In this document: piece by piece, positions 1 through 64,000 of the stretch
How positions within the stretch are numbered: position 1 is the stretch's first letter
Layout of the letters: every line of letters starts with the position of its first letter
Assembly: GCA_963768275.1 (NCBI GenBank)
Contig: CAVYHH010000003.1
Span: forward strand, 44,810 to 108,809
DNA: 64,000 bases
Direction: 5' to 3'
Source: an uncultured Acidobacteriota bacterium
Lineage (GTDB): Bacteria > Acidobacteriota > Terriglobia > Acidiferrales > UBA7541
Notes under the pieces: model-generated
Seen by the model: only the letters and a program-made list of their open reading frames with translations
Database searches by the model: none
Told to the model about the DNA's origin: nothing
Position numbers and translations under genes: made by a program

Positions 1-278
1 AAATAGTCCCACGCGAGCAATCCGAAAGCGATGGGTACCCAGCCGTAAATCGCTGCTTCATGGTCGAACCACAGCCACGCCCGGAACACGAAGTGTGAGT
101 GCCGTCCTCCGGTCAGACGCGGAAGCAGCAGCAGTCCCACCAGGCCATTGCAAAGCACTGCCACCGTCAAAGTCACGAGGCTCATCAGCTGAAACCAGTG
201 CCGCATCGCCGCCGTATTGCAGCGCGTGCACACGGATTGTTTGGGCAGGAAGCTCAGGCCGCAACATTCGCAGAACAC
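1..278 (-). CDS. partial zinc-ribbon/membrane protein (C-terminus lies beyond the window edge)
   Basis: Hand translation of the minus strand: the frame is open from the window edge up to a stop at 321-323. A GTG at 276-278 sits 5 nt after GGAGGG. The product starts (M)FCECCGLSFLPKQSVCTRC (CxxC..CxxC), followed by hydrophobic helices (LVTLTVAVLCNGLVGLLLL, IYGWVPIAFGLLAW). It is absent from the ORF track because it runs off the edge. Confidence 0.45.
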   Translation of the reverse strand, partial: MFCECCGLSFLPKQSVCTRCNTAAMRHWFQLMSLVTLTVAVLCNGLVGLLLLPRLTGGRHSHFVFRAWLWFDHEAAIYGWVPIAFGLLAWDY

Positions 279-454
279 GTATTCCCTCCCACGGAGCTGG
301 TATGGGCGTATCGTGCTCCATCAGGCTACCTCGAACGCTTTCTTAAGAACTACTGGTCTGAGGTTCAGTGAAATGTCAGTCCAGTTTCACCCGTCCCTCC
401 GGCCAACTCCTTTGTCGGTATGCGGGGAACTCCTTAAGCCTTAAGAAAAAACAC

Positions 455-490
455 AGCCACATTCCGATAAGACGACTTCAGGGGACTTGG
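455..490 (+). repeat. REP-like intergenic repeat unit (head GCCACATTCCGATAAG, tail CTTCA-GGGGACTTGG)
   Basis: Sequence agccacattccgataagacgacttcaggggacttgg. The same head and tail recur more than 20 times in intergenic DNA of this window, in both orientations. Confidence 0.8.
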
Positions 491-633
491 CCGGTTCGCT
501 TTCGGATGCCGCATCTCGGCCATTTGACCTTCTTCATGATCGCCCATACAGTACGCGTTCCGAGGGCGCACACAAATGGGTCGTCAAATACACCTCAGCG
601 TGCCGCCCAAACCGTAGATGAATTCCGTGGCTG

Positions 634-1035
634 CTATCGCTTGGCTTCGACTGTGTGGCCGCGCCCGTCGCGTACTTCATTTCCTTTGAAGGCAGGATTC
701 TTATCGGGACGCTTTGATGCGTCAGGTTTCTCGCCGCGTTTGGGATTCGGGCCCTTGTAGCCGTGCTGGGGATCGAGGTGATTGTCCACGGAGCCGTGGA
801 ATTTGTCAGGGCCGTTGAACCATGGACCCACGCCCACGAAGGCGCCGTTGGTAAACCATTCCGGGCCATAGTAGCCGTAAGGAGCGCAAGTGTAGGGAGT
901 AGAATCATAGTAGCCGTACGGGCAGTCTGGGGCAGGTGCGACATCGCAGGATTGAGCGCCTACCGCGGGGGCTTTTGCCGTTAAGCAAATACCCGCCGCA
1001 ATCACCAGTGCAACAAAAATGATGAGCCGCTTCAT
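634..1035 (-). CDS. small secreted Tyr/Gly/Pro-rich protein, function unknown
   Basis: The ORF track gives 634..1065. I prefer the ATG at 1035 (GGAGGA 6 nt upstream), which gives the signal peptide MKRLIIFVALVIAAGICLTAKAPAVGA. The mature part is rich in Y/G/P and has 4 Cys. No family recognised. Confidence 0.55.
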   Translation of the reverse strand: MKRLIIFVALVIAAGICLTAKAPAVGAQSCDVAPAPDCPYGYYDSTPYTCAPYGYYGPEWFTNGAFVGVGPWFNGPDKFHGSVDNHLDPQHGYKGPNPKRGEKPDASKRPDKNPAFKGNEVRDGRGHTVEAKR

Positions 1036-1218
1036 GATAGTTCCTCCATCCCTCGAACAGGTCACCTTCCGGTTGGTCTTGTAGGCCGCAACGACACGCC
1101 CCTAAAGCTCAGGTACGAAAAATCTACCAGAAATCCTTGCAAAGTGCGAGCGTCACGCCAACTACCGATAACACCTCTCAACCAAATCAGTTATTCCGAC
1201 TGATAAACGGGGCCAGCC

Positions 1219-1428
1219 CAACCGGTCGATGCAACGCCATATATCCAGTTGAACCGACAATTCTTCTCATCGAGAATCAATCTGTGCGACAGGACTCAAT
1301 CAGAACCTAAACAGCGCTTTTGTTTTGTTTAAATTGATGCCCGCGAACGAAATCAGCCTCCTAGACCCCTACGAGAGGACTTTGGGCAAGTGTTGCATCG
1401 ACCCATTGAGACCGCCGGATTTATCAGG
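1219..1428 (+). repeat. about 210-bp intergenic repeat element, copy A (second copy at 61247..61456)
   Basis: A 12-bp perfect inverted repeat, ggtcgatgcaac (1224-1235) / gttgcatcgacc (1392-1403). A 58-nt core (1340-1397) matches 61367-61424 with one mismatch. Overall similarity is roughly 80-85 percent by eye. Confidence 0.75.
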
Positions 1429-1462
1429 AGTTGGAAGCGAATAAGTCGTCCGATGGGACCCT

Positions 1463-2581
1463 TTATTCGAAACGCTGGCCGTCGATATAAAGTTCATCAG
1501 GGGGCCAGGTTAGTATGTGATAGGTGACCTTTAGCGATTGGTTCAGTCCGAGTTCATCATCCTCGAATACCTGAGCATGGTCTGAGTTCTTCTGGAAATA
1601 TTCTTGTAAGAGCCCCCGTGAACGTTCGGCGTCGGAGTATCTATATCGCTGGGGGGCCTGTAAAGGTAACTTTGGGAAACTATTTTGGTTCTGCGGTATG
1701 CTGCCCGTCGACGTAAGCCCAAAACCATCAATCGAAACGTCGCTGACCATAAGCCCGTTGGTTCGGGCATGTATTGACACGCCTCGGCCACTCCCGTTTC
1801 CATTCCTTACGGCGTAATTCAACTCTGAGAAGATGTTCAGATTCCTAAGATATTGTTCGTCAAAACGGATCGCTAATTCCGAAAAACATTCGCCGTCTCG
1901 CGTATGAGTTGACTTTAAAATGAGATTCAAAGGAGTGAGATCGTCGACGTCAAGCAGGCTGAAATACGTTATCCTAGGACCATCCTTGCAATCCGTGAGC
2001 AGGGGCTGAACCGGACCATCCGGCCCTTCCCAAATCTTGTACGTCAACGACGCAGTTCTGGTGCGATAGTCGAGATCAATCCTCTTTGAAACCCCAACCA
2101 TGATTCCCTTGGATCTGAAAAAGTTCCCAATTCGACTCTCGTTCCCACCTTCGTCACGGTAGTCGTAGATACCGCCAATCCGAGGGAAAAGGTTGTTCGA
2201 ATCCGTGTAATCTCGAAACTCACTTTCCAGTTCCTTCCGGATTCCATAATCAATTTTTGTCAGCTTCAAGGAAGGCGAATCTAGAACAAATATCACAAGC
2301 TTTGAAACTACACTCGACGGTTCAAACTTGATTTTGCCTGATTTGAAATACCCGTGGCCTAGTATCTCTTTCAGGCATTTTTCCCCTCGTGCCGCATCAT
2401 ACGATTGCTTCCCATCTAGCTCTCCGACGCAGTGGTACCACTGCATAACGGGCGGAACTGACCCATGAGTCTCAACATCTACAGAGGTAGCCATCTTGTC
2501 TTGGCTGTAAGAGCACACTCCAAGTAGGCTTAGCCCCATGAGGGTTAACGGGACTAACAGGTCCCTTGTGCGGGCGCTCAT
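1463..2581 (-). CDS. hypothetical secreted protein
   Basis: A 372-aa ORF with an N-terminal signal-like MSARTRDLLVPLTLMGLSLLGVCS. It is visibly AT-richer than its neighbours. No family recognised. Confidence 0.6.
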   Translation of the reverse strand: MSARTRDLLVPLTLMGLSLLGVCSYSQDKMATSVDVETHGSVPPVMQWYHCVGELDGKQSYDAARGEKCLKEILGHGYFKSGKIKFEPSSVVSKLVIFVLDSPSLKLTKIDYGIRKELESEFRDYTDSNNLFPRIGGIYDYRDEGGNESRIGNFFRSKGIMVGVSKRIDLDYRTRTASLTYKIWEGPDGPVQPLLTDCKDGPRITYFSLLDVDDLTPLNLILKSTHTRDGECFSELAIRFDEQYLRNLNIFSELNYAVRNGNGSGRGVSIHARTNGLMVSDVSIDGFGLTSTGSIPQNQNSFPKLPLQAPQRYRYSDAERSRGLLQEYFQKNSDHAQVFEDDELGLNQSLKVTYHILTWPPDELYIDGQRFE

Positions 2582-2726
2582 CCGAATCCATCAACCGAGA
2601 GATCTAAAAACGAGTCAAGTATATTGCGGTCTACAGGAAATCGAAAGGGGCCACAGGAGCCGCAGCCCATCAGGCGTATCACTTTTCCTTGCTCTGGAAC
2701 CTCACCGGATGGAGATCGACTAGCTC

Positions 2727-2999
2727 AAGTCCTTCCATGAGAAGGCCGGTTAGTGTCAAGCCGGTTTTTCTTTTTCTTATCAGGGGTTTTTGCCGTTTAA
2801 GCCGGTCCGCCTCTGTCGCCATCCTTCCATCCGCACTCTTTGGTGAGCGATTGTTTCGCTCGGTGCAAGTTGGGCGTCCTTCATTCAGTAGGTGCTGCTA
2901 CCTGAGAATCGACCTTGGCTCTCATCTCTGAGAGTTGGGCCAGGACTTGGGCGCAGTCACCTGAACTCGGCGGTGAGCTCGGCTCTTTCGTTTCAACCT
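2727..2999 (-). ncRNA. candidate bridge/seek-type guide RNA region in the IS 3' arm (copy 1)
   Basis: Identical to 8919..9191. See that feature and the findings. Confidence 0.35.
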
Positions 3000-4154
3000 C
3001 TAGGCCACGGCGCGTACCCCTTGGTGGTTGTTGTTGCGCAGTGGTTCATACGCTTCTCCGCTCACCCACAACTTGTGCAGCAGGACCGACAACTTGCGTG
3101 CGACGGCAACCACCGCTCGCTTCTTGGCATTTTTTCCTCCGCGCTCGGCCAGCTTCCATCCCCAACGCCGCAGATCGCTGTCCTGTCCAAAAGGCCCGAG
3201 AATGTAATGCGCGCCTTGCACCATCAGCGTTCTCAGATAACGGTCGCCTTCCTTGCTGATGTGCAGTTGCGGCTCGCTCTTGCCGGAGTTCCTGCGCCCG
3301 GGACGCAGTCCCAGAAAACATCCCACATCGCGGCTGTGACGAAATCGGCGTGGATCGTCCAGCGTCAACACGTAGGTCAACGCAATCAGCGTCCCCACAC
3401 CCTTCACTTGTTTCAGCCGCGCCACTTCAGGGTGAACTTCCTTGGCGATCTGTTCGATCCGCTGATCGTATTCCTTGATGCGCTCGTTGAGCGATTCGAT
3501 CTCTCGCAACAGCGGATCCAGCGCCTCACGCAATTCCTGGCTCAACCCCTCGGAGCTGTCTCGATTCATTTGCTCCGTGCCGCATTTCTTCAGCCGCTCG
3601 CCATAGGATTTCGTCAACCCGCGCGCCGCATTCACTAGAGCCGTGCGCGAACTGACCAGCGCCGCTCGTGCGCGAATCACTGTCAGTTGAATTTGCGCCT
3701 GCGCACTGCGATGCCGCACTGGACCCAATAAGCCGGGATCGATCCGTGCGAGCCGCGCCAGCGTCCGCGCGTCGAGCTGATCATCCTTGCGACTGCTCTC
3801 GCCAATCAGCCGCACGTTGCGCGCATGCGCTACGATCACTTCGTGATCCATCCGTGCCAACTGCCGGCTCACCCACGGCGAGTGCGTTCCCGTTTCCAGT
3901 GCGATCCGGCAGCGCGGCATCTTACCGAACGCCTGGCGGATTCCGTTCGGTGTGGTCGGCACACTGCGTTCCAAAATCACATTCCCCATCTCATCCAAAA
4001 CGCAGTAACAGCTGCTTCGATCTCCCAAGTCCAACCCGATGGTCAGTGCGGGCTGTTTGAAAATTTTGTTTCCGTTTTTCACCACAGTGCTATTCTTTCG
4101 CATAAGCCGGTCTCCTTTCCATTGCGCCTTGAGCGCGTCAATCGTTGGGAGCAT
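3000..4154 (-). CDS. IS110-family transposase (DEDD RuvC-like N-domain plus Transposase_20 C-domain)
   Basis: A 384-aa ORF with LTIGLDLGDRSS, ALETGTHS, KDDQLDARTLARLA, VKGVGTLIALTYV, RPGRRNSGKS..ISKEGDRYLR and AVVAVARKL. The likely true start is the internal ATG at 4103 (MRKNST..), which lies 8 nt after AAGGAG. Confidence 0.95.
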   Translation of the reverse strand: MLPTIDALKAQWKGDRLMRKNSTVVKNGNKIFKQPALTIGLDLGDRSSCYCVLDEMGNVILERSVPTTPNGIRQAFGKMPRCRIALETGTHSPWVSRQLARMDHEVIVAHARNVRLIGESSRKDDQLDARTLARLARIDPGLLGPVRHRSAQAQIQLTVIRARAALVSSRTALVNAARGLTKSYGERLKKCGTEQMNRDSSEGLSQELREALDPLLREIESLNERIKEYDQRIEQIAKEVHPEVARLKQVKGVGTLIALTYVLTLDDPRRFRHSRDVGCFLGLRPGRRNSGKSEPQLHISKEGDRYLRTLMVQGAHYILGPFGQDSDLRRWGWKLAERGGKNAKKRAVVAVARKLSVLLHKLWVSGEAYEPLRNNNHQGVRAVA

Positions 4155-4193
4155 ATCGCATCCCGTCGGAGACCGGCCTTCTCATCCCATCTG

Positions 4194-4276
4194 TGAACCG
4201 GGATTATCGTAATATGGGAATCCGTGCCGTAGGCCGAAAAAGCCACATTCCGATAGCGGGACTTCACAGGGCTTGG
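4194..4276. repeat. inverted pair of REP-like units (BIME-like) abutting the IS copy 1 left end
   Basis: The minus-oriented head at 4194-4222 (reverse complement gattcccatattacgataatcccggttca) directly abuts the IS. The plus-oriented full unit at 4241-4276 is agccacattccgatagcgggacttcacagggcttgg. Confidence 0.75.
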
Positions 4277-4400
4277 TCATTTCCACATATGAGCACTTTG
4301 TTGACTTTGAGCTACTTCTGCCTTAGCTTGTGCGGGTCGCGGCGCACCGAGTGCTATACTCCATCGATCGTCTCATCTGGCAATAGAAAGGATCAATCTT

Positions 4401-5546
4401 ATGCTTATGCCTCGTCTCAGGAAGACCCTTACGCGGGCACTCTGCGGATCAGTTGCAATTGGTCTAACCGTGCCATTGTTCTCACTGCTAGCTGTCTCGG
4501 CCAGCTTCGCACAGGCCCCGGCCCTGCCCGCAGTCCAGGCGACAGCCAAGAGCCCGAACTTCAAAGACGGGAAGGTGGTACTCGAGGAGCGCCGCGTCCG
4601 GGCGTATTCGTACCTTGGGGGCGATGAAAATATCATCCGGCAAACGCTCCAGCGGATCGTGAGGCAAGAAGGCGACGCTGCCGGAGGGTGGGTCTATGAA
4701 TGGAGCGTGCTCGGCAAGTACTACGAGAACCGCGGCGACACGCTTCTCGAGACCGGACAGCGACGTCCGGCCCTCGACGCCTACATGACCTCGAACGTCT
4801 ACTACGCGCTCGCCTGGTTCCCGAGGATTAACTCGGAACAGGAGGCGAAGGCCTATGGCGCACAACTGCGGGTGTACCAGAAGGGTGGCAAGCTGTTCGA
4901 AGTGCCGCTGGAGTTGGTGAAAGCTCCGTACAAGGACGGTTTTATCACGACCTATCTGCACAAGCCGTCCGGCATCGAGAGGCCGCCGCTCGTCATCTGG
5001 TACGGGGGCGTCGACCAGTATAAGGCGAACCACTGGCGCCCCATCCAGGACATGCTCGCCAAGGGCTTTGCCGTCGCCACGCTCGACCTGCCCGCCTTCG
5101 GCGAGAGCAGGCAGTGGCCCCCGGATACCAAGGCGGAGGCCAATTTCGCCGTTCTCGACACGTACATGAAGCGAGAGGACATCGACACCAAGCGGATCAG
5201 CTTCTTCGGGCAAAGCTATGGCGGGGCCGCCTCGTTGCGCGCGGCGCTGCGAAACGATCCGCGCGTGAAGGCCATCGTGGCTATGTGCGCGGGGCTACAC
5301 TTGGGCGAGAAAAACTCGTTGGCACCCGAGGCAAAACCAGGAGACAAGCTGATTAACGGACCTTTGCTCGTGGCCAACGGCACGCGCGATGCCGGCAACC
5401 CCGTCCCGGACCTGGTGTCGACCTACCAGTCGGCGAAGGAGGGCGATCTGTGGCTGCTCGGCCGCGGCGAACATTGCGCCGTGGAGTACTGGCCAGTCAT
5501 GATCCCGCAAATGGCCGACTGGCTGAAAGAGAAGATCAATAAGTGA
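4401..5546 (+). CDS. secreted alpha/beta hydrolase (FrsA/DUF1100-like esterase)
   Basis: A 381-aa ORF with AAAGGA upstream of the ATG. The signal peptide ends ..SASFAQA. The nucleophile elbow is GQSYGG, and the C-terminal part is typical of alpha/beta hydrolases. Confidence 0.8.
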   Translation: MLMPRLRKTLTRALCGSVAIGLTVPLFSLLAVSASFAQAPALPAVQATAKSPNFKDGKVVLEERRVRAYSYLGGDENIIRQTLQRIVRQEGDAAGGWVYEWSVLGKYYENRGDTLLETGQRRPALDAYMTSNVYYALAWFPRINSEQEAKAYGAQLRVYQKGGKLFEVPLELVKAPYKDGFITTYLHKPSGIERPPLVIWYGGVDQYKANHWRPIQDMLAKGFAVATLDLPAFGESRQWPPDTKAEANFAVLDTYMKREDIDTKRISFFGQSYGGAASLRAALRNDPRVKAIVAMCAGLHLGEKNSLAPEAKPGDKLINGPLLVANGTRDAGNPVPDLVSTYQSAKEGDLWLLGRGEHCAVEYWPVMIPQMADWLKEKINK

Positions 5547-5612
5547 CGACTTGAGTCTTCTAGATTAACTGCGTCGCATTCATATGGGCCAACTAGATTG
5601 ATAGGCCGTGCC

Positions 5613-6490
5613 AAATCCTTCCATGAGAAGGCCGGTTAGTGTCAAGACGGTTTTGTAGTTGCCTTTGGTCGTCGAGTGGTCTTGCTTAGAACCGAGCCGC
5701 CTCTGTCGCCATCCTTCCATCCGCACTCTTTGGTGAGCGATCTTCGCTCGGTGCAAGTTGGGTGTTCTCGTTTCAGTAGGTGCTGCTACCTGAGAATCGA
5801 CCTCTTCTCCCACCGATTCGGTGAGAGTTGGGCCCCAGGATTTAGTCGCAGTCACCTGGGCTCGGCGGTTGAGCTCGGCTGTCGGGATCGCAACTCTCTA
5901 GGCCACTTCCCGCATCGCTTTCTGGCTATTGCGCGGTGGTTCGTACACCTCTCCGCCTACCCACAACCGATGCAGCAGTACCGCCAGCTTTCGAGCCACG
6001 GCCACAACCGCTCGCTTCTTGGCATTTTTTCCTCCTCGCTCCGCAAGCTTGCGCCCCCATCTCCGCAGATCAATGTCTTCTCCAAAAGGTCCCAGAATGT
6101 AATGCGCTCCCTGCACCATCATCGTCCGCAGATACCGGTCTCCTTCTTTGCTGATGCCCTTCTGGGGTTCGCTCTGGCCAGAGTTCCTGCGTCCAGGTCG
6201 TAACCCCAGAAAACAGCCGACCTGGCGACTCTTCGGAAACCGATACGAGTCCTCGATCGTCAGGACATACGTCAGTGCGATCTGTGTTCCCACACCCTTC
6301 ACCTGCTTGAGCAAGGACACTTCCGGGTACACTTGCTTGGCGATTTTCTCCATCCGTTCGTCGTATTCCTTGACGCGCTCGTTCAGCGATTCGATTTCTT
6401 TCAACAGCGGTACCAGAACCTCGCGCAACTCCGCGCTCAATCCCTCGGCCAGCTTCTCGCTCACCTGATCCGGCCTTCTCATCCCATCTG
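5613..6490 (-). mobile_element. internally deleted, diverged relative of the IS110-family element (non-autonomous)
   Basis: It has both ends: right ..catggaaggattt, left cagatgggatgagaaggccgg. The 3' arm is homologous to the full IS. The left end is fused directly to mid-transposase sequence, so about 190 N-terminal codons are missing. Confidence 0.8.
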
Positions 6491-6521
6491 AAAAACGCGC
6501 TTGCCGGTAAATGACCGACAT
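5898..6521 (-). pseudogene. truncated IS110-family transposase (C-terminal Transposase_20 half only)
   Basis: The 207-aa ORF aligns with residues from about 195 to 384 of the full transposase at roughly 80 percent identity by eye (LKEIESLNERVKEYDE.., VKGVGTQIALTYV, RPGRRNSGQS). The first 20 codons read through the IS left end and the flank. The DEDD domain is absent. Confidence 0.85.
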
Positions 6522-6562
6522 GTGTTAAAACCAGCCTTACAGGAACAAGAAAGGAGCGGAAA

Positions 6563-7636
6563 ATGAATCGTCGATTTGCACTGCTATTGGTGATTACCGC
6601 GGCGCTTGGAGTTGGGGCGCTTCACGTTCTTGCGCAACAGTCGGCCAACTCGAGGCAGGATGGGCAGGCCAACCCCTCGGCCGATCCCGATGCCGACCGC
6701 AGCAATGCCGGAACCGCGCAGTTCCCGCTCGCAGCGCCCGCCGGCAAGGACTCCGGCGCGGTCACCAAAGCGCCGGCGGGGGCCGTCAATGGGGGAACAG
6801 TCGACGAGAAGACCTGGAAATACGGCCACCGATTCGATCCGCCGCCGAATGCAAAGATCTGGAACCCGGTAAAGCTCAAGATGATGCGCGGCGAGAAGGT
6901 GACCGGCGGAACGGTCTCGGCAGCCTCCGATCCGTCCACCTACTGTGCCATGGCGAATGCGGGTTATGACTTCATCTGGACGGAAATGCAGCACAGCCCG
7001 CGCGAGTGGGAGAATGTGGCCAAAATGTGGCAGGCCTGCCCGCATGCGAAAGCGGTGCCCGGAGTTCGCGTCGCCTATGCAAATGAGCGTGAAATTCAGC
7101 ATGCCATGGATGAGGGCGCGCTCGTCGTGGTGATTCCCACCGTTCGAACGTTCGAGGAAGGCGTCGCCGGGAGAGACTGGACTTATTTCCCGCCGCTCGG
7201 CAAGCGCAGCCAGGGAGCCGGACAGGCGTATTCCGCCGCGTTCTGGGGCAACGTTCCGGGCGGTTATCGCAATACCATCAATCAAAACGTGGTGCTGATC
7301 GAGATGATCGAGACCGTCGGCGGCGCGGCGCAGGCCCGCGAGATCGCGGGCATTCCAGGGGTAGACGCGTTATTTGCAGCCAGCTCGGACCTCGGCAATT
7401 TTTCCGGGTACAAACAGGGCGATCCCGATTACGAGCGCCTGATCAACGTGGTGCATGACGCCGCGCTCGCCGCCGGCAAGCGCCTGTGCGGCCCGTTCGC
7501 GTGGCTCGATCGCCCCGACTTCACCTGCTTCCAGAACGGCAGCGAAACGGCGGCGATCGAAAGGGGCGTGGCCACAGAGCTTGGATCTCTGAAAGACACG
7601 CAAGGCAAACCTGAAGTCGGACCGTACGCCAAGTGA
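6563..7636 (+). CDS. HpcH/HpaI aldolase/citrate-lyase family protein with N-terminal signal peptide and low-complexity linker
   Basis: A 357-aa ORF with AAGGAG upstream. The signal peptide is MNRRFALLLVITAALGVGALHVLA. An Ala/Pro/Gly/Asp-rich linker of about 70 aa follows. The core is AGYDFIWTEMQHSP, GVRV, VVVIPTV, LIEMIET and ASSDL. Confidence 0.75.
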   Translation: MNRRFALLLVITAALGVGALHVLAQQSANSRQDGQANPSADPDADRSNAGTAQFPLAAPAGKDSGAVTKAPAGAVNGGTVDEKTWKYGHRFDPPPNAKIWNPVKLKMMRGEKVTGGTVSAASDPSTYCAMANAGYDFIWTEMQHSPREWENVAKMWQACPHAKAVPGVRVAYANEREIQHAMDEGALVVVIPTVRTFEEGVAGRDWTYFPPLGKRSQGAGQAYSAAFWGNVPGGYRNTINQNVVLIEMIETVGGAAQAREIAGIPGVDALFAASSDLGNFSGYKQGDPDYERLINVVHDAALAAGKRLCGPFAWLDRPDFTCFQNGSETAAIERGVATELGSLKDTQGKPEVGPYAK

Positions 7637-7698
7637 TGTAGACTCTCTCTCTCACCGTGGCACAAGAAGTCGGGCACGTGACTCCCACAAGGCGCAAA

Positions 7699-7724
7699 AG
7701 CCACATTTCGAGAAGGCGACTTCT
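7699..7724 (+). repeat. REP-like head abutting the IS copy 2 left end
   Basis: Sequence agccacatttcgagaaggcgacttct, immediately followed by the IS (cagatgg..). Confidence 0.75.
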
Positions 7725-7763
7725 CAGATGGGATGAGAAGGCCGGTCTCCGACGGGATGCGAT

Positions 7764-8918
7764 ATGCTCCCAACGATTGACGCGCTCAAGGCGCAATGGA
7801 AAGGAGACCGGCTTATGCGAAAGAATAGCACTGTGGTGAAAAACGGAAACAAAATTTTCAAACAGCCCGCACTGACCATCGGGTTGGACTTGGGAGATCG
7901 AAGCAGCTGTTACTGCGTTTTGGATGAGATGGGGAATGTGATTTTGGAACGCAGTGTGCCGACCACACCGAACGGAATCCGCCAGGCGTTCGGTAAGATG
8001 CCGCGCTGCCGGATCGCACTGGAAACGGGAACGCACTCGCCGTGGGTGAGCCGGCAGTTGGCACGGATGGATCACGAAGTGATCGTAGCGCATGCGCGCA
8101 ACGTGCGGCTGATTGGCGAGAGCAGTCGCAAGGATGATCAGCTCGACGCGCGGACGCTGGCGCGGCTCGCACGGATCGATCCCGGCTTATTGGGTCCAGT
8201 GCGGCATCGCAGTGCGCAGGCGCAAATTCAACTGACAGTGATTCGCGCACGAGCGGCGCTGGTCAGTTCGCGCACGGCTCTAGTGAATGCGGCGCGCGGG
8301 TTGACGAAATCCTATGGCGAGCGGCTGAAGAAATGCGGCACGGAGCAAATGAATCGAGACAGCTCCGAGGGGTTGAGCCAGGAATTGCGTGAGGCGCTGG
8401 ATCCGCTGTTGCGAGAGATCGAATCGCTCAACGAGCGCATCAAGGAATACGATCAGCGGATCGAACAGATCGCCAAGGAAGTTCACCCTGAAGTGGCGCG
8501 GCTGAAACAAGTGAAGGGTGTGGGGACGCTGATTGCGTTGACCTACGTGTTGACGCTGGACGATCCACGCCGATTTCGTCACAGCCGCGATGTGGGATGT
8601 TTTCTGGGACTGCGTCCCGGGCGCAGGAACTCCGGCAAGAGCGAGCCGCAACTGCACATCAGCAAGGAAGGCGACCGTTATCTGAGAACGCTGATGGTGC
8701 AAGGCGCGCATTACATTCTCGGGCCTTTTGGACAGGACAGCGATCTGCGGCGTTGGGGATGGAAGCTGGCCGAGCGCGGAGGAAAAAATGCCAAGAAGCG
8801 AGCGGTGGTTGCCGTCGCACGCAAGTTGTCGGTCCTGCTGCACAAGTTGTGGGTGAGCGGAGAAGCGTATGAACCACTGCGCAACAACAACCACCAAGGG
8901 GTACGCGCCGTGGCCTAG
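7764..8918 (+). CDS. IS110-family transposase
   Basis: Translation identical to the other three copies. An alternative SD-supported start is at 7815. Confidence 0.95.
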   Translation: MLPTIDALKAQWKGDRLMRKNSTVVKNGNKIFKQPALTIGLDLGDRSSCYCVLDEMGNVILERSVPTTPNGIRQAFGKMPRCRIALETGTHSPWVSRQLARMDHEVIVAHARNVRLIGESSRKDDQLDARTLARLARIDPGLLGPVRHRSAQAQIQLTVIRARAALVSSRTALVNAARGLTKSYGERLKKCGTEQMNRDSSEGLSQELREALDPLLREIESLNERIKEYDQRIEQIAKEVHPEVARLKQVKGVGTLIALTYVLTLDDPRRFRHSRDVGCFLGLRPGRRNSGKSEPQLHISKEGDRYLRTLMVQGAHYILGPFGQDSDLRRWGWKLAERGGKNAKKRAVVAVARKLSVLLHKLWVSGEAYEPLRNNNHQGVRAVA

Positions 8919-9191
8919 AGGTTGAAACGAAAGAGCCGAGCTCACCGCCGAGTTCAGGTGACTGCGCCCAAGTCCTGGCCCAACTCTCAGAGATGAGAGC
9001 CAAGGTCGATTCTCAGGTAGCAGCACCTACTGAATGAAGGACGCCCAACTTGCACCGAGCGAAACAATCGCTCACCAAAGAGTGCGGATGGAAGGATGGC
9101 GACAGAGGCGGACCGGCTTAAACGGCAAAAACCCCTGATAAGAAAAAGAAAAACCGGCTTGACACTAACCGGCCTTCTCATGGAAGGACTT
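8919..9191 (+). ncRNA. candidate bridge/seek-type guide RNA region in the IS 3' arm (copy 2)
   Basis: A non-coding arm between the transposase stop and the right end. It contains ccaagtcctg (8968-8977, reverse complement of REP tail caggacttgg), ttctcagg (9010-9017, sense copy of the left half-site) and atggaagga (9088-9096, copy of the IS terminus at 9180-9188). Local hairpins lie at 8984-8999 and 9056-9074. Blocks are conserved or variable relative to the deleted relative. Confidence 0.35.
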
Positions 9192-9683
9192 TGCGCGAAT
9201 AGTGTTGGAGCTGTTTGACGAATCGGCTGATCGCATGTATCTGCGAAACCGCTTGTGCATGTATGTACTGTCGGCCCACCAACCACCGAAAACCAAGATA
9301 CAAACGGGTATCGTGATTTCGATGACGAGGATTCCAAGATCATTCAAAATCGAAAATCCTCTCTGGTGATTTAAAAAATAAACCCATTCGGACTGTTTAG
9401 ACGCGCATGCGAGGAGAACGGCCAGGCAAGACACCACGATTACGTAGTTTGCAGGGGAGAGTTTACGAGATGCGCTCCGCCATACAAGCATTCCGTACGC
9501 TGCCACGATGGCCCCTATCACAATTTCGGCACAGAAGAATGCATCGTCCATTTTGAACGGCTGGAGAGTAAAAATACCTCCCGGCGAGTCGAGGCCGAAC
9601 CAGGTAAGACCCTGTGAGAAGAACAAAACACTAGTTCCTAGTAGTTTTTTCCCTTGCTCAGCCTGATAGTAGTTTGTTGTCAT
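9165..9683 (-). CDS. hypothetical membrane protein (C-terminal 8 codons supplied by the IS right end)
   Basis: A 172-aa ORF with several hydrophobic helices in an AT-rich segment. Codons KSFHEKAG plus the stop (9165-9191) lie inside the IS. Confidence 0.55.
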   Translation of the reverse strand: MTTNYYQAEQGKKLLGTSVLFFSQGLTWFGLDSPGGIFTLQPFKMDDAFFCAEIVIGAIVAAYGMLVWRSASRKLSPANYVIVVSCLAVLLACASKQSEWVYFLNHQRGFSILNDLGILVIEITIPVCILVFGGWWADSTYMHKRFRRYMRSADSSNSSNTIRAKSFHEKAG

Positions 9684-9861
9684 TTTGCCAAGTCCGCGAT
9701 TTCTTCCAGACCAAACTGGAAGCCTCCTGTATCCATCCAGGGGCGTGCAGACAATTGTGACTCCTAAATTGAAGGATCAGCTATAGCGCGGAAGTACTGC
9801 TATAGCGGAAGCCACAACTCGTCCCAACGGGCATCACCCACCGTAAGACTGCAAGGCTCGA

Positions 9862-9890
9862 CTCCCGAGAAACGATTTTCAGGACTTGGG
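9862..9890 (+). repeat. REP-like unit with intact (unoccupied) tail caggacttgg
   Basis: Sequence ctcccgagaaacgattttcaggacttggg. The 10-mer caggacttgg lies at 9880-9889. Confidence 0.7.
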
Positions 9891-10037
9891 AAACGCTTGC
9901 CCGAACTAGCTTAAAGCTAAAAAAGGAACCCTCACTGCCAGTGACCGGAGTTGTGATCGCGAGTACAGCCTGCCTTTATCCGATTAGCACGGCAATCGCG
10001 CAATGGATTACGATGGTGGAGAGGAGACCAGCGAAGC

Positions 10038-10634
10038 GTGAGTCTGAAATTGCCAGTCGGTAGGTTTGAAGCCTATTTATTCGATTGCGACGGCACAATC
10101 GTAGATTCGATGCCTCTTCATTATATTGCCTGGAAGAATGCGCTTGCGGAATGGAATTGCACATTTGACGAGCAGCTTTTCTATGCCTGGGGCGGTACTC
10201 CGACAGCGGAGATCGTTTCTTTGCTTAACAAAAGGCAGCGCCTGAGCATGCCGATCGAAGGTGTGGCCTCTCGCAAGGAGGATCTTTATCTCGAACTGCT
10301 TTCGCAACTGAAGGCAATACCTGAAGTTGTGGAGCATATTGAGGCGCAGTATGGGCGGATTCCCTTTGCCGTAGTTTCGGGGAACACCCGTGAGTCCGTA
10401 TCGGCTTCCCTTCTCTCAGTCAAGCTCTTTGATAAATTTGACGTGCTGGTATGTGCTGGAGACTACAGGAGGGGCAAACCTGACTCTGAATCTTATCTGC
10501 TTGCCGCCGCCAAACTCGGAGTCGCGCCCGAAACCTGTCTGGTTTTTGAAGATGCAGACATGGGCATTCAGGCAGCCGACGCTGCGGGCATGGCCTCCGT
10601 GAAAATTCCTCCGCCCTGGGAAAGGGGCGCCTGA
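10038..10634 (+). CDS. HAD-superfamily hydrolase (subfamily IA, beta-phosphoglucomutase-like)
   Basis: A 198-aa ORF with a GTG start. Motif I is FDCDGTIVDS, followed by VVSGNTRES, RGKPDSESYL and VFEDADMGIQAA. Confidence 0.85.
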   Translation: MSLKLPVGRFEAYLFDCDGTIVDSMPLHYIAWKNALAEWNCTFDEQLFYAWGGTPTAEIVSLLNKRQRLSMPIEGVASRKEDLYLELLSQLKAIPEVVEHIEAQYGRIPFAVVSGNTRESVSASLLSVKLFDKFDVLVCAGDYRRGKPDSESYLLAAAKLGVAPETCLVFEDADMGIQAADAAGMASVKIPPPWERGA

Positions 10635-10661
10635 CCTAACTGGAATGCACCAAGTCTTGAT

Positions 10662-10688
10662 AAGTTCGTCTTCTCGGAATGTGCCCGC
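10662..10688 (-). repeat. REP-like unit
   Basis: Sequence aagttcgtcttctcggaatgtgcccgc, the reverse complement of gcgggcacattccgagaagacgaactt. Confidence 0.65.
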
Positions 10689-10949
10689 AGAGCTTACTCC
10701 CACCTTTGCTCACGCTTTACCCCCTTTGCACAGTTTGCAAAACCGATGACCGCAGTTTTGACAGACCTGCGTGAACTTACGTGTCCGCTTTCCGCATTTG
10801 CAGCATTTCAATTGGGTCACTTTTTGCCCACGCGATGTTCAGCCCTTTATCGAAAAAGGCAATACTGGAGCTGGTGAATTGATACGTGATACCGATCCGA
10901 TTCTCATTCGGGCGGTACCTCCGCACTCACTTTACACCCGCAATGGAAG

Positions 10950-11035
10950 CCAAGTCCCGTGAAGTCGCCTTCTCGGAATCTGGTTTTTGGGCTGATTCCC
11001 AGTTACCGAGAACCCCGTTTTCGGAATGTGGCCTG
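10950..11035. repeat. cluster of three REP-like units
   Basis: 10950-10989 is minus-oriented (reverse complement aaaaaccagattccgagaaggcgacttcacgggacttgg). 10994-11014 is plus-oriented (gattcccagttaccgagaacc). 11013-11035 is minus-oriented (ccccgttttcggaatgtggcctg). Confidence 0.7.
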
Positions 11036-11052
11036 TTGCCAGGCGCTGCGGC

Positions 11053-12018
11053 TCAGACCTTGAGCAAGCGCTCCGCATTGCCATGCGAAATCTTGGCTCT
11101 GTCTTCCGCGCTGACTGGCAGAGCGTCCAAGAAGGCTCGTCCCGCGGCGTTCGAGTCGTATGGATAGTCCACAGAAAAGAGAGTCCGGTCGGCGCCGGCG
11201 ACTTGCAAGGCGCAAAGGAATGGAGGCAGTGAGAAACATCCGCTCGTAGTGATGTAGAAGTGCTCGTGAAAATATTCGGCAACGCCGCGCTTGAGGTGCG
11301 CCGCACTCTGGGCCAGGAAAGCATCGGCGCGAACAATGTAGAACGGCAGCGCTTCCCCCATGTGCCCGACAATGATCTTGAGCTTGGGAAAACGGTCGAA
11401 CACACCGGAAACGATCAGGCGCAGGCAGTGCATCCCGGTCTCCGCGTGCCACCCCCAGCCGGCGGTGGAAAGGACAAATCCCGTATTGGCGGGCAATCCG
11501 CCGAAATACGCTATCCTCACTTCCTCCGGCGGCGGCGCGGGGTGCAGGTAAACCGGAACGTCCAGTGCCTGCGCCGTTTCAAAGAGGGGCGCAAAGCGCG
11601 GATGGTCGAGAAACAGGCCGTTGGTGGTTCCGTTGACGAGAGCGCCTTTGAATCCCAATTGCCGGACGCACCGTTCGAATTCGAGGGCCGCCTTCTCCGG
11701 CTCTTGCAGCGCGAGAGTGGCGAAGGCGGCAAAGCGATCCGGGTGGGCCTGCACGGCGGCTGCAAGCTTGTCGTTCGTGTCGCGCGCCAAGGCGATGGCG
11801 ATAGCAGGATCGAGCCTGTCCAGGCTCCCAGATAGTGACAGCACTTGCACATCAATCCCCGCCGCATCCATATCGGCGATCCGGTCTTTTCCAACGTCGA
11901 ACAATTTGTCTCGTTGGGCCAGCCACATATCCATCACAGGATTGCCTGGCCACACTTTTGCCATGGCTTCCAAGAACTCAGGCGTCGAAATGTGCTCTTC
12001 CAGCGTAATCGTTCGCAT
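11053..12018 (-). CDS. amidohydrolase-2 family (ACMSD-like TIM-barrel metal hydrolase/decarboxylase)
   Basis: The ORF track gives 11053..12075. I prefer the ATG at 12018 (MRTITLEEHISTPEF), because upstream DNA belongs to a repeat module. Other motifs are DAAGIDVQVLS, VYLHP, HMGE and FSVDYPY. Confidence 0.8.
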   Translation of the reverse strand: MRTITLEEHISTPEFLEAMAKVWPGNPVMDMWLAQRDKLFDVGKDRIADMDAAGIDVQVLSLSGSLDRLDPAIAIALARDTNDKLAAAVQAHPDRFAAFATLALQEPEKAALEFERCVRQLGFKGALVNGTTNGLFLDHPRFAPLFETAQALDVPVYLHPAPPPEEVRIAYFGGLPANTGFVLSTAGWGWHAETGMHCLRLIVSGVFDRFPKLKIIVGHMGEALPFYIVRADAFLAQSAAHLKRGVAEYFHEHFYITTSGCFSLPPFLCALQVAGADRTLFSVDYPYDSNAAGRAFLDALPVSAEDRAKISHGNAERLLKV

Positions 12019-12056
12019 CGCTCGATCAGGCTCCTGCTGCAATCCGTTGATGGATC

Positions 12057-12254
12057 CGCCGCCCGCATTATGCATTAGGTTCCGGCCCGCCGCGCTTTTC
12101 TTCGCATGCGTGCATTCGCGAGTGCCCGCATCGCCATCCGAACCGAAAATTTCCTAGTGCGGGTCCAGAACGCCAAGTCCCGAAGAACGGAATTATGGAA
12201 TGTGGCCCACTTTACATCGAGGTGGAATTCCCATATTCCGATAAGAAGCCTTCT
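12057..12254 (+). repeat. about 200-bp degenerate repeat module A (contains an inverted REP pair)
   Basis: It aligns with 12737-12935: cgccgcccgca(t/c)tatgca(t/a)taggttcc.., ccgaaccgaaaatttcct, cagaacgccaa(g/c)tc(c/g)cgaagaacgg. It ends in a REP head (gaattcccatattccgataagaagccttct). Confidence 0.65.
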
Positions 12255-12390
12255 CATCCCAACTGACAAACTGGCCTATCGGAATTTAGTCAGTTCCCAA
12301 GTCACAAGGCAAGGTGTTGTGGATCACAGCGTTTCTTCGGCAGATTTGGCACAGTGCAGCCTGTGAGTCACAGGACTCGGAGGAGGTCAT

Positions 12391-12735
12391 ATGAACGTTC
12401 TTGTTGCGGCATTTGACGTCGCGCTCTTCATGGTTGCTGTCGTCGTCCTCGGCCTGGAGGCGCCTTACTGGGGCTACCGCGTGATCCAGGGAATTCGAGT
12501 TTATTCCAAGTTTCGCGGGACCAGGCTGGTGACTTGCCCAGAGACCCACAAGCCCGCAGTGGTTGAAGTGGCTGCCAGGTCTATGGGCATGCAGGCGATT
12601 CTGGACGAGCCTCGCCTGCGGCTCAGTTCATGCTCGCGCTGGCCAATGTGCCGAGACTGCGGACAAGACTGCTTGAGGCAGATCGAAGACCGTCCAACGG
12701 AAGTTAGGATGTCCACCGCCTGGAGGGCTTCGTAA
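12391..12735 (+). CDS. small membrane-anchored Cys-rich protein, function unknown
   Basis: A 114-aa ORF with a strong SD (GGAGGAGG, 5 nt before the ATG). It has an N-terminal TM helix (FDVALFMVAVVVLGL) and C-terminal cysteines (CPETH, SSCSRWPMCRDCGQDC). Confidence 0.6.
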   Translation: MNVLVAAFDVALFMVAVVVLGLEAPYWGYRVIQGIRVYSKFRGTRLVTCPETHKPAVVEVAARSMGMQAILDEPRLRLSSCSRWPMCRDCGQDCLRQIEDRPTEVRMSTAWRAS

Positions 12736-12736
12736 T

Positions 12737-12935
12737 CGCCGCCCGCACTATGCAATAGGTTCCAGCCTGCCGCGGTCGTCCTCGCAGGTTCTAGTGGAGA
12801 TGTGACCGCATGACCACCCGAACCGAAAATTTCCTGGAGCGTCTTCAGAACGCCAACTCGCGAAGAACGGGACTACCGGAAGACGGCCTAGTTGACATCC
12901 TGGTGAGATTCCCACATTCCGATAAGACGACCTCC
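12737..12935 (+). repeat. about 200-bp degenerate repeat module B
   Basis: A direct repeat of 12057-12254, roughly 75 percent identical by eye. It ends in the REP head gattcccacattccgataagacgacctcc. Confidence 0.65.
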
Positions 12936-12954
12936 GCAGCGTCCCACCGTGCTG

Positions 12955-13395
12955 CTAACTGAAGTACTTGTCAGCCAGCGAGCGCATGATTTCACGCCAA
13001 GCGAGTTCCTTTTGCTTTCCGGCCATTTTGAAAACCGGCTTGAACCGGCTGCGTTGATCACCGGAGAGAGTTTTTTCAAATCTCTTGCCCTCATCGGTCA
13101 AATGGATTCGTCTTACCCGGCGGTCTTCGGGGGCGGACGTCAAGGTAACCATTTTTTTTCGCAGCAGGGTCCGCAAAGGCGCATTGACCGCTTGCTTCGA
13201 AGTGCCCAAAATGCGGAGAAGCTCGCCAACGCTCATGCCGGGATTGCGCCGGACGAAGAACAAGATGCGGTGGTGGACTCGAGACAGGCCGCGCGAGTTC
13301 AGCATCCGGTCCGGCCGCGCCACGACGGCCCGAAAGGCAAAATGCAGCAGCTCCAGGGCCTCATCGAGATCTCGCTCGGCTAATAGGTCAACCAT
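12955..13395 (-). CDS. MarR-family transcriptional regulator
   Basis: A 146-aa ORF with a winged-helix region LSRVHHRILFFVRRNPGMSVGELLRILGTSKQAVNAPLRTLLRKKMV..DRRVRRIHLTDEG. Confidence 0.85.
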   Translation of the reverse strand: MVDLLAERDLDEALELLHFAFRAVVARPDRMLNSRGLSRVHHRILFFVRRNPGMSVGELLRILGTSKQAVNAPLRTLLRKKMVTLTSAPEDRRVRRIHLTDEGKRFEKTLSGDQRSRFKPVFKMAGKQKELAWREIMRSLADKYFS

Positions 13396-13433
13396 ATTGA
13401 CATACCCTTTCGACGCTGCTATATTATGTCAAT
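13396..13433. promoter_or_regulatory. candidate MarR operator (9-bp inverted repeat) in a divergent intergenic region
   Basis: Arms attgacata (13396-13404) and tatgtcaat (13425-13433), separated by 20 bp. It lies between the divergent MarR and SnoaL-like genes. Confidence 0.4.
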
Positions 13434-13521
13434 GCTGTTGACCTATTGTAGCAGCGAGGGGAATGCGGCGCAAATTCGTTTTGCGAAGAGGGCTATCGGG
13501 CCGATCGACCCGAAAGAGAGG

Positions 13522-13896
13522 ATGGCGGACATGTTGACCGTAGAACAGGCGCGTGAGTTTGCACATCAGTGGATCTCGGCCTGGAATCTCCACGATCTGG
13601 ACTCCATCGTCGCGCATTATTCCGACGATATCGTTTTTTCCTCCCCCTTCGTGGAGAAACTCGGCGCCGGCGTTTCCGGATCGGTGCGCGGACGCGCGGC
13701 ATTGTTGAAATACTTTACCGCGGCGCTCGGCAAGTTTCCCTCCTTGCGCTTCCACCTGCGCGCCGTTCTGGTGGGCGTCGACACCGTGACGATCCTGTAC
13801 GATAGCGTGAATGGTTTGCTGGCCGCGGAAACAATGGCTCTAGATGAGGCCGGCCGGATTACACGCGTGTGGGCGCAATACGACAGACTTGATTGA
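13522..13896 (+). CDS. SnoaL-like/NTF2-fold protein
   Basis: The ORF track start is 13426. I prefer the ATG at 13522 (MADMLTVEQAREFAHQWISAWNLHDLDSIVAHYSDDIVFSSP), which has a purine-rich SD upstream. Confidence 0.7.
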   Translation: MADMLTVEQAREFAHQWISAWNLHDLDSIVAHYSDDIVFSSPFVEKLGAGVSGSVRGRAALLKYFTAALGKFPSLRFHLRAVLVGVDTVTILYDSVNGLLAAETMALDEAGRITRVWAQYDRLD

Positions 13897-14287
13897 AATG
13901 AGTTGGCATCCAATAGGCCTCGTTTGGTATCCCACGAGTGGGTGAGTTTTAAGTTGAAAAATATTCTAGGGCCGCATATGGGGGCTAGATTCCTATTCCC
14001 AGGGGAGAAGATTGTGAAACGCAATCTCGCTCTGCATGCCGCTTTACTGCGTTCCATTTTTGTAGCACTATCCGAGCAAACCGGCCTTTCCCCTGCTATT
14101 CGGACCCCTGGCAAATCGCGCCGGACGCTGGGACAGGCGAAACACGAACAATCCATGTGCGGTCAAGAGAAGCAGACGCTAAGGCAAGTATTCAGCCACA
14201 TCCCGCTGCATAGTGGCTGCGTCAACAGAGCAGAGGCAGCGAATCAACGATCGACTAAAAATCAAACACAAAGGAGATAAGAATAGT

Positions 14288-15361
14288 ATGGGTACCGCAC
14301 CTCAACCTGCATTGGACATGAACAAACTGAACGCTTTTATCGGGCAGTTCGTCGGCGATCTTGGGGCAGCCGTTCACACGGGAATGGTCGTACTTGGAGA
14401 AAGGCTCGGATTGTACAAGGCGCTCGCCGCCGGGGCGATGAGTTCCGCCGAACTCGCTGCCAAGACTCAAACGGACGAACGCTACGTGCGGGAGTGGCTG
14501 GCTTCACAAGCAGCGGGCGGCTACATCACCTACGATGAGAAGACCAACAAGTTCGGACTGTCTGAAGAGCAGGCCTTCACACTTGCAAATGAAGACAGCC
14601 CAGCGTACCTCCCCGGGGCCTTCGAACTCGCCTTGGGATCGCTGGCAGCGATTCCACGGATAGCCGAGTCCTTCCGCACCGGGAATGGAATGGGCTGGCA
14701 TGAGCATGACGACGGCGTCTTTCACGGGTGCGAGAAGTTCTTCCGTCCAGGTTATGCCGCCAATCTCGTAAGCTCGTGGATTCCCGCGCTCCATGGAGTG
14801 CAGCAGAAGCTGGAGGCTGGAGCGCGAGTGGCCGACGTGGGCTGCGGGATAGGCGCTTCCACAATATTGATGGCGAAAGCATTTCCGAAATCCAAGTTTT
14901 TCGGATTCGACTACCACGAGAAATCGATCGAAGCGGCCCGTGAAGCCGCCAAGCGTGCAGGCGTCGCCGACCGCGTCACTTTCGAGGTGGCTAAGGCCAA
15001 GGAGTTCCCTGGAAAGGACTACGACTTCGTGGCCGTTTTCGACTGTTTGCACGATATGGGCGATCCGGCCGGGGCTGCCGCGCACGTCAGGAAGTCTCTC
15101 GGCAAAGACGGCACCTGGATGATCGTCGAACCCTTCGCGAACGATAATTTGAAGGACAACCTGAACCCTGTGGGCCGGGTTTACTACGGCTTCTCAACGC
15201 TGCTGTGCACGCCGTGTTCGCGGTCCCAGGAAGTGGGACTGTGCCTCGGCGCGCAAGCCGGAGAGGCACGCATCCGGCAAGTGGTGACTTCGGCCGGGTT
15301 CACCCGTTTCCGGCGAGCGGCGGAAACGCCATTCAACATCGTTTACGAAGCCCGTCCTTGA
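14288..15361 (+). CDS. class I SAM-dependent methyltransferase with N-terminal helical/wHTH-like domain
   Basis: The ORF track start is 14213. I prefer the ATG at 14288, which follows AAGGAG. Motif I is VADVGCGIGAS, followed by FGFDYHE and FVAVFDCLHDM. Confidence 0.8.
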   Translation: MGTAPQPALDMNKLNAFIGQFVGDLGAAVHTGMVVLGERLGLYKALAAGAMSSAELAAKTQTDERYVREWLASQAAGGYITYDEKTNKFGLSEEQAFTLANEDSPAYLPGAFELALGSLAAIPRIAESFRTGNGMGWHEHDDGVFHGCEKFFRPGYAANLVSSWIPALHGVQQKLEAGARVADVGCGIGASTILMAKAFPKSKFFGFDYHEKSIEAAREAAKRAGVADRVTFEVAKAKEFPGKDYDFVAVFDCLHDMGDPAGAAAHVRKSLGKDGTWMIVEPFANDNLKDNLNPVGRVYYGFSTLLCTPCSRSQEVGLCLGAQAGEARIRQVVTSAGFTRFRRAAETPFNIVYEARP

Positions 15362-15392
15362 GCTGTTGAGTCTAACCGGTCGCGGGTTACAA

Positions 15393-15411
15393 CCTTTTCG
15401 GAATGTGGCCC
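15393..15411 (-). repeat. REP-like head
   Basis: Sequence ccttttcggaatgtggccc. Confidence 0.6.
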
Positions 15412-15588
15412 GCGAGCCGGATTAGCCAACTCCCCACATTACCTAAAAGATTTCTCGGGACTCTCTACGCCGTCTTAAGAGTCCCGAAATCTCGACCGGT
15501 TGAAGTCTGCCGCTGACTCCACTCGCCATTTACTCCTCATCTAGCCGCTCTGAAACGTAAGCTGGCACACACGTCAACCGGCAATACA

Positions 15589-15616
15589 AAAAGGGCCGGA
15601 TCGCTCAGGCCCTTTT
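15589..15616 (-). terminator. rho-independent terminator-like hairpin between convergent genes
   Basis: The stem aaaagggcc/ggccctttt (9 bp) encloses a 10-nt loop. On the minus strand the GC-rich stem is followed by TTTTT, 25 nt after the stop of the 15644 gene. Confidence 0.6.
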
Positions 15617-15643
15617 GGCTTCTTGTTACCTAACGCGAAGCGA

Positions 15644-16868
15644 TCACTTTGGTGTCACATGGATCAGGGCGCCGGGATTGGCGTCTTCCAGCATCCACAG
15701 CGAGCCATCGGGGGCTTCTTCGATATCGCGGATGCGGTGACCCACCTCCCAGCGTTCGGCGGCCTTGGCGCCGCCATGGCCGTCAAAGACGATGCGGACG
15801 AGCGACATGGTCACCAGGCCGCTGACGAACCCGCTGCCGTTCCATTGCGGGAAGGTCTGGGTGCCCGTGTAGAACATCAGATTGCCCGGCGCGATCACCG
15901 GCACCCAATAGAGCGCCGGCAGCGCAAAGTCGGGCTGCGTGTTGGGCTTTGGAATGGGCACGCCGTTATAGTTGTCACCAAAGGACACGACAGGCCAGCC
16001 ATAATTCTTGCCCTTCTCGATCAGGTTCAGCTTGTCGCCGCCCTTCGGACCGTGCTCGACCTCCCACAATTCGCCGCTAGGCGAAAACGCCATGCCATAG
16101 GGCGTGCGGTGTCCGCTGGTCCAGGTTTCAGCCGGTGTCAGGTTCGGGCCGGGAAACGTATAGGTGCTCACCACCGGCGCGGTTTTGGCGGCTTCGGTGT
16201 CCTTCGGCGGATCGATCAGGGGAATGGTGGCAGCGCCGGTCTGGCCGAAGTTGGGATTGCCGGGGGCGGGTTTACCGTCGAGCGTCAGGCGCAGGATTTT
16301 GCCTTCAGGCTGGTTTGGATCCTGGGCGGGGGTGAACCGCTGGCGGTCGCCAACCGTGAGGAACAGATACTGGCCATCGGGCGAGAAGGCGATCTGCGCG
16401 CCTTCCTGTCCGCCCTTGCCCTTGGGCATCTGGTGCCACAGCACCTCGAAATTTTCCAGTTTAGCCGATGGTGTCGGTAACGGTCAGCTTGGCGCGGCCC
16501 AGTGCCAGGCCGCCGCCATAGTCACCCGGTTCGGCATAGGTGAGATAAATACTCTGGTCGGTGGCGTAATGGGGCGAGAGGAAGACGCCCAGCATTCCGT
16601 TCTGACCCTGCCAATAGACTGGAGGCGTATTCGTCACCATCGCAATCTTCTGTCCCTGTGGTGACACCAGCCAAATGGGCCCGACCTTTTCGGTGATCAG
16701 CATGCGGCCATCGGGCAGGAAGGCAATCCGCCAAGGCAATTCAAATGTGTTCACCGTGGTCATGTTAAAGGGCACGCTGGCTTCGGGCTTCTGGTCCCCC
16801 ACATTGACCTGGGCCCAAGCCCCCGCCGACGACAGGATGATAAGCAACGCCACTCTCGCCAATTTCAT
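15644..16868 (-). pseudogene. PQQ-dependent (soluble glucose/sorbosone-type) sugar dehydrogenase beta-propeller, interrupted by a 1-nt frameshift
   Basis: Two ORFs in different frames. 16461-16868 carries a signal peptide plus PWRIAFLPDGRMLITEK and ends ..GRAKLTVTDTIG*. The downstream frame is open from about 16483, reads ..AKLENFEVLWHQMPKGKGG..FSPDGQYLFLTVGDRQ and runs to 15644. Removing one base near 16459-16463 joins them into about 405 aa. Confidence 0.7.
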
Positions 16869-17208
16869 CGTTATTTCTCCTTGCTTCCCAAGCGCCAGAC
16901 CTTAAGCGATCCGGCGCGCCCCGCACATCCTACTACTACCTTGGGGGTCGTGCCAAATAAGTGCACAATGAAAAGCTTCAGGTGCGTGGAGAGTCCTTAA
17001 AAAAGCGGAGCGCGTCGAGTTTAAAAGAAATGCGGTCAACTTCATCTTTCTGGCTAGGGCCGAGGGTTGTTGCCCCCTAATGGATTGCTCGCACACTGCA
17101 CCAAGATTAGGAGTCGAGCTTCAGAGTTGCCCAAGTCCCGAGAAACGGGATGATCGACAGGTGAGAATTGGAACTGTTACTCGGAACACGGAAAGAAATT
17201 TCTATTTC

Positions 17209-17616
17209 CTAGAAGAAGCGCGGGCGCGCTTCCAGCTCCTGGCCGTCCGGCAGGATCACTTTCTCAAAGCGCATGGTGGGCGAGCCGTCCTTATTGCGAT
17301 TGCCGACGATTGTTACCTGATCGCCGGGTTTGAGCGTGTCCTTGGTCCAGCCGTGATTCGCCAGCCGGTTCGGGCCGGGACCTTCCGCCACCCATTTCAC
17401 GGTGTTGCCGTGCTCGTCGGTGACGGTGAAAGTGATTTGCGCGTGTGGATTGACCCAATCGAACTGCGTGATGGTGGCTTTGAAGGTGGTGTCGTTGCCG
17501 CGGTCGTACATCGACATTGAGTGGTGGGCAAACACCGGCCCGGAAATCAGCAGGGAAGTGGCAAGAACCACGAGGAGCGAAACGATCCTGGTTTTCACCG
17601 TGGCACCTCTCGACAT
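17209..17616 (-). CDS. secreted protein, paralog family A (possibly DUF6152-like); mature N-terminus His-His
   Basis: A 135-aa ORF. The signal peptide ends ..ISGPVFA|HHSMSMYD, followed by FDWVNPHAQI. It is a paralog of 21143-21583. Confidence 0.7.
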   Translation of the reverse strand: MSRGATVKTRIVSLLVVLATSLLISGPVFAHHSMSMYDRGNDTTFKATITQFDWVNPHAQITFTVTDEHGNTVKWVAEGPGPNRLANHGWTKDTLKPGDQVTIVGNRNKDGSPTMRFEKVILPDGQELEARPRFF

Positions 17617-17843
17617 TCAAATCTTGACCGCGCGTGGCGGATATTCCACTCGCATAAATTATACGCTCTGACGCTGCGCGAAGTTTCAACAAAATCCAAG
17701 CCGGTGACGTCCCTCACGGTTGCGTCGCGGCATCCGTGAGGGTCCGCTTAAACTTCGGCACGATCAAATCTTCGAGAGATTTTAGAAGATTTCCCGGTTG
17801 TTGCATGTGATTTTCACAGGTTTGGCGTCCCGCGAGCGATTCG

Positions 17844-18821
17844 TCACTGGCCGATCTGTATACTGTCCTGATAATACTGGATGTAGCGGCCCAGAATGAT
17901 CACGGCGAACCACAGGATCAAAGAACTCGCCGCGATGAGCTTGGCTGAGAGCGGCGCATCTTCGCCGGGTCCCAGGCCCTTGACTCCGCCGAAAACGCCG
18001 GTCAGATAGAACGCCGCCGCATTCACTCCCAGCAGAAGGATGGCGAGCATCTTGACCCAGAAAGCATAGTCCAGCGTGTAAAACTCCGGCATGCCGATGA
18101 ACGCCAAGAGGCCTGTCACGAGGTTGATTCCGAATCCCGCGAGCGCCCAGGGCACCAGGCGGTGCAGCGGCTCGAGTGGCAATTGCCTCGCGAATCCCAT
18201 GATGCGGAGATCGAGAGCGCCCACGGTCCCGATCAGCAGCACGAGCCCCAGGAAGTGCAGATCCATCAGGAAGGCCCACCACCACTTGTTGTACGTCATG
18301 GCCTCGGTAAACTTCCAGGGCGTCGGCTCAAAGAGGTGCACGATCATCCCCACGGTTCCCTCGGTCGGCGCCGCTTCCTGGCTGGCGCGAACCTCCGTAT
18401 GGCTGATTTCCCCGCCGGTGTTCCCGGTTCTCACCATGAGTCCCACAGCCACCGATGAAAAAATCAGCACGGCCGCCAAATTCCAGCGCGCCATGCGCGC
18501 CCGGCGATGGGTCTGCCACAGCCCGGCCAGCGCGAATGCCCCTGTGGCTTCCAGGAACCACAAAGCCAGCATCGCCGCGCCCTCGTGCCGCTGCACAAAG
18601 GCGTCGGATATACCCGGCTTATCCTTAAGCATCAGTTGCGCGCCCTTGCCACTCGCAAAAGCCGGGATGGCAATCAGAGCCATGGCCGCGAAAACGATCA
18701 GGCTGCCTCGCCGTAGAGATTCGTTCTTCCCAAAAAAAGAAATGAGAAAGAGGCCGAAGCCGATGATGCTGCCGATCACCGGGAAATGATTCAACAGGAG
18801 GTGTATGTGCACGAAGTTCAT
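17844..18821 (-). CDS. integral membrane protein; the N-half is DUF2231-like and the C-half carries the 4-TM 'DLRILG' domain (family M)
   Basis: A 325-aa ORF with N-terminal HLLLNHFPVIGSI. The C-half has HFLGLVLLIGTVGALDLRIMG, shared with the three downstream small membrane proteins. Confidence 0.7.
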   Translation of the reverse strand: MNFVHIHLLLNHFPVIGSIIGFGLFLISFFGKNESLRRGSLIVFAAMALIAIPAFASGKGAQLMLKDKPGISDAFVQRHEGAAMLALWFLEATGAFALAGLWQTHRRARMARWNLAAVLIFSSVAVGLMVRTGNTGGEISHTEVRASQEAAPTEGTVGMIVHLFEPTPWKFTEAMTYNKWWWAFLMDLHFLGLVLLIGTVGALDLRIMGFARQLPLEPLHRLVPWALAGFGINLVTGLLAFIGMPEFYTLDYAFWVKMLAILLLGVNAAAFYLTGVFGGVKGLGPGEDAPLSAKLIAASSLILWFAVIILGRYIQYYQDSIQIGQ

Positions 18822-19006
18822 AACGGTTCCATATCAGCGCCCGGGATTGGCGAACTCCGCGGATACTTTGCGTGCACCGTACCCCCTGCCCCCTCGCAAG
18901 TCAACGCGAAACCGCAAACCTTTGGCTGCAGGCGCGGTTTTCAACTTGACAAATTAGAGGGCGGGGTATAACACGCACAGGTACTCGGCGGTGCCTGAGT
19001 ACATCT

Positions 19007-19957
19007 TTGCCTAATCGCTATCTATCGGTTCTCGGTGCCTGCGCCACACTCGGCGTTGCCGTTGCCACGCTGCTGTTGATGCCCGTGTCAGGTCAACAGG
19101 CTGCGACGCCGCAGCAAACTGCGGCGAGCCAGCTTGGCCAGAGTCCCAGCCAACACGACTTGGACATCGGAAAGTTTCCTCCGTACAAACCGGCGCGCCT
19201 GCCCGACGGCCATCCGGACCTGAATGGCTACTGGCAGTCGATGGTCACCGCCGATTGGGATTTGCAAGACCATGAAGCGCAGCCCGGACCCAAGCCAGAA
19301 ATAAACGGCGTGTATGGCGCAGGGCCCGCGGGACAAAGCATCGTCGAGGGCGGTGAAATTCCTTACCGCCCGGAAGCGCTGGCGAAAAAGAAAAAGAATT
19401 TTGAAACGCGCGCGATGGTGGATGTCAGCAACGATAAGACCTGGCACAACCTGGGCGATCCGGAAATGAAATGCTACATGCCGGGAGTGCCGCGGGCGAG
19501 TTACATGCCGTATCCGTTCCGCATCGTGCAGAGCGCCGGCGCGACGTATCCCTACATGCTCATCTCCTACGAATACGCCAGCGCCACGCGCATTATCCGC
19601 ATGAACTCGAAGGAGGAGGCTCCTATCCCAGCGTGGATGGGCTGGTCGCGGGGCCGATGGGAGGGCGATACCCTGGTCGTCGACATCACCGGGTTTCGAG
19701 AGGAGACGTGGTTCGATCGCGCGGGAGACTATCACAGCGATGAGCTTCACGTGGTGGAACGCTACACGCCGGTGAGCCCCTACCACTTGATGTATGAAGC
19801 GACGATCGAGGACCCCAAGGTCTTCACCCGGCCCTGGAAGATTCGCTTTCCTCTGTATCGCCACATGGAACAGGATTTTCAGCTTTTGGAATTCAAGTGC
19901 CAGCCGTTTACGGAAGAGATGCTATACGGGCGCTTCGTCAAGCGGCCCGCTTCGTGA
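19007..19957 (+). CDS. secreted protein, paralog family S (unknown function)
   Basis: A 316-aa ORF with a TTG start and a signal peptide. Motifs are PDLNGYWQS and GRWEGDTLVVDITGFREETWFDRAGDYHSDELHVVERY. Confidence 0.7.
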   Translation: MPNRYLSVLGACATLGVAVATLLLMPVSGQQAATPQQTAASQLGQSPSQHDLDIGKFPPYKPARLPDGHPDLNGYWQSMVTADWDLQDHEAQPGPKPEINGVYGAGPAGQSIVEGGEIPYRPEALAKKKKNFETRAMVDVSNDKTWHNLGDPEMKCYMPGVPRASYMPYPFRIVQSAGATYPYMLISYEYASATRIIRMNSKEEAPIPAWMGWSRGRWEGDTLVVDITGFREETWFDRAGDYHSDELHVVERYTPVSPYHLMYEATIEDPKVFTRPWKIRFPLYRHMEQDFQLLEFKCQPFTEEMLYGRFVKRPAS

Positions 19958-19979
19958 ACCGCGGCAAGGGAGGCGTCTC

Positions 19980-21095
19980 ATGACACATCGGTCCGTCGTG
20001 ACCCTCAGCATCCCGGCGATGGTGATTGCTTTCGGATCTCTGTCGCTGCTCATGAGCCAGGCCCCGCAGACGGCCGGCAAGGCCGCAACGGAGCCGCAGA
20101 AGAAGGCCGCGACTCCACCGGCGGCTGCGTCCGGCGCGCCCTCCGCGAAAGCCAACGGGTTCCGTACTCCGTGGGGCGATCCCGATCTCCAAGGTGTGTG
20201 GAACGACGCGACCGGCACGCCGCTCCAGCGTCCGACCGGAGTCGCAGACAAAGGCGTCCTAAGCGGGGAGGAAGCCGAAGAGTTTCAGGAACAAATTGCC
20301 AATAGATTGAGCCGCGATCGCCGCGACGGCGGCACGGAAGTCGACGTCAACCGCGCCTATAACGAACACTGGATGGATTCCCGGCGGCTCAAGACGACCG
20401 CGGACCATCGCACCTCGCTCATCGTGGACCCGCCCGACGGAAGGATTCCTGCGCTCGTGCCTATTTCGGCCGAGCGTCAAAAGGAACGCGACGAGCGCGC
20501 CGCGGCCCTGGCCCGCTTCAACGCCGGCATGCCGAACACATACCTGGATTTCGAATTGCCGATACGCTGCGTCGTTCGAACCGATATGCCGCCCTACATG
20601 CCGATCATTTACAATAATGACTTTCAGATCGTGCAGAGTCCCGGCTACGTGGTCATCGCTCCGGAAATGATCCACAGCGCCCGCATCATCCCGCTCGACG
20701 CGCGCCCGCACATCGGCAAAAACCTTCGCGAGTGGCTGGGTGATTCGCGCGGCCATTGGGAGGGCAATACGCTGGTCATCGAGACCACCAATTTCAAGCA
20801 TGAAACAAATATCTTCCAGGATGCCGATCCGGCGACCTTCCGCCTCACCGAGCGCTTCACCCGCGTGGACTCCAAGACGATCAATTACGAATACACCGTG
20901 GAGGACCCGCACACCTGGACCCGGCCATGGACTGTGCGAATTCCCTGGACTCGCATTGATCCCGGCGAGCAGATGTATGAGTATGCATGCTACGAAGATA
21001 ATTACGACGTAAGCCATTTTCTGGGCGGCGCCCGCGACCGCGAAAGGCGAGGCGAGGTGGCTCAGCCGATTCCGCATCTGCCGTCCGTTCAGTAG
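19980..21095 (+). CDS. secreted protein, paralog family S (unknown function)
   Basis: The ORF track start at 19794 overlaps the previous gene. I prefer the ATG at 19980, which follows AAGGGAGG (MTHRSVVTLSIPAMVIAFGSL..). Motifs are PDLQGVWND and GHWEGNTLVIETTNF. Confidence 0.7.
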   Translation: MTHRSVVTLSIPAMVIAFGSLSLLMSQAPQTAGKAATEPQKKAATPPAAASGAPSAKANGFRTPWGDPDLQGVWNDATGTPLQRPTGVADKGVLSGEEAEEFQEQIANRLSRDRRDGGTEVDVNRAYNEHWMDSRRLKTTADHRTSLIVDPPDGRIPALVPISAERQKERDERAAALARFNAGMPNTYLDFELPIRCVVRTDMPPYMPIIYNNDFQIVQSPGYVVIAPEMIHSARIIPLDARPHIGKNLREWLGDSRGHWEGNTLVIETTNFKHETNIFQDADPATFRLTERFTRVDSKTINYEYTVEDPHTWTRPWTVRIPWTRIDPGEQMYEYACYEDNYDVSHFLGGARDRERRGEVAQPIPHLPSVQ

Positions 21096-21142
21096 GGGAG
21101 ACAAAGTCCGCGCACTATATCCGCTAGCACGGGAGGACTGGA

Positions 21143-21583
21143 ATGAAATTGATTGGAAGGAAGTCGAGTGTTGGCGCCGTCGTCGCGGCCGCCTTGATGC
21201 TGCCTGGGATTGGAATGATCGCGCCGGCGTCCGCGCACCACGCCTTCGCGGCGGAATATGACGCCAAGAAGCACGTGATTCTGAAAGGCACCGTCACGAA
21301 GATGGAGTGGATCAACCCCCATGCGTGGATCCACATCGACGTGAAGAAGCCCGACGGCACGACGGAAGAGTGGATGATCGAGTTCGGCACGCCGAACACT
21401 CTTCTGCGGCGCGGCTTCACCCGCGATTCCCTGAAGCCCGGTACGGAAATTACAGTGGACGGTTATCAGGCCAAGGACAGCGCCTTGCGTGCGAATGGCC
21501 GCGACGTCACGCTGCCGGACGGGAAAAAGCTCTTTGCCGGTTCGCCAGTGGCCGACGCTCCCTATAAAGATCCGGGCAAGTAA
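21143..21583 (+). CDS. secreted protein, paralog family A; mature N-terminus His-His
   Basis: A 146-aa ORF with GGAGGA upstream. The signal peptide ends ..APASA|HHAFAAEYD, followed by MEWINPHAWI. Confidence 0.75.
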   Translation: MKLIGRKSSVGAVVAAALMLPGIGMIAPASAHHAFAAEYDAKKHVILKGTVTKMEWINPHAWIHIDVKKPDGTTEEWMIEFGTPNTLLRRGFTRDSLKPGTEITVDGYQAKDSALRANGRDVTLPDGKKLFAGSPVADAPYKDPGK

Positions 21584-21700
21584 CCCGGCGATTCGCCGCT
21601 CTGCGGATCTCGATATTTCCTTTCGGCGTGTCTGGGGACACCTCACGGGACTGGGCGGCTTGTGTTTTCCCGCGAATAAAGGAAAGGTCAGGGCACCCTA

Positions 21701-22222
21701 TTGGCCGTACCCCTGTTCTTGCGTTCTCTGGAAGAAACCAGTTTCAGCACGTGGCTCCGCGAATCGAACTCCATTTTTGCGTTCTATTTCGTTCTCCTCT
21801 TTCACACCTTCGGCCTCGCCTTGCTCGTCGGCGCGAATACCGTCGTGGACTTGCGCATCCTCGGCGTCGCCGCCAGCCTGCCGCTCGCGCCGCTGAAACG
21901 CTTCTTCTCCATCATGTGGCTGGGATTCACGCTGAACGTGATCACCGGCATTTTGCTGGTGATCGCCTACCCCACGAAGGCACTCACGAACCCGGTCTTT
22001 TACCTAAAGCTGGCGCTCATCGCGCTCGCCGTGATCGTGATGCAGAAAACCTACACGCAGGTTTTCGGCGACGCCGGTCTAAGTGAAGCGTTGATGGAGG
22101 CCAAAGGCAGGGCGCTGGCGAAATGGTCCCTCGTTTTGTGGATCGCTGCCATCACTGCGGGGCGCTTGCTGGCCTACACTTATAGTTACCTGCTCTACAG
22201 CCACGTTCCCACCGCGCGCTGA
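21701..22222 (+). CDS. 4-TM membrane protein, family M
   Basis: A 173-aa ORF with a TTG start. Motif HTFGLALLVGANTVVDLRILG. Confidence 0.65.
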   Translation: MAVPLFLRSLEETSFSTWLRESNSIFAFYFVLLFHTFGLALLVGANTVVDLRILGVAASLPLAPLKRFFSIMWLGFTLNVITGILLVIAYPTKALTNPVFYLKLALIALAVIVMQKTYTQVFGDAGLSEALMEAKGRALAKWSLVLWIAAITAGRLLAYTYSYLLYSHVPTAR

Positions 22223-22234
22223 CTCCCCGCCGCT

Positions 22235-22720
22235 TTAGTAGTTCGGAATCCATACCGCCGCTGTGGCCACCGACACCCACAGCGTGATTTCCATCAGGCC
22301 GGCGAGCTTGGCCACCGAAGGCGTTTCCGGCGTCAGGCCCCAGGTGCGCGACTTTCGTTGCACGAATATGTGCCAGGCCAAAGCCAGCGGCAACAGCACA
22401 CCCAGCTTCAGGCGGAACGCCGGATTGTCGATGTACCCCACCGCTGCCGTGGCGAAAAGTGTAAATCCACCGAGGACCGCGATTCCCAAGCCGATCCAGT
22501 TCCACGCGAACAGAGCGTCCGACAATTGCGCGGCCGTCTGAAATCTCTTCCCCGCGCCGAGCAGCCGGAAATCGAGCGCCAGCGTCGTCCCGAGCCAAAG
22601 GGAGAGGCCCGTAAAGTGGGTCCACTGGATGAAGGGATACGCGTACCGCGCCGTGACCAGCCACACCACCAGCCGAATGTTTTGCAGTTGATCACAAATG
22701 CCGACGAGCCAAGTGTGCAT
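22235..22720 (-). CDS. 4-TM membrane protein, family M
   Basis: A 161-aa ORF. Motif HFTGLSLWLGTTLALDFRLLG. Confidence 0.7.
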   Translation of the reverse strand: MHTWLVGICDQLQNIRLVVWLVTARYAYPFIQWTHFTGLSLWLGTTLALDFRLLGAGKRFQTAAQLSDALFAWNWIGLGIAVLGGFTLFATAAVGYIDNPAFRLKLGVLLPLALAWHIFVQRKSRTWGLTPETPSVAKLAGLMEITLWVSVATAAVWIPNY

Positions 22721-22732
22721 GAGCAGGAACCA

Positions 22733-23215
22733 CTAGACCGGTATGAACGCAGGGACTTCAAGCCCTGCGAGGATCGCTCCTATCCACAGGGCCAGCGAAA
22801 CGAACGCCAGCCATTTCGCGGCAGCGGGCACAGACGGGGCAAGGCCCCAGACGAGCGATTTCCGCTGCACGATCACGCCAAAAATAAATGCCAGCAACAC
22901 GATTCCCATCTTGATGCGAAAAACCGCCGTGGGATAAAACGTCGTGGCCTGCCCAGCGAACATGATGAGCCCCGACACGATCACCATACCCAGCCCGGTC
23001 CACGCAAAGGGAAAGAGCTGCCCGGCGAGCGGCGCAAGCTTCTGGTTCCGCGCGGCTGCGCCGAGAATGCGCAGGTCAACGACCGCTGTGGTTCCGACCA
23101 ACAGGAAAAAGCCGATGTAATGGACCAGCCAGACCAGGGAGATCAGGACCGCCGAATTGGTGATGGTGACAATCCAAGGGATTTGCTCGAGCCATTCACA
23201 AAGGCGCGGCATCAA
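22733..23215 (-). CDS. 4-TM membrane protein, family M
   Basis: A 160-aa ORF. Motif HYIGFFLLVGTTAVVDLRILG. A 12-nt gap separates it from the next family-M gene. Confidence 0.7.
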   Translation of the reverse strand: MMPRLCEWLEQIPWIVTITNSAVLISLVWLVHYIGFFLLVGTTAVVDLRILGAAARNQKLAPLAGQLFPFAWTGLGMVIVSGLIMFAGQATTFYPTAVFRIKMGIVLLAFIFGVIVQRKSLVWGLAPSVPAAAKWLAFVSLALWIGAILAGLEVPAFIPV

Positions 23216-23618
23216 TGGCAGCCTATTTGGAACCGCATGATGGACGCAAGACCCGGCGCTCGATATTTCGTCTTGGCGTAAGGGAGAATTTCGTCAAAGC
23301 TAAAATGAAGATTTTTCTGGGGAATCGATACAAACTCTGCGGCATTGAGACGGACAAGCATGGCAAACCTCGAATTCCGGATACCTGCCGATGAGGCGAG
23401 TCCTCACGAACCCACTAAGGCACCGGGTCACGATAGAAAAACAAAGATCAGGGGACCACTCGATTGTAACGACTTCTTCCATATCCAATCAACTTTCTTC
23501 CCCCAATTCTGCACAGCTCGGTCAGTCCGGATATGTGGGAACTGCTTTGCCATGTCTTCGAAGACACCACCGGACCTTGAATATTGAGAGTACTGCCGGA
23601 GTCTGTTACGTTGTCCTC

Positions 23619-23990
23619 ATGGCGATCCTACCCCCGGATGAACTGGACATGCGGAATCGTCGGCGCAGCAAACGTGTCCAGCACAAGACTTCGGTCATGG
23701 TTCGATTCCAGGACGCCAACATGCAATCCATCTCAGAAAAAACACACACCATAGTTGTGAACGACCATGGAGCGTTGATACTTCTCGCAGCTACAGTAAA
23801 GACCCAGCAAATTATCCGCCTTGAGCACCTGGGCTTAGGCGAGGAACTCCTCTGCCGAGTCGCCAGTCTGGGCCCAACCTTGATGGGCAAGACGCAGGTC
23901 GCAGTCGAATTTATTATCCCGAAGCCGGGATTTTGGGGCCCCCTCCCAAAATCTAAGACTTCGGAATTGAGCCGCAGTCTGAAAAAGTGA
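23619..23990 (+). CDS. PilZ-like small protein
   Basis: I prefer the ATG at 23619 within ORF 23391..23990 (MAILPPDELDMRNRRRSKRVQHKTSVMVRF..). It has an RxxxR-type motif (RRRSKR). The second PilZ motif is not canonical. Confidence 0.5.
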   Translation: MAILPPDELDMRNRRRSKRVQHKTSVMVRFQDANMQSISEKTHTIVVNDHGALILLAATVKTQQIIRLEHLGLGEELLCRVASLGPTLMGKTQVAVEFIIPKPGFWGPLPKSKTSELSRSLKK

Positions 23991-24059
23991 CGCATCGAGG
24001 GCTGGAAACCATCTCCGTACGATTTCTCTTTACAATAATGATATGGTAAACTTTGAGAC

Positions 24060-24758
24060 GTGGATATAACTCCCGAAACTTTCGTCGCCGAATTTTCTGT
24101 TCCCATACTGCTCACACTCCTGGTTGGCGTCCAGTTGCTGGTTGGGGCGACCGGCAAGTTTTGGGATACGGCGGAAGACCTTTCGTACTTGCCGGCAGGC
24201 ACAAGACTCAAATACTTTGTCATCGCCACAGCCGTCATCTGGTCGGTTTCTCTCCTTATGCTCGCCCGCGAAGGTGGGAATGAGAATGCCGCCCCACGGG
24301 TTATTCGGAGTGGCGCCGCCGGTCCTAATCCGGAACCAGCACCGCCCCCGCAATATAAGGTTCACGGACACGTAAATGATTTCGCCGGGATTCTGAATTC
24401 CCAGGTGCGGTCAGAACTCAATCAGATTGGCAATCAACTGGAGAGAAAAAGGAAAACGCAGATCGCATTTGTGACGGTTACCTCGCTAAATGATGTTCCG
24501 ATTGATGATGTTGTGTCTCAGTTGACGAACAGCTGGGGTGTGGGACGCAAGGACAGCGATCGCGGGATTCTTGTTCTGATTTCCCTGCAAGAGAGGCGAT
24601 ATCGGATTACCGTCAGCCCGGGCCTTTCATGGGATCTGCCCCACGCGGAGGCGGATCGCCTTGGTCAGGAAATGGCACCCATGTTGGAAAAAGGAAATTA
24701 CGGAGACGCCTTGCTGCACGTGGCCACGCGAATTCGACAGGAACTTCAAATCAATTAA
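24060..24758 (+). CDS. TPM-domain (TLP18.3/Psb32/MOLO-1 phosphatase-like) membrane protein
   Basis: A 232-aa ORF with a GTG start and two N-terminal TM helices. Motifs are VNDFAGILNSQ..QIAFVTVTSLN..GILVLISLQERRYRITVSPGL. Confidence 0.75.
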   Translation: MDITPETFVAEFSVPILLTLLVGVQLLVGATGKFWDTAEDLSYLPAGTRLKYFVIATAVIWSVSLLMLAREGGNENAAPRVIRSGAAGPNPEPAPPPQYKVHGHVNDFAGILNSQVRSELNQIGNQLERKRKTQIAFVTVTSLNDVPIDDVVSQLTNSWGVGRKDSDRGILVLISLQERRYRITVSPGLSWDLPHAEADRLGQEMAPMLEKGNYGDALLHVATRIRQELQIN

Positions 24759-24809
24759 AAGCAAGAGTTTCGGACCTGCAGGGAGTAAAGCGACGCAAGG
24801 ATTCTTTTG

Positions 24810-26057
24810 TTAATTTCCGGCCTTCAGCTTCACTTCCGCCGTATCGCCCTTTAGTTCCAGCGTCGTGCCAAAGGGCTTTGACAAGTCTGCCAGGCGCTGG
24901 AGAATATAGCCCGCTCTCGCACCCGTCACCGGCGTGGGCAAGCCGCGCGTCCGGAGGAACTGGTTGTTGGTGCGCTGGTCGTGAATATCGGGCTGGCCCT
25001 CGCCCACGTTGTTCAAGGCGATCGGCCGGAACGAAATCGATTCCAGGTTCTTCCCCTGAAATTGGACGTACGCGACCGCGCTCTCCCAATTCATCGGTTC
25101 GTCGATGTAGGTTAGCGTCGGCGGCAGGTTGTAAATGAAATTGCCCAGATCGTAGAAGATGGGCCGGCCGTGATAAATCTCCACGCCGTGCAGCAGAGGC
25201 GCACCATGCATCACGATGATGTCCGCGCCCGCATCCACCTCCGCATGCGTCCACTTCTTTAGCCAATCGTTCGGGGCGAGCCGCTCCTCCATCCCTTCGG
25301 TGAAAATCGTCGAGAAGGAGTGATTCGCGAAGACGTGATTATGCTGGTACACGATCACGAGGTCTGCGTGCTGGCGTGCCTCGCGAATGCTTTGAAGGAT
25401 GCGCTGCGAATCTTCCTGATTCGGCGTGTTCCCGGGCGCGCCGGGCAGATCGTCCGTCGCCTCATTTTCTATTTCGCCGGCTTCGACGCGAAGCTCATTC
25501 ACGCCCGGCCTGCTGGCCGTGGCGCTTCCTCCCGGCGCAATCAGGCCGGACGCGCTCGCGATCAGGGCAATCGTGCCCTTCGGCGTGTGCAGATAACCCG
25601 GCGCAACGGCCTCGGCCACGTTGTTTCCAGTTCCGGCGTGAACGATCTTCCGGCTGTCCGCCTCACGGAGCGTGTTCTGAATGCCCGTCACTTTCAGATC
25701 GAATGCATGGTTGCCGGACAAGGCCAACAAGTTAAAACCGAAAGTCCTCAGCGCATCGAGCGCTTCAGGCGGCGTGATAAATCCCCGCCCCTCCTGCGCG
25801 GTCTCGCCTTTTTCTGCGATCGCGGCTTCCAGGTTGGTGAATATCACATCGCCCTTCAGCAGTCCCTGGATCACCGGCACCGCCGCCGGTACGGACTCGC
25901 GGATATCCGACCGGATCATCGACTGCCCCGCCAAGGTGATCGTGATGGGAGCCGACTGCGGCCACACGGCAGCGCCCGTCGCGCACACGATTGCGAACAG
26001 AATCGCGAAGCACGTTCCTCTCGCCAACAACCGGCCCGCCTTCCTCATTGTCGCCAT
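24810..26057 (-). CDS. CapA/PGA_cap family metallophosphoesterase-like protein, secreted
   Basis: The ORF track start is 26153. I prefer the ATG at 26057 (MATMRKAGRLLARGTCFAILFAIVCA). Motifs are ITLAGQSMIRSD, GDVIFTNLEAAI, LALSGNHAFD and VMHGAPLLHGVEIY. Confidence 0.75.
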   Translation of the reverse strand: MATMRKAGRLLARGTCFAILFAIVCATGAAVWPQSAPITITLAGQSMIRSDIRESVPAAVPVIQGLLKGDVIFTNLEAAIAEKGETAQEGRGFITPPEALDALRTFGFNLLALSGNHAFDLKVTGIQNTLREADSRKIVHAGTGNNVAEAVAPGYLHTPKGTIALIASASGLIAPGGSATASRPGVNELRVEAGEIENEATDDLPGAPGNTPNQEDSQRILQSIREARQHADLVIVYQHNHVFANHSFSTIFTEGMEERLAPNDWLKKWTHAEVDAGADIIVMHGAPLLHGVEIYHGRPIFYDLGNFIYNLPPTLTYIDEPMNWESAVAYVQFQGKNLESISFRPIALNNVGEGQPDIHDQRTNNQFLRTRGLPTPVTGARAGYILQRLADLSKPFGTTLELKGDTAEVKLKAGN

Positions 26058-26175
26058 TTGCGTTCCCCTCGCAGTTTGTATGAATGCTCGATGTATTCGT
26101 GACTCTGCCTGATTTCCACTCTTCAACCTGAACTCCGTCATTTTGCTTCTCATCTGAAGGAAACGCCATTAAGAA

Positions 26176-27294
26176 CTATTTTTTCCTCGCAGTGTAAGTC
26201 TTGGAAAAGTTGTTGCGGGCGTTGGTGACCGTGAAGGTGCCGTTGGTCTGTGCCGACACTTTGATCCAGTACGCCGTCCCATTGTGCTGGGGCGGCGGAG
26301 GCGCTCCCGGACCCGGCGCGGGAGCGGCGATCGGAGTGATCGGCATGCTGGCCGGCTGGTCATCAATCGTATTCGCGATAAACATTCCGGGAACGGTGTA
26401 CTCCTGCCCGCTCAGGAGCGAGAAATGCATCTGCCAGAGATCCTCGAGGCCTGGAGAGGAGTGAATCGTCTGCATGGATTCCGGTTCGCCGCCTTTGCGG
26501 GTCCCATTGTTCATAATGCCGACGCGCGGGTGAAGCGCGTGCACGACAACTATCGAATTCGAGCTCGCCTGTCCGTGGTGCAAACCCAAAAAGAGATCGA
26601 CCGTGCCAATGGGATTATTCGGGCACATCAGCTCGAATTCCTTGTTCTTGGTCAAATCACCCAAATGAATCGTGCGAAATTTCCCGAACGTAATGAGGCT
26701 CGCGACGGAATGCGGGTCTTCGGCATTATTTTCTCCCGGTTTGAACTCGGAACAATATGGATTCGGCTTGCCCGCTCCCGGGAGCGGCGTCTTGAGGACC
26801 TGCCCGGCGGACGCCACAATGCGCCAATCGAGGCCAGCCACCGGAATCTTGTCGCCGGGCTTCACGACCGTGTGTGTGGCCTTGGCGATTAGCGCCGGGT
26901 ATGTCTTCTGCAAAAATTCATCGGCAGCAGGGCCGGGCTGAACGTTCGGGCCATGATCGATGAACTGCTTGATCGGGATGCGGGCGGCCAGTTCCGCGAG
27001 GCCGCCAAAATGATCGCCATGCCAGTGAGTAATGATCAGGTGATCGATCTGCGTAACGCCGGCGTCTTTCAAAGCGGCCATGATGCGTTCGGCGTCGCGA
27101 ACAGCGCCGGGGGCCACATTCCCCGTATCGATGAGGACCGACTCGCCCGAGGGAGTCACAAAGAGGACCGAATTGCCGCCCTCGACATCGATAACATAGA
27201 TGTCCAATGTCGTTCTCGGCGCCCGCGTCTGAGCAACCAAAGACGCCGCGGAAACAGCGAAGGCCAGCAGAAGAATCGCGATCTTATTGCGCAT
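26176..27294 (-). CDS. secreted MBL-fold metallo-hydrolase
   Basis: A 372-aa ORF with a signal peptide. HxHxDH motif ITHWHGDHFGG, plus VIDVEGGNSVLF. Confidence 0.8.
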   Translation of the reverse strand: MRNKIAILLLAFAVSAASLVAQTRAPRTTLDIYVIDVEGGNSVLFVTPSGESVLIDTGNVAPGAVRDAERIMAALKDAGVTQIDHLIITHWHGDHFGGLAELAARIPIKQFIDHGPNVQPGPAADEFLQKTYPALIAKATHTVVKPGDKIPVAGLDWRIVASAGQVLKTPLPGAGKPNPYCSEFKPGENNAEDPHSVASLITFGKFRTIHLGDLTKNKEFELMCPNNPIGTVDLFLGLHHGQASSNSIVVVHALHPRVGIMNNGTRKGGEPESMQTIHSSPGLEDLWQMHFSLLSGQEYTVPGMFIANTIDDQPASMPITPIAAPAPGPGAPPPPQHNGTAYWIKVSAQTNGTFTVTNARNNFSKTYTARKK

Positions 27295-27575
27295 GAGAGC
27301 ACTCCGTGAGTTTTTGCCCGGAATTTTCGATTGAGCTTTCTGGCTGACGCATCGTACGCTTCTCCCGCCTTTGACACAACTGACTTACCAACAGAGCAAG
27401 CCCCAGCGAGATCAGCCGTGTTCCTACGGTTCGTTCTTCCCGACTGACGCGACCAGTTTCCCGAGCCGAGTCTCGATAAAATAGCGCTACGCTTAAATCA
27501 GCGCCCGCGAAAGACTTTGGGGTTTGAGACTCTGGCGAATAGACTGCGAGCTAATGTTGCCAAGACCCATTGTGA

Positions 27576-27598
27576 CCGCCCCGTTTCGCAGGACTTGG
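27576..27598 (+). repeat. REP-like tail with intact caggacttgg
   Basis: Sequence ccgccccgtttcgcaggacttgg. The 10-mer lies at 27589-27598. Confidence 0.6.
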
Positions 27599-27614
27599 CA
27601 CTTGGCAACAGACC

Positions 27615-28715
27615 TTACCGGCCATCTGTCAACCAATAGTCGCTATCTTTCAACCAGATGTAAGATACCTTTCCATCGCGTATGCCAAACTCCGTGACCT
27701 GAAGATCCCGCGGACCGTAAATGACGACCTTGTCCGCAACCTGTGGTTGATTGTCCCCAACTCGATACCCAGCAATTAAGCCTTTCATTGCAAATCCAGG
27801 GCTTTTTACGCCCAGCTTTTTCTCGGCGGAAGGTTTCCCATACGCCTTCCGGACATCCTCTTCTGAACTGCTCAATCCGATGCCCTCTGGTGTTTTCCAA
27901 GCGCGAAGAGTGTTTGTCGTGAGTTTCTTGGGCATATGCGAGCAATTCGGAAAGTCAGTAAGCAACAAGTCATCGAGACTGGATTGGGAAATCGATTCAA
28001 CATCTGTCGAAACATGCAGGAATGCGTGCGCATCATGTGATTGAAAGCACTCTATTGCGGACGGCGAGTGTTCATCTGGAGGCAAACCGAGGTGCCGCAA
28101 CAAACTATTGACCGATAGTTCGCCGTACGTGCAATAAGGACCCAGACAGTCGGGTCCAAGAAAGGCGTCGCTTTCCAATTCGATCCAAGACACCTTTCCG
28201 TCGCGTACGCGAAATCGAGCAGCGTGGATAACCCCGTTCAATCGTCCCTTATAGATGAGCATCCTTTTCCCCATCTGGCGTTGACCATCTTCGAGCTCTA
28301 AATCGACGACGCCAGAAGGATTTCCATAGGCCCTCGCAATATCCTTCTCGAAACTGCCCAAGCCAATTCCCTCGGAAGTTTTCCAGTTGTGTATGTTTTG
28401 CGTCGTCAGCTTCTCATCTTTTTCGGTCCACGTTCCCAAATTCGCAAAATCCCGCAGATCGATGGACGCCAATAGGCCACCGCTATCGCTAATGATTAGG
28501 AACGCTTGTCCATCTTGCGTTCGATAACCATATGTACCTCCGGCGCTGGACGGTCCGCCCAACTGCTGCGCCAAACCCTCAAACGAAATGTTGCGATCCA
28601 TGCAGACGGGTCCGAGGCATTTAGGCCCCGAATAGGTCTGGGCTTTTGCGCCAATAGGCCCTCGTGCCATCGCGAAAAGGATCACGAGAATTATGGTTGG
28701 ACTTAAGATTTTCAT
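27615..28715 (-). CDS. secreted protein built from two tandem homologous halves, function unknown
   Basis: A 366-aa ORF with a signal peptide. Each half starts GP(K/D)CLGP(V/Y)C and ends W(K)T(S/P)EGIGLGS/SS..(A/K)YG(N/K)PS..(V/I)RDGKVS(W/Y)I. The segment is AT-richer. Confidence 0.65.
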   Translation of the reverse strand: MKILSPTIILVILFAMARGPIGAKAQTYSGPKCLGPVCMDRNISFEGLAQQLGGPSSAGGTYGYRTQDGQAFLIISDSGGLLASIDLRDFANLGTWTEKDEKLTTQNIHNWKTSEGIGLGSFEKDIARAYGNPSGVVDLELEDGQRQMGKRMLIYKGRLNGVIHAARFRVRDGKVSWIELESDAFLGPDCLGPYCTYGELSVNSLLRHLGLPPDEHSPSAIECFQSHDAHAFLHVSTDVESISQSSLDDLLLTDFPNCSHMPKKLTTNTLRAWKTPEGIGLSSSEEDVRKAYGKPSAEKKLGVKSPGFAMKGLIAGYRVGDNQPQVADKVVIYGPRDLQVTEFGIRDGKVSYIWLKDSDYWLTDGR

Positions 28716-28918
28716 GGACGTGTCGTGTCCTCGCGTTTAACGAGAGCATTAATAATCGGACGTCATAATATTAGCAGTGACCGTAGCAACTCAGGGCTGC
28801 AGTTCGGCGTTGTGTATCCAATTGGAGATGGTGACTTAATCTGGATTTCTCACAAACTCTTGAATGGAGTTCTTAATAAACCTCTTATAGACAGGCCGAA
28901 GAACCTCGAACGGTCTCG

Positions 28919-28978
28919 GTGGAACAGGCTTCAGCCTGTGGGCTTTGCGCAAACCTCACAGGCTGAAGCCTGTTCCAC
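28919..28978. repeat. 60-bp nested palindrome P1
   Basis: Arms gtggaacaggcttcagcctgtg (28919-28940) and cacaggctgaagcctgttccac (28957-28978). Each arm contains its own palindrome acaggct-NN-agcctgt. The centre holds tttgcgcaaa. Confidence 0.8.
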
Positions 28979-29070
28979 TGAAAACATTTACACACGGCCT
29001 TCCCACGTCCCTGTCGTAGAAAAAAGTGATTCTCGTTCCTCGCGTCGTGAGAAACTCGGGCTAGTTCACT

Positions 29071-29099
29071 CCCAAGTCCTGGTAATCCCGTTTATCAGG
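29071..29099 (-). repeat. REP-like unit with intact tail
   Basis: Sequence cccaagtcctggtaatcccgtttatcagg. The 10-mer ccaagtcctg lies at 29072-29081. Confidence 0.65.
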
Positions 29100-29198
29100 C
29101 CCCGACATGCGACCGGACTGTCCCACTGCGCCATTTTTTCCCAGTTTTCACGACTGCAGGACGATCTGCGGCGTTCACGGGATTCCGCGAGCTTCGGG

Positions 29199-30224
29199 TT
29201 AGCGCCAGCCGAGCTCCGGGGCGACGTATTTCAGGACGCTTTCGATCACGTGCGCGTTGTAGTCCACTCCGAGCGTGCTCGGGATTGTCATAAGCAAGGT
29301 ATCCGCGGCGGCAATCGCCTCGTCCGCGGCGAGTTCCTTGACCAGCACATCGGGTTCACTGGCATAGGAGCGGCCAAAGACGGCGCGCGTGTTCGCGTCG
29401 ATGAAGCCGATCTGATCGCGGTCGTGTTTCTCCTGCCCAAAATAGGCGAAGTCGAGGTCGTCCACCAGCGGAAAGATGCTTCGGCTGACCGACACGCGCG
29501 GGGTGCGGCTGTGTCCGGCCTTTTTCCAGGCGTCGCGAAATGCCTCGATCTGCTTGCGCTGCTGGATGTGCAGCGGTTCGCCGCTCTCATCGTCCTTGAG
29601 CGTTGAACTCTGAAGATTCATGCCGAGTTTCGCGGCCCAGCGTGCGGTGGCGCTCGAGCCGGAGCCCCACCAGATGCGATCGCGCAGGCCTGCCGAATAT
29701 GGCTCGACGCGCAGCAATCCGGGCGGATTCGGAAACATGGGCCGCGGGTTGGGCTTGGCGAAGCCCTCGCCCTTCAGCAGGTCGAGGAACTCCTCACCAT
29801 GGCGTCGTCCCATGTCCGCATCGCTCTCGCCTTTCGCCGGCGTGTAGCCGAAGTGGCGCCAGCCGTCGATCACCTGTTCCGGCGAGCCGCGACTGATGCC
29901 CAGCTGCAGTCGGCTGCTGGCGATCAGGTCGGCTGCCCCGGCGTCTTCGGCCATGTAGGGTGGGTTTTCGTAGCGCATGTCGATCACGGCCGTGCCGATC
30001 TCGATTGTGCGCGTGCGCGCACCAACGGCGGCAAGCAGCGGGAACGGCGAACTGAGCTGGCGCGCGAAGTGGTGAACGCGAAAGAATGCGCCATCAGCGC
30101 CCAGCTTTTCCGCGGCGACAGCAAGCTCGACTGACTGAAGCAAGGCGTCGGCCGCCGAGCGTACCTGCGAGCCGGGGGAATCAGTCCAATGCCCGAACGA
30201 GAGAAAGCCGATTTTTTTCGACAT
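29199..30224 (-). CDS. LLM-class flavin-dependent oxidoreductase (luciferase-like monooxygenase)
   Basis: A 341-aa ORF with MSKKIGFLSFGHW.., LGADGAFFRVHHF and LQLGISRGS. Confidence 0.8.
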   Translation of the reverse strand: MSKKIGFLSFGHWTDSPGSQVRSAADALLQSVELAVAAEKLGADGAFFRVHHFARQLSSPFPLLAAVGARTRTIEIGTAVIDMRYENPPYMAEDAGAADLIASSRLQLGISRGSPEQVIDGWRHFGYTPAKGESDADMGRRHGEEFLDLLKGEGFAKPNPRPMFPNPPGLLRVEPYSAGLRDRIWWGSGSSATARWAAKLGMNLQSSTLKDDESGEPLHIQQRKQIEAFRDAWKKAGHSRTPRVSVSRSIFPLVDDLDFAYFGQEKHDRDQIGFIDANTRAVFGRSYASEPDVLVKELAADEAIAAADTLLMTIPSTLGVDYNAHVIESVLKYVAPELGWR

Positions 30225-30380
30225 GTTTCATACCTTGCCCCGACTATTACCGCTCTCCAACCGTACTCATTGTCTCGCAGCGTGGCGCCTTGTGTAATTT
30301 CGGACCGGAGAGATTCTTCCATTGTGCGCAGGCTTTGCCGTGACGAATGCTACCACGCTTGTCTCAGCTCCCGTGGAGTC

Positions 30381-30435
30381 GCGTTCTCGGTAACTGGCTT
30401 TTGCCAAATTCCCAGTTACCGGTAATCCTGTTTCT
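30381..30435. repeat. inverted REP-like pair abutting the IS copy 3 left end
   Basis: Sequence gcgttctcggtaactggcttttgcc (minus-oriented) plus aaattcccagttaccggtaatcctgtttct (plus-oriented), directly followed by the IS. Confidence 0.7.
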
Positions 30436-30474
30436 CAGATGGGATGAGAAGGCCGGTCTCCGACGGGATGCGAT

Positions 30475-31629
30475 ATGCTCCCAACGATTGACGCGCTCAA
30501 GGCGCAATGGAAAGGAGACCGGCTTATGCGAAAGAATAGCACTGTGGTGAAAAACGGAAACAAAATTTTCAAACAGCCCGCACTGACCATCGGGTTGGAC
30601 TTGGGAGATCGAAGCAGCTGTTACTGCGTTTTGGATGAGATGGGGAATGTGATTTTGGAACGCAGTGTGCCGACCACACCGAACGGAATCCGCCAGGCGT
30701 TCGGTAAGATGCCGCGCTGCCGGATCGCACTGGAAACGGGAACGCACTCGCCGTGGGTGAGCCGGCAGTTGGCACGGATGGATCACGAAGTGATCGTAGC
30801 GCATGCGCGCAACGTGCGGCTGATTGGCGAGAGCAGTCGCAAGGATGATCAGCTCGACGCGCGGACGCTGGCGCGGCTCGCACGGATCGATCCCGGCTTA
30901 TTGGGTCCAGTGCGGCATCGCAGTGCGCAGGCGCAAATTCAACTGACAGTGATTCGCGCACGAGCGGCGCTGGTCAGTTCGCGCACGGCTCTAGTGAATG
31001 CGGCGCGCGGGTTGACGAAATCCTATGGCGAGCGGCTGAAGAAATGCGGCACGGAGCAAATGAATCGAGACAGCTCCGAGGGGTTGAGCCAGGAATTGCG
31101 TGAGGCGCTGGATCCGCTGTTGCGAGAGATCGAATCGCTCAACGAGCGCATCAAGGAATACGATCAGCGGATCGAACAGATCGCCAAGGAAGTTCACCCT
31201 GAAGTGGCGCGGCTGAAACAAGTGAAGGGTGTGGGGACGCTGATTGCGTTGACCTACGTGTTGACGCTGGACGATCCACGCCGATTTCGTCACAGCCGCG
31301 ATGTGGGATGTTTTCTGGGACTGCGTCCCGGGCGCAGGAACTCCGGCAAGAGCGAGCCGCAACTGCACATCAGCAAGGAAGGCGACCGTTATCTGAGAAC
31401 GCTGATGGTGCAAGGCGCGCATTACATTCTCGGGCCTTTTGGACAGGACAGCGATCTGCGGCGTTGGGGATGGAAGCTGGCCGAGCGCGGAGGAAAAAAT
31501 GCCAAGAAGCGAGCGGTGGTTGCCGTCGCACGCAAGTTGTCGGTCCTGCTGCACAAGTTGTGGGTGAGCGGAGAAGCGTATGAACCACTGCGCAACAACA
31601 ACCACCAAGGGGTACGCGCCGTGGCCTAG
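30475..31629 (+). CDS. IS110-family transposase
   Basis: An identical 384-aa translation. An alternative start is at 30526. Confidence 0.95.
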   Translation: MLPTIDALKAQWKGDRLMRKNSTVVKNGNKIFKQPALTIGLDLGDRSSCYCVLDEMGNVILERSVPTTPNGIRQAFGKMPRCRIALETGTHSPWVSRQLARMDHEVIVAHARNVRLIGESSRKDDQLDARTLARLARIDPGLLGPVRHRSAQAQIQLTVIRARAALVSSRTALVNAARGLTKSYGERLKKCGTEQMNRDSSEGLSQELREALDPLLREIESLNERIKEYDQRIEQIAKEVHPEVARLKQVKGVGTLIALTYVLTLDDPRRFRHSRDVGCFLGLRPGRRNSGKSEPQLHISKEGDRYLRTLMVQGAHYILGPFGQDSDLRRWGWKLAERGGKNAKKRAVVAVARKLSVLLHKLWVSGEAYEPLRNNNHQGVRAVA

Positions 31630-31902
31630 AGGTTGAAACGAAAGAGCCGAGCTCACCGCCGAGTTCAGGTGACTGCGCCCAAGTCCTGGCCCAACTCTCA
31701 GAGATGAGAGCCAAGGTCGATTCTCAGGTAGCAGCACCTACTGAATGAAGGACGCCCAACTTGCACCGAGCGAAACAATCGCTCACCAAAGAGTGCGGAT
31801 GGAAGGATGGCGACAGAGGCGGACCGGCTTAAACGGCAAAAACCCCTGATAAGAAAAAGAAAAACCGGCTTGACACTAACCGGCCTTCTCATGGAAGGAC
31901 TT
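31630..31902 (+). ncRNA. candidate bridge/seek-type guide RNA region (copy 3)
   Basis: Identical to 8919..9191. Confidence 0.35.
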
Positions 31903-31952
31903 GAGCGACTGGGAAACTCGTCCTTGAGACGATCGCGCGGCATGCAACCAGA

Positions 31953-33227
31953 TCAACCGCAACCGCCAGAATTTGCCGACAGCATATTTTCAGGAAGTGG
32001 GCGATACTGCCCATAGAAATTTAGGATTGCGAGCGTTCTGTCGGCGTTCCTTCTGACGGTGGAATCTGTCGCTTTGGCACCCATCGCTCTTACGTAGCGA
32101 ATGGCCGTCGCCAGCGTGATGACAGGTTCTTGAGAGCTTTCGCGGATTCTCCAGGTGGGTGGCCCTAGAACTGCCTTCACCGTTCCGTCGGGCGCGATAT
32201 TCCAGTGCTTGTCGAGCAGTTGAAGGCTAAACCCGAAACGATAATCTCCATAGCACGCGCTAGCACCTCCTTCCATCAGTCGCAATTCAGGGTAATCCGT
32301 GAGCCGCAGTGAAGAATCGAGATGGCCGAGTGAATTCGTGAGGATCTCGGCGTCCGCCTTATCTTCTATATCGGTCGATCTGACTCCAACGATATCAACA
32401 ATGTCCATGCTGTCCAATCGCGGCTTGGGAGTTTCGGCGAAAAACTCCGCTAGTTCAGCCCAGCCACCTTGTGTCAAGCTTTTGCCTCTCGATTCCAAAT
32501 CCACGAATCGCTTGGCAACGCTCTGCGAGGACTCCGGGTTGGAGTGTGCGACTGGCTCAGGTGGAGGGGTACCAGCCGCTATGCTCGCGAGCGTCGCGAG
32601 GGTTTGGGCGGCGTTGTATCTTGTCAGTGGGTCCTGCGAACTGTCACGCATTCGAGTCACATACCGAATCGCGGTATCCACGCTAATGTAACGCATCGGG
32701 GTTAAGCGCATACTCCATGGGAGGCTTTTTCCTTTCTCTTGCTCTCCCGTTGTTTTCCAACCCATGGTTTCGGAAGTGGGATAAACATCGAGATACATCG
32801 TCTCTTTCCCAGGTTTGCCCCAGGCAGGCCGGTGTCGCCCTAAGGTCCATGGCCCCCATCTGAAATGTAGGAAAGAATCGACGTTGCCCCACTCGAAATA
32901 GTCCACTCGTACGGGGTAATCCACGTACCCGTTCGGGCCGTGGTCTTCACGCGGGTCACTGACTACGTAGCGCTCCAGGACAATCACGTCCGAGAGCGGG
33001 TCAGGTGTCCCATCATCGGACTGAAACTCTGAAAAGAGATCGTTCGATTCAACTGGATACCCAAGACCAAGCCACCTGCCCTCCGCGTCCATCTTGCAGT
33101 ATTGCGTGACAATATTTTGGACTTCGTCGGCGGTTTCTTGCGGGGGTATCTGCCATTGAGCGTGGAGAGTGACGACCGTAAGACAAAGCTCGGCCCCTAC
33201 CAGGACTGCGATTCCCACACGAGTCAC
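31953..33227 (-). CDS. hypothetical secreted protein bracketed by two inverted IS copies
   Basis: A 424-aa ORF with an N-terminal hydrophobic signal-like segment (MTRVGIAVLVGAELCLTVVTLHA). No family recognised. Confidence 0.6.
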   Translation of the reverse strand: MTRVGIAVLVGAELCLTVVTLHAQWQIPPQETADEVQNIVTQYCKMDAEGRWLGLGYPVESNDLFSEFQSDDGTPDPLSDVIVLERYVVSDPREDHGPNGYVDYPVRVDYFEWGNVDSFLHFRWGPWTLGRHRPAWGKPGKETMYLDVYPTSETMGWKTTGEQEKGKSLPWSMRLTPMRYISVDTAIRYVTRMRDSSQDPLTRYNAAQTLATLASIAAGTPPPEPVAHSNPESSQSVAKRFVDLESRGKSLTQGGWAELAEFFAETPKPRLDSMDIVDIVGVRSTDIEDKADAEILTNSLGHLDSSLRLTDYPELRLMEGGASACYGDYRFGFSLQLLDKHWNIAPDGTVKAVLGPPTWRIRESSQEPVITLATAIRYVRAMGAKATDSTVRRNADRTLAILNFYGQYRPLPENMLSANSGGCG

Positions 33228-33356
33228 TCTGCCCTCCCGGAAGCGCGAATTGTTACTATGCTGCCATTACTGCTTCCATTTAGATACCGTATCGATTTGC
33301 ATTTGTTCTGGATTCTAAACAACGTCTAAGCAGGTGAAGTGCGACGTTGATAGGCC

Positions 33357-33629
33357 AAGTCCTTCCATGAGAAGGCCGGTTAGTGTCAAGCCGGTTTTTC
33401 TTTTTCTTATCAGGGGTTTTTGCCGTTTAAGCCGGTCCGCCTCTGTCGCCATCCTTCCATCCGCACTCTTTGGTGAGCGATTGTTTCGCTCGGTGCAAGT
33501 TGGGCGTCCTTCATTCAGTAGGTGCTGCTACCTGAGAATCGACCTTGGCTCTCATCTCTGAGAGTTGGGCCAGGACTTGGGCGCAGTCACCTGAACTCGG
33601 CGGTGAGCTCGGCTCTTTCGTTTCAACCT
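33357..33629 (-). ncRNA. candidate bridge/seek-type guide RNA region (copy 4)
   Basis: Identical to 8919..9191 (reverse complement). Confidence 0.35.
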
Positions 33630-34784
33630 CTAGGCCACGGCGCGTACCCCTTGGTGGTTGTTGTTGCGCAGTGGTTCATACGCTTCTCCGCTCACCCACA
33701 ACTTGTGCAGCAGGACCGACAACTTGCGTGCGACGGCAACCACCGCTCGCTTCTTGGCATTTTTTCCTCCGCGCTCGGCCAGCTTCCATCCCCAACGCCG
33801 CAGATCGCTGTCCTGTCCAAAAGGCCCGAGAATGTAATGCGCGCCTTGCACCATCAGCGTTCTCAGATAACGGTCGCCTTCCTTGCTGATGTGCAGTTGC
33901 GGCTCGCTCTTGCCGGAGTTCCTGCGCCCGGGACGCAGTCCCAGAAAACATCCCACATCGCGGCTGTGACGAAATCGGCGTGGATCGTCCAGCGTCAACA
34001 CGTAGGTCAACGCAATCAGCGTCCCCACACCCTTCACTTGTTTCAGCCGCGCCACTTCAGGGTGAACTTCCTTGGCGATCTGTTCGATCCGCTGATCGTA
34101 TTCCTTGATGCGCTCGTTGAGCGATTCGATCTCTCGCAACAGCGGATCCAGCGCCTCACGCAATTCCTGGCTCAACCCCTCGGAGCTGTCTCGATTCATT
34201 TGCTCCGTGCCGCATTTCTTCAGCCGCTCGCCATAGGATTTCGTCAACCCGCGCGCCGCATTCACTAGAGCCGTGCGCGAACTGACCAGCGCCGCTCGTG
34301 CGCGAATCACTGTCAGTTGAATTTGCGCCTGCGCACTGCGATGCCGCACTGGACCCAATAAGCCGGGATCGATCCGTGCGAGCCGCGCCAGCGTCCGCGC
34401 GTCGAGCTGATCATCCTTGCGACTGCTCTCGCCAATCAGCCGCACGTTGCGCGCATGCGCTACGATCACTTCGTGATCCATCCGTGCCAACTGCCGGCTC
34501 ACCCACGGCGAGTGCGTTCCCGTTTCCAGTGCGATCCGGCAGCGCGGCATCTTACCGAACGCCTGGCGGATTCCGTTCGGTGTGGTCGGCACACTGCGTT
34601 CCAAAATCACATTCCCCATCTCATCCAAAACGCAGTAACAGCTGCTTCGATCTCCCAAGTCCAACCCGATGGTCAGTGCGGGCTGTTTGAAAATTTTGTT
34701 TCCGTTTTTCACCACAGTGCTATTCTTTCGCATAAGCCGGTCTCCTTTCCATTGCGCCTTGAGCGCGTCAATCGTTGGGAGCAT
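33630..34784 (-). CDS. IS110-family transposase
   Basis: An identical 384-aa translation. An alternative start is at 34733. Confidence 0.95.
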   Translation of the reverse strand: MLPTIDALKAQWKGDRLMRKNSTVVKNGNKIFKQPALTIGLDLGDRSSCYCVLDEMGNVILERSVPTTPNGIRQAFGKMPRCRIALETGTHSPWVSRQLARMDHEVIVAHARNVRLIGESSRKDDQLDARTLARLARIDPGLLGPVRHRSAQAQIQLTVIRARAALVSSRTALVNAARGLTKSYGERLKKCGTEQMNRDSSEGLSQELREALDPLLREIESLNERIKEYDQRIEQIAKEVHPEVARLKQVKGVGTLIALTYVLTLDDPRRFRHSRDVGCFLGLRPGRRNSGKSEPQLHISKEGDRYLRTLMVQGAHYILGPFGQDSDLRRWGWKLAERGGKNAKKRAVVAVARKLSVLLHKLWVSGEAYEPLRNNNHQGVRAVA

Positions 34785-34822
34785 ATCGCATCCCGTCGGA
34801 GACCGGCCTTCTCATCCCATCT

Positions 34823-34889
34823 GAGAAGTCCGCTTATCGTCATCTGGGATTTGCCGGATTCCCAACATCGGAGAATTCCGTTTGTCAGG
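34823..34889 (+). repeat. 67-bp BIME-like double REP unit, copy A (left part is the occupied IS target)
   Basis: Sequence gagaagtccgcttatcgtcatctgggatttgccggattcccaacatcggagaattccgtttgtcagg. It matches 35644-35710 at 61 of 67 positions. Confidence 0.75.
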
Positions 34890-35039
34890 GCATGACAGGA
34901 TTTCTGTCAATTATTTCGGCGGGTAAGCGTGATTTCGCTGTCACCTTTTACAACGTGCTACTATGGCCGCGCTGGAGGTCCCTTGGGTATACATGGGTGC
35001 CCATCTGGGAGATCAAAATGGAGTTGAGAGGGGTCGTCA

Positions 35040-35486
35040 ATGAGCGGTGTACAAGTCGAACAAAAGAGCTATGAAATGCCCCCGCGAGAGGGGATCAGCA
35101 TCGCGCATTTTCTCACCGTCGCCGACGTCGAGCGATCAGCTCGCTACTACGAAAAGGTCTTCGGCGCTCGTATTCTGAGCCTGGGTGACGGCAACGCGCC
35201 TGCGTACCTTCAGCTTGCGAATATCTGGATGATTCTGAACGTTGGGGGCGGGCCGACTCCGGATAAGCCGGCGGTAACGCTCAGCGTCCCCGACCCGAAT
35301 CACATCAACAGCTTTATGAATTTCCGCGTTGCGGATATTCAAGCGTGCTATGAATTGTGGAAAAGTCGAGGAGCGGAGTTCATCACGGAGCCGATCCCCA
35401 AGTACGGCGAGACGCGCTGCTACATCCGCGATCCTGACGGTTATATTATCGAGGTCGGACAAAGCACCTCCCTCACGTACGGTTAA
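35040..35486 (+). CDS. VOC (glyoxalase/bleomycin-resistance/dioxygenase) family protein
   Basis: A 148-aa ORF with IAHFLTVADVERSARYYEKVFGA and CYIRDPDGYIIEVGQ. Confidence 0.8.
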   Translation: MSGVQVEQKSYEMPPREGISIAHFLTVADVERSARYYEKVFGARILSLGDGNAPAYLQLANIWMILNVGGGPTPDKPAVTLSVPDPNHINSFMNFRVADIQACYELWKSRGAEFITEPIPKYGETRCYIRDPDGYIIEVGQSTSLTYG

Positions 35487-35643
35487 CGCTTGGCGTGGAT
35501 AGGATGCCGACGCTGGGCCTCGTCGTCGCGCTTCTGGATTGAGTTCACTCGGAGCGTCGGAGGGCCGCGATCAAGACCGGTAGAGTTCCGCGAGGAACTT
35601 GATGTCGGGGGCACGCGCGGTTCAAAGCTCCTGGTACGGGTCC

Positions 35644-35710
35644 GAGAAGCCGGCTTAGCGTCATCTGGGATTCGTCGGATTCCCAACATCGAAGAATTCC
35701 GTTTGTCAGG
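35644..35710 (+). repeat. 67-bp BIME-like double REP unit, copy B (unoccupied)
   Basis: Sequence gagaagccggcttagcgtcatctgggattcgtcggattcccaacatcgaagaattccgtttgtcagg. Confidence 0.75.
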
Positions 35711-35725
35711 AATTGGACTCACCTT

Positions 35726-36370
35726 CTATCTTCTCGTGAGCACAACATGCGTCGCGTGCTCCGTGGCCTCGTGCTCCGTCACAGAAAATCCCATCGCGCG
35801 CAGGTCAAGACCGGTAAGCAGTGCTTCGCCTTGACCGAGGGCAACAGGTGCAAGAGCAAAATGGAGGGAATCGATTAGCCCAGCCTGCAGATACTGCCGC
35901 ACGGTGGAAACACCGCCTCCGATCTTGACGTCCTTGCCACCCGCCGCTTGTTTCGCGAGCCGCAGCGCTTCTTCGATTCCGCCGGTGACAAAGTAAAAGG
36001 TCGTCCCGCCTTCCATCACGAGCGGCTCACGCTCGTAGTGCGTCAGAACGAAAGTCGGTGCATGGTATGGCGGATTGGTACCCCACCAGTCCTTCCACGA
36101 GTCGTCCTGCCACGGGCCACGGACCGGACCAAACATGTTCCGACCAAGGATGAAGGCGCCAAAGTTTTCCATTGCCCGCTGTGCGAACACGTCGTCCACA
36201 TCGACAGATCCGCATTCCTGCCCGTGCATGGCACAGAATGTCTTGGTATGGAAAAACCACTGAAAGATCTCCGGGCCGCGCTTGCCCAGCGGATCGTCCA
36301 GGCTCTGGTCTATCCCTGCGCTAAAACCGTCCAACGAAAGACCGAATCCCGCGACACGAACCCTTGGCAT
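35726..36370 (-). CDS. dihydrofolate-reductase-like (RibD C-terminal domain) family protein
   Basis: I prefer the ATG at 36370 (GAGGAG upstream). The product starts MPRVRVAGFGLSLDGF.., and also has GGTTFYFVTGG and KIGGGVSTVRQYLQAGLIDSLHFALAPV. Confidence 0.75.
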   Translation of the reverse strand: MPRVRVAGFGLSLDGFSAGIDQSLDDPLGKRGPEIFQWFFHTKTFCAMHGQECGSVDVDDVFAQRAMENFGAFILGRNMFGPVRGPWQDDSWKDWWGTNPPYHAPTFVLTHYEREPLVMEGGTTFYFVTGGIEEALRLAKQAAGGKDVKIGGGVSTVRQYLQAGLIDSLHFALAPVALGQGEALLTGLDLRAMGFSVTEHEATEHATHVVLTRR

Positions 36371-36458
36371 GTGTGTTCTTCTCCTCAAAGACTTTGTGTT
36401 GCTCTGGCCTGAAGTTCCATCAGCATCAGCTTGCCCAACCCGAACATGGGTATGCCGG

Positions 36459-36484
36459 CCCCGCTTATCGGAATGTGGCTTTTC
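36459..36484 (-). repeat. REP-like head
   Basis: Sequence ccccgcttatcggaatgtggcttttc. Confidence 0.65.
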
Positions 36485-36687
36485 GGCCCATACTGGCTTC
36501 GCACCGTCCCATTGCGCGGCAACTCGGAAAAACCAATTTTCGAGAACGTCGTTTACTAGCAGCAGTAACTGCGGGGAGTTACTTTAAGGGCGCGGCCCCA
36601 AGCAACGAAAACGCTACGGGCGCCTGCATCAAGGTAAAAAACCGGGAGAAAATGTCTTCTCCCGGCCTGCGAATGTTCTTCGCTACT

Positions 36688-38082
36688 CTACTTGGTCCAG
36701 GCCGCGCGAACCGGCTGGCCGATCAGCAACGCAGGGTCAGCGCCCTTTCGCGGGACGAGTTTCTGAGGACGGCCGCCCCACACTTCTGCGGTGTAGAGAT
36801 TGCCGTCCTGGTCCACTCCGAACTGGTGCGTTCCCCACAGTCCGCCCGCCTCGGGAGTCATCGTGCCCCACGTGTACAGCAGCTTTCCGTTCAAGTCGTA
36901 TTTGTAGAACTTGAAGTTGCCGTGGCCGTCCGACATCCAGAGATGTTGGTCCGCGGTCATGAAGATGTGATACGTCGCGGTGGGTCCGTCGCCGAGGTAC
37001 CACTGATTTAGGAATTTTCCATTCTCGTCGAAGATCTGAATGCGCCGGTTGCTGCGGTCGTTGATGTAGAGCCGGCGCTGGTTGTCGATCGCGATGCCGT
37101 GCACGGTATTGAAGTAGTTCGGCCGCTTCTCATGGCCGCCGGCCTCGCCCCTCTCGCCCCAGGCCATCAAGAACTTGCCGTTCTTGTCGAATTTCACGAC
37201 GCGCGTTTCCTCGTACCCGTCGGTGACGAAGAAGGTGCCGTCCGGCAACCACGCGATGTCGGTCTGACGGCCGAAGGTTTCGCTCGGCGGACCGGTTTTC
37301 TGGATGTACGACGGGCGCGCGGTGTTGCCGGTCATCTTTGCGTTTCGCTCGGTCGTTGTGTTTAACGTGCCGATCGTCTGGAGAAGTTTCTTGCCGTCGT
37401 TGCTGAATATGCGGATGACTTCGTGGCCGTCGTCGATGGCCCACACGCGCTTTTCCGGGTCATAGGGACTGATCAGAATCTTGTGAACGCGGCCCTGAGA
37501 CAGCACGTTCGGATTGTCCGGCTTGAATAGCGAATCCCACTGCGTCCACGCCTCTTTCACATTCCCCTCGGTGTCGTAAACTGTGATGATGTGTTTCCAC
37601 CGATAGTCCTTCCCATCCACGCCCATGTAATCGTCGGAGGCTTCGCCCGGGCTGGCGTAGGGACCCACGGACGCGTTCCGCGTGTACATCCCGCGCCCAG
37701 GGACTTCCACGTGCGCCGTCAATCCGAAAGCGGTCTGGAGCTCGACGTACGCTTTCTTGGCGTTGGTCAAGTCGGGCAACTCGCCTCGCATCACGACGAA
37801 AATGCGTTCCGGGTTCTGGACGAACACGCCTTGGACCGCGCCCCACGTCCAGCCCTTCTCCTCCGGAAACAAAGTGGACAAGGGTTTGGGCCAGTTCGGG
37901 TCGACTCGATACGGGCCGTCCACAAGTTCGTCGCTCGGGTTTGCTGGATCGACCCACTGACCCGCCGCTTTTTGCTGTGCCGCGCTCACCTTCTCAGTAC
38001 TCGAGAAGTTTATCAACGTCATGACGCCAATCGCGGCGCAGACAATCGCTCCGACAACTATCGCTCGACCCGTCCATTTCAT
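36688..38082 (-). CDS. secreted NHL-repeat beta-propeller (peptidyl-alpha-hydroxyglycine lyase-like)
   Basis: A 464-aa ORF with a signal/TM anchor. It has repeated NHL-type blades: VTDGYEETRVVKFDKNGKFLMAWG, LYINDRSNRRIQIFDENGKFL, LYTAEVWGGRPQKL. Confidence 0.75.
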   Translation of the reverse strand: MKWTGRAIVVGAIVCAAIGVMTLINFSSTEKVSAAQQKAAGQWVDPANPSDELVDGPYRVDPNWPKPLSTLFPEEKGWTWGAVQGVFVQNPERIFVVMRGELPDLTNAKKAYVELQTAFGLTAHVEVPGRGMYTRNASVGPYASPGEASDDYMGVDGKDYRWKHIITVYDTEGNVKEAWTQWDSLFKPDNPNVLSQGRVHKILISPYDPEKRVWAIDDGHEVIRIFSNDGKKLLQTIGTLNTTTERNAKMTGNTARPSYIQKTGPPSETFGRQTDIAWLPDGTFFVTDGYEETRVVKFDKNGKFLMAWGERGEAGGHEKRPNYFNTVHGIAIDNQRRLYINDRSNRRIQIFDENGKFLNQWYLGDGPTATYHIFMTADQHLWMSDGHGNFKFYKYDLNGKLLYTWGTMTPEAGGLWGTHQFGVDQDGNLYTAEVWGGRPQKLVPRKGADPALLIGQPVRAAWTK

Positions 38083-38158
38083 TGGGGTTCCTCCTCAGTT
38101 TTGCCTTTCGCGCTTCCTGCCCCAGTTGCGCGATATTAGCCGAAACGGGCGCGACGCC

Positions 38159-38218
38159 GGGAACGCCAATCTCCCGATTGGTGGCTTGCGTTACGCCAAT
38201 CGGGAGATTGGCGTTCCC
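38159..38218. repeat. 60-bp nested palindrome P2
   Basis: Arms gggaacgccaatctcccgattgg (38159-38181) and ccaatcgggagattggcgttccc (38196-38218). Each arm contains ccaatc-NNNN-gattgg. The outer clamp is GGAAC..GTTCC, as in P1. Confidence 0.8.
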
Positions 38219-38287
38219 AGGTTTCCATTTTGACTTCCGGCCCCGCCGATAACGTACACCCAAATGGGCAATCGTCGAATCAGATTT

Positions 38288-38316
38288 TTCCTTCGGGGCC
38301 AGAAACGTCCTATAAT
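38288..38316 (+). promoter_or_regulatory. candidate sigma-70-type promoter of msrA
   Basis: A perfect TATAAT at 38311-38316, 17 nt after the weak -35 TTCCTT (38288-38293). It is followed by GAGGAG and the ATG at 38339. Confidence 0.3.
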
Positions 38317-38338
38317 CCAGGTTGTGAGGAGCATTCCT

Positions 38339-39010
38339 ATGCCAACACGTTTGTTTTTGAGTTTTGCATTCGCGTTCTCGATCCTGGCGTATGGCGCGAG
38401 CGCCGCGCCGGGCCAGCCAATCCCTCCCCCGAAGGTTGACGCGCCGCTCGCGTCGGCGGCCGGAAGAGACACGGCCGTTTTCGCCGGCGGTTGTTTCTGG
38501 GGCACTCAAGCCGTGTTTGAACGGGTGAAGGGAGTCCTCAAGACCACCGTGGGGTATGCCGGTGGTTCGGCGGCGACCGCGACGTACGATCAGGTAGTCA
38601 CCGAAACGACGGGACATGCCGAATCGGTGGAGGTCGTCTACGATCCGTCTCGGATTACGTATGGCCAGTTGCTTCGCATCTTCTTTTCCGTGGCCCACGA
38701 TCCAACCGAACTCAACCGGCAGGGACCGGATGTCGGCACTTCGTACCGTTCGGCCATCTTTTATTCCAACGACGAGCAGAAGCGTCTTGCCGCCGCGTAC
38801 ATCGCGCAGCTCGACGCCGCGAAAGTTTTTCCGAAGCATATCGTGACGGAAGTCACGCCGCTCAAGGCCTTCTATCGCGGCGAAGATTATCACCAGGATT
38901 ATGCGCTGAAGAATCCCAACAGCTCTTACATCCAGATTTGCGACCTGCCCAAGATCAGTGCGTTGAAACAGCAGTTCCCCGAGTTGTTTGTAGATTACAA
39001 GGGGAAATAG
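38339..39010 (+). CDS. msrA: peptide-methionine (S)-S-oxide reductase MsrA with signal peptide
   Basis: The ORF track start is 38264. I prefer the ATG at 38339, which follows GAGGAG (MPTRLFLSFAFAFSILAYGASAA). The catalytic motif is GGCFWGTQ, followed by GHAESVEVVYDP and GRQGPDVGTSYRS. Confidence 0.9.
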   Translation: MPTRLFLSFAFAFSILAYGASAAPGQPIPPPKVDAPLASAAGRDTAVFAGGCFWGTQAVFERVKGVLKTTVGYAGGSAATATYDQVVTETTGHAESVEVVYDPSRITYGQLLRIFFSVAHDPTELNRQGPDVGTSYRSAIFYSNDEQKRLAAAYIAQLDAAKVFPKHIVTEVTPLKAFYRGEDYHQDYALKNPNSSYIQICDLPKISALKQQFPELFVDYKGK

Positions 39011-39041
39011 GCGCGGACGGCTGCCCGCCCCAAAAACGGGC

Positions 39042-39087
39042 GGCCTCTACAAAACCAACAACAACGCAGGGCGGTTTTGTAGAGGCC
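39042..39087. terminator. long hairpin between convergent genes (possible bidirectional terminator)
   Basis: The 15-bp stem ggcctctacaaaacc/ggttttgtagaggcc encloses a 16-nt loop. A 6-bp GC hairpin precedes it (39025-39043). There is no clean U-tract. Confidence 0.4.
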
Positions 39088-39210
39088 GTTCCGTCCCTTT
39101 CACGGTGAGCGTACACGGTGAACCGTGTATTTCGGGACGGAACGGGCATTTTCGCAATCAAACTGACACACACCCACGCGTTGCCGAAGCTCGTTTCTCC
39201 AGCGCCATTC

Positions 39211-39603
39211 CTACGCGGTTCTGGAGGCCGCCTGCTCTTGCGGCTCCGCCCAGCGCAGCGCTTCAGAGCGGTCGCGGAACACACGGATTCCGTATTCGCC
39301 CTGCGCTTCACGCATCATTTTGAACATGCTGGCAAATCCGAACTGCTCGTCCGTCGTCACCAGCACTGCGCGCCGGGAATGAGCCGAGAAGATCGTCGCG
39401 GCCGCCACCGATCGCACTTCCTCCGGACTGAAATCGATCCCGGTAGCAGCCGTGCAATCCACGATCTGAGAACACTCCGGGTCGAAGTCGGGATCGCCTA
39501 GAAGCCGCCGCTGATGAGCCAATAAATCTGCTGCCGTCACCAGGCCGGATGCAGTACTAAAAACCAAACGTCGCGCTTTGTCAATGTGATATGAGGCTGG
39601 CAC
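39211..39603 (-). CDS. hypothetical protein (possibly STAS/SpoIIAA-like fold)
   Basis: I prefer the GTG at 39603, 6 nt after GAGGAGGA, which gives (M)PASYHIDKARRLVFSTASGLVTAADLLAH... The fold guess rests only on the sequence pattern. Confidence 0.5.
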   Translation of the reverse strand: MPASYHIDKARRLVFSTASGLVTAADLLAHQRRLLGDPDFDPECSQIVDCTAATGIDFSPEEVRSVAAATIFSAHSRRAVLVTTDEQFGFASMFKMMREAQGEYGIRVFRDRSEALRWAEPQEQAASRTA

Positions 39604-39845
39604 TGTTTGTCCTCCTCTCGGGGTGTGCCCTGCGTGGACGCAGGAGGGGACCGTCTTCACCGGAATTTCGAATTGGGCCTAACTTACGCGCATCCTACTC
39701 TTCTCTTGCCTTCGATACAATAAATTTGCGACAAGAGCAAGCCCAGCGATATATTTTCGCGGGTCGAGCGCCCGGTGTAGGATCACACCAGGTTCCACAT
39801 CGCATCGGAATCTCAGGTACTTCAAAAATTGTTGGAGGTTACTCC

Positions 39846-40403
39846 ATGCAAATGAAACCTAGTCGTTTTCTGACGAGACTATTTCTATGCGCGGCCTTCG
39901 TGGCCTGTGCCGCAACGATCTGGTTCTCAGTTCCTACATCGCTTTTGTTCGCCAAACCGGCCGACAACACCGCGGCGGCCTACGTTACGACTGCTGAGAT
40001 TGACGCTGCCCTGCGGCAAATGCCGCCAACCAGCACGACTTTTGACAAACCCATCAAGACAGTCGACACGGGGGCGTACAAAGTTACGATCGTGATCCTC
40101 CGGCGAATACCGGGAAAAACTCCCGACAGTTCCCTCTTGCACGACAGGGTGACCGAGGTCTACCAAATCCTAACGGGTGCCGGGATGTTTGAGACTGGAG
40201 GGACGCTGGTAGATGGGAAGCCTGTGGACCTCACCTCGGAAGCCGCCGGCCCCAGCGTCAGAGGCACGATTCAAGGTGGCGAGAGCCGCCGGATGGGACC
40301 GGGCGACGTAGTCGTGATTCCACCGGGCGTGCCGCATCGGTTCAGCTCGCTCGAGGGAATGATTACATATCTGGTGACTCGGATCGAGGCGCCCCGTCCC
40401 TAA
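39846..40403 (+). CDS. secreted cupin-domain protein
   Basis: I prefer the ATG at 39846, which follows GGAGG. The signal peptide is MQMKPSRFLTRLFLCAAFVACAA, and the cupin motif is GDVVVIPPGVPHRF. Confidence 0.7.
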   Translation: MQMKPSRFLTRLFLCAAFVACAATIWFSVPTSLLFAKPADNTAAAYVTTAEIDAALRQMPPTSTTFDKPIKTVDTGAYKVTIVILRRIPGKTPDSSLLHDRVTEVYQILTGAGMFETGGTLVDGKPVDLTSEAAGPSVRGTIQGGESRRMGPGDVVVIPPGVPHRFSSLEGMITYLVTRIEAPRP

Positions 40404-40527
40404 GAGAAGCCATCTGGAATGGCAAAGAGTCTCCATCGAGAGAGACGGTCGCATCTGGGCCCTGCAGTCAGATTTTCCGAGTCTGGAAGCCACGGTCCGA
40501 TAGGTCTGTCTGTTAGGACCTGGCCGC

Positions 40528-40932
40528 ATGGAAATGAGATTGGCTTCCTCGCTCTCGATCTACAGCACAAGTTGTATGATTTGCTTTGGTTATGCCGTAG
40601 ATGGCTCGGAGGTTAGTGCATTGTTTTTCCAGTATGACAACGGTTGGATCGCTTACGGCCTTGTTTTGGCCGTAGTCATTGGAATGGCTATCGGCACTGT
40701 CGCCGGGTCCATTGCGTCCTTCGTATTGAGGCTTGGTATTCGGGGAGTTCAGTGGGATGCGCTTCTCGGCTCGATAGGCTACGTAACGGCAACTCAGATA
40801 CCGTGGCCGCGAAGTGTCACCAATCACGATGTTGGCACAACGATTGTGACTGTGGCCTTAGCCGCGATGCTTCCCATTTTGCGCGAACTATATCGCTCCA
40901 GAGAGAAAGTCGCGATCAAATCCGCAGGATAG
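40528..40932 (+). CDS. hypothetical membrane protein
   Basis: A 134-aa ORF with 3-4 hydrophobic helices in an AT-richer island. Confidence 0.45.
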   Translation: MEMRLASSLSIYSTSCMICFGYAVDGSEVSALFFQYDNGWIAYGLVLAVVIGMAIGTVAGSIASFVLRLGIRGVQWDALLGSIGYVTATQIPWPRSVTNHDVGTTIVTVALAAMLPILRELYRSREKVAIKSAG

Positions 40933-40964
40933 CCAAAAATATAGTTCGGCGGAAACCGGCTTCG

Positions 40965-40983
40965 GGCCACATTCCGATATTCC
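40965..40983 (+). repeat. REP-like head
   Basis: Sequence ggccacattccgatattcc. Confidence 0.6.
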
Positions 40984-41072
40984 CTGCCAGCTCAATCGGT
41001 CAACTGGTTATCACCGACTGTCCCACGATATTCGATTGGTTGTACCAAGGTGAACTGCGATAATGCCGGCCA

Positions 41073-41438
41073 GTGAGAGAAATTGTGAAATCCAACCTTC
41101 GCGAAGTTTTGGGCGACACACACATTGCAGCCGTTGCGATTGTGCTTCTTCTTACTTGGTCGTTAAGTTCGGGAGTTCGTGCTGTGGGGAGGCCACTTCT
41201 CACTGTAGTTAGTTTTTTCGCCCAGATGGTGGCGATTCGACTTAATCCCTCTGTTTATGATGTTGGCGATCTAAGTTTGGGCTACCGGCTCTCGCAAATC
41301 CGTACGATAACAGATTTTCTCGATGCTGTTATTAGCCTCAGCGCGGCATGGGTTTTGTCGCGCTGGGTGTATAAAGCTGCACCGCTTCGCAGCTTGAGTG
41401 AATGCTACATCAGGATCAGAAGGAGAAATCATGGTTGA
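41073..41438 (+). CDS. small membrane protein (tandem paralog 1)
   Basis: A 121-aa ORF with a GTG start: SNLREVLGDTHIAAVAIVLLLTW... It overlaps the next gene by 8 nt. Confidence 0.45.
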   Translation: MREIVKSNLREVLGDTHIAAVAIVLLLTWSLSSGVRAVGRPLLTVVSFFAQMVAIRLNPSVYDVGDLSLGYRLSQIRTITDFLDAVISLSAAWVLSRWVYKAAPLRSLSECYIRIRRRNHG

Positions 41439-41736
41439 TCGCCTCAAACGAATTCTCGTGGAGAGTTTTGTCGGTGTTATCGCTCTCGGATACTTACTCG
41501 CTGAAGTTGTGCTGTACTTTGTAAGTGTGTTTACTTCACCCCTTTCAACATGGGCGGCGCATAATCTATATCCAGCGATTGTGCCGCGCACCGCCCCTTC
41601 CTCAGGTTCATACCTACGAGCTGCAGCGTCCCCAGCCGTCGGATTCGTCTTGCTCCTATTAGTCTGGTATCTACTGCTGCGTTGGTTGTATTTCACACCC
41701 CTCAAGAAAGAAGAGGCTGATCGCGCCACATCTTGA
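41431..41736 (+). CDS. small membrane protein (tandem paralog 2)
   Basis: The ATG at 41431 follows AAGGAG: MVDRLKRILVESFVGVIALGYLLAEVV... It has the same architecture as the preceding ORF. Confidence 0.5.
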   Translation: MVDRLKRILVESFVGVIALGYLLAEVVLYFVSVFTSPLSTWAAHNLYPAIVPRTAPSSGSYLRAAASPAVGFVLLLLVWYLLLRWLYFTPLKKEEADRATS

Positions 41737-41737
41737 T

Positions 41738-41762
41738 AAGTCTTATCGGATTGTGGCTTTTT
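41738..41762 (-). repeat. REP-like head
   Basis: Sequence aagtcttatcggattgtggcttttt. Confidence 0.6.
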
Positions 41763-41965
41763 TCCTTCACTGCCTTGGGCCACGGTCCGACTATTTGTTT
41801 GTCAGGACCCATCCGGCTCAAGTAGAACTGAGGGCGCCTTTGAGACCGCTTTCAATAGACTGCAACGGGGATTGAGGTTGTAGAGGTCTACTTTGCTGAG
41901 TCTCTTGACTTGAGGCTCGCGCGGTTCTACTCTCTGCGCCGAAGGGTTAGGAGCGCCTTCCCACT

Positions 41966-43048
41966 ATGACTTCAACCACCATGAGAAAATATTTCCTCGG
42001 GCGAAAGAACGCGTGGCTTCTGCTCGGATTGCTGGCCGCGGCACTGCCCCTGGCGGCTGCGACGGCCCGGATCTACGTCGCGAACCGGGGCGGAACAACT
42101 ATCGATGTGATCGACACCGCGACCAACAAAGTCGTGGAAGTGATCAAAGGCATCGAGTCGCCCGAAGTGATCCGATTCTCTCCCGACGGTAGCCGGCTCT
42201 ACATCACCAGCAGGAGCGAGGACGTCCTCGACGTCCGGGATCGCAAGAGCGGGAAGACGATCAAGAAGGTGCCGCTCAGCGGCTGGGCCAACGATGCGGG
42301 AGTCACGAGCGATGGAAAGCTGATCGTGATCTGCATCCGCAATACCGGCACGGAGGCGGTGGATGCCGGGGCGCTCGACATTATTGACTCCAAATCCCTG
42401 GAGAAGGTCAAAAGCATTCCTGTGAGAAGAGGGCTGCACGACGTGGCGCTGACCGGGGACGGCAAGTTCGCGGCCGCCGGCTCTCCGGGTGGACAGTTCA
42501 TAACCGTTTTCGATCTCCAAAAGATGGAAGTCGCCTGGGAAGTTCAGTATGACCAGGGAGTGCTCCCGGTAATTATCGAGAGTAACCCCGACGGCTCGGG
42601 CCACCGGATTTTTGCCAACCTGAATCGAACGAACGGATTCTCAGTCGTCGATTTTGCGACGCACAAAGAAGTGGCCAGAATCAAGAATCCCGACGAACCC
42701 TCCGGATTCCCTCCTGGGTGCGAAGGTATCAGCCACGGCATCAACATCTCGCCGGACAATAAAACTCTCTGGACCAACAGCCGGCCGGCCAACGCCGTTT
42801 TCGTCTACTCGCTCCCCGACCTCAAGCTGATGGGACATGTCTCCTTGCCTGATACCGAGGTTCCGGGAAAGAACCCAAGAGGCGGCGGACCCGCCTGGAT
42901 CACCTTCACTCCGGACAGCAAGACGGTCTACGTTTCCACCTGCGGGACCAAGTCGATCACCGCGATCGATGTGCAGGCAATCAAAGAGGTGACTCGCATT
43001 CCTGTCCACGAAATGCCCGACCGGATCAGCACGTTGGTCCTGCGTTGA
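41966..43048 (+). CDS. secreted YVTN-family beta-propeller repeat protein
   Basis: A 360-aa ORF with a signal peptide. Repeated units include RIYVANRGGTTIDVIDTATNKVV, LYITSRSEDVLDVRD and VYVSTCGTKSITAIDV. Confidence 0.8.
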   Translation: MTSTTMRKYFLGRKNAWLLLGLLAAALPLAAATARIYVANRGGTTIDVIDTATNKVVEVIKGIESPEVIRFSPDGSRLYITSRSEDVLDVRDRKSGKTIKKVPLSGWANDAGVTSDGKLIVICIRNTGTEAVDAGALDIIDSKSLEKVKSIPVRRGLHDVALTGDGKFAAAGSPGGQFITVFDLQKMEVAWEVQYDQGVLPVIIESNPDGSGHRIFANLNRTNGFSVVDFATHKEVARIKNPDEPSGFPPGCEGISHGINISPDNKTLWTNSRPANAVFVYSLPDLKLMGHVSLPDTEVPGKNPRGGGPAWITFTPDSKTVYVSTCGTKSITAIDVQAIKEVTRIPVHEMPDRISTLVLR

Positions 43049-43122
43049 AGATGTGATTCGGACCTTTGCACGAGACGCGGAACTTCTGGCCGCAACACAG
43101 ACTTTGAGCTGGTAAATGTGAG

Positions 43123-43635
43123 GTGATTATGATTTCAAGGGTTCTGCCAAAAATAATCTTCGCTGGTTTCCTGGCAGCCGCTGCCGTCTTGTTATACGTG
43201 TTCGTTCCCCGTGTTACGGCACAGACCTCCGGCGGCCCCGACGCGCAAGGGCCGCAGCTTGATTACGCGTATTTCAAATCGAATATCGAGCCTATCTTCC
43301 TGAAAAAGCGGTCGGACGAACACGCCCGCTGCTACGTTTGCCATCAAGTCATGCGTCACGGCGGCGGACCTCTCAGCCTGGACATGCTCCCACAAGGGGC
43401 CAGCTTCTGGACCGAGGAGCAATCTCGCCATAACTTCGAGACCGTCTCGAAACTGGTGGTTCCCGGCAAGCCGGAATTGAGCCTCTTTCTGCGAATGCCT
43501 CTGGCCCCGGAAGCGGGCGGCCTCGCCGACACTCACCAGGGAGGCAGGCAATTTGCCTCCGAAGACGACCCGGACTGGAAGAACATGAAGGCGTGGGTGA
43601 TGGGACAAAAAGCGGGAGGTTCCTCCGCACCGTAG
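43123..43635 (+). CDS. c-type cytochrome-like protein (PSCyt1-like domain, CxxCH)
   Basis: A 170-aa ORF with a TM/signal anchor. The haem-binding motif is CYVCH, within FKSNIEPIFLKKRSDEHARCYVCHQ. Confidence 0.65.
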   Translation: MIMISRVLPKIIFAGFLAAAAVLLYVFVPRVTAQTSGGPDAQGPQLDYAYFKSNIEPIFLKKRSDEHARCYVCHQVMRHGGGPLSLDMLPQGASFWTEEQSRHNFETVSKLVVPGKPELSLFLRMPLAPEAGGLADTHQGGRQFASEDDPDWKNMKAWVMGQKAGGSSAP

Positions 43636-43717
43636 CCAAAGGGACCTCTTATCGAGATGTAGCTTTGCAATGATGACGGGGAGGCCTGATTCCGAAAGTT
43701 TTGAGGAATCCGAAACC

Positions 43718-44509
43718 ATGCGAAAGCAGTGGATCCTCGCTGTTCTACTCATGAGCGTAGTATCGTTGGTTTCAGGTTCGCTATTCGCTCAGGATGAAAC
43801 GCCGCCGAATCCGCCCCAGCCGGGTGCCGCTGCTCCGCGGCAGATGCGCGGCCCTGCGCCTCCCGTCCCCGGTCCTCCCCACGATCCCCACGATTTGACT
43901 GGAGTGTGGAACGGGCGCCGCGGCTACGGCGGCAGTACCTTCGGCAGGCAAGCCCCTGAAATGACGGAGTGGGGGCAGCAGCAATTTAAGCTGGCCAAAG
44001 CTTCCAACAACGGCGAGTACAACCTCAAGGAGACGAACGATCCGATCCTCACCAAGTGTTTGCCTCCGGGCACGCCTCGCATCTATCTGCAGCCGGTTCC
44101 GATGCAGGTGATTCAGACTCCAAAAGCAGTCCTATTCATCTACGAGTACGACCATATCGTGCGCTACGTTTTCACCGACGGGCGCAAGCATCCCGACGAC
44201 ATCACGCCCACCTACATGGGCCATTCCATCGGCCGTTGGGACGGCGATATTTTCGTTGTGGACACGGTGGGCTTTAACGAAAAGACGTGGCTCGACCGCG
44301 TCGGACACGCCCACAGCGATCAGCTGCACGTGATCGAGCGTTTTCACCGGATCGATCAGAATAATCTGGAACTCGACATCACCATGGAAGACGCCAAAGC
44401 GCTGGCCAAACCGTGGGATGTGCACTTTGGATTTTCGCTGCATGCGGACTGGGACATCCTGGAACAGGCCTGCACCGACAACGCCTCGTTCGTGGACTTC
44501 GAGAAATAG
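43718..44509 (+). CDS. secreted protein, paralog family S (third copy)
   Basis: I prefer the ATG at 43718 (MRKQWILAVLLMSVVSLVSGSLFA). Motifs are HDLTGVWNG and GRWDGDIFVVDTVGFNEKTWLDRVGHAHSDQLHVIERF. Confidence 0.7.
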   Translation: MRKQWILAVLLMSVVSLVSGSLFAQDETPPNPPQPGAAAPRQMRGPAPPVPGPPHDPHDLTGVWNGRRGYGGSTFGRQAPEMTEWGQQQFKLAKASNNGEYNLKETNDPILTKCLPPGTPRIYLQPVPMQVIQTPKAVLFIYEYDHIVRYVFTDGRKHPDDITPTYMGHSIGRWDGDIFVVDTVGFNEKTWLDRVGHAHSDQLHVIERFHRIDQNNLELDITMEDAKALAKPWDVHFGFSLHADWDILEQACTDNASFVDFEK

Positions 44510-44572
44510 CGAATCCCATTTTTTGTTTTTGAGTCCGAAACAAAAGGCCGAACGCTGAGAGCGGTCTCGTAT

Positions 44573-45535
44573 TCACTTCGGTGGGAGCGATCCAAGGTAT
44601 GCGGAGATTGCAATAATGTCATCCTCGGAAAGGTTCGCAACCACTTTCTTCATCGGCGCCACGGCAGCGCCGTCGCTCGATCCATTCTGAATGCAGATGA
44701 GTTGCCGGGCGAGATAGACCGGCTGCAGACCAGCAAGTCTTGGTACTTCACCGAGCCCCCTCAAGTCGTCCCCGTGACAGCCCGCGCATTGAATCGTCTT
44801 CCCAGACGCGCCAGTCTTCACCAGCGCCTCTCCCCTAGCAATGCTGCCGGGAGGAACGTAAGCCAGAAATGGAGAGTGCGGATCGCGATCCGCTGTTCGG
44901 ACCGGATCGACCGGTGTTTCGATGATGCGATGGCCGATTGGCTCAGTGCCGCCGGCAGGGTCCAGAAGTCGATGGCGCGCCGCGGAACTGACGTAGGTCT
45001 TGGGCGGCGTGGCGGTTTCGATGACTTTCACCCAGGGGATCGGCTTGATTGCCGCGTAGTATTCAGCGGATTGCCGCACATCTTCATCGGACACGACTTT
45101 CGCTATCGGGCCCATACGATCGTCGTCCTTCCGGGCTCCAGTCTTGAAATAGCTCATCTGACGCACGATGTACTCGGCAGGGAGGCCGGCAATATCGGCG
45201 GATTCAGGATGCCCTTGTCCCGACATGAGGTGGCAGGTGCCGCACGCCATCTTGGCAACTCCGCTTTCATCCTTTACGATCGGCGGAGCGGGACCGTGCT
45301 CATCGGGAAACCAATCGGGCGGATTTCCGCTGCTGGCGACTTGACCGGGGTCATACACTTTGGCGCTGCCCGGCACGCTCACTGGGCCTGTCGCCTTCAC
45401 GGTGGGCGGCTGCACCTTGTCCGGAATGTTGTAGGCCCACGAAGGAAGACCGTTGGGAACCGACTGCGGCACTTGCGCGGCAGCGGGCAAGGACGTCAGG
45501 GATACGAGAGCCAGAATCCTGATCCAGTAGCTCAT
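44573..45535 (-). CDS. di-haem c-type cytochrome
   Basis: Two CxxCH motifs (CGTCH, CAGCH). A signal peptide follows the ATG at 45535 (MSYWIRILALVSLTSLPAAA). The ORF track extends to the GTG at 45571. Confidence 0.8.
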   Translation of the reverse strand: MSYWIRILALVSLTSLPAAAQVPQSVPNGLPSWAYNIPDKVQPPTVKATGPVSVPGSAKVYDPGQVASSGNPPDWFPDEHGPAPPIVKDESGVAKMACGTCHLMSGQGHPESADIAGLPAEYIVRQMSYFKTGARKDDDRMGPIAKVVSDEDVRQSAEYYAAIKPIPWVKVIETATPPKTYVSSAARHRLLDPAGGTEPIGHRIIETPVDPVRTADRDPHSPFLAYVPPGSIARGEALVKTGASGKTIQCAGCHGDDLRGLGEVPRLAGLQPVYLARQLICIQNGSSDGAAVAPMKKVVANLSEDDIIAISAYLGSLPPK

Positions 45536-45930
45536 AAACTTAGGTCCAAATCTGCGCAAACGAATATACACCCGGATGTCAAATTCTGAAAAAGGCGGCG
45601 CTTCATCGAGAGTCTCGGAAATCTAGAATTGGTCCTCCGCGTCTTTAAACCGGACTCTCAAATGGGAATTCTATTCTTTAAGTACTTTTTGTTCTGCCGG
45701 AAAATGTTACTTGACATAAATTTATATTTATAGCAAATTGCGGGGGATTCGATACTCCGTACGAAGCCCCGTACGAACCCCCGGCCACAGCTTAAAACTG
45801 TGGATGTAAATCGAAGCCGTTTCTCAAGAAATGGACGACATCCTCGAAGACTTGGAGGGTCGGCCTATCTGAGCATTCCCAGCCAGCCCATTCTCGGCAG
45901 TACAGCATTTGCCAGGAAAGGAAAACAGCA

Positions 45931-46908
45931 ATGTGGTCACGCCCAAACCTGACGGACAGATCTTGCGGTCAACGAAAAACAATACCTCGGTTTTGCCTGC
46001 TCGCGGTTCTCGCGCTGTTTTGCACGGGATGCGGTGTTACTGGCGGGTCCAATCAGACTTCGCCTACGTCGCCGGCCCCGCCGTCGTCCACGGCTCCCTT
46101 CGGGCACGTTTTCCTGGTCGCCCTGGAGAATGCGAATTACACGGACGCGATTGGCAGTTCTTCGATGCCCTACCTGAATAGACTGGCAAATAAGTACGGC
46201 CTTGCAACGCAATACTATGCGGACACTCACCCGTCGATCGGCAACTATTTAATGCTGACCACCGGACAAATCCTGACAAACGACGATTCACAAACTCCCC
46301 TGACCTTCCCTGTCTCCGTGGACAACGCAGTCCGGGAACTGATCGCGTCGGGAAAAAGCTGGAAGCAGTATGCCGAGTCCATTCCGTCGGTCGGCTATAT
46401 CGGTGGCGACTCCTCCTGTTGCGGCGGGCAATTCTACACGCGCCATGCCCCGCTGCCGTTCATGACTGACGCGCAGATGGCGAGCCAGCTTGCGAATATC
46501 GTGCCTTTCGCACAGCTCGCAACCGACCTCGCTAACAACACTATGCCCGACTATGGTTTCATTACTCCGAACGGATGTGACGATGCACACGATTGCGGCC
46601 TGGACGTGGCGGACAGTTGGATGAAGACGAATATCGATCCGCTGATCAGGAACTCGCAATTCCAAAAAGACGGATTGCTCGTAATTGTCTTCGATGAATC
46701 GGGGAACGACAATACACATGGCGGAGGCAACGTTGCCGCCGTCATCATCAGCCCGTTCGCGAAGAGTGGCTATCAGTCCACTACACTCTATCAGCACGAA
46801 AGCGTTCTTCGCCTGATGCTCGAAGGACTGGGCGTGAAAACGCTGCCCGGAGCGGCCGCCAGTGCGCCGAAGATGTGGGAGTTCTTCACCTTCACCCCGC
46901 CGTCTTAG
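45931..46908 (+). CDS. secreted phosphoesterase-family protein (acid phosphatase/phospholipase C-like)
   Basis: A 325-aa ORF with HVFLVALENANYTDAIG, ITPNGCDDAHD and LLVIVFDESGND. It has a lipoprotein-like signal (LFCTGCG). Confidence 0.7.
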   Translation: MWSRPNLTDRSCGQRKTIPRFCLLAVLALFCTGCGVTGGSNQTSPTSPAPPSSTAPFGHVFLVALENANYTDAIGSSSMPYLNRLANKYGLATQYYADTHPSIGNYLMLTTGQILTNDDSQTPLTFPVSVDNAVRELIASGKSWKQYAESIPSVGYIGGDSSCCGGQFYTRHAPLPFMTDAQMASQLANIVPFAQLATDLANNTMPDYGFITPNGCDDAHDCGLDVADSWMKTNIDPLIRNSQFQKDGLLVIVFDESGNDNTHGGGNVAAVIISPFAKSGYQSTTLYQHESVLRLMLEGLGVKTLPGAAASAPKMWEFFTFTPPS

Positions 46909-47149
46909 AAGCCGGAAATGCGGCATTGCGTCCTCTTATCGTGACTCGGAGGTGGAAACGCTGAACCTTTCTATCAATGGCGCCGTGTTGGCGCTCCATA
47001 CAATCACGGTTCCACAAGGTCACGACCAGACGAAACCGGTGTACAATCACGGCCGTCTCGGCGTCAAAACAGAAATTCCGGCTAAATCGGAAATCCGGCA
47101 TGAAAGCGCCGGAATCGCCATTCCGTTTCTTACCGGGGGAAGGAACTTC

Positions 47150-47497
47150 ATGGAACCGAAAGTCGCGATGATGTTTGGAACGACGTTTTTCATTTTCATT
47201 GCGGTGATCTACGTCTACATGGCTCTGGCGCTCATGACCATCGCCACCAAGACGAATACCCCGAACGGTTGGCTCGCCTGGATTCCGATCGCCAACATCT
47301 TCCTGATGTTCAATATCGCCGGGAAACCCGCCTGGTGGTTCATCCTGTTTCTGATCCCGCTGGTCAACATCGTGATCGCGATCATCGTCTGGATGGCCAT
47401 CGCTGAGGCGCGGCACAAACCGAACTGGTGGGGCATATTGATGATCGTGCCCGTCGTTAACCTCATCGTCCCCGGCTATCTTGCCTGGTCCGATTGA
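47150..47497 (+). CDS. small membrane protein (DUF5684-like)
   Basis: I prefer the ATG at 47150, which follows GAAGGA. The product has WLAWIPIANIFLMFNIAGKPAWWFILFLIPLVNIV..PNWWGILMIVPVVNLI. Confidence 0.65.
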   Translation: MEPKVAMMFGTTFFIFIAVIYVYMALALMTIATKTNTPNGWLAWIPIANIFLMFNIAGKPAWWFILFLIPLVNIVIAIIVWMAIAEARHKPNWWGILMIVPVVNLIVPGYLAWSD

Positions 47498-47557
47498 GTC
47501 CTCTCGCCTTCAGGATTGGTTGGCTTTTGACCGTTTCTGTGGGTCCTGCGGAGCGAA

Positions 47558-48649
47558 TTAGATCGCGGCCGCGACGTCGCGATGAATTTCGAGCAGCTTT
47601 TTCAGCGACTGGTCGGCCGGGCGCCGGCCGAGGCCGCATTCCGTAGACACTCCTGTAGGTCCGGAATAATGCCGCTTGAAGGCCGCCAGCCGCTTCAAGC
47701 TTCCTTCCACTCCATCGGTGTAATGTACGAGGCCCGCGTAGACGGTGCCATCCCCGAATCGGAGATTCTTGAGCGGCGCAAAATAGGCGTCGTCGCTTCG
47801 ATGACGCGGGACAGACATTTGCACGTGATTGATTGGACGCGGCGAAACTTCCTGCGCCCGGTTGGCCATCGAAACGCTGGTCGACAGGTCGACGGGGTCT
47901 TTGAAATGCTTGTGGTGGAGATCGCCATAACACAAGTGCATACCGACGATAACCGCTTTGGGGATCGGTGCATTCAGCTCGCGGACGTAGCGTAGGAAGC
48001 GGTCCATGGGATCGCCATTGGGTTTGAACTGCATCGGAGCGGCATCCGGCAGGTGGTCGCCATGTTCCAGTGCGACGGTTTCCCAGTTGATGTCCCACTG
48101 AATCACCAGATCATTGTGTGGAATGATTTCACACAGGCGCATGACATCGCGCTGCATGACATCCAGGTAGGCATCCACCATCAGGTCCATATTCCGGGCG
48201 CTGTCAGTGAAGAGCCGGCAGGCATCGTCGGGAAACGGGAGGGACTGCTGAAAACGCACGCCGCGTGGGATCACCCCCTCGTCGCGCAAGCGGCAAAACA
48301 CCTGGTAAGACGCGGCCGCCACATCCGGATAACCCAGCGTCTCAATGCGCGAGAGTTTCTTCACCCCTGGCTTTGGGCCGTACCATTGCAAAGTGTCGTA
48401 GTCCTTAGGAAGAAAGGCGGGCAACCCGCCCCCGGCTGGAACGACAGCCCTGATCTCTTCCAAGTCGGGATGCTTCGCCCAAGTGTTTACAAGCACGAAA
48501 TAAATCCAGAAGCGACGCACCCCAAATTCTCCGTCGGTGAAGCCTATGGCCAGATCCCCGAGGATCGGGGCCAGGGTACGAAATACTTCCTCGGCACTTT
48601 TTCCGGGAACTCCGCCTACCAACATGACAGGTCTGGCAGCTCCAGACAT
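47558..48649 (-). CDS. hypothetical protein (possible MetE-like/UROD-fold)
   Basis: A 363-aa ORF. Only a weak cue, VGMHLCYGDLHH, is reminiscent of cobalamin-independent methionine-synthase-type metal sites. The function is not established. Confidence 0.5.
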   Translation of the reverse strand: MSGAARPVMLVGGVPGKSAEEVFRTLAPILGDLAIGFTDGEFGVRRFWIYFVLVNTWAKHPDLEEIRAVVPAGGGLPAFLPKDYDTLQWYGPKPGVKKLSRIETLGYPDVAAASYQVFCRLRDEGVIPRGVRFQQSLPFPDDACRLFTDSARNMDLMVDAYLDVMQRDVMRLCEIIPHNDLVIQWDINWETVALEHGDHLPDAAPMQFKPNGDPMDRFLRYVRELNAPIPKAVIVGMHLCYGDLHHKHFKDPVDLSTSVSMANRAQEVSPRPINHVQMSVPRHRSDDAYFAPLKNLRFGDGTVYAGLVHYTDGVEGSLKRLAAFKRHYSGPTGVSTECGLGRRPADQSLKKLLEIHRDVAAAI

Positions 48650-48829
48650 GGATTCGCGCCTCGATTCTCGACGTGCGAAAATACCACGACAGTTTTTAAA
48701 TTACGCAGAGGCCGGCCCGACTGTCGCGCATAATACTCCTGAAGCCAAAAACTCGCCAGCCATTCGCTGATTTGCCTGCGAGCGCCGGAAATGATCTACT
48801 ACGCTCAGTTTCCCCATGGGTGTCCGGCC

Positions 48830-50440
48830 ATGCCTGACATTGAAGTTCCGGTCTTGATTGTTGGCGGCAGCCTGGTAGGCCTTTCCACGGCGCTGCTTCT
48901 TGGCCACCACGGGATACGTGCGCTCGCTGTCGAGCATCATCGTGGCACCGCGATTCATCCTCGAGCCGCGCAGATCAGCCAACGTACGATGGAGGTATTT
49001 CGCACCGTCGGCGTCGAGCAGATCGTCCGGGAAAAGTCGGACGAGCAGTTCGTCCAGGATGGCGCGATTCTCGCCGTCGAGTCGCTGGCGGGCGCGGAAA
49101 TCGAACGCTACATTGCCAACCTGAACGCCGGCGTTACCGACATCAGCCCCTGCAAGCGCTGCTTCATCTCGCAAAGTCTGCTCGAGCCGCTGTTGAAATC
49201 CCGCGCGCAGGAACTCGGCGCGGAACTGCTCTTTGGGACGGAGATGATTTCCTTCGAGCAGCACGCTGACTGTGTGACGGCCGTCGTCCGGAACCGCGAC
49301 ACGGAAAAGACCAATACCGTGCGAGCGCGTTACATGGTGGCGGCCGATGGCGCGCGCAGCGGCGTCCGCGAGCGGCTGGGAATCCACATGGCGGGCCACG
49401 GCACTTTTTCAAAAAGCATCACGATCTATTTTCGCGCCAATGTCGAGCCGTTACTGCGGGACCGGAATTTGACTGTCATTTACGTGTTCAATCCCGTGTT
49501 GCGCGGTTTCTTCCGAATTGAAAAGCCGTTCCAGTCCGGCTTCCTCGCTGTCAACATCGCCAACGATTCCGGCCAACCGGTGACGGACGTATCCACGGGC
49601 TTGACGGAGCAGCGCAGCCTGGAATTTGTTCGCGCAGGTCTCGGCAGGGACGATATCCCCATCACGATCGAAAACGTGATGCATTGGGATTCCGCCGCCG
49701 ATGTAGCCGACCAATTCCAAGCGGGCCGCGTCCTGATTGCAGGAGACGCCGCGCACATCATGACGCCAAACGGCGGCTTCGGCGGCAATACGGGCGTGCA
49801 GGACGCCCACAACCTTGCCTGGAAACTTGCCCTGGTGCTGAAAGGCCTCGCGAATCCGGAACTGCTTTCCACGTACGAGCCCGAGCGGCGTCCGGCGTCG
49901 GCCTTCACCGTTGAGCAGGCTTACACACGCTACGTGGTGCGCGTCGCGCCAGACCTTCCGGCAGATCCGCATCAGCCCCTGGCCAACGACTTGAACATCG
50001 AAATGGGGTATATCTATCATTCATCCGCTGTGCTTCCCGAGGATGCGAACGACGCCCGCGTCCATGAGAACCCTCGGGAATCCAAAGGGCGTCCGGGAAC
50101 GCGCGCCCCGCACGTTTGGCTCGCACAGGACGGCCGGCAAATATCCACACTGGACTTTTTCGGCAGGAACTTCGCTCTGCTTGGAGGCGCCGAATCGAAT
50201 GCGTGGTGCGAGTGCGGCGAGGAGGCATCGAAGCAACTGAGAATCGATCTCGATGTTCATCGCGTGGGTGCGAGTAGGCTAGCAGATCCGACCGGTGAGT
50301 TCTTGTCGGGCTTTGGAATCGATTCGACAGGTGCGGTCCTCGTGCGGCCCGATGGCTTTGTCGCGTGGCGCGCGAAGACCAGCGAAGGCGCGTCGGCTGC
50401 GAAAATGGAAAGCGCACTCTCGACCATATTGTCGAGATAG
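48830..50440 (+). CDS. FAD-dependent aromatic-ring monooxygenase (PheA/TfdB-type)
   Basis: I prefer the ATG at 48830. Motifs are VLIVGGSLVGLSTALLL (GxGxxG), DGARSGVRERLGI and GRVLIAGDAAHIMTPNGGFGGNTGVQDAHNLAWKL. Confidence 0.85.
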   Translation: MPDIEVPVLIVGGSLVGLSTALLLGHHGIRALAVEHHRGTAIHPRAAQISQRTMEVFRTVGVEQIVREKSDEQFVQDGAILAVESLAGAEIERYIANLNAGVTDISPCKRCFISQSLLEPLLKSRAQELGAELLFGTEMISFEQHADCVTAVVRNRDTEKTNTVRARYMVAADGARSGVRERLGIHMAGHGTFSKSITIYFRANVEPLLRDRNLTVIYVFNPVLRGFFRIEKPFQSGFLAVNIANDSGQPVTDVSTGLTEQRSLEFVRAGLGRDDIPITIENVMHWDSAADVADQFQAGRVLIAGDAAHIMTPNGGFGGNTGVQDAHNLAWKLALVLKGLANPELLSTYEPERRPASAFTVEQAYTRYVVRVAPDLPADPHQPLANDLNIEMGYIYHSSAVLPEDANDARVHENPRESKGRPGTRAPHVWLAQDGRQISTLDFFGRNFALLGGAESNAWCECGEEASKQLRIDLDVHRVGASRLADPTGEFLSGFGIDSTGAVLVRPDGFVAWRAKTSEGASAAKMESALSTILSR

Positions 50441-50627
50441 CCTGGCATCTGTCCGCTAACCCGGCTTCACCAGTGCGATTTCCTGGCTCAGGATGTGTTT
50501 GCTTTTCTCCGGGCAAACTAAATTTCTCGCGAATGCGCCACGGCTATGCTCCGACGGCTTAACGTTTGACAGTGACACTGGGCCGTCCATTACAATCTCG
50601 ACGCGTGACAGGAAAAAGGGGAAACAT

Positions 50628-51548
50628 ATGCATCATCTGCTTCGTGCACAGGACATCCAGCTCGTGCCCGCCTATGTGGGGAATAGCAAGTCGTTTAACC
50701 GATGTTCCCTGGTCGATGGATCTTCCGGTTCGGTGCACATGGGTCTGGGGTTGTGCACCCTCAAAGCGGGCGGCGTGATTAATACGCATCTGCACTCATT
50801 CGAAGAGAGCTTCTACGTTCTCGAGGGACAGCCCACGCTCATCCTGGACGGCGACGCCTATCCTCTTGTGCCCGGCGCGTGCGGCCTCGTTCCGGTCGGT
50901 GTGCCACACGCGTGGCTGGGGCCCGCGAAGGGCAGCGCGAAGTGGATTGATATGCTGGCCCCGCAGCCGCGCGTGAAGGGTGCACCTGACGACACGTTTT
51001 TCACGGGCCCGCCCGCGCAGTTCGAGAAGAAACAGCTCGACATCCGCGACCCGCGCTCCCGGCACCTGTTTCGAATGCTTGAGAGCGATATTGTGCTCGA
51101 CGAGCTCAAGGCCGGCTCGCGCGTCAGCGCTCCAACGGTGTCCGCAAGCATGTCGACCGCGCTTCTCGCCTACAGCGGAATTGCGCTCAAAATGCTCGTG
51201 GATCAGCGTCTGGACGCGCAGCTTTCAACAATGTTCATGGTCGAATACCAGCCCGGCGGCGTCGCACACCTGCACGACCATCCTCTGGAGGAGTCGTACG
51301 TAATTCTTTCTGGCAGTGTCGAAGCAGTTGCCGATGACGCCCGGTACACGCTTCAGGTAGGCGATGTGTTCTGGACTGGCGTAGGGTGCGTACACGCATT
51401 TTATAATACAAGCAAAGGCACCGTGCGCTGGCTGGAGACCCAGTCTCCTCAGCTTCCGCCGAGGTACGGGTACCGATTCAACCGTGACTGGGAGTACCTA
51501 AAGGATAAGCTCGCAACGCCTTCCTCAGCGCGAAAAAATAGGCGCTGA
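50628..51548 (+). CDS. bicupin protein (ring-cleavage dioxygenase-like)
   Basis: I prefer the ATG at 50628. Two cupin modules are present: HLHSFEESFYVLEG..VPVGVPHAW and HLHDHPLEESYVILSG..GVGCVHAFYN. Confidence 0.7.
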   Translation: MHHLLRAQDIQLVPAYVGNSKSFNRCSLVDGSSGSVHMGLGLCTLKAGGVINTHLHSFEESFYVLEGQPTLILDGDAYPLVPGACGLVPVGVPHAWLGPAKGSAKWIDMLAPQPRVKGAPDDTFFTGPPAQFEKKQLDIRDPRSRHLFRMLESDIVLDELKAGSRVSAPTVSASMSTALLAYSGIALKMLVDQRLDAQLSTMFMVEYQPGGVAHLHDHPLEESYVILSGSVEAVADDARYTLQVGDVFWTGVGCVHAFYNTSKGTVRWLETQSPQLPPRYGYRFNRDWEYLKDKLATPSSARKNRR

Positions 51549-51640
51549 TCCGACTGGCTGGCGTTACTGGAAGGGATCGGCTGATAGAAAACCGTGCAAA
51601 TGGGTGATGGACGTGAATCTCTCAACGGACTGGAGGCGGT

Positions 51641-52345
51641 ATGTCTGATCAAGGCAGTGCTGTAATAGTGGGGGGAACTTCGGGTCTCGGACGACAGGTC
51701 GCTCAGGTGCTCGCGGCTCGCGGTGACGACGTCGTGATCACCGGCCGCGACAAGGCGAAGGCCGAGGCCGTCGCCGCGCAAATCGGCGGCCGGATCCGGG
51801 GCCTCGCATTGGATCTCGCCAATCCGAATGAGATTGCCGGCCGCCTCGCGCAGATCGGCCAAGTGAAAAGCCTGGTCATCGCGGCGATCGAACGAGATGA
51901 CAACAGCGTGCGCAAATTCGATATTGCCCGCGCCACGCGGCTGATGACGCTTAAGCTCGTGGGCTACGCCGAGGTCATTCATGCGCTTGTGACACGCTTC
52001 GAGCCGGGAGCTTCGATCGTCTTATTCGGCGGGCAGGCCAAGGAACGGCCCTATCCCGGTTCGACCACCGTCTCCACGGTGAATGGGGGCATAGCCACCA
52101 TGGTGCACACACTCGCTGTGGAGCTTGCACCGATTCGCGTGAACGCGATTCATCCGGGGATCGTCGGGGACAGTCCAGCCTGGAGCGGAAAACCGCCCGA
52201 AGTCCTCGATCGAGTGAGAGTTCGCACGCCGACCGGACGACTAGCGACTATGGCGGACATCGCCGGCGCCGTGATCTTTCTCTTGGAAAACCAGGCGGTA
52301 AATGGCGTCAACCTGAATGTTGACGGCGGCTGGTTGCTTCTCTAA
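51641..52345 (+). CDS. SDR-family oxidoreductase (atypical: no clear YxxxK)
   Basis: A 234-aa ORF with Rossmann motif VGGTSGLGRQ and IRVNAIHPGIV. The catalytic Tyr/Lys pair is not evident at the expected position (..STVNGGIATMVHTLA..). Confidence 0.7.
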   Translation: MSDQGSAVIVGGTSGLGRQVAQVLAARGDDVVITGRDKAKAEAVAAQIGGRIRGLALDLANPNEIAGRLAQIGQVKSLVIAAIERDDNSVRKFDIARATRLMTLKLVGYAEVIHALVTRFEPGASIVLFGGQAKERPYPGSTTVSTVNGGIATMVHTLAVELAPIRVNAIHPGIVGDSPAWSGKPPEVLDRVRVRTPTGRLATMADIAGAVIFLLENQAVNGVNLNVDGGWLLL

Positions 52346-52616
52346 ACGGTTGAAACTCGGCACGTAAAACAACCATTCGGATCGGCAGCGCACCGTTATA
52401 GCGGCGCCATTCTGTGGGTGGGACTGCGCCGCCTGCGCGATGCACCAATCAAAAGTTATCTAGCTTGTCGAATTATGCCTGAGAAGTCCCTAATCAGAAT
52501 GTGCCTTCTTGCCCCAAACAGGACTTGTACAAAAGTGAATGGCGAACTCGTTGCTGTCGTCTTCATTTCCATAGAGTTGATGTCGAGGGGACAGCATCTA
52601 GCTTAATGCATCGAAA

Positions 52617-53312
52617 CTATTGGTAGGCACTCCAATGACGGGTCTGGTCAATCACCTGTAAGCGATCGTTGGCTCCTAGACGCCGCATGATGTTATGAAT
52701 GTGGTTCTTTACAGTTTGTTCGGAAATGTTCAGGTGGGATCCGATTTCCTTATTCGTCAATCCTCGAGAAATCAGAGGAATAACCTGCTGTTGTCGCCGA
52801 GTCAGCCCAAGCTCAAGCTTCATTCGTGCGCTTGGAATGGCGGTCGATTGCCGCGAAAATGCTCGAAATAAATAAAAGCACAACTGTTGAGGACAGATGG
52901 CTTGCCCTTGGGCGACCGCCAGTACGCCGGCCATAATCTCGGCAGCAGAAGCATCTCTTAGCATGTAACCCAGGGCTCCAACTCGCACACTTTCCAGAAA
53001 TACTTCTGGATCGCAATCCATATCAATCAGAACGACCTTGATGTTTGGAACTTGACCGACAATTTCGGATATGTATGCGAAGTTCGGCAATCGGGCGGTA
53101 ATTGGATCCAGAATCAGAATGTCGGCCCTCGATTCAGCAACGGAAGGAGTAGTATCAGGGGTGCAGGGAGAGGCGCCACACACATTGAAATTTCCGCTCT
53201 TATTGAGTAGCCGGGCCAGCGACTCGCGCAACAAGCGATTTTCCGCAACCAGGAACACTGAAGCTTTATGATTCAGCACGCTGCCTCCGGGTTCGTCAAC
53301 AACGCATGGCAC
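52617..53312 (-). CDS. LuxR/NarL-family response regulator with degenerate receiver domain
   Basis: The C-terminal HTH is LTRRQQQVIPLISRGLTNKEIGSHLNISEQTVKNHIHNIMRRLG. The receiver has VFLVAEN in place of the acidic DD pair and GYMLRD in place of GYLLKD. Confidence 0.8.
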   Translation of the reverse strand: MPCVVDEPGGSVLNHKASVFLVAENRLLRESLARLLNKSGNFNVCGASPCTPDTTPSVAESRADILILDPITARLPNFAYISEIVGQVPNIKVVLIDMDCDPEVFLESVRVGALGYMLRDASAAEIMAGVLAVAQGQAICPQQLCFYLFRAFSRQSTAIPSARMKLELGLTRRQQQVIPLISRGLTNKEIGSHLNISEQTVKNHIHNIMRRLGANDRLQVIDQTRHWSAYQ

Positions 53313-53912
53313 GTTGATTCGAAGATTCCCACGGGTGTGCCAGCCGAATATGAGCGCGTTCCGACGATGAGGATGCCGGCCCTTATACTCAGGATGCGAC
53401 CGAGTGTTTCGGCCAGAAACCGATTCCCAGACAACGGGAACAATAGAATTGGGATATGCGTTGTCATTACTGATCTACTTGTTTCAATGCCCGTGTTCTG
53501 CTTGCCCGACGGCTTTAGAGAAGTGGCATGTTTATCGGAGCCACTGCTCGTGCGGACCTGTCAATTCTGACAGTATGACAATCAATATAACTAGATTCAA
53601 AAGCCGAGGGCGGTGGTTGTTCCGGAGGGTGGTCGATATTGTGCTGTATTTTCGCCAAGTTCCGAGTGAACTTGCCCAAGTAGAACGATCCGCAAGACTT
53701 GCATCGCATGCCTGCCACCGTAGAGAGGTCGTTGGTCATAGCCCTGTAATTTTGATTGAATGTCCGCTCTGTTCAATAAGGCGGATACGGTAATCACGAT
53801 AGGTATAACAATGTAAGGCCCGGCTCCAAAAGCCCAAAACAGGTCGCAATCGGGACCGAAAAGCCTGCCGGTCACCTCGCGCAATACTTGGAGTGACGCT
53901 CACAAAGGGGCC

Positions 53913-53947
53913 AAATCCCGATAAGCCTTGTCGGAATGTGGCTTTTT
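53913..53947. repeat. overlapping inverted REP-like heads
   Basis: Sequence aaatcccgataagccttgtcggaatgtggcttttt. Confidence 0.6.
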
Positions 53948-54112
53948 GGCTTCGGGCAGCTTGAGATTTGATTATTTTGTTCTGCCTAGCGTTGATCGCG
54001 AGGGATAGTACCCTGCCGCCACCACCGGTGCTGCCTGCTTGAATGATTGTCTTCCGTTAGGGTCCGCAATGGGAGGATAATCATTTCGATTAACTCATTC
54101 CAAGGCGAGGAG

Positions 54113-55792
54113 ATGATGATGGAAACCAAGCGAGTCTTGCTTATCGCAGGTGGCGCTCTTGCTGCCATCCTTCTTCAAACCGTGTCCCCTCGACTTCACG
54201 CGGAGCCTCAGACGGCATCCGCGTTGAGCGGGCAGGTCACCTCCGCCGAGGAAGGCCCGATGGAAGGTGTGGTAGTCAGCGCGAAGAAGGGGGGCTCGAC
54301 AATCAGCATCAGCGTTGTTACCAACGCCGCGGGTCGTTTTGCTTTCCCGGTTGCGAGACTCGAACCCGGACACTACGCATTGACCGCACGCGCGGCCGGC
54401 TATGAGCTGGACGGAGCCAGAGCCGTGGATGTCGCCTCAGGCCAGGAAGCCAAGGCTGAGATCAAGCTCAAAAAAATGAAGAACTTGTCCGGCCATCTCA
54501 CCAATGCCGAATGGTTGATCAGCATGCCCGGCACGGACGATCAGAAGCGCTTCCTGCTGAATTGTACCGGCTGCCACACGCTTGAGCGCATCATGAAGTC
54601 GACGCATGACGCCGACGAATTCCTGGAAGTCTTCAAGCGGATGAGTCTCTACTATCCCGGCAGCACTCCGCTGAAGCCGCAACGTCTCACTGGAACTGCA
54701 AGCCGCGATGTGGAACGCGGCGGCAACGGCAGGAAGACCGCGGAATGGCTCGCCAGCGTCAACCTGAGCCAGGAGCCGGCCTGGACTTTTCCTCTGAAGA
54801 CCCAGCCTCGACTCACTGGCAAGTCCACGCATGTGATCATCACCGAATACGATTTGCCAAATCACTTGATTCAGCCGCACGACGTGATGCTCGATCGCGC
54901 CGGCAACGTCTGGTACTCCGACTTCGGTCAGATGTTCCTCGGCAAGATGGATCCGAAGACCGGCGAGGTGATGCAATATCCGATCCCGGTAGTCAAGCCG
55001 GGATGGCCGGAAGGCACGCTCGACCTGGAGTTCGACACCGACGACAATCCCTGGGTCGGCGTGATGTACCAGAGCGCGATCGCGAAGTTCGACAGGAAGA
55101 CCGAGAAATTCCGATTCTGGAGCACGCCGAAGGAATGGGATACTGACGGCGGCCAGCTCGGCCATATCGCAATCGAAGGCACTCCTGCCGACAATAAGGT
55201 GTGGATCAAGAACTCGGATGGCAGCAACATCTACCGGCTCGATCTGATTTCCAACAAGATGGAGAACCTTGGCAACTTCAAGGATCCGCAGACCGGCAAA
55301 CGCGTCGGGCCCTACGGCATCCACTCGGACCTGCAGAACAATCTCTATTTGCTCGATTTTTCAGCCGGGAATATCGTCAAGATCGATGCCAAGACGAAGA
55401 ATGCGACCGTCTACCGGACTCCGACCCCGGACTCCCGCCCGCGGCGCGGCCGCGTCGATCCAGAAGGCCGGTTGTGGTTTGCCGAATATCAGGGCAACGC
55501 GATCGGCATGCTCGATCCCAAAACCGAGCGCATCACCGAATGGAAGGTGCCCACGGCGTGGAGCGCTCCGTATGACGCGGTGGCCGACCGCAACGGTGAG
55601 GCCTGGACCGGGTCCATGCTAACCGACCGTGTGGCGCGTCTTGATATCAAGAGCGGCCAGTATACGGAATACATGCTGCCGCGCCCGACCAACATCCGCC
55701 GTGTCTATGTCGACGATGCGAAGAACCCCGGCACGCTTTGGATCGGCAGCAACCACGGCGCATCGATTGTCAAGGTCGAACCGCTCGACTAG
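54113..55792 (+). CDS. secreted multidomain protein: carboxypeptidase-regulatory-like domain, CxxCH haem motif, Vgb (streptogramin-lyase)-like beta-propeller
   Basis: The ATG cluster at 54113-54121 follows GAGGAG. The product has a signal peptide, GQVTSAEEGPMEGVVVSAKKGGSTISISVVTNAAGRFAF, NCTGCHTLE, and repeated NVWYSDF/NPWVG/LWFAEY blades. Confidence 0.7.
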   Translation: MMMETKRVLLIAGGALAAILLQTVSPRLHAEPQTASALSGQVTSAEEGPMEGVVVSAKKGGSTISISVVTNAAGRFAFPVARLEPGHYALTARAAGYELDGARAVDVASGQEAKAEIKLKKMKNLSGHLTNAEWLISMPGTDDQKRFLLNCTGCHTLERIMKSTHDADEFLEVFKRMSLYYPGSTPLKPQRLTGTASRDVERGGNGRKTAEWLASVNLSQEPAWTFPLKTQPRLTGKSTHVIITEYDLPNHLIQPHDVMLDRAGNVWYSDFGQMFLGKMDPKTGEVMQYPIPVVKPGWPEGTLDLEFDTDDNPWVGVMYQSAIAKFDRKTEKFRFWSTPKEWDTDGGQLGHIAIEGTPADNKVWIKNSDGSNIYRLDLISNKMENLGNFKDPQTGKRVGPYGIHSDLQNNLYLLDFSAGNIVKIDAKTKNATVYRTPTPDSRPRRGRVDPEGRLWFAEYQGNAIGMLDPKTERITEWKVPTAWSAPYDAVADRNGEAWTGSMLTDRVARLDIKSGQYTEYMLPRPTNIRRVYVDDAKNPGTLWIGSNHGASIVKVEPLD

Positions 55793-56063
55793 AGTTCGTT
55801 CCGATTTGCGCGTTTGGTTTTGGATGCCTCCGGCGCACTTGGCTTGATCCATCGGGCCTCTTCCGACAATTTTCACAATCAGAAGGACGGTTGAAATCTT
55901 TCTTTTGTCAAATATGCCTCAAGGCCTGCCAGTTTTGCTTCCACCAGTTAATTGCGAAACGCAGAGTAACCCTCATACGCGCTCATATCGTTCATCTCCG
56001 CTCAGTCGACACCAGCATCATTCGAACAACGGGGCATGAAGTCTTATCGGATCAACCGATTAG

Positions 56064-56087
56064 ATGGCGTTGCGTCGACCCATTGAG
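56064..56087. repeat. solo fragment of the 210-bp repeat (fused terminal repeats)
   Basis: Sequence atggcgttgcgtcgacccattgag. It matches the right end of copy A (gttgcatcgacccattgag) and the reverse complement of its left end (atggcgttgcatcgacc). Confidence 0.55.
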
Positions 56088-56333
56088 CTCGCACCGCTTA
56101 TCGGGAATTCGTGTCGGCAGCGATTGAAATCGTAGCCTTACATGAAGCCGGCTCTGGTTCTTGTCTCATTTGGACAGGGACATAGGAGCAGGCGAAAGTA
56201 CAAGTAACAACTGGCTGGGAGGCCAGTTGAATCTCCGCGAACGCTGAGAGACGATTAGTGAAAGATAGCGAGAATCTGAAGATTGAATTGCAACGGCCTT
56301 GATCCACTCTGAATGCCCCAGTGGGAGGGTTCG

Positions 56334-57683
56334 ATGTCATCAAATCAGGTCGCATACGCACAAAAACGGCGCAGCTCACGCATTGAAAAAGCCTTACCGC
56401 TGGCGGTGCAGGGCGTAGATGCCCTCCGTGCACCCTACCGGGAGGAAGTTACAACGGCCACAATTAGTTGTCATGGCTGCACCTACCAAATGAAACATGA
56501 GGTTCTTCCAGGTGAAATCGTGATCCTGGATATGGGGCAGCGTACGAAAGGCTATTCGGAAAGCTCCAATCGAGCGCGAGTGAAGTGGATTCAAAAGCTC
56601 AACACCTCCACGGATCCGGCGTACGACGTCGCGGTGGAATTTGAAATCGCCGGCAATATCTGGGGCCTCCCATCGCCGCCAGAGGATTGGTTTCCCGCGC
56701 AGGGGAGCAAAGCGGCAGAGGCTAATTCCGGACGAGAACTTCGGCTGGTAACGCGCACCGAACCGCAAACAATGCAGAACCGGAACGGGGGAGCAACCTC
56801 GAGTCCCGTTTTGAAGAAAAGTGACGCGGCCGCTTCCCTGTCCCCTTGGTTTTCTGACCTTATGGGCGGGTTAAGCAATCAGATTCAATCCACGGTCTCT
56901 GAAATCGCGGCGGTGACCCTCACGAATGAAAGGAACCGTTACCTGGACGAATTTCGCGCCCAGCTACAGATCGAAGCGGCTGGAACGATTGAGCGCGTGA
57001 TCGCGACCTCGAAAGATGAACTGGCCCGGCGGGCGTTGAAAGCATTGACCGAGGCGTCGGAGAACACGGTCCGAACGAACCACGAGCGCTTGATCGGGGC
57101 TATCGAGCAAGATCTGGATAACGCCAGGCAGCGCATGCTGGTTCATGGGAATGAACTGAACCATCGCGCCGACAGCATGGCGGCCTGCACGATTGAGAAG
57201 CTGGAACGCTCGCTCGAAACCTCGCATACCGAAGCGGCAGCCCGCTTCGTATCGCGGCTGCGAGAACAGGTCGCGCCTGTGCTGAATGAAGCAAGAGCGG
57301 ATCTTCAGAAGCTGGTGACATCCCAGACTGTTTTTAAGGAAGAATCGCAAGCGATTTACGCGCGGGTCACGAACGAACTCGAAAGCGGCGCCAACGCAAA
57401 ATTGCTGCAGGCTCACGGCGAACTGGACAAAAGCTCCGCTGCGGTGTTGAACGAGTGCAACGAAAAGTTGCGCGAGCTTTCGCGAATTTTCGAGAGCACT
57501 GCGCAAGATACGATACGGATACTGATCGCGTCGGCCACGGGCGATGCCAAAAAGAATCTGGAAGAGCGCGCCGCGGACATTTCCAACGATTTCACCGGTA
57601 AACTGGAAGGCCATATTCGTAACTATCTCGAATTCATCGGCGAATCGATCGCTGAATTTCCAAAGAAAACTCCGGCCTCATAA
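56334..57683 (+). CDS. PilZ-like N-terminal domain fused to a long coiled-coil protein
   Basis: The ATG at 56334 lies 5 nt after GGAGGG. The product starts MSSNQVAYAQKRRSSRIEK.. (RxxxR-like). About 300 aa of heptad-rich, Ala/Glu/Leu/Arg-rich sequence follow. Confidence 0.6.
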   Translation: MSSNQVAYAQKRRSSRIEKALPLAVQGVDALRAPYREEVTTATISCHGCTYQMKHEVLPGEIVILDMGQRTKGYSESSNRARVKWIQKLNTSTDPAYDVAVEFEIAGNIWGLPSPPEDWFPAQGSKAAEANSGRELRLVTRTEPQTMQNRNGGATSSPVLKKSDAAASLSPWFSDLMGGLSNQIQSTVSEIAAVTLTNERNRYLDEFRAQLQIEAAGTIERVIATSKDELARRALKALTEASENTVRTNHERLIGAIEQDLDNARQRMLVHGNELNHRADSMAACTIEKLERSLETSHTEAAARFVSRLREQVAPVLNEARADLQKLVTSQTVFKEESQAIYARVTNELESGANAKLLQAHGELDKSSAAVLNECNEKLRELSRIFESTAQDTIRILIASATGDAKKNLEERAADISNDFTGKLEGHIRNYLEFIGESIAEFPKKTPAS

Positions 57684-58042
57684 ATCAACTCACATGGATC
57701 TGGACTTCCACCCCATGGACTCGGTTCGTTGCACAGCCGGGCGCGGCTGTTTGGGTTTTCTCTCCCAGCGGTTTTCATCGTGTCGTCGCGACGAAGCCAG
57801 TCCGTTCTGAGACCGACAAGCAAAACAGTTGTCCGGTGCCAACCATGGTTCTATCGGAGGCTCACGGCCTATCGCTTTTTCGGGTTGTCCGAGAGGGCCC
57901 AGGGTCGCCTGGGAGACTGTGTGCCCGAGGCACGCAGCGCCTAACTTATCAGTGCAGACACACTCTCGGACCCGAGTGTCTAAAGAACCGACCGACCACC
58001 TCCCGGAAAGCTCCCTGGGAATAGAGCGGACTCCAGAGACAC

Positions 58043-58186
58043 TCAAGCTGTTTGTGGTTTCAGATGTTGGTCGTCGAAACGGCCTCCTTTCTTCCAAACG
58101 ATCAAGGTGATCGCTGCAATTTTGCGCGCCAGCGTCAGGCGCGCCATCTCCGGCCTCATCCCCTTGGCAACCAGAGCCGCGTCCTC
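58043..58186 (-). pseudogene. possible C-terminal remnant of a different IS110-family transposase
   Basis: A 47-codon open fragment, EDAALVAKGMRPEMARLTLARKIAAITLIVWKKGGRFDDQHLKPQTA*, bounded upstream by a stop. Its pattern resembles the tail of the resident transposase (LAERGGKNAKKRAVVAVARKLSVLLHKLWVSGEAYE). Confidence 0.3.
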
Positions 58187-58381
58187 TTACGGAACTAATC
58201 TCTTTACCGTCTCAGCCGATGTTAGAGAAGATTACCAGCGGCACTGGCCTGTAGGCACAGTATCGGCCAGTCCGATGCGCAGGCGGTGTCCTAGCCATGG
58301 TTCGTACACCGACGAGACTGCCAATCCTGGCTCCGTACCCGCGCAGATGAACGAATTTGCAATCATCGAATACCCGAATTT

Positions 58382-59938
58382 ATGAGCGGCGCAAATATTC
58401 ACGAACTCGATCTGATCGCATACGGCATCACCGTCAAGACCGTGCATCACAATCCTTCTCCAGCGCAGCTCTACGAACACGCCATTCGTTACGAGGCAGG
58501 TTCTTCCATTGCTGATTCCGGCGCTCTCGTTGCCTATTCCGGCGAGAAGACTGGACGCTCGCCGCAAGATAAGCGGATCGTTAAACATCCTGATTCCGAC
58601 AAGGATGTGTGGTGGGGACCGGTGAACGTTCCGATCGACGAACACGTATTCCGTATCAACCGGGAGCGCGCGACCGACTATCTCAATATCTGCGAACGGA
58701 TTTACGCCATCGACGCGTTTGCCGGCTGGCATCCCCGAAATCGGCTGAAGGTTCGCATCATCTGCTCGCGCCCATACCATGCTTTGTTCATGCAAACGAT
58801 GCTCATCCGGCCGTCGAGCGAGGAATTGGCCGAGTTTGGCGAGCCGGATTACGTGATCTTTAATGCTGGCCGTTTCCCAGCCAATCGACTCTCGGTCGGC
58901 ATGACTTCCAAGACCTCCATCGCCCTTTCCTTTGCGGAACGGCAGATGGTAATCCTCGGAACCGAATATGCGGGGGAAATGAAGAAAGGGGTCTTCACGA
59001 TCATGAATTATCTCATGCCAAAACGCGGCCTTCTGTCGATGCACTGCTCGGCCACGGCGGATGCTCAAGGTCCGCAATCGTCGGTCCTTTTTGGCCTTTC
59101 CGGGACCGGCAAGACCACGCTCTCCGCCGATCCCAAGCGCCGCCTCATTGGCGATGACGAGCATGTGTGGGGCGACGATGGCATTTTCAACATCGAAGGC
59201 GGCTGCTACGCGAAGGCCATTGACCTGACGCCAGAAAGCGAGCCGGACATCTTTCACGCACTCCGCTTCGGTAGCGTGCTCGAGAACGTCGTATTGGACG
59301 ACGAATCGCACCGTGTCGATTTTCACGACACGAGCATCACGCAAAACACGCGTGGCGCTTATCCCATCGAATTCATTAAGAATTCCAAGGTGCCGTGTAT
59401 GGCAGGACATCCGACCGATATCATCTTTCTGACCTGTGACGCGTTCGGTGTATTGCCTCCCGTCTCGAAGCTCACGCAGGAACAAGCCATGTATCACTTC
59501 ATCTCTGGCTACACCGCGAAGGTTGCAGGGACCGAGATGGGAGTGACGGAACCGTCGGCAACTTTCAGCGCCTGCTTTGGCGCGCCGTTTCTTGTATGGC
59601 ATCCGGCCAAGTATGCCGAATTACTCGCGGAAAAAATCGAGGAACACAAGGTCAACGTGTGGCTGATCAACACGGGATGGAGTGGCGGCAGTTACGGTGC
59701 CGGCGCGCGCATCAAGCTGAAATTCACCCGCGCAATCATCGACGCGATCCATGCTGGCATACTGGCCAGTGCTCCGACGCAACCCGATCCAATTTTCGGA
59801 ATTCACGTCGTAACGGAAGTGCCAAGACGTGCCAGCCGAAATACTCATACCCGAAAGGACATGGGCCGACAAGTCAGAGTTTGCCAGCACCTCCCGAAAG
59901 TTGGCCGGACTATTCATTGCCAACTTCAAGAAATATGA
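58382..59938 (+). CDS. pckA: phosphoenolpyruvate carboxykinase (ATP); the 3' end is apparently frameshifted and the true C-terminus continues in the +1 frame to 59984
   Basis: The 518-aa ORF has [30 protein letters not shown] and kinase-1a [14 protein letters not shown]. After about 59819 the conserved PckA tail is found only in the +1 frame. Confidence 0.9.
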
Positions 59939-60002
59939 ATCCGGGAGCGCGCCGGAAGTGAAAGCCGCCGGGCCGGAAGCATAGTCCGATCACCGAGGAT
60001 GT

Positions 60003-61088
60003 ATGACCCCAACCATACATGCGATTGGCATCGCCAACGGAGGTGGAGACTGCCCTGGCCTGAACGCCGTCATTCGCGGCGCGGTACGTGCAGCCATCCT
60101 TGGACATGGTTGGGGCGTTGTGGGCATCCTTGACGGCTTCGACGGACTGATTTGGCCGGAGCGGTCTGTACCTCTGACGGTCGAGTCGATCGCGGGGATC
60201 CTGCCCCGCGGCGGCACGATTCTGGGGAGCCGGAGCCGGGGAGATCCGTTTCACCATTCAACCGATGAGGGTAGCAAAGTAACGACCGATGATTTCCTGA
60301 CATGTCGCAGGACCATGGATAAACTGCGGCTTGACGCACTGATCGTGATCGGTGGCGACGGTACGCTAACGATAGCGCGGGATCTTGGACGGATGGGCAT
60401 CCCGATTGTGGGTGTGCCCAAGACGATCGACAACGATCTTTCCGCCACGGAAGTTACCTTCGGTTTTGACACGGCGCTGCATGTCGCCACCGACGCCATC
60501 GACCGCCTGCACACCACGGCGGAATCGCATGGCCGTGTAATGGTGATCGAAGTCATGGGACGCAATGCGGGGTGGATCGCGCTGCATTCCGGAATCGCCG
60601 GTGGGGCCGACGTTATTCTGATTCCGGAAATACCGTTCACGATTGAAATTGTTTGCGAAAAATTGCGCGAACGTGCCGCGACGGGAAAAAGATTCTCCCT
60701 GGTGGTCGTGGCGGAAGGCGTGAAACTGCCTCCCAATGATCCTTTCGGCAAACCCTTTCCTAAGCCGCGCCCTGGCCAGGTTGGCATTCTGATCGGCGAT
60801 GCGATTCACGAAACACTGAAACAGGATGTGCGCATTACCGTGCTGGGACACATTCAGCGTGGAGGATCGCCCAGTCCTTTCGACCGTATCCTGGCCACGC
60901 GATTCGGAGTGGAAGCCGTGGAGCTGGCGGCGCGCGGGAATTTCGGGCGCATGGTATGCCTTCGCGGCGGTGAGATTGAATCGGTTCCGCTCGACGATGC
61001 CGTGAACGAGGTGCGCCTGGTCGATCCCAAAGGGAGCATGGTGCGCGCCGCGAGATCCGTGGGCATCACTTTCGGAGATCAGGATTAA
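60003..61088 (+). CDS. pfkA: 6-phosphofructokinase (PFK-A family)
   Basis: A 361-aa ORF with GGGDCPGLNAVIRG, IGGDGTLT, VPKTIDNDL, MGRNAGWIALHSG and GHIQRGG. Confidence 0.9.
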   Translation: MTPTIHAIGIANGGGDCPGLNAVIRGAVRAAILGHGWGVVGILDGFDGLIWPERSVPLTVESIAGILPRGGTILGSRSRGDPFHHSTDEGSKVTTDDFLTCRRTMDKLRLDALIVIGGDGTLTIARDLGRMGIPIVGVPKTIDNDLSATEVTFGFDTALHVATDAIDRLHTTAESHGRVMVIEVMGRNAGWIALHSGIAGGADVILIPEIPFTIEIVCEKLRERAATGKRFSLVVVAEGVKLPPNDPFGKPFPKPRPGQVGILIGDAIHETLKQDVRITVLGHIQRGGSPSPFDRILATRFGVEAVELAARGNFGRMVCLRGGEIESVPLDDAVNEVRLVDPKGSMVRAARSVGITFGDQD

Positions 61089-61220
61089 AAGTGTAGTGGT
61101 GTCAATTGCTGTTGAGAGTTTGTGGCGGCCACGCTAGATTGGGCCGAGGAATCGCGCAAAGTCTCGACATCCACGACTATCGCCAATTCCAGCACGATCA
61201 TCTGGCGCACGGGTTGAGTA

Positions 61221-61244
61221 CCAAGTCCTGAGAAGTCGTGCCCC
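61221..61244 (-). repeat. REP-like unit with a perfect unoccupied IS target
   Basis: Sequence ccaagtcctgagaagtcgtgcccc. The reverse complement ..gacttctcaggacttgg contains both ttctcagg and caggacttgg. Confidence 0.7.
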
Positions 61245-61246
61245 TC

Positions 61247-61456
61247 AACCGGTCGATGCAACACCATCTAATCAGCTGATCTGTCAATGCTTCCCGTCGA
61301 GAATCGATCTGTACGACATCACTCAATCAAAACCTAAACGGGGCTTTTGTCTTGTTTGAGTTGACCCCCGCGAACGAAATCAGCCTCCTAGACCCCTCCG
61401 AGAGGACTTTGGGCAAGTGTTGCACTGAGCCATTGAGACCACCCCGTTTATCAGGC
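61247..61456 (+). repeat. about 210-bp intergenic repeat element, copy B
   Basis: The left repeat ggtcgatgcaac (61251-61262) is intact. The right repeat is degenerate (gttgcactgagc, 61419-61430). The core 61367-61424 matches 1340-1397. Confidence 0.75.
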
Positions 61457-61669
61457 CCATCCGGTCCAGGTGGGGGATTACTTCCGGTTAGCCCGTCGAC
61501 CGGGACCTATCTGCTTTCTGATCGAGTGACTAAGCTAGATCAGTCATTTGCCGCTACAGATGCTCCGCGCCAAGAGAACCTGTGCTAGGATTCATTCGAA
61601 CTGCGGATTCATACTGGCGCTTGGAGTTGCGTAGACCGGCCATGATTATGTTCAAGGAGGACGCCTACT

Positions 61670-62524
61670 ATGGGTTTAACCAGACGCACCATACTGGCAG
61701 CGGGCGCCGCGGCAGCGGCAACGGCCGCCTTGCCGCGCGCATTTGCTCAGCAGGAGAGCAAAGGAGGAACGGGTAGGTTCTACGAAAAAGGCTCCGTTCG
61801 TATCTACTATGAGGAGGCCGGGGCCGGTTTCCCGTTGATGCTGCTTCCCGGCGGGGGATTGAACTCCACGATAGCATTCTTCTCCGGCAACTCGCCCTTC
61901 AATGCCATTGAGGAGTTCAAGGGACAGTATCGCTGCATCACAGCGGACCTGCGCAACGCTCCCAGCGGCCAGTCCACCGGCCCTGTCGAGGTCGACCGGC
62001 CGTGGGAGTCCTACGCCGACGACCATCTCGGTCTGATGGATCACCTGGGCATCGACAAGTTCCTGGTGATGGGCTTCTGCATCGGCGGCCCTTTCATCTG
62101 GAGTCTCTTGAAGCGCGCCCCCGATCGTGTTGCCGCGGCCGTAGTGGCGCAGCCCGTAGGGTGGCGTCCGGAGATGCGCGACCGCAAGTACCCGGGCGCA
62201 TTTTGGACGACCTGGGGTCCGATGATTAACGCTAAGCGGCCTGAGATTTCGTTGCAGACGGCCGACCAATTTGTGACCAGGATGTTTGAAACCAATCCCG
62301 ACTTCGTCTTCACCGTGACACGCGATTTCGTCCGTAGTTGCCAAAACCCGGTGCTGATCATGCCGGACGATGTCCCGCCGCACCCTTACGCCCCCGCCAT
62401 GGAGTGCGCGACGCTCGCCCCGAAATCCGAAGTGAGCATCTTCCCTTGGAAAGAGCCCAAAGAGCGGATTCCGCTGGCAGTGCGCCAAATCCATTCCTTC
62501 CTCAAGGCGCATCAGTCTGCCTAG
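61670..62524 (+). CDS. Tat-exported alpha/beta hydrolase with Cys nucleophile (dienelactone-hydrolase-like)
   Basis: A 284-aa ORF with a twin-arginine signal MGLTRRTILAAGAAAAATAALPRAFA. The nucleophile elbow is GFCIGG (GxCxG). Confidence 0.75.
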   Translation: MGLTRRTILAAGAAAAATAALPRAFAQQESKGGTGRFYEKGSVRIYYEEAGAGFPLMLLPGGGLNSTIAFFSGNSPFNAIEEFKGQYRCITADLRNAPSGQSTGPVEVDRPWESYADDHLGLMDHLGIDKFLVMGFCIGGPFIWSLLKRAPDRVAAAVVAQPVGWRPEMRDRKYPGAFWTTWGPMINAKRPEISLQTADQFVTRMFETNPDFVFTVTRDFVRSCQNPVLIMPDDVPPHPYAPAMECATLAPKSEVSIFPWKEPKERIPLAVRQIHSFLKAHQSA

Positions 62525-62574
62525 ACCGCGGTGTCTTTACGACAGGGCCGGGGCGAAACCGTGAGAGGTTCGAG

Positions 62575-63126
62575 GTGGCGTCAGTATTCTCACATGCGGT
62601 AGCTGCTCTTGGCATTGGAGCCTGCTTCTACACCCCTCGCATTCCAAAGCGAGTCTGGGCGATTGGCGCACTTTGTTCTGTTGTTCCCGATCTTGATGTA
62701 ATTGGATTCCATTATGGCATCCATTACGGTGACTTTTGGGGTCATCGAGGGTTTACGCACTCGCTTATCTTCGCCGCACTTGTAGCCGCCGTTGCCTTAC
62801 TTGTAGCGTTTCGCCGTGGTCTGCCCAGCATCAGTAGATTCTCTTTGTGGATGTATTTCTTTCTCGCCACCGCAAGTCATGGTTTTCTAGATGCCATGAC
62901 CGACGGCGGTCTTGGGGTCGCCTTCTTTTCTCCATTTGATAATCGCCGGTATTTTCTTCCCTGGACTCCCATTCGAGTATCGCCCATTGGCATCGAGCGC
63001 TTTTTTACGGCTCGCGGCCTTGCCGTTCTCCAGACTGAATTGCTTTGGATTTGGCTTCCTGCAGGGCTACTGGCAATCTCGGCCTGGATGATACGCCGAG
63101 GTGACTTTGCCGCATCTGATGTTTAA
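62575..63126 (+). CDS. membrane-bound metal-dependent hydrolase (YdjM/DUF457 family)
   Basis: I prefer the GTG at 62575 within ORF 62338..63126: (M)ASVFSHAVAALGIG.., DLDVIGFHYGIHYGDFWGHRGFTHSL, ASHGFLDAMTDGGLGVAFFSPF. Confidence 0.75.
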   Translation: MASVFSHAVAALGIGACFYTPRIPKRVWAIGALCSVVPDLDVIGFHYGIHYGDFWGHRGFTHSLIFAALVAAVALLVAFRRGLPSISRFSLWMYFFLATASHGFLDAMTDGGLGVAFFSPFDNRRYFLPWTPIRVSPIGIERFFTARGLAVLQTELLWIWLPAGLLAISAWMIRRGDFAASDV

Positions 63127-63312
63127 CGCTTCCGGCCAGATTCCTATAATCCCATTACCGGAACCTAATCGGCTCAATCATGGGTAGGGGTTGGCTTCCG
63201 AGTACGGTGTCACTCGGGCAAGAGCGGAAGACTATGTCCGTTTAAATTAAGACCGGCGCCGTTGCAATTCGCCGAGATCAGCTCTGGCAAGCGCGGTCCG
63301 AACAGCGAAATC

Positions 63313-64000
63313 TTATTTCTTGCTTTGATGCGTGGCCATCGCCGGCACCCAGGCGGGCGTACCCTGTTCCCACTTATCGCTGGTGATGGGCCGCTGGTTT
63401 GACCCGTCTGCATTCATCACGAAGAGCTCCGCATAGGGCTGCGGGCTCCCGTCATAGAGCGGAGTCTCATCGCGAAAACCCAAGCGCGCGCTGCTGAACA
63501 CAATATATTTGCCGTCGGGCGACCACGCACAGTGAGCATCGTTTCCGGGGGCGTGCGTCAATTGCTGTAAGTCGGTGCCGTCCGGCCGGATGGTGAAAAT
63601 TTCGTAGGAGTTTGTGCCGCCGGTATCGCGCGTGAAGCCGATGCGATCGCCCAGCGGCGACCACGTGGGGAAGTTGTCTTGCCCCGACGTGAGCGTGGTG
63701 CTCTTGCCGTCTTCCACGTTCAGGATTTGGATGCTCCGGTCATCTTTTTTCCACACGCGATACACGATGTGCTTGCCGTCCGGCGACCAGCTCGGGAAGC
63801 CGCTATTGAGGGGGCCGCTCGTGAGTTCACGCTTTTCGGAGCCGTCCGCGCGGATCATGATCAGTTGCGAGGGCTTGGTTTCGCGGTCGTTGAATACTGC
63901 TCCATATCCAAAAACAACCCATTGCCCATCCGGCGACCACGCCGGCGAGAAGGCTCCTCCCCCGTCTTGCTGGAAGAGCTGCTTGCGGTTCGTGCCGTCC
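63313..64000 (-). CDS. partial PD40/TolB-like WD40 beta-propeller protein (N-terminus lies beyond the window edge)
   Basis: The frame stays open upstream of the ORF-track Met (63858) to the window end (..DGTNRKQLFQQDGGGAFSPAWSPDGQWVVFGYGAVFNDRETKPSQLIMIRADG..). It has repeated SPDGK..IV motifs. Confidence 0.8.
   Translation of the reverse strand, partial: DGTNRKQLFQQDGGGAFSPAWSPDGQWVVFGYGAVFNDRETKPSQLIMIRADGSEKRELTSGPLNSGFPSWSPDGKHIVYRVWKKDDRSIQILNVEDGKSTTLTSGQDNFPTWSPLGDRIGFTRDTGGTNSYEIFTIRPDGTDLQQLTHAPGNDAHCAWSPDGKYIVFSSARLGFRDETPLYDGSPQPYAELFVMNADGSNQRPITSDKWEQGTPAWVPAMATHQSKK

What the first reader, a model, noticed from the sequence alone, without database searches (positions are those of the whole stretch)
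5613..6490. The deleted IS relative shows a compensatory change between its internal antisense segment and its flank
The 878-bp relative keeps both ends and a homologous 3' arm but lacks the DEDD half of the transposase. The two arms align as alternating conserved and variable blocks. In the block where the full IS reads cccaagtcctgg (transposase sense), the relative reads actaaatcctgggg (plus-strand 5831-5850: ggccccaggatttagtcgca). Its right junction is ..catggaagGATTTgg (5613-5625 on the plus strand: aaatccttccatg), where the full IS has ..catggaagGACTTgg. The C-to-T change in the junction/target pentamer is therefore mirrored by a G-to-A change in the internal segment (caggaCttgg versus caggaTttag). 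The adjacent hairpin is also kept structurally with a different sequence: ctctc-agagat-gagag in the full IS versus ctcccaccg-att-cggtgagag in the relative. This is the signature of a programmable guide, not of a fortuitous match. It also suggests non-autonomous elements that keep the RNA and the ends.
Basis: seen in the sequence. Interest (0 to 1): 0.7.

Follow-up and report, generated by a model that had tools for sequence, protein, structure and literature searches.

The report
Deleted IS1111-type element with matching guide RNA
A truncated copy of an RNA-guided insertion sequence still encodes its guide RNA, and one base of that guide matches a variant base in the DNA it sits in. This is what the bridge-RNA/seekRNA mechanism described in 2024 predicts, so the case is clear but not new.

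Summary
The 872-bp element R (5618-6489, minus strand) is an internally deleted IS110-family element of the IS1111 type. It keeps both ends, the 13-bp subterminal inverted repeats, the C-terminal half of the transposase and the whole 3' non-coding RNA region.

Unoccupied copies of the target repeat show that the recombination core is AG. They also show that GACTT/GATTT belongs to the target, not to the element.

The internal segment (V1) is the top-strand target guide. A second segment, UUCUCAGG, is the bottom-strand guide, and the two overlap on the target as described for seekRNAs.

In 87 non-redundant junctions from Acidobacteriota genomes and this window, the guide base opposite target position +3 predicts the flank base:
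- C-guides: 52 C, 7 G, 4 T.
- G-guides: 21 G, 1 C, 1 T.
- The one T-guide (R) lies on T (Fisher p = 1.7e-12).

Left-flank positions covary with the second guide in the same way. The programmable-guide reading is therefore supported, but it is the known bridge RNA/seekRNA mechanism.

I found no second copy of this deletion, so there is no evidence that R moved after it lost its transposase. Structural covariation of the hairpin is not statistically supported.

The parts
5618..6489 (-). Deleted IS1111-type element R, 872 bp counting the AG core at both ends. The element proper is 5620-6487.
   Evidence: Boundaries come from comparing occupied and unoccupied target repeats.
5610..5617 (-). Right half of the target (RT +1..+8 = GATTTGGC). 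The variant T(+3) is at 5615.
   Evidence: Unoccupied repeats read AG-GACTTGG.
6490..6495 (-). Left half of the target (LT -6..-1 = TTTTTC). Position -3 is T where the repeat consensus and guide2 have C.
5779..5856 (-). Target-binding module of the seekRNA/bridge RNA (78 nt). It has an outer stem GGUG(A)CUGC/GCAGCACC, two guide strands and an apical hairpin.
   Evidence: Fold -34.2 kcal/mol, z = -3.5, same architecture as in the full IS. The outer stem is invariant in 26 relatives.
5833..5847 (-). V1, the top-strand target guide (RNA 5'-GACUAAAUCCUGGGG). It pairs with target C-AG-GATTTGG. The key A is at 5841, opposite T(+3).
5789..5796 (-). guide2, the bottom-strand target guide (RNA UUCUCAGG = LT-5..-1 + core + RT+1).
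   Evidence: It covaries with the left flank in the family: -4 72/77, -3 65/77, -2 56/77.
5807..5827 (-). Apical hairpin CUCUCACCG-AAU-CGGUGGGAG (9 bp). The full IS has CUCUC-AGAGAU-GAGAG (8984-8999).
   Evidence: Covariation is not significant.
5711..5720 (-). Left donor guide AUGGAAGGAU. It is identical to the top strand of the right end, ATGGA-AG-GA(T).
   Evidence: In L080 the end CATAGAAG is mirrored by GGAUAGAAGG.
5623..5635 (-). Right subterminal inverted repeat CCGGCCTTCTCAT
6470..6482 (-). Left subterminal inverted repeat ATGAGAAGGCCGG. The deletion junction lies directly inside it, between 6469 and 6470 (GGCCGG|ATCAGG).
5898..6521 (-). Open 207-aa ORF. Its start lies in the flank. 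It covers the coiled-coil and C-terminal Tnp domain only and has no DEDD domain.
   Evidence: R-specific changes are 4 synonymous and 5 non-synonymous.
7726..9186 (+). Full IS copy B. The transposase is at 7764-8918, the target-binding module at 8957-9027, V1 at 8966-8978 (key G at 8972), guide2 at 9010-9017 and the left donor guide at 9088-9097.
2732..4192 (-). Full IS copy A
30437..31897 (+). Full IS copy C
33362..34822 (-). Full IS copy D

Best explanation
R is an internally deleted copy of an IS110-family, IS1111-type insertion sequence. It belongs to a different lineage from the four full copies in the window: 96% nt identity to elements in other Acidobacteriota MAGs, against 78% to the resident IS.

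Like its relatives, it encodes a seekRNA/bridge RNA downstream of the transposase gene. That RNA's target-binding module carries two short guides. V1 pairs with the top strand of the target across the AG core and the right half (C-AG-GAYTTGG). guide2 (UUCUCAGG) pairs with the bottom strand across the left half and the core.

The element recombines at AG inside a REP-like repeat, ...CGTTTCTC-AG-GACTTGG... R's lineage carries A instead of G at the V1 position opposite target +3. It sits in a repeat variant with T instead of C at +3, so a Watson-Crick pair is kept.

Shown here: the boundaries, the core, the guide-target complementarity and the family-wide covariation.

Inferred: that the RNA is made and binds the transposase; that the A variant existed before the insertion; and that the deletion happened in place afterwards.
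For: - Family membership: PF01548 + PF02371 and NF033542 'IS110 family RNA-guided transposase' at 231 bits against a cut-off of 140. The subterminal repeats are 13 bp and perfect, and about 270 nt of non-coding sequence lies downstream against 36 nt upstream.
- Core and boundaries: unoccupied target repeats in the related loci and in the window define the AG core.
- Guide-flank covariation: V1 base against flank base at +3 gives 52/63 C-guides on C, 21/23 G-guides on G and the one T-guide on T, Fisher p = 1.7e-12. guide2 against the left flank matches at 72/77, 65/77 and 56/77 positions. No flank permutation out of 10000 reaches the observed values.
- Donor guide: it covaries with the element end in L080.
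- Fold: both modules fold alike, with z about -3.4.
- Recurrence of the variant: V1 = AAA occurs independently in a soil metagenome fragment with a different hairpin and a different guide2.
- Published mechanism: in IS1111 seekRNAs the top-strand match lies 5' of the bottom-strand match and the two overlap on the target. Natural retargeting is documented for ISEc11 versus ISXne4 (PMC11187229). The IS621 bridge RNA is described in PMC11208160 and PMC11208158.
Against: - R is the only element with a T-guide whose flank is available, so its own match is one observation (about p = 0.06 against the background).
- The V1 G-to-A change is one of six R-specific substitutions in 280 nt of non-coding sequence. 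It could therefore be a late mutation.
- An RNA G could already wobble-pair with T.
- R's left-flank variant (T at -3) is not compensated in guide2.
- Rfam has no matching family.
- No expression data exist.
- The right donor guide could not be located convincingly.
- Stem covariation is not significant.
Confidence: 0.85

Rival explanations
1. Coincidence. R's parent carried the common G guide and inserted at a T(+3) repeat variant through a tolerated G-T wobble. V1 then mutated G to A by chance while the dead element decayed.
For: Four of 63 C-guide insertions lie on T(+3). The A is R-specific among its close relatives, one of six such changes in the non-coding region. The ORF shows 5 non-synonymous against 4 synonymous R-specific changes, including P-to-S, S-to-I and L-to-P at conserved sites, which suggests decay.
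Against: The joint chance is small: roughly 0.06 for a T site, times 6/280, times 1/3 for hitting that base with the complementary change. The same position is the one that varies between lineages in step with the flank (G, C, A). AAA occurs again in an unrelated sublineage.
Confidence: 0.1
2. R is an active non-autonomous element. It moved to this site after losing its transposase, using the resident full-length transposase in trans together with its own guide RNA.
For: R keeps both subterminal repeats, the terminal 18 nt on the left and 27 nt on the right identical to the resident IS, and an intact RNA module whose guide matches its own flanks. Mini-IS constructs with only the ends are moved in trans by ISEc11 transposase plus seekRNA (PMC11187229). 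A MITE-like relative is known for ISPpu9 (PMC12288879).
Against: There is one copy in the window. The deletion junction is absent from metagenome contigs. The other deletion derivatives (L086, L087) are single copies with different deletions. Only 18 nt of the left end remain, whereas the published mini-IS used 50-84 nt. The resident transposase is only 78% identical to R's own in the shared C-terminal part (alignment A1).
Confidence: 0.12
3. There is no guide. The internal segment resembles the flank because the IS has captured a copy of the same REP-like repeat.
For: V1 read on the plus strand is identical to 9-11 nt of the repeat.
Against: The similarity stops after 10-11 nt for V1 and 8 nt for guide2. 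The two segments have opposite polarity and both centre on the crossover point. They vary between IS lineages in step with independent insertion sites.
Confidence: 0.02

Closest known systems
IS1111-group insertion sequences with a seekRNA (ISEc11, ISXne4, ISPa11, ISKpn4; Siddiquee et al. 2024, PMC11187229)
   Same: A DEDD transposase with the GL-P----SG motif, subterminal inverted repeats and a long non-coding region downstream of tnp. The RNA has a top-strand match 5' of a bottom-strand match, and the two overlap on the target. Natural retargeting occurs by changes in the guide. The target-binding module is 71-78 nt, against 82-96 nt for published seekRNAs.
   Different: The host phylum (Acidobacteriota) and the target (a REP-like repeat with an AG core) differ. 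The retargeting here is a single base, not a replaced block. No RNA or activity data exist for this element.
IS621 bridge RNA (IS110 group; Durrant et al. 2024 PMC11208160; Hiraizumi et al. 2024 PMC11208158)
   Same: Left and right guides pair with opposite strands around a 2-nt core that is present at both ends of the inserted element. There is a separate donor-binding guide, and a bulged A in the loop-closing stem.
   Different: The RNA lies at the 3' end rather than the 5' end. The order of the guides is reversed. The core is AG, not CT. The subterminal repeats are 13 bp rather than 2-3 bp. The handshake positions and the right donor guide are not established here.
ISPpu9 / MITEPpu9 of Pseudomonas putida (Pares-Guillen et al. 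2025, PMC12288879)
   Same: Recombination at an AG dinucleotide inside REP sequences, and a short transposase-less derivative that keeps the ends.
   Different: MITEPpu9 is multi-copy and carries the Ssr9 sRNA, which is not needed for transposition. R is single-copy and carries the guide RNA itself.

Membership tests
IS110 family, IS1111 group | DEDD (RuvC-like) N-terminal domain plus Transposase_20 C-terminal domain | tested here: met
   Full copies: PF01548 (1.9e-17) and PF02371 (3.8e-18); NF033542 at 231 bits against a cut-off of 140. R has PF02371 only, as expected for a deletion.
IS110 family, IS1111 group | Subterminal inverted repeats of 7-17 bp | tested here: met
   ATGAGAAGGCCGG / CCGGCCTTCTCAT, 13 bp and perfect, set 5 and 3 nt in from the core.
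IS110 family, IS1111 group | The longer non-coding region lies downstream of tnp | tested here: met
   36 nt upstream (7728-7763) against about 266 nt downstream (8919-9184).
IS110 family, IS1111 group | GL-P----S(T)G motif in the C-terminal domain | tested here: met
   GLRPGRRNSG is present in the full transposase and in R's ORF (by inspection).
IS110 family, IS1111 group | Site- and orientation-specific insertion with a short core at both ends and no longer duplication | tested here: met
   All 89 insertions lie in the same repeat at the same AG. Unoccupied repeats have one AG.
seekRNA / bridge RNA | Two short RNA segments complementary to opposite strands of the target, overlapping at the crossover, with the top-strand match 5' in the IS1111 type | tested here: met
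   V1 pairs with C-AG-GACTTGG(G). guide2 equals TTCTC-AG-G. The overlap is CAGG.
seekRNA / bridge RNA | Guide bases covary with target bases across relatives | tested here: met
   +3: Fisher p = 1.7e-12. -4/-3/-2: 72, 65 and 56 of 77. Permutation 0/10000.
seekRNA / bridge RNA | Donor-binding guides complementary to the joined element ends | tested here: inconclusive
   The left donor guide AUGGAAG(GA) was found and covaries in L080. No convincing right donor guide was found.
seekRNA / bridge RNA | The RNA is expressed, processed and bound by the transposase | not testable with these tools
   No transcriptome data. No sigma-70-like promoter inside R.
seekRNA / bridge RNA | Match to a curated RNA family | tested here: not met
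   No Rfam 15 hit at gathering threshold in the window. This says only that no curated model covers this lineage.
Non-autonomous (MITE-like) derivative mobilised in trans | Both ends kept, transposase lost | tested here: met
Non-autonomous (MITE-like) derivative mobilised in trans | Several copies with the same internal structure at different sites | tested here: not met
   One copy in the window. The deletion junction has 0 hits in metagenome contigs. The complete source genome could not be searched.
Non-autonomous (MITE-like) derivative mobilised in trans | A compatible autonomous partner in the same genome | tested here: inconclusive
   The resident IS has identical termini and an identical donor guide. 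Its transposase is only 78% identical in the shared part (alignment A1). Compatibility is untested.

The most novel reading that the evidence does not exclude
Deletion derivatives such as R could act as 'guide satellites'. They have lost the transposase but still produce a seekRNA with a slightly different target code. They might use the resident transposase both to move themselves and to divert the resident IS to variant repeats such as GATTT. Transposase-less elements would then widen the target range of an RNA-guided IS population.
Probability: 0.1. Interest if true: 0.55.

Novelty: new member of a known kind. Interest (0 to 1): 0.3.

Why it matters
This is a clean natural example of single-base reprogramming of an IS1111-type guide RNA, in a phylum where these elements have not been studied experimentally. 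With the 89 related insertions it gives a base-by-base map for this lineage: AG core, top-strand guide from about -1 to +7, bottom-strand guide from -5 to +1, and a left donor guide. That map could help anyone who wants to use these recombinases. It does not change the understanding of the mechanism. The suggestion that transposase-less copies keep and use their own guide remains open.

Tried and rejected
- My first model (core CT in the full IS and TT in R, element starting at CAGATGGG and ending at GGAAGGA) was wrong. Unoccupied repeats showed that the core is AG and that CAG and GACTT are target.
- Rfam gave no hit.
- The variable block V4 (UGAAGGACG versus ACGAGAACA) is not a target guide. 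It is constant across the whole R clade whatever the flank.
- A right donor guide could not be assigned. CC(U)A-CU-GA near 9025-9034 fits only with a bulge.
- The many 190-245-aa 'C-terminal only' homologues are mostly not deletions. P0024 is a frameshifted full-size element at a single locus. P0013 is interrupted by another IS.
- Metagenome scan for R's deletion junction: 0 hits.
- Scan for V1 = AAA: one truncated fragment without a right junction.
- Look-ups of the closest proteins, P0002 and P0048, gave no further AAA element.
- The window's own transposase is not on record in the contig index.
- Stem covariation across 26 relatives is no better than shuffles, because most columns never vary.
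- No microhomology was found at the deletion junction, and the junction does not lie at an AG pseudo-target.

Full report
**What is in the window.** Four nearly identical copies of a 1461-bp element (counted with both AG cores) lie at 2732-4192 (-), 7726-9186 (+), 30437-31897 (+) and 33362-34822 (-). A shorter relative, R, lies at 5618-6489 (-) and is 77.6% identical to them over its 3' 860 bp.

The full copies encode a 384-aa protein. It hits PF01548 (DEDD_Tnp_IS110) and PF02371, and it hits NCBIfam NF033542 'IS110 family RNA-guided transposase' at 231 bits against a cut-off of 140. The elements have perfect 13-bp subterminal inverted repeats, ATGAGAAGGCCGG / CCGGCCTTCTCAT. They have 36 nt of non-coding sequence upstream of the gene and about 266 nt downstream. 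These are the features of the IS1111 group of the IS110 family (PMC11187229; PMC11208160).

R keeps 18 nt of the left end, ATGGGATGAGAAGGCCGG. It then jumps into the middle of the transposase gene; the junction GGCCGG|ATCAGG lies between 6469 and 6470. From there R runs to the normal right end. Its 207-aa ORF hits PF02371 only.

The 3' arms of R and the full IS align as alternating identical and variable blocks. One variable block, V1, reads GCCCAAGUCCUGG in the full IS and GACUAAAUCCUGGGG in R. The right flank reads GACTT in the full copies and GATTT in R.

**Where the element ends.** I first assumed that the sequence shared by all copies, from CAGATGGG to GGAAGGA, was the element, with a CT/TT core. 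That was wrong.

A protein-pattern scan of 185,579 species genomes returned 80 loci. Nearly all come from Acidobacteriota MAGs (Terriglobia, Acidoferrales); a few are binned as other phyla. They are 88-96% identical to R's ORF, and most carry full-length elements of 1463-1477 bp.

Their left flanks are copies of one repeat. Unoccupied copies of that repeat occur in the same loci and in the window. Examples are ...CCGATAATCCCGTTTCTCAGGACTTGG... (L027, L029, L037) and GACTTCTCAGGACTTGG in the window.

Occupied sites read TTCTC-AG|ATGGG...ATGGA|AG-GACTTGG, and unoccupied sites read TTCTC-AG-GACTTGG. The crossover core is therefore AG. CAG on the left and GACTT on the right are target. The circle junction would be ...CAT-GGA-AG-ATGGG-ATG....

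An AG core inside REP sequences is also what was reported for ISPpu9 (PMC12288879).

**The guides.** V1 is complementary to the target top strand across the core: RNA 5'-CCCAAGUC-CU-GG against DNA C-AG-GACTTGGG.

A second, conserved segment, GAUUCUCAGG, is identical to the top strand TTCTC-AG-G. It would therefore pair with the bottom strand.

The two matches overlap on CAGG, and the top-strand match lies 5' of the bottom-strand match. This is the arrangement described for IS1111 seekRNAs (PMC11187229).

Both segments sit in one internal loop. It is closed by an invariant stem, GGUG(A)CUGC/GCAGCACC, with a bulged A, and it is topped by a hairpin. The 78-nt module of R folds at -34.2 kcal/mol (z = -3.5). 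The 71-nt module of the full IS folds at -29.4 kcal/mol (z = -3.4), with the same architecture.

A third segment, AUGGAAGGAU, equals the top strand of the right end (ATGGA-AG-GA). In L080 the end CATAGAAG is mirrored by GGAUAGAAGG. I read this segment as the left donor guide. I could not place a right donor guide with confidence.

**Is the match more than chance?** For R alone the evidence is modest. T at +3 is found in 2 of about 36 unoccupied repeats.

For the family it is not in doubt. In 89 non-redundant insertions (87 with a readable right junction) the V1 base opposite +3 predicts the flank base:
- C-guides: 52 C, 7 G, 4 T.
- G-guides: 21 G, 1 C, 1 T.
- The single T-guide, R, lies on T.

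Fisher's exact test on the C/G table gives p = 1.7e-12.

guide2 variants UUCUC, UUCAC, UAAUC and UUAUC go with left flanks TTCTC, TTCAC, TAATC and TTATC. The matches at -4, -3 and -2 are 72, 65 and 56 of 77. No permutation of the flanks out of 10000 reaches the observed identity on either side.

Copies within one genome share ancestry. Each insertion is still a separate choice of site, so the test addresses site choice.

The four full copies add a small piece of evidence. A, B and C are identical except for one base in the shared block, and that base is the flank position -2.

**R in particular.** R's nearest relative is L001, at 96.0% nt identity. R therefore descends from a lineage other than the resident IS.

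Relative to five close relatives, R has nine private codon changes. Four are synonymous and five are non-synonymous, including P-to-S, S-to-I and L-to-P at otherwise conserved sites. It also has six private changes in 280 nt of non-coding sequence. One of these is the V1 G-to-A. None touches guide2, the donor guide or the stems.

A late chance mutation cannot be excluded, and an RNA G could already wobble-pair with T. The joint probability of a T site and exactly this complementary change is still of the order of 1e-4 to 1e-3. In addition, V1 = AAA recurs in a soil metagenome fragment with a different hairpin and a different guide2.

R's target also has T instead of C at -3, and guide2 does not follow. 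Mismatches of this kind are common in the family.

**The hairpin.** The full IS has CUCUC-AGAGAU-GAGAG and R has CUCUCACCG-AAU-CGGUGGGAG at the same place. Across 26 relatives 92% of cells are paired, but shuffled controls do as well, and only two pairs show double changes. The set is too closely related to prove the structure by covariation.

**Non-autonomous element?** R has what a mobilisable mini-element needs. Mini-IS constructs with only the ends are moved by ISEc11 transposase and seekRNA supplied in trans (PMC11187229). Those experiments also show that the flanks must match the seekRNA, which R's right flank does.

There is no sign that R moved after the deletion:
- The window holds one copy.
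- The deletion junction is absent from metagenome contigs.
- The other true deletion derivatives I found, L086 and L087, have different deletions and are single copies.
- Several apparent 'C-terminal only' homologues turned out to be frameshifted or interrupted full-size elements.

Ordinary decay in place is the simplest reading.

**Comparison and verdict.** In mechanism and in family membership this is an IS1111-type element with a seekRNA/bridge RNA. All sequence-level defining features that could be tested were met. Exceptions are a right donor guide, which I could not locate, and a curated Rfam model, which does not exist for this lineage. RNA expression and protein binding cannot be tested here.

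The principle was published in 2024, including natural retargeting (ISEc11 versus ISXne4). The finding is a new member of a known kind. Its modest added value is a single-base example and a position map for an Acidobacteriota lineage.

Noticed in passing
window about 1418, 9858-9889, 12173, 17131, 27582, 35700, 46266, 61221 (17-mers, both strands): Unoccupied copies of the REP-like repeat that this IS family targets (...CCGATAATCCCGTTTCTC-AG-GACTTGGCC.ATCA). Two copies near 9858-9889 lie back to back as a palindrome. The outer parts of the repeat can pair (for example ATTCCCA...TGGGAAT). The nature of the repeat was not examined.
   Followed up: partly
window 2732-4192 (-) with 7726-9186 (+); 30437-31897 (+) with 33362-34822 (-): The four full copies form two inverted pairs, enclosing about 3.5 kb (including R and two genes) and about 1.5 kb. 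A, B and C are identical apart from one flank base, which suggests a recent burst. Inverted copies of a recombinase-type IS could invert the enclosed segments.
   Followed up: no
L056 and L060, about 3160 onwards: The seekRNA region is interrupted inside guide2 (GGACGCTA|TCTCTAACG...) by about 1.4 kb. The right end follows at 4734.
   Followed up: no
L081 300-500 (-): A soil-metagenome fragment carries only the last part of tnp and the target-binding module, with V1 = AAA. It stops one base after guide2's AG-G, next to a tRNA-like region.
   Followed up: partly
L080 right end and RNA: The right end CATAGAAG (others have CATGGAAG) is mirrored by GGAUAGAAGG in the RNA (others have GGAUGGAAGG). 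This is a donor-side compensatory change.
   Followed up: partly
window 9160-9165 and 5643-5648 (right ends): A perfect TTGACA lies in the right end. Across the inferred circle junction it would be followed, after 18 nt, by GAAGAT. This may be a weak junction promoter of the kind known for ISEc11.
   Followed up: no
window 5898-6521 (-): R's ORF stays open for 207 codons and starts at an ATG in the flank. It would give a protein with only the coiled-coil and Tnp domain, including the SG motif.
   Followed up: partly
transposase residues 185-289 (window 8316-8630): A weak, sub-threshold NCBIfam hit to the TIGR-Tas RNA-guided endonuclease model NF052498 (22.7 bits, cut-off 100).
   Followed up: no
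alignment A2 columns 23-24 and 59 (window 5833-5834 and 5800 in R): The bases after V1 (GG[G/C/A]G) and the base before guide2 (GAGG[U/A]CG) change together in several lineages without forming standard pairs. This is unexplained.
   Followed up: no

What the first reader, a model, noticed from the sequence alone, without database searches (positions are those of the whole stretch)
8919..9191. The 273-nt 3' arm of the IS carries guide-like matches to its own insertion site: candidate bridge/seek RNA programmed for a REP tail
Seen directly: the element has a 39-nt 5' arm, a long 273-nt 3' arm and 14-bp subterminal inverted repeats (7733-7746 / 9168-9181). This is the IS1111-type layout within the IS110 family. 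All four insertions reconstruct to ..TTC(T/A)CAG|GACTT(G).., the tail of a host REP-like repeat. The 3' arm contains three matching segments. (1) ccaagtcctg (8968-8977) is the exact reverse complement of the REP tail caggacttgg, which also occurs unoccupied at 9880, 27589, 29072 and 61221. (2) ttctcagg (9010-9017) is a sense copy of the left half-site plus core. (3) atggaagga (9088-9096) is a copy of the IS right terminus (9180-9188). A pair of target segments, one antisense and one sense and overlapping at a core, plus a donor-end copy, is what is expected of the bispecific guide RNAs described in 2024 for the IS110 family (the IS621 bridge RNA and the IS1111/IS110 seekRNA). For the IS1111 group that RNA lies 3' of the recombinase. 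Inference: this arm encodes such an RNA, with the REP tail as its programmed target. Caveats: I could not fold the RNA, ttctcagg can also be drawn into a local hairpin (9011-9033), and the antisense segment could in principle be a captured REP tail.
Basis: partly seen in the sequence, partly recalled or inferred. Interest (0 to 1): 0.85.

Follow-up and report, generated by a model that had tools for sequence, protein, structure and literature searches.

The report
IS1111-type insertion sequence guide RNA
The non-coding tail of this acidobacterial insertion sequence almost certainly encodes the guide ("bridge" or "seek") RNA that IS110/IS1111 elements use to choose their insertion site, so it is a well-supported new example of a mechanism described in 2024, not a new mechanism.

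Summary
All three sequence matches are at the stated coordinates.

The recombinase is an IS110-family protein (Pfam PF01548 and PF02371; NCBIfam "IS110 family RNA-guided transposase"). The element has the IS1111 layout: 14-bp subterminal inverted repeats, 7-bp and 3-bp terminal extensions, a long 3' non-coding arm and no target duplication.

I compared 77 insertions from the window and 33 Acidobacteriota MAGs.
- The antisense segment (8968-8977) and the sense segment (9010-9017) lie on the two sides of one internal loop, closed by an invariant stem.
- Both change base for base with the right and left flanks. At right-flank position 3 there are 71 matched pairs against 6 mismatched (p=8e-16). 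The guide bases changed at least 10 and 16 times on the transposase tree. The match also holds between IS variants inside one genome.
- The third segment lies in a second loop and tracks a G-to-A change in the IS right end in one clade.

Segment order (top-strand complement first) and overlap at a 2-nt core (AG) match published IS1111 seekRNAs.

The target is the end of a short intergenic repeat. Only some copies are clearly palindromic.

No expression data exist. Verdict: interpretation supported; new member of a known kind; modest interest.

The parts
7726..9186 (+). IS copy holding the finding. The span includes the ambiguous AG core at both ends. Under the IS1111 convention the element is 7726-9184, 1459 bp.
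   Evidence: Ends found. The same termini, ATGGGAT.. and ..ATGGAAG, occur in 73 related loci.
7733..7746 (+). Left subterminal inverted repeat, ATGAGAAGGCCGGT. The 7-bp extension AGATGGG lies outside it.
   Evidence: The core GAGAAGGCCGG is invariant in the family.
9168..9181 (+). Right subterminal inverted repeat, ACCGGCCTTCTCAT. The 3-bp extension GGA lies outside it.
7815..8918 (+). Recombinase gene, 367 aa. An alternative upstream ATG lies at 7764. The protein has DEDD/RuvC-like and Transposase_20 domains and the motif GLRPGRRNSG.
   Evidence: Pfam PF01548 and PF02371. NCBIfam NF033542, 231.6 bits against a cut-off of 140. PDB IS621 transposase, E=8.8e-6. Shine-Dalgarno AAGGAG at 7801-7806.
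8933..9119 (+). Predicted bridge/seek RNA module, about 187 nt. An outer stem (8933-8938 with 9114-9119) encloses two stem / internal loop / hairpin arms.
   Evidence: RNAalifold consensus on 48 distinct sequences. 97.6% of cells are paired, against 29-51% when partners are slid. The outer stem shows compensatory CG/GC and CG/UA changes. Conservation falls off outside this block.
8957..8965 (+). 5' strand of the basal stem of the target-binding loop (GGTG-A-CTGC). It pairs with 9020-9027 (GCAGCACC).
   Evidence: Invariant in all 48 sequences. Also paired in the single-sequence fold.
8968..8977 (+). Guide 1, ccaagtcctg, on the 5' side of the loop. It is complementary to the top strand of the core plus right half-site (C-AG-GACTTGG).
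   Evidence: Watson-Crick match in 88-100% of 77 insertions for positions L3 to R5. Base opposite R3: G:C 40, C:G 31, mismatched 6, p=8e-16. The truncated copy adds a third state, A:T. At least 10 changes on the tnp tree.
8977..9007 (+). Distal stem (GGCC with GGTC) and hairpin (CTCTCA-GAGA-TGAGAG) that separate the two guides.
   Evidence: helices 5 and 6. The hairpin sequence differs between lineages but stays paired.
9010..9017 (+). Guide 2, ttctcagg, on the 3' side of the loop. It is a sense copy of left half-site + core + G, so it would pair with the bottom strand.
   Evidence: Identical to the left flank at 68-100% per position. The variants TTCTC, TAATC, TTATC, TTCAC, TTACC and TACAC each sit next to matching flanks. 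At least 16 changes on the tree. Within-genome test.
9044..9051 (+). 5' strand of the putative donor-binding loop, CCCAACTT. It is close to the reverse complement of A-AG-ATGGG (core plus IS left end), with one mismatch at left-end position 1.
   Evidence: Sequence reading. This position is A or C, never T, in every relative. No informative covariation.
9086..9096 (+). 3' strand of the putative donor-binding loop, GGATGGAAGGA.
   Evidence: A clade whose right end is ATAGAAG carries GGATAGAAGG here.
9160..9165 (+). TTGACA, a -35-like hexamer. Seventeen nt downstream, the circle junction would create GAAG|AT.
   Evidence: CTTGACA is conserved in almost all relatives. No sigma-70 promoter was found in the linear IS. 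Junction sequence. This is an inference from the family's known junction promoters (PMC11187229).
2732..4192 (-). Identical IS copy.
30437..31897 (+). Identical IS copy.
33362..34822 (-). Identical IS copy.
5618..6487 (-). Truncated relative. Both ends and the whole RNA module are intact, but about 600 bp coding for the DEDD domain are deleted. Its guide 1 reads ctaaatcctg and its flanks are TTTTCAG | GATTTGG.
61221..61234 (-). Unoccupied perfect target, TTCTCAGGACTTGG. It shows that insertion adds no duplication.

Best explanation
Window 8933-9119 encodes an IS1111-type bridge/seek RNA of about 187 nt, read on the same strand as the recombinase gene.

How it most likely works (steps 1, 4, 5 and 6 are inferred from published work on this family; step 3 is weakly shown here):
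1. It is probably made as the 3' part of the tnp transcript, driven by a promoter formed when the IS circularises, and is then bound by the IS110-family DEDD recombinase.
2. It has two arms. In the first, an invariant stem holds open an internal loop. (The comparative data show this step, as an inference from sequence.)
[quoted passage not shown] - Both sides cover the dinucleotide core AG of the target TTCTC-AG-GACTTGG.
3. The second arm (9044-9051 and 9086-9096) reads the joined IS ends, ATGGA-AG-ATGGG, in the same mirrored way.
4. The recombinase then exchanges strands at the core.
5. The element lands in one orientation, without duplication, 7 bp inside the end of a short intergenic repeat.
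6. Single-base changes in the loop retarget the element to the repeat variant of its host genome.
For: Family membership:
- Pfam PF01548 and PF02371.
- NCBIfam 'IS110 family RNA-guided transposase', 231.6 bits against a cut-off of 140.
- Distant match to the IS621 transposase structure.
- sTIR, 7/3-bp extensions and a long 3' arm (criteria).

Guide-flank covariation over 77 insertions, 29 guide haplotypes and 33 MAGs:
- Base opposite R3: 40 G:C, 31 C:G, 6 mismatched, p=8e-16.
- Permuting flanks among insertions never reached the observed match counts. Guide 1: 663 observed against a maximum of 644. Guide 2: 555 against 516 (5000 permutations).
- At least 10 and at least 16 independent changes on the tnp tree.
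- In the three MAGs that hold two guide-1 states, 15 of 17 insertions pair correctly (p=0.022). In the three MAGs with more than one guide-2 variant, left flanks match their own guide 2 at 4.47 of 5 positions, against 3.20 for the other variants in the same MAG.
- The truncated copy in this window adds a third matched state, A:T.

Strand: rU:dG is the commonest non-Watson-Crick pair (47 cases), and G-U pairs are frequent in the helices. Both fit an RNA read from the + strand.

Structure:
- Consensus fold with 97.6% of cells paired, against 29-51% when partners are slid.
- Compensatory changes in the outer stem.
- Stems are invariant and guide positions variable.

Donor loop: a G-to-A change in the right end (ATAGAAG) is mirrored in the RNA (GGATAGAAGG) in one clade.

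Literature: segment order and overlap match published IS1111 seekRNAs. Bridge RNAs were predicted in the right end of 93% of IS1111 elements.
Against: - There is no transcript, processing or binding evidence.
- No Rfam 15 family matches, so no independent model confirms the RNA.
- Most helices never vary, so structural covariation is modest: 5 pairs have changes on both sides.
- The single-sequence fold is only marginally better than shuffles (z=-1.89).
- The donor loop rests on one clade-level substitution, and other end variants are not mirrored: ATGAGAT in L061 and L063, ATGGAGG in L012.
- About 8% of insertions mismatch at the key guide position.
- The -10 element of the inferred junction promoter is weak.
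Confidence: 0.88

Rival explanations
1. The arm encodes only a short seekRNA, the first arm at about 8951-9035. The atggaagga segment and its loop are scaffold, or a chance resemblance, and the IS ends are recognised by the protein through the subterminal repeats.
For: - The published predominant IS1111 seekRNAs are 70-100 nt and only target matches were described for them.
- Here the donor-side segments are almost invariant, so they give little covariation.
- Left-end variants ATGAGAT and ATTGGAT and right-end variant ATGGAGG are not mirrored in the RNA.
- Both donor strands mismatch left-end position 1.
Against: - A 9-nt copy of the right end inside a 268-nt arm is expected about 0.001 times by chance (my estimate, 268 positions divided by 4^9).
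- The ATAGAAG / GGATAGAAGG pair covaries in a clade of at least six loci.
- The second arm mirrors the first in layout: top-strand complement on the 5' side, sense copy on the 3' side, and CT and AG opposite the core.
- Durrant et al. report donor-binding nucleotides in IS1111 bridge RNAs.
Confidence: 0.25
2. The target-like segments are passive: captured pieces of the repeat or of old flanks, with no guiding role. The recombinase protein chooses the target.
For: The antisense 10-mer alone could be a captured repeat end. The reverse strand of the arm reads ..GGGCCAG|GACTTGG.
Against: - Two segments in opposite senses sit on the two sides of one loop in an otherwise invariant scaffold.
- They change independently, each tracking its own flank, across many lineages and within single genomes.
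- The four identical IS copies have different flanks, so the flanks are not carried along with the element.
- Mismatches are enriched for rU:dG wobble.
Confidence: 0.03
3. The conserved 3' arm is a regulatory 3' UTR, terminator or antisense-control element for the recombinase gene, and has nothing to do with targeting.
For: - The arm is structured and conserved.
- A terminator-like hairpin is called on the minus strand at 9177-9149.
Against: This does not explain complementarity to both strands of the insertion site, or its covariation with the flanks. Terminator-like calls in the region are no more frequent than in shuffles (2 found, 2.0 expected).
Confidence: 0.04

Closest known systems
IS1111-family seekRNAs (ISEc11, ISPa11, ISKpn4, ISPst6; Siddiquee et al. 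2024, PMC11187229)
   Same: - The RNA is encoded in the long non-coding region downstream of tnp.
- The top-strand complement lies 5' of the bottom-strand match, and the two overlap in the target.
- Subterminal inverted repeats with 7-bp and 3-bp extensions, and no target duplication.
- Natural retargeting by changes in the loop.
- ISPa11 also targets a REP.
   Different: - The named relatives found on plasmids share at most 37% amino-acid identity.
- The host is Acidobacteriota.
- The target sequence is different (TTCTC-AG-GACTTGG).
- The protein is 367 aa, against 330-350 aa reported for the family.
- Nothing here has been tested experimentally.
IS621 bridge RNA (Durrant et al. 2024, PMC11208160; Hiraizumi et al. 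2024, PMC11208158)
   Same: - Two internal loops, one for the target and one for the donor.
- Each loop has two guides that read opposite strands and both cover a 2-nt core.
- The recombinase is homologous (PDB 8wt6, E=8.8e-6).
- The RNA size is in the 150-250 nt range.
   Different: - The RNA is at the 3' end of the element, not the 5' end.
- Guide order within each loop is reversed: in IS621 the 5' side reads the bottom strand.
- The core is AG, not CT.
- The sTIR is long.
- I could not recognise an IS621-style handshake dinucleotide.
REP-targeting IS110-family elements (IS621 in E. coli, ISPpu9 and ISPpu10 in P. putida, ISPa11 in P. aeruginosa)
   Same: Orientation-specific insertion at a fixed position in short intergenic repeats. 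Several copies per genome.
   Different: The acidobacterial repeats are of several sequence types, and only a minority fold as clear hairpins.
ISAzs32 (Azospirillum), one of six elements with a bridge RNA predicted by Durrant et al.
   Same: It is the only named IS among the listed plasmid hits (34% aa identity). Its left end also starts ATGGGG and follows ..CAGGACAG.
   Different: I saw no similarity between its 3' arm and this one. Its arm is longer, about 470 nt.

Membership tests
IS110 family (DEDD recombinase) | N-terminal DEDD/RuvC-like domain plus C-terminal Transposase_20 domain | tested here: met
   PF01548 E=1.9e-17 and PF02371 E=3.8e-18. NF033542, 231.6 bits against a cut-off of 140.
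IS1111 group | Subterminal inverted repeats, usually 11-13 bp and near-perfect | tested here: met
   Perfect 14-bp repeat at 7733-7746 and 9168-9181. An 11-bp core is conserved in 73 loci.
IS1111 group | Asymmetric terminal extensions, 7 bp on the left and 3 bp on the right | tested here: met
   With the ambiguous AG assigned to the left end, the extensions are AGATGGG (7 bp) and GGA (3 bp) (criterion).
IS1111 group | The longer non-coding region lies downstream of tnp | tested here: met
   The 3' arm is about 268 nt. The 5' arm is 36-87 nt.
IS1111 group | C-terminal motif GL-P----S(t)G | tested here: met
   GLRPGRRNSG in the translation (motif).
IS1111 group | Orientation-specific insertion without target duplication | tested here: met
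   Left flank plus right flank reconstruct the contiguous free site TTCTCAGGACTTGG. All 77 insertions have the same orientation relative to the asymmetric motif.
IS1111 group | Circular intermediate with a junction promoter | not testable with these tools
   Only a conserved TTGACA, with a junction-formed GAAGAT 17 nt downstream.
Bridge/seek RNA | Two short segments complementary to opposite strands of the target, overlapping at the core | tested here: met
   8968-8977 is antisense and 9010-9017 is sense; they overlap at C-AG-G. Both arose together in 1 of 5000 shuffles.
Bridge/seek RNA | Guides lie in an internal loop of a conserved structure | tested here: met
   The structure is predicted, and most stems are invariant.
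Bridge/seek RNA | Guide-target covariation across relatives (natural reprogramming) | tested here: met
Bridge/seek RNA | A second loop complementary to the donor (the joined IS ends) | tested here: inconclusive
   The 5' strand matches the core plus left end in 7 of 8 positions. The 3' strand copies the right end plus core over 7 nt, and its next base is G, not the left end's A. One covarying substitution in one clade. Other end variants are not mirrored.
Bridge/seek RNA | The RNA is expressed, binds the recombinase and is required for transposition | not testable with these tools
   No expression or biochemical data are available.
Bridge/seek RNA | Match to a curated covariance model | tested here: not met
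   No Rfam 15 family hit at gathering score in the window, and none relevant at E<=10 in 7600-9400. I do not know whether Rfam holds a model for IS1111-type RNAs, so this only means there is no independent confirmation.
REP (repetitive extragenic palindromic) target | Short repeat present in many copies | tested here: met
   Ten free sites within 2 mismatches of the target, against 0.37 expected. The conserved left context extends about 30 nt.
REP (repetitive extragenic palindromic) target | Extragenic | tested here: met
   Nearly all occupied and free sites lie in gaps between ORFs of 150 aa or more. The exceptions are ORFs I judged spurious, and ORF 9165..9683, which overlaps the IS right end by about 20 nt. 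No gene prediction was run.
REP (repetitive extragenic palindromic) target | Palindromic (hairpin-forming) | tested here: inconclusive
   A strong hairpin lies upstream of the copy at 30439 (z=-3.4). Only 17% of 77 left contexts have z<-2.

The most novel reading that the evidence does not exclude
The truncated relative at 5618-6487 has lost the catalytic half of its recombinase gene but keeps both ends and a complete RNA module with a different guide (it reads GATTT, not GACTT). It could act as a guide-RNA parasite. The recombinase of the four full-length copies would mobilise it in trans, and its RNA could load onto that recombinase and redirect it to a second class of repeat ends in the same genome.
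Probability: 0.12. Interest if true: 0.5.

Novelty: new member of a known kind. Interest (0 to 1): 0.3.

Why it matters
The finding places RNA-guided IS110/IS1111 recombination in Acidobacteriota, a phylum that is poorly studied genetically.

It also gives a clean natural data set: 77 insertions and 29 guide haplotypes. That set shows single-base retargeting, tolerance of rU:dG wobble, and co-existing variants with different specificities in one genome.

In practice this is a compact candidate for an orthogonal programmable recombinase: a 367-aa protein, an RNA of about 187 nt, a defined 14-nt target and an AG core.

It does not change the understanding of the mechanism, which was established in 2024.

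Tried and rejected
- **Rfam 15.** I searched the region at E<=10 and the whole window at gathering scores. The only hit was Poribacteria-1 at 8750-8902 (19.9 bits, gathering score 74.2, E=1.5), inside the coding region. I judged it chance.
- **Promoter and terminator scan of the linear IS**. No promoter was found, and terminator-like calls were at the background rate.
It pairs poorly, and 9020-9027 is taken by the invariant basal stem in both the single-sequence and the consensus folds. Both strands are invariant, so covariation cannot decide this.
- **Flanks as part of the element.** Rejected. Four identical copies have different flanks, and contiguous empty sites exist.
- **Captured-REP idea.** Rejected on the covariation.
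- **ISAzs32 and a Bradyrhizobium relative**. I looked for a shared RNA scaffold and saw no similarity in the 3' arms.
- **IS621-style handshake dinucleotides.** The bases 3' of the CU in the two top-strand guides do not fit the published pattern consistently.
- **Palindromy of the target context.** The signal is weak.
- **Not run.** I did not run the large protein searches or build a covariance model, because the 80 genome loci already answered the question.

Full report
**Observation.**
- ccaagtcctg is at 8968-8977.
- ttctcagg is at 9010-9017.
- atggaagga is at 9088-9096 and again at the IS end, 9180-9188.
- A perfect 14-bp inverted repeat lies at 7733-7746 and 9168-9181.

The IS termini occur four times as left/right pairs. 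The four copies are identical over 1461 nt. Their flanks differ slightly: TTCACAG|GACTTGA, TTCTCAG|GACTTTG, TTCTCAG|GACTTGA and TTCTCAG|GACTTGG.

CAGGACTTGG occurs 8 times against 0.08 expected. In 5000 dinucleotide shuffles of the arm, an antisense match of 10 nt or more together with a sense match of 8 nt or more arose once.

- The likely start codon is ATG 7815, preceded by AAGGAG at 7801-7806. The 5' arm is then 87 nt.
- The element ends at 9184-9186, not 9191.
- The crossover point is ambiguous over AG. The target is TTCTC-AG-GACTTGG and the joined IS ends are ATGGA-AG-ATGGG.
- A fifth right end belongs to a truncated relative at 5618-6487 on the minus strand.

**The element.** The ORF carries Pfam DEDD_Tnp_IS110 and Transposase_20. 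It scores 231.6 bits (cut-off 140) on NCBIfam NF033542, "IS110 family RNA-guided transposase". It matches the solved IS621 transposase distantly (E=8.8e-6).

The named relatives found on plasmids share at most 37% identity. They include an ISAzs32-family transposase at 34%.

If the ambiguous AG is assigned to the left end, the terminal extensions outside the 14-bp repeats are 7 bp and 3 bp. These are the values given for IS1111-family elements. The long non-coding region is downstream of the gene, and the motif GLRPGRRNSG fits GL-P----SG.

**Relatives.** One scan of the genome collection returned 80 loci from Acidobacteriota MAGs, at 74-96% protein identity. The subterminal repeats and the termini ATGGGAT.. 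and ..ATGGAAG are conserved in 73 of them. With the four window copies this gives 77 insertions with defined flanks.

**Guide-flank covariation.** In the alignment of the 3' arms, an invariant pair of strands, GGTGACTGC and GCAGCACC, brackets a loop.
- The 5' side of the loop reads (A/C)C(T/C)AA(G/C)TCCTGG.
- The 3' side reads (A/C)T(TCT/AAT/TAT/TCA/TAC/ACA)CAGG.

The 5' side is the reverse complement of the right flank. The base opposite right-flank position 3 is G with C in 40 insertions, C with G in 31, and mismatched in 6 (p=8e-16). The 3' side is a sense copy of the left flank. TTCTC, TAATC, TTATC, TTCAC, TTACC and TACAC each sit next to the matching flank.

Controls:
- Permuting flanks among insertions never reached the observed match counts in 5000 trials.
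- On a neighbour-joining tree of the recombinase genes, the guide-1 base changes at least 10 times and the guide-2 tetranucleotide at least 16 times. The signal is therefore not one inherited event.
- In the three MAGs that hold two guide-1 states, 15 of 17 insertions pair correctly (p=0.022).
- One MAG (CAVTEE) holds three variants, each in a perfectly matching site: TAATC with AAC, TTACC with AAG, and TACAC with AAC.
- The truncated copy in the window adds a third state. Its guide is ctaaAtcctg and its flank is GATTTGG.

The commonest non-Watson-Crick combination is RNA U opposite DNA G, with 47 cases. That fits an RNA read from the + strand.

The four identical window copies have different flanks, and a contiguous perfect site is free at 61221-61234. 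The flanks therefore come from the target and are not carried by the element.

**Structure.** RNAalifold on 48 distinct sequences gives an outer stem enclosing two arms, each a stem, an internal loop and a hairpin.
- The outer stem pairs 8933-8938 with 9114-9119, and a CCGCC/GGCGG stem follows it.
- 97.6% of cells are paired, against 29-51% when partners are slid.
- Changes on both sides of a pair are concentrated in the outer stem (CG 25 / GC 13, and CG 34 / UA 8) and in the distal hairpin. Most other pairs never vary and so say nothing either way.
- Column entropy is near zero in the stems and highest at the guide positions, the hairpin and the outer stem.
- The single-sequence fold shows the same first arm, but it is only marginally more stable than shuffles (z=-1.89).

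**Second loop.** The 5' side, CCCAACTT (9044-9051), is the reverse complement of A-AG-ATGGG except opposite the first base of the left end. The 3' side, GGATGGAAGG (9086-9095), is the right end plus core followed by G.

In a clade whose right end reads ATAGAAG, the RNA reads GGATAGAAGG. Other end variants are not mirrored, so I rate the donor loop as probable, not shown.

The G after the core equals the first base of the right target half. It recalls the handshake idea described for IS621, but I could not map the two onto each other.

**Comparison with the literature.**
- Siddiquee et al. found the seekRNA downstream of tnp in IS1111 elements. Its top-strand complement comes before the bottom-strand match, and the two overlap in the target. 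They also describe natural retargeting.
- Durrant et al. predicted bridge RNAs in the right end of 93% of IS1111 elements. [quoted passage not shown]

The element here follows the IS1111 pattern in every respect that I could test. Insertion into REP sequences is also known for IS621, ISPa11 and ISPpu9.

**The target.**
- The left context of the insertions is conserved for about 30 nt. Nothing is conserved beyond +7 on the right. The IS therefore lands 7 bp inside the end of a repeat.
- At least four sequence types of left context occur.
- The window has ten free sites within two mismatches of the target, against 0.37 expected. Nearly all lie in gaps between long ORFs.
- Hairpins are clear in some copies (z=-3.4 upstream of 30439). 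Only 17% of left contexts fold clearly better than shuffles.

'REP-like' is a fair label, but 'palindromic' is not established.

**Limits.**
- Nothing here shows transcription, processing or protein binding.
- No Rfam model matches.
- No sigma-70 promoter is called inside the linear element.
- A conserved TTGACA at 9160-9165 would face a junction-formed GAAGAT 17 nt downstream after circularisation. This fits the family's known junction promoters, but it is an inference.

**Verdict.** This is a new, phylogenetically distant member of a kind described in 2024. It is not a new variant of the mechanism. Its main value is a natural covariation data set and a candidate orthogonal recombinase/RNA pair.

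Noticed in passing
window 5618-6487 (-): Relative of the IS, about 870 nt, with both ends and a complete RNA module. About 600 bp coding for the DEDD domain are deleted. Its guide is different (ctaaatcctg) and it sits at TTTTCAG|GATTTGG. A 207-aa ORF (5898..6521) reads into it from the flank.
   Followed up: partly
window 7764-7817: The longest ORF starts at ATG 7764. AAGGAG at 7801-7806 sits 8 nt before ATG 7815, and relatives align from there. The protein is probably 367 aa, not 384.
   Followed up: partly
window 9159-9186 joined to 7728-7733: CTTGACA is conserved in almost all relatives. After circularisation, a 17-nt spacer leads to GAAG|AT, a weak -10 that exists only at the junction.
   Followed up: partly
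window 9044-9051 and 9086-9096: Both strands of the putative donor loop avoid pairing with the first base of the left end (A). They specify G instead, which is the first base of the right target half. This may be a handshake-like feature on the opposite side of the core from IS621.
   Followed up: partly
window 61221-61234 (-), 9876-9889, 27585-27598, 17131-17144 (-) and six more: Ten unoccupied sites lie within two mismatches of the 14-nt target (0.37 expected). One is perfect. Nearly all are in gaps between long ORFs.
   Followed up: yes
window 12057-12253 and 12737-12934: A segment of about 200 nt is duplicated 680 nt apart at 75-84% identity. It includes a copy of the repeat type that hosts the IS, but with a tail that does not match the guides. 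Neither copy is occupied.
   Followed up: partly
window 10650-10702 and 10950-11001: Repeat copies here carry an inverted target-like motif (CCAAGTC..) at their 5' end. Some repeats may therefore offer a site on each strand.
   Followed up: no
L047, L057, L058 (one MAG), left of position 2418: The three insertions share more than 1 kb of near-identical left flank, and that flank does not match guide 2. The IS there abuts another repeated element, or it moved as part of a larger unit.
   Followed up: partly
L073:2413-2420: The left terminus reads TTCGAGG, not ATGGGAT, and the left flank is unrelated to the target. This is probably a rearranged or truncated left end.
   Followed up: no
L047-L050, L057, L058, L061-L064: These relatives are 1580-1690 bp long. 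In L047 and L057 the RNA module starts about 95 nt later after tnp, and all of them have a longer purine-rich stretch after the RNA module.
   Followed up: no
window 8750-8902 (+): Weak Rfam hit to Poribacteria-1 (19.9 bits against a gathering score of 74.2, E=1.5), inside the recombinase coding region. Judged chance.
   Followed up: yes
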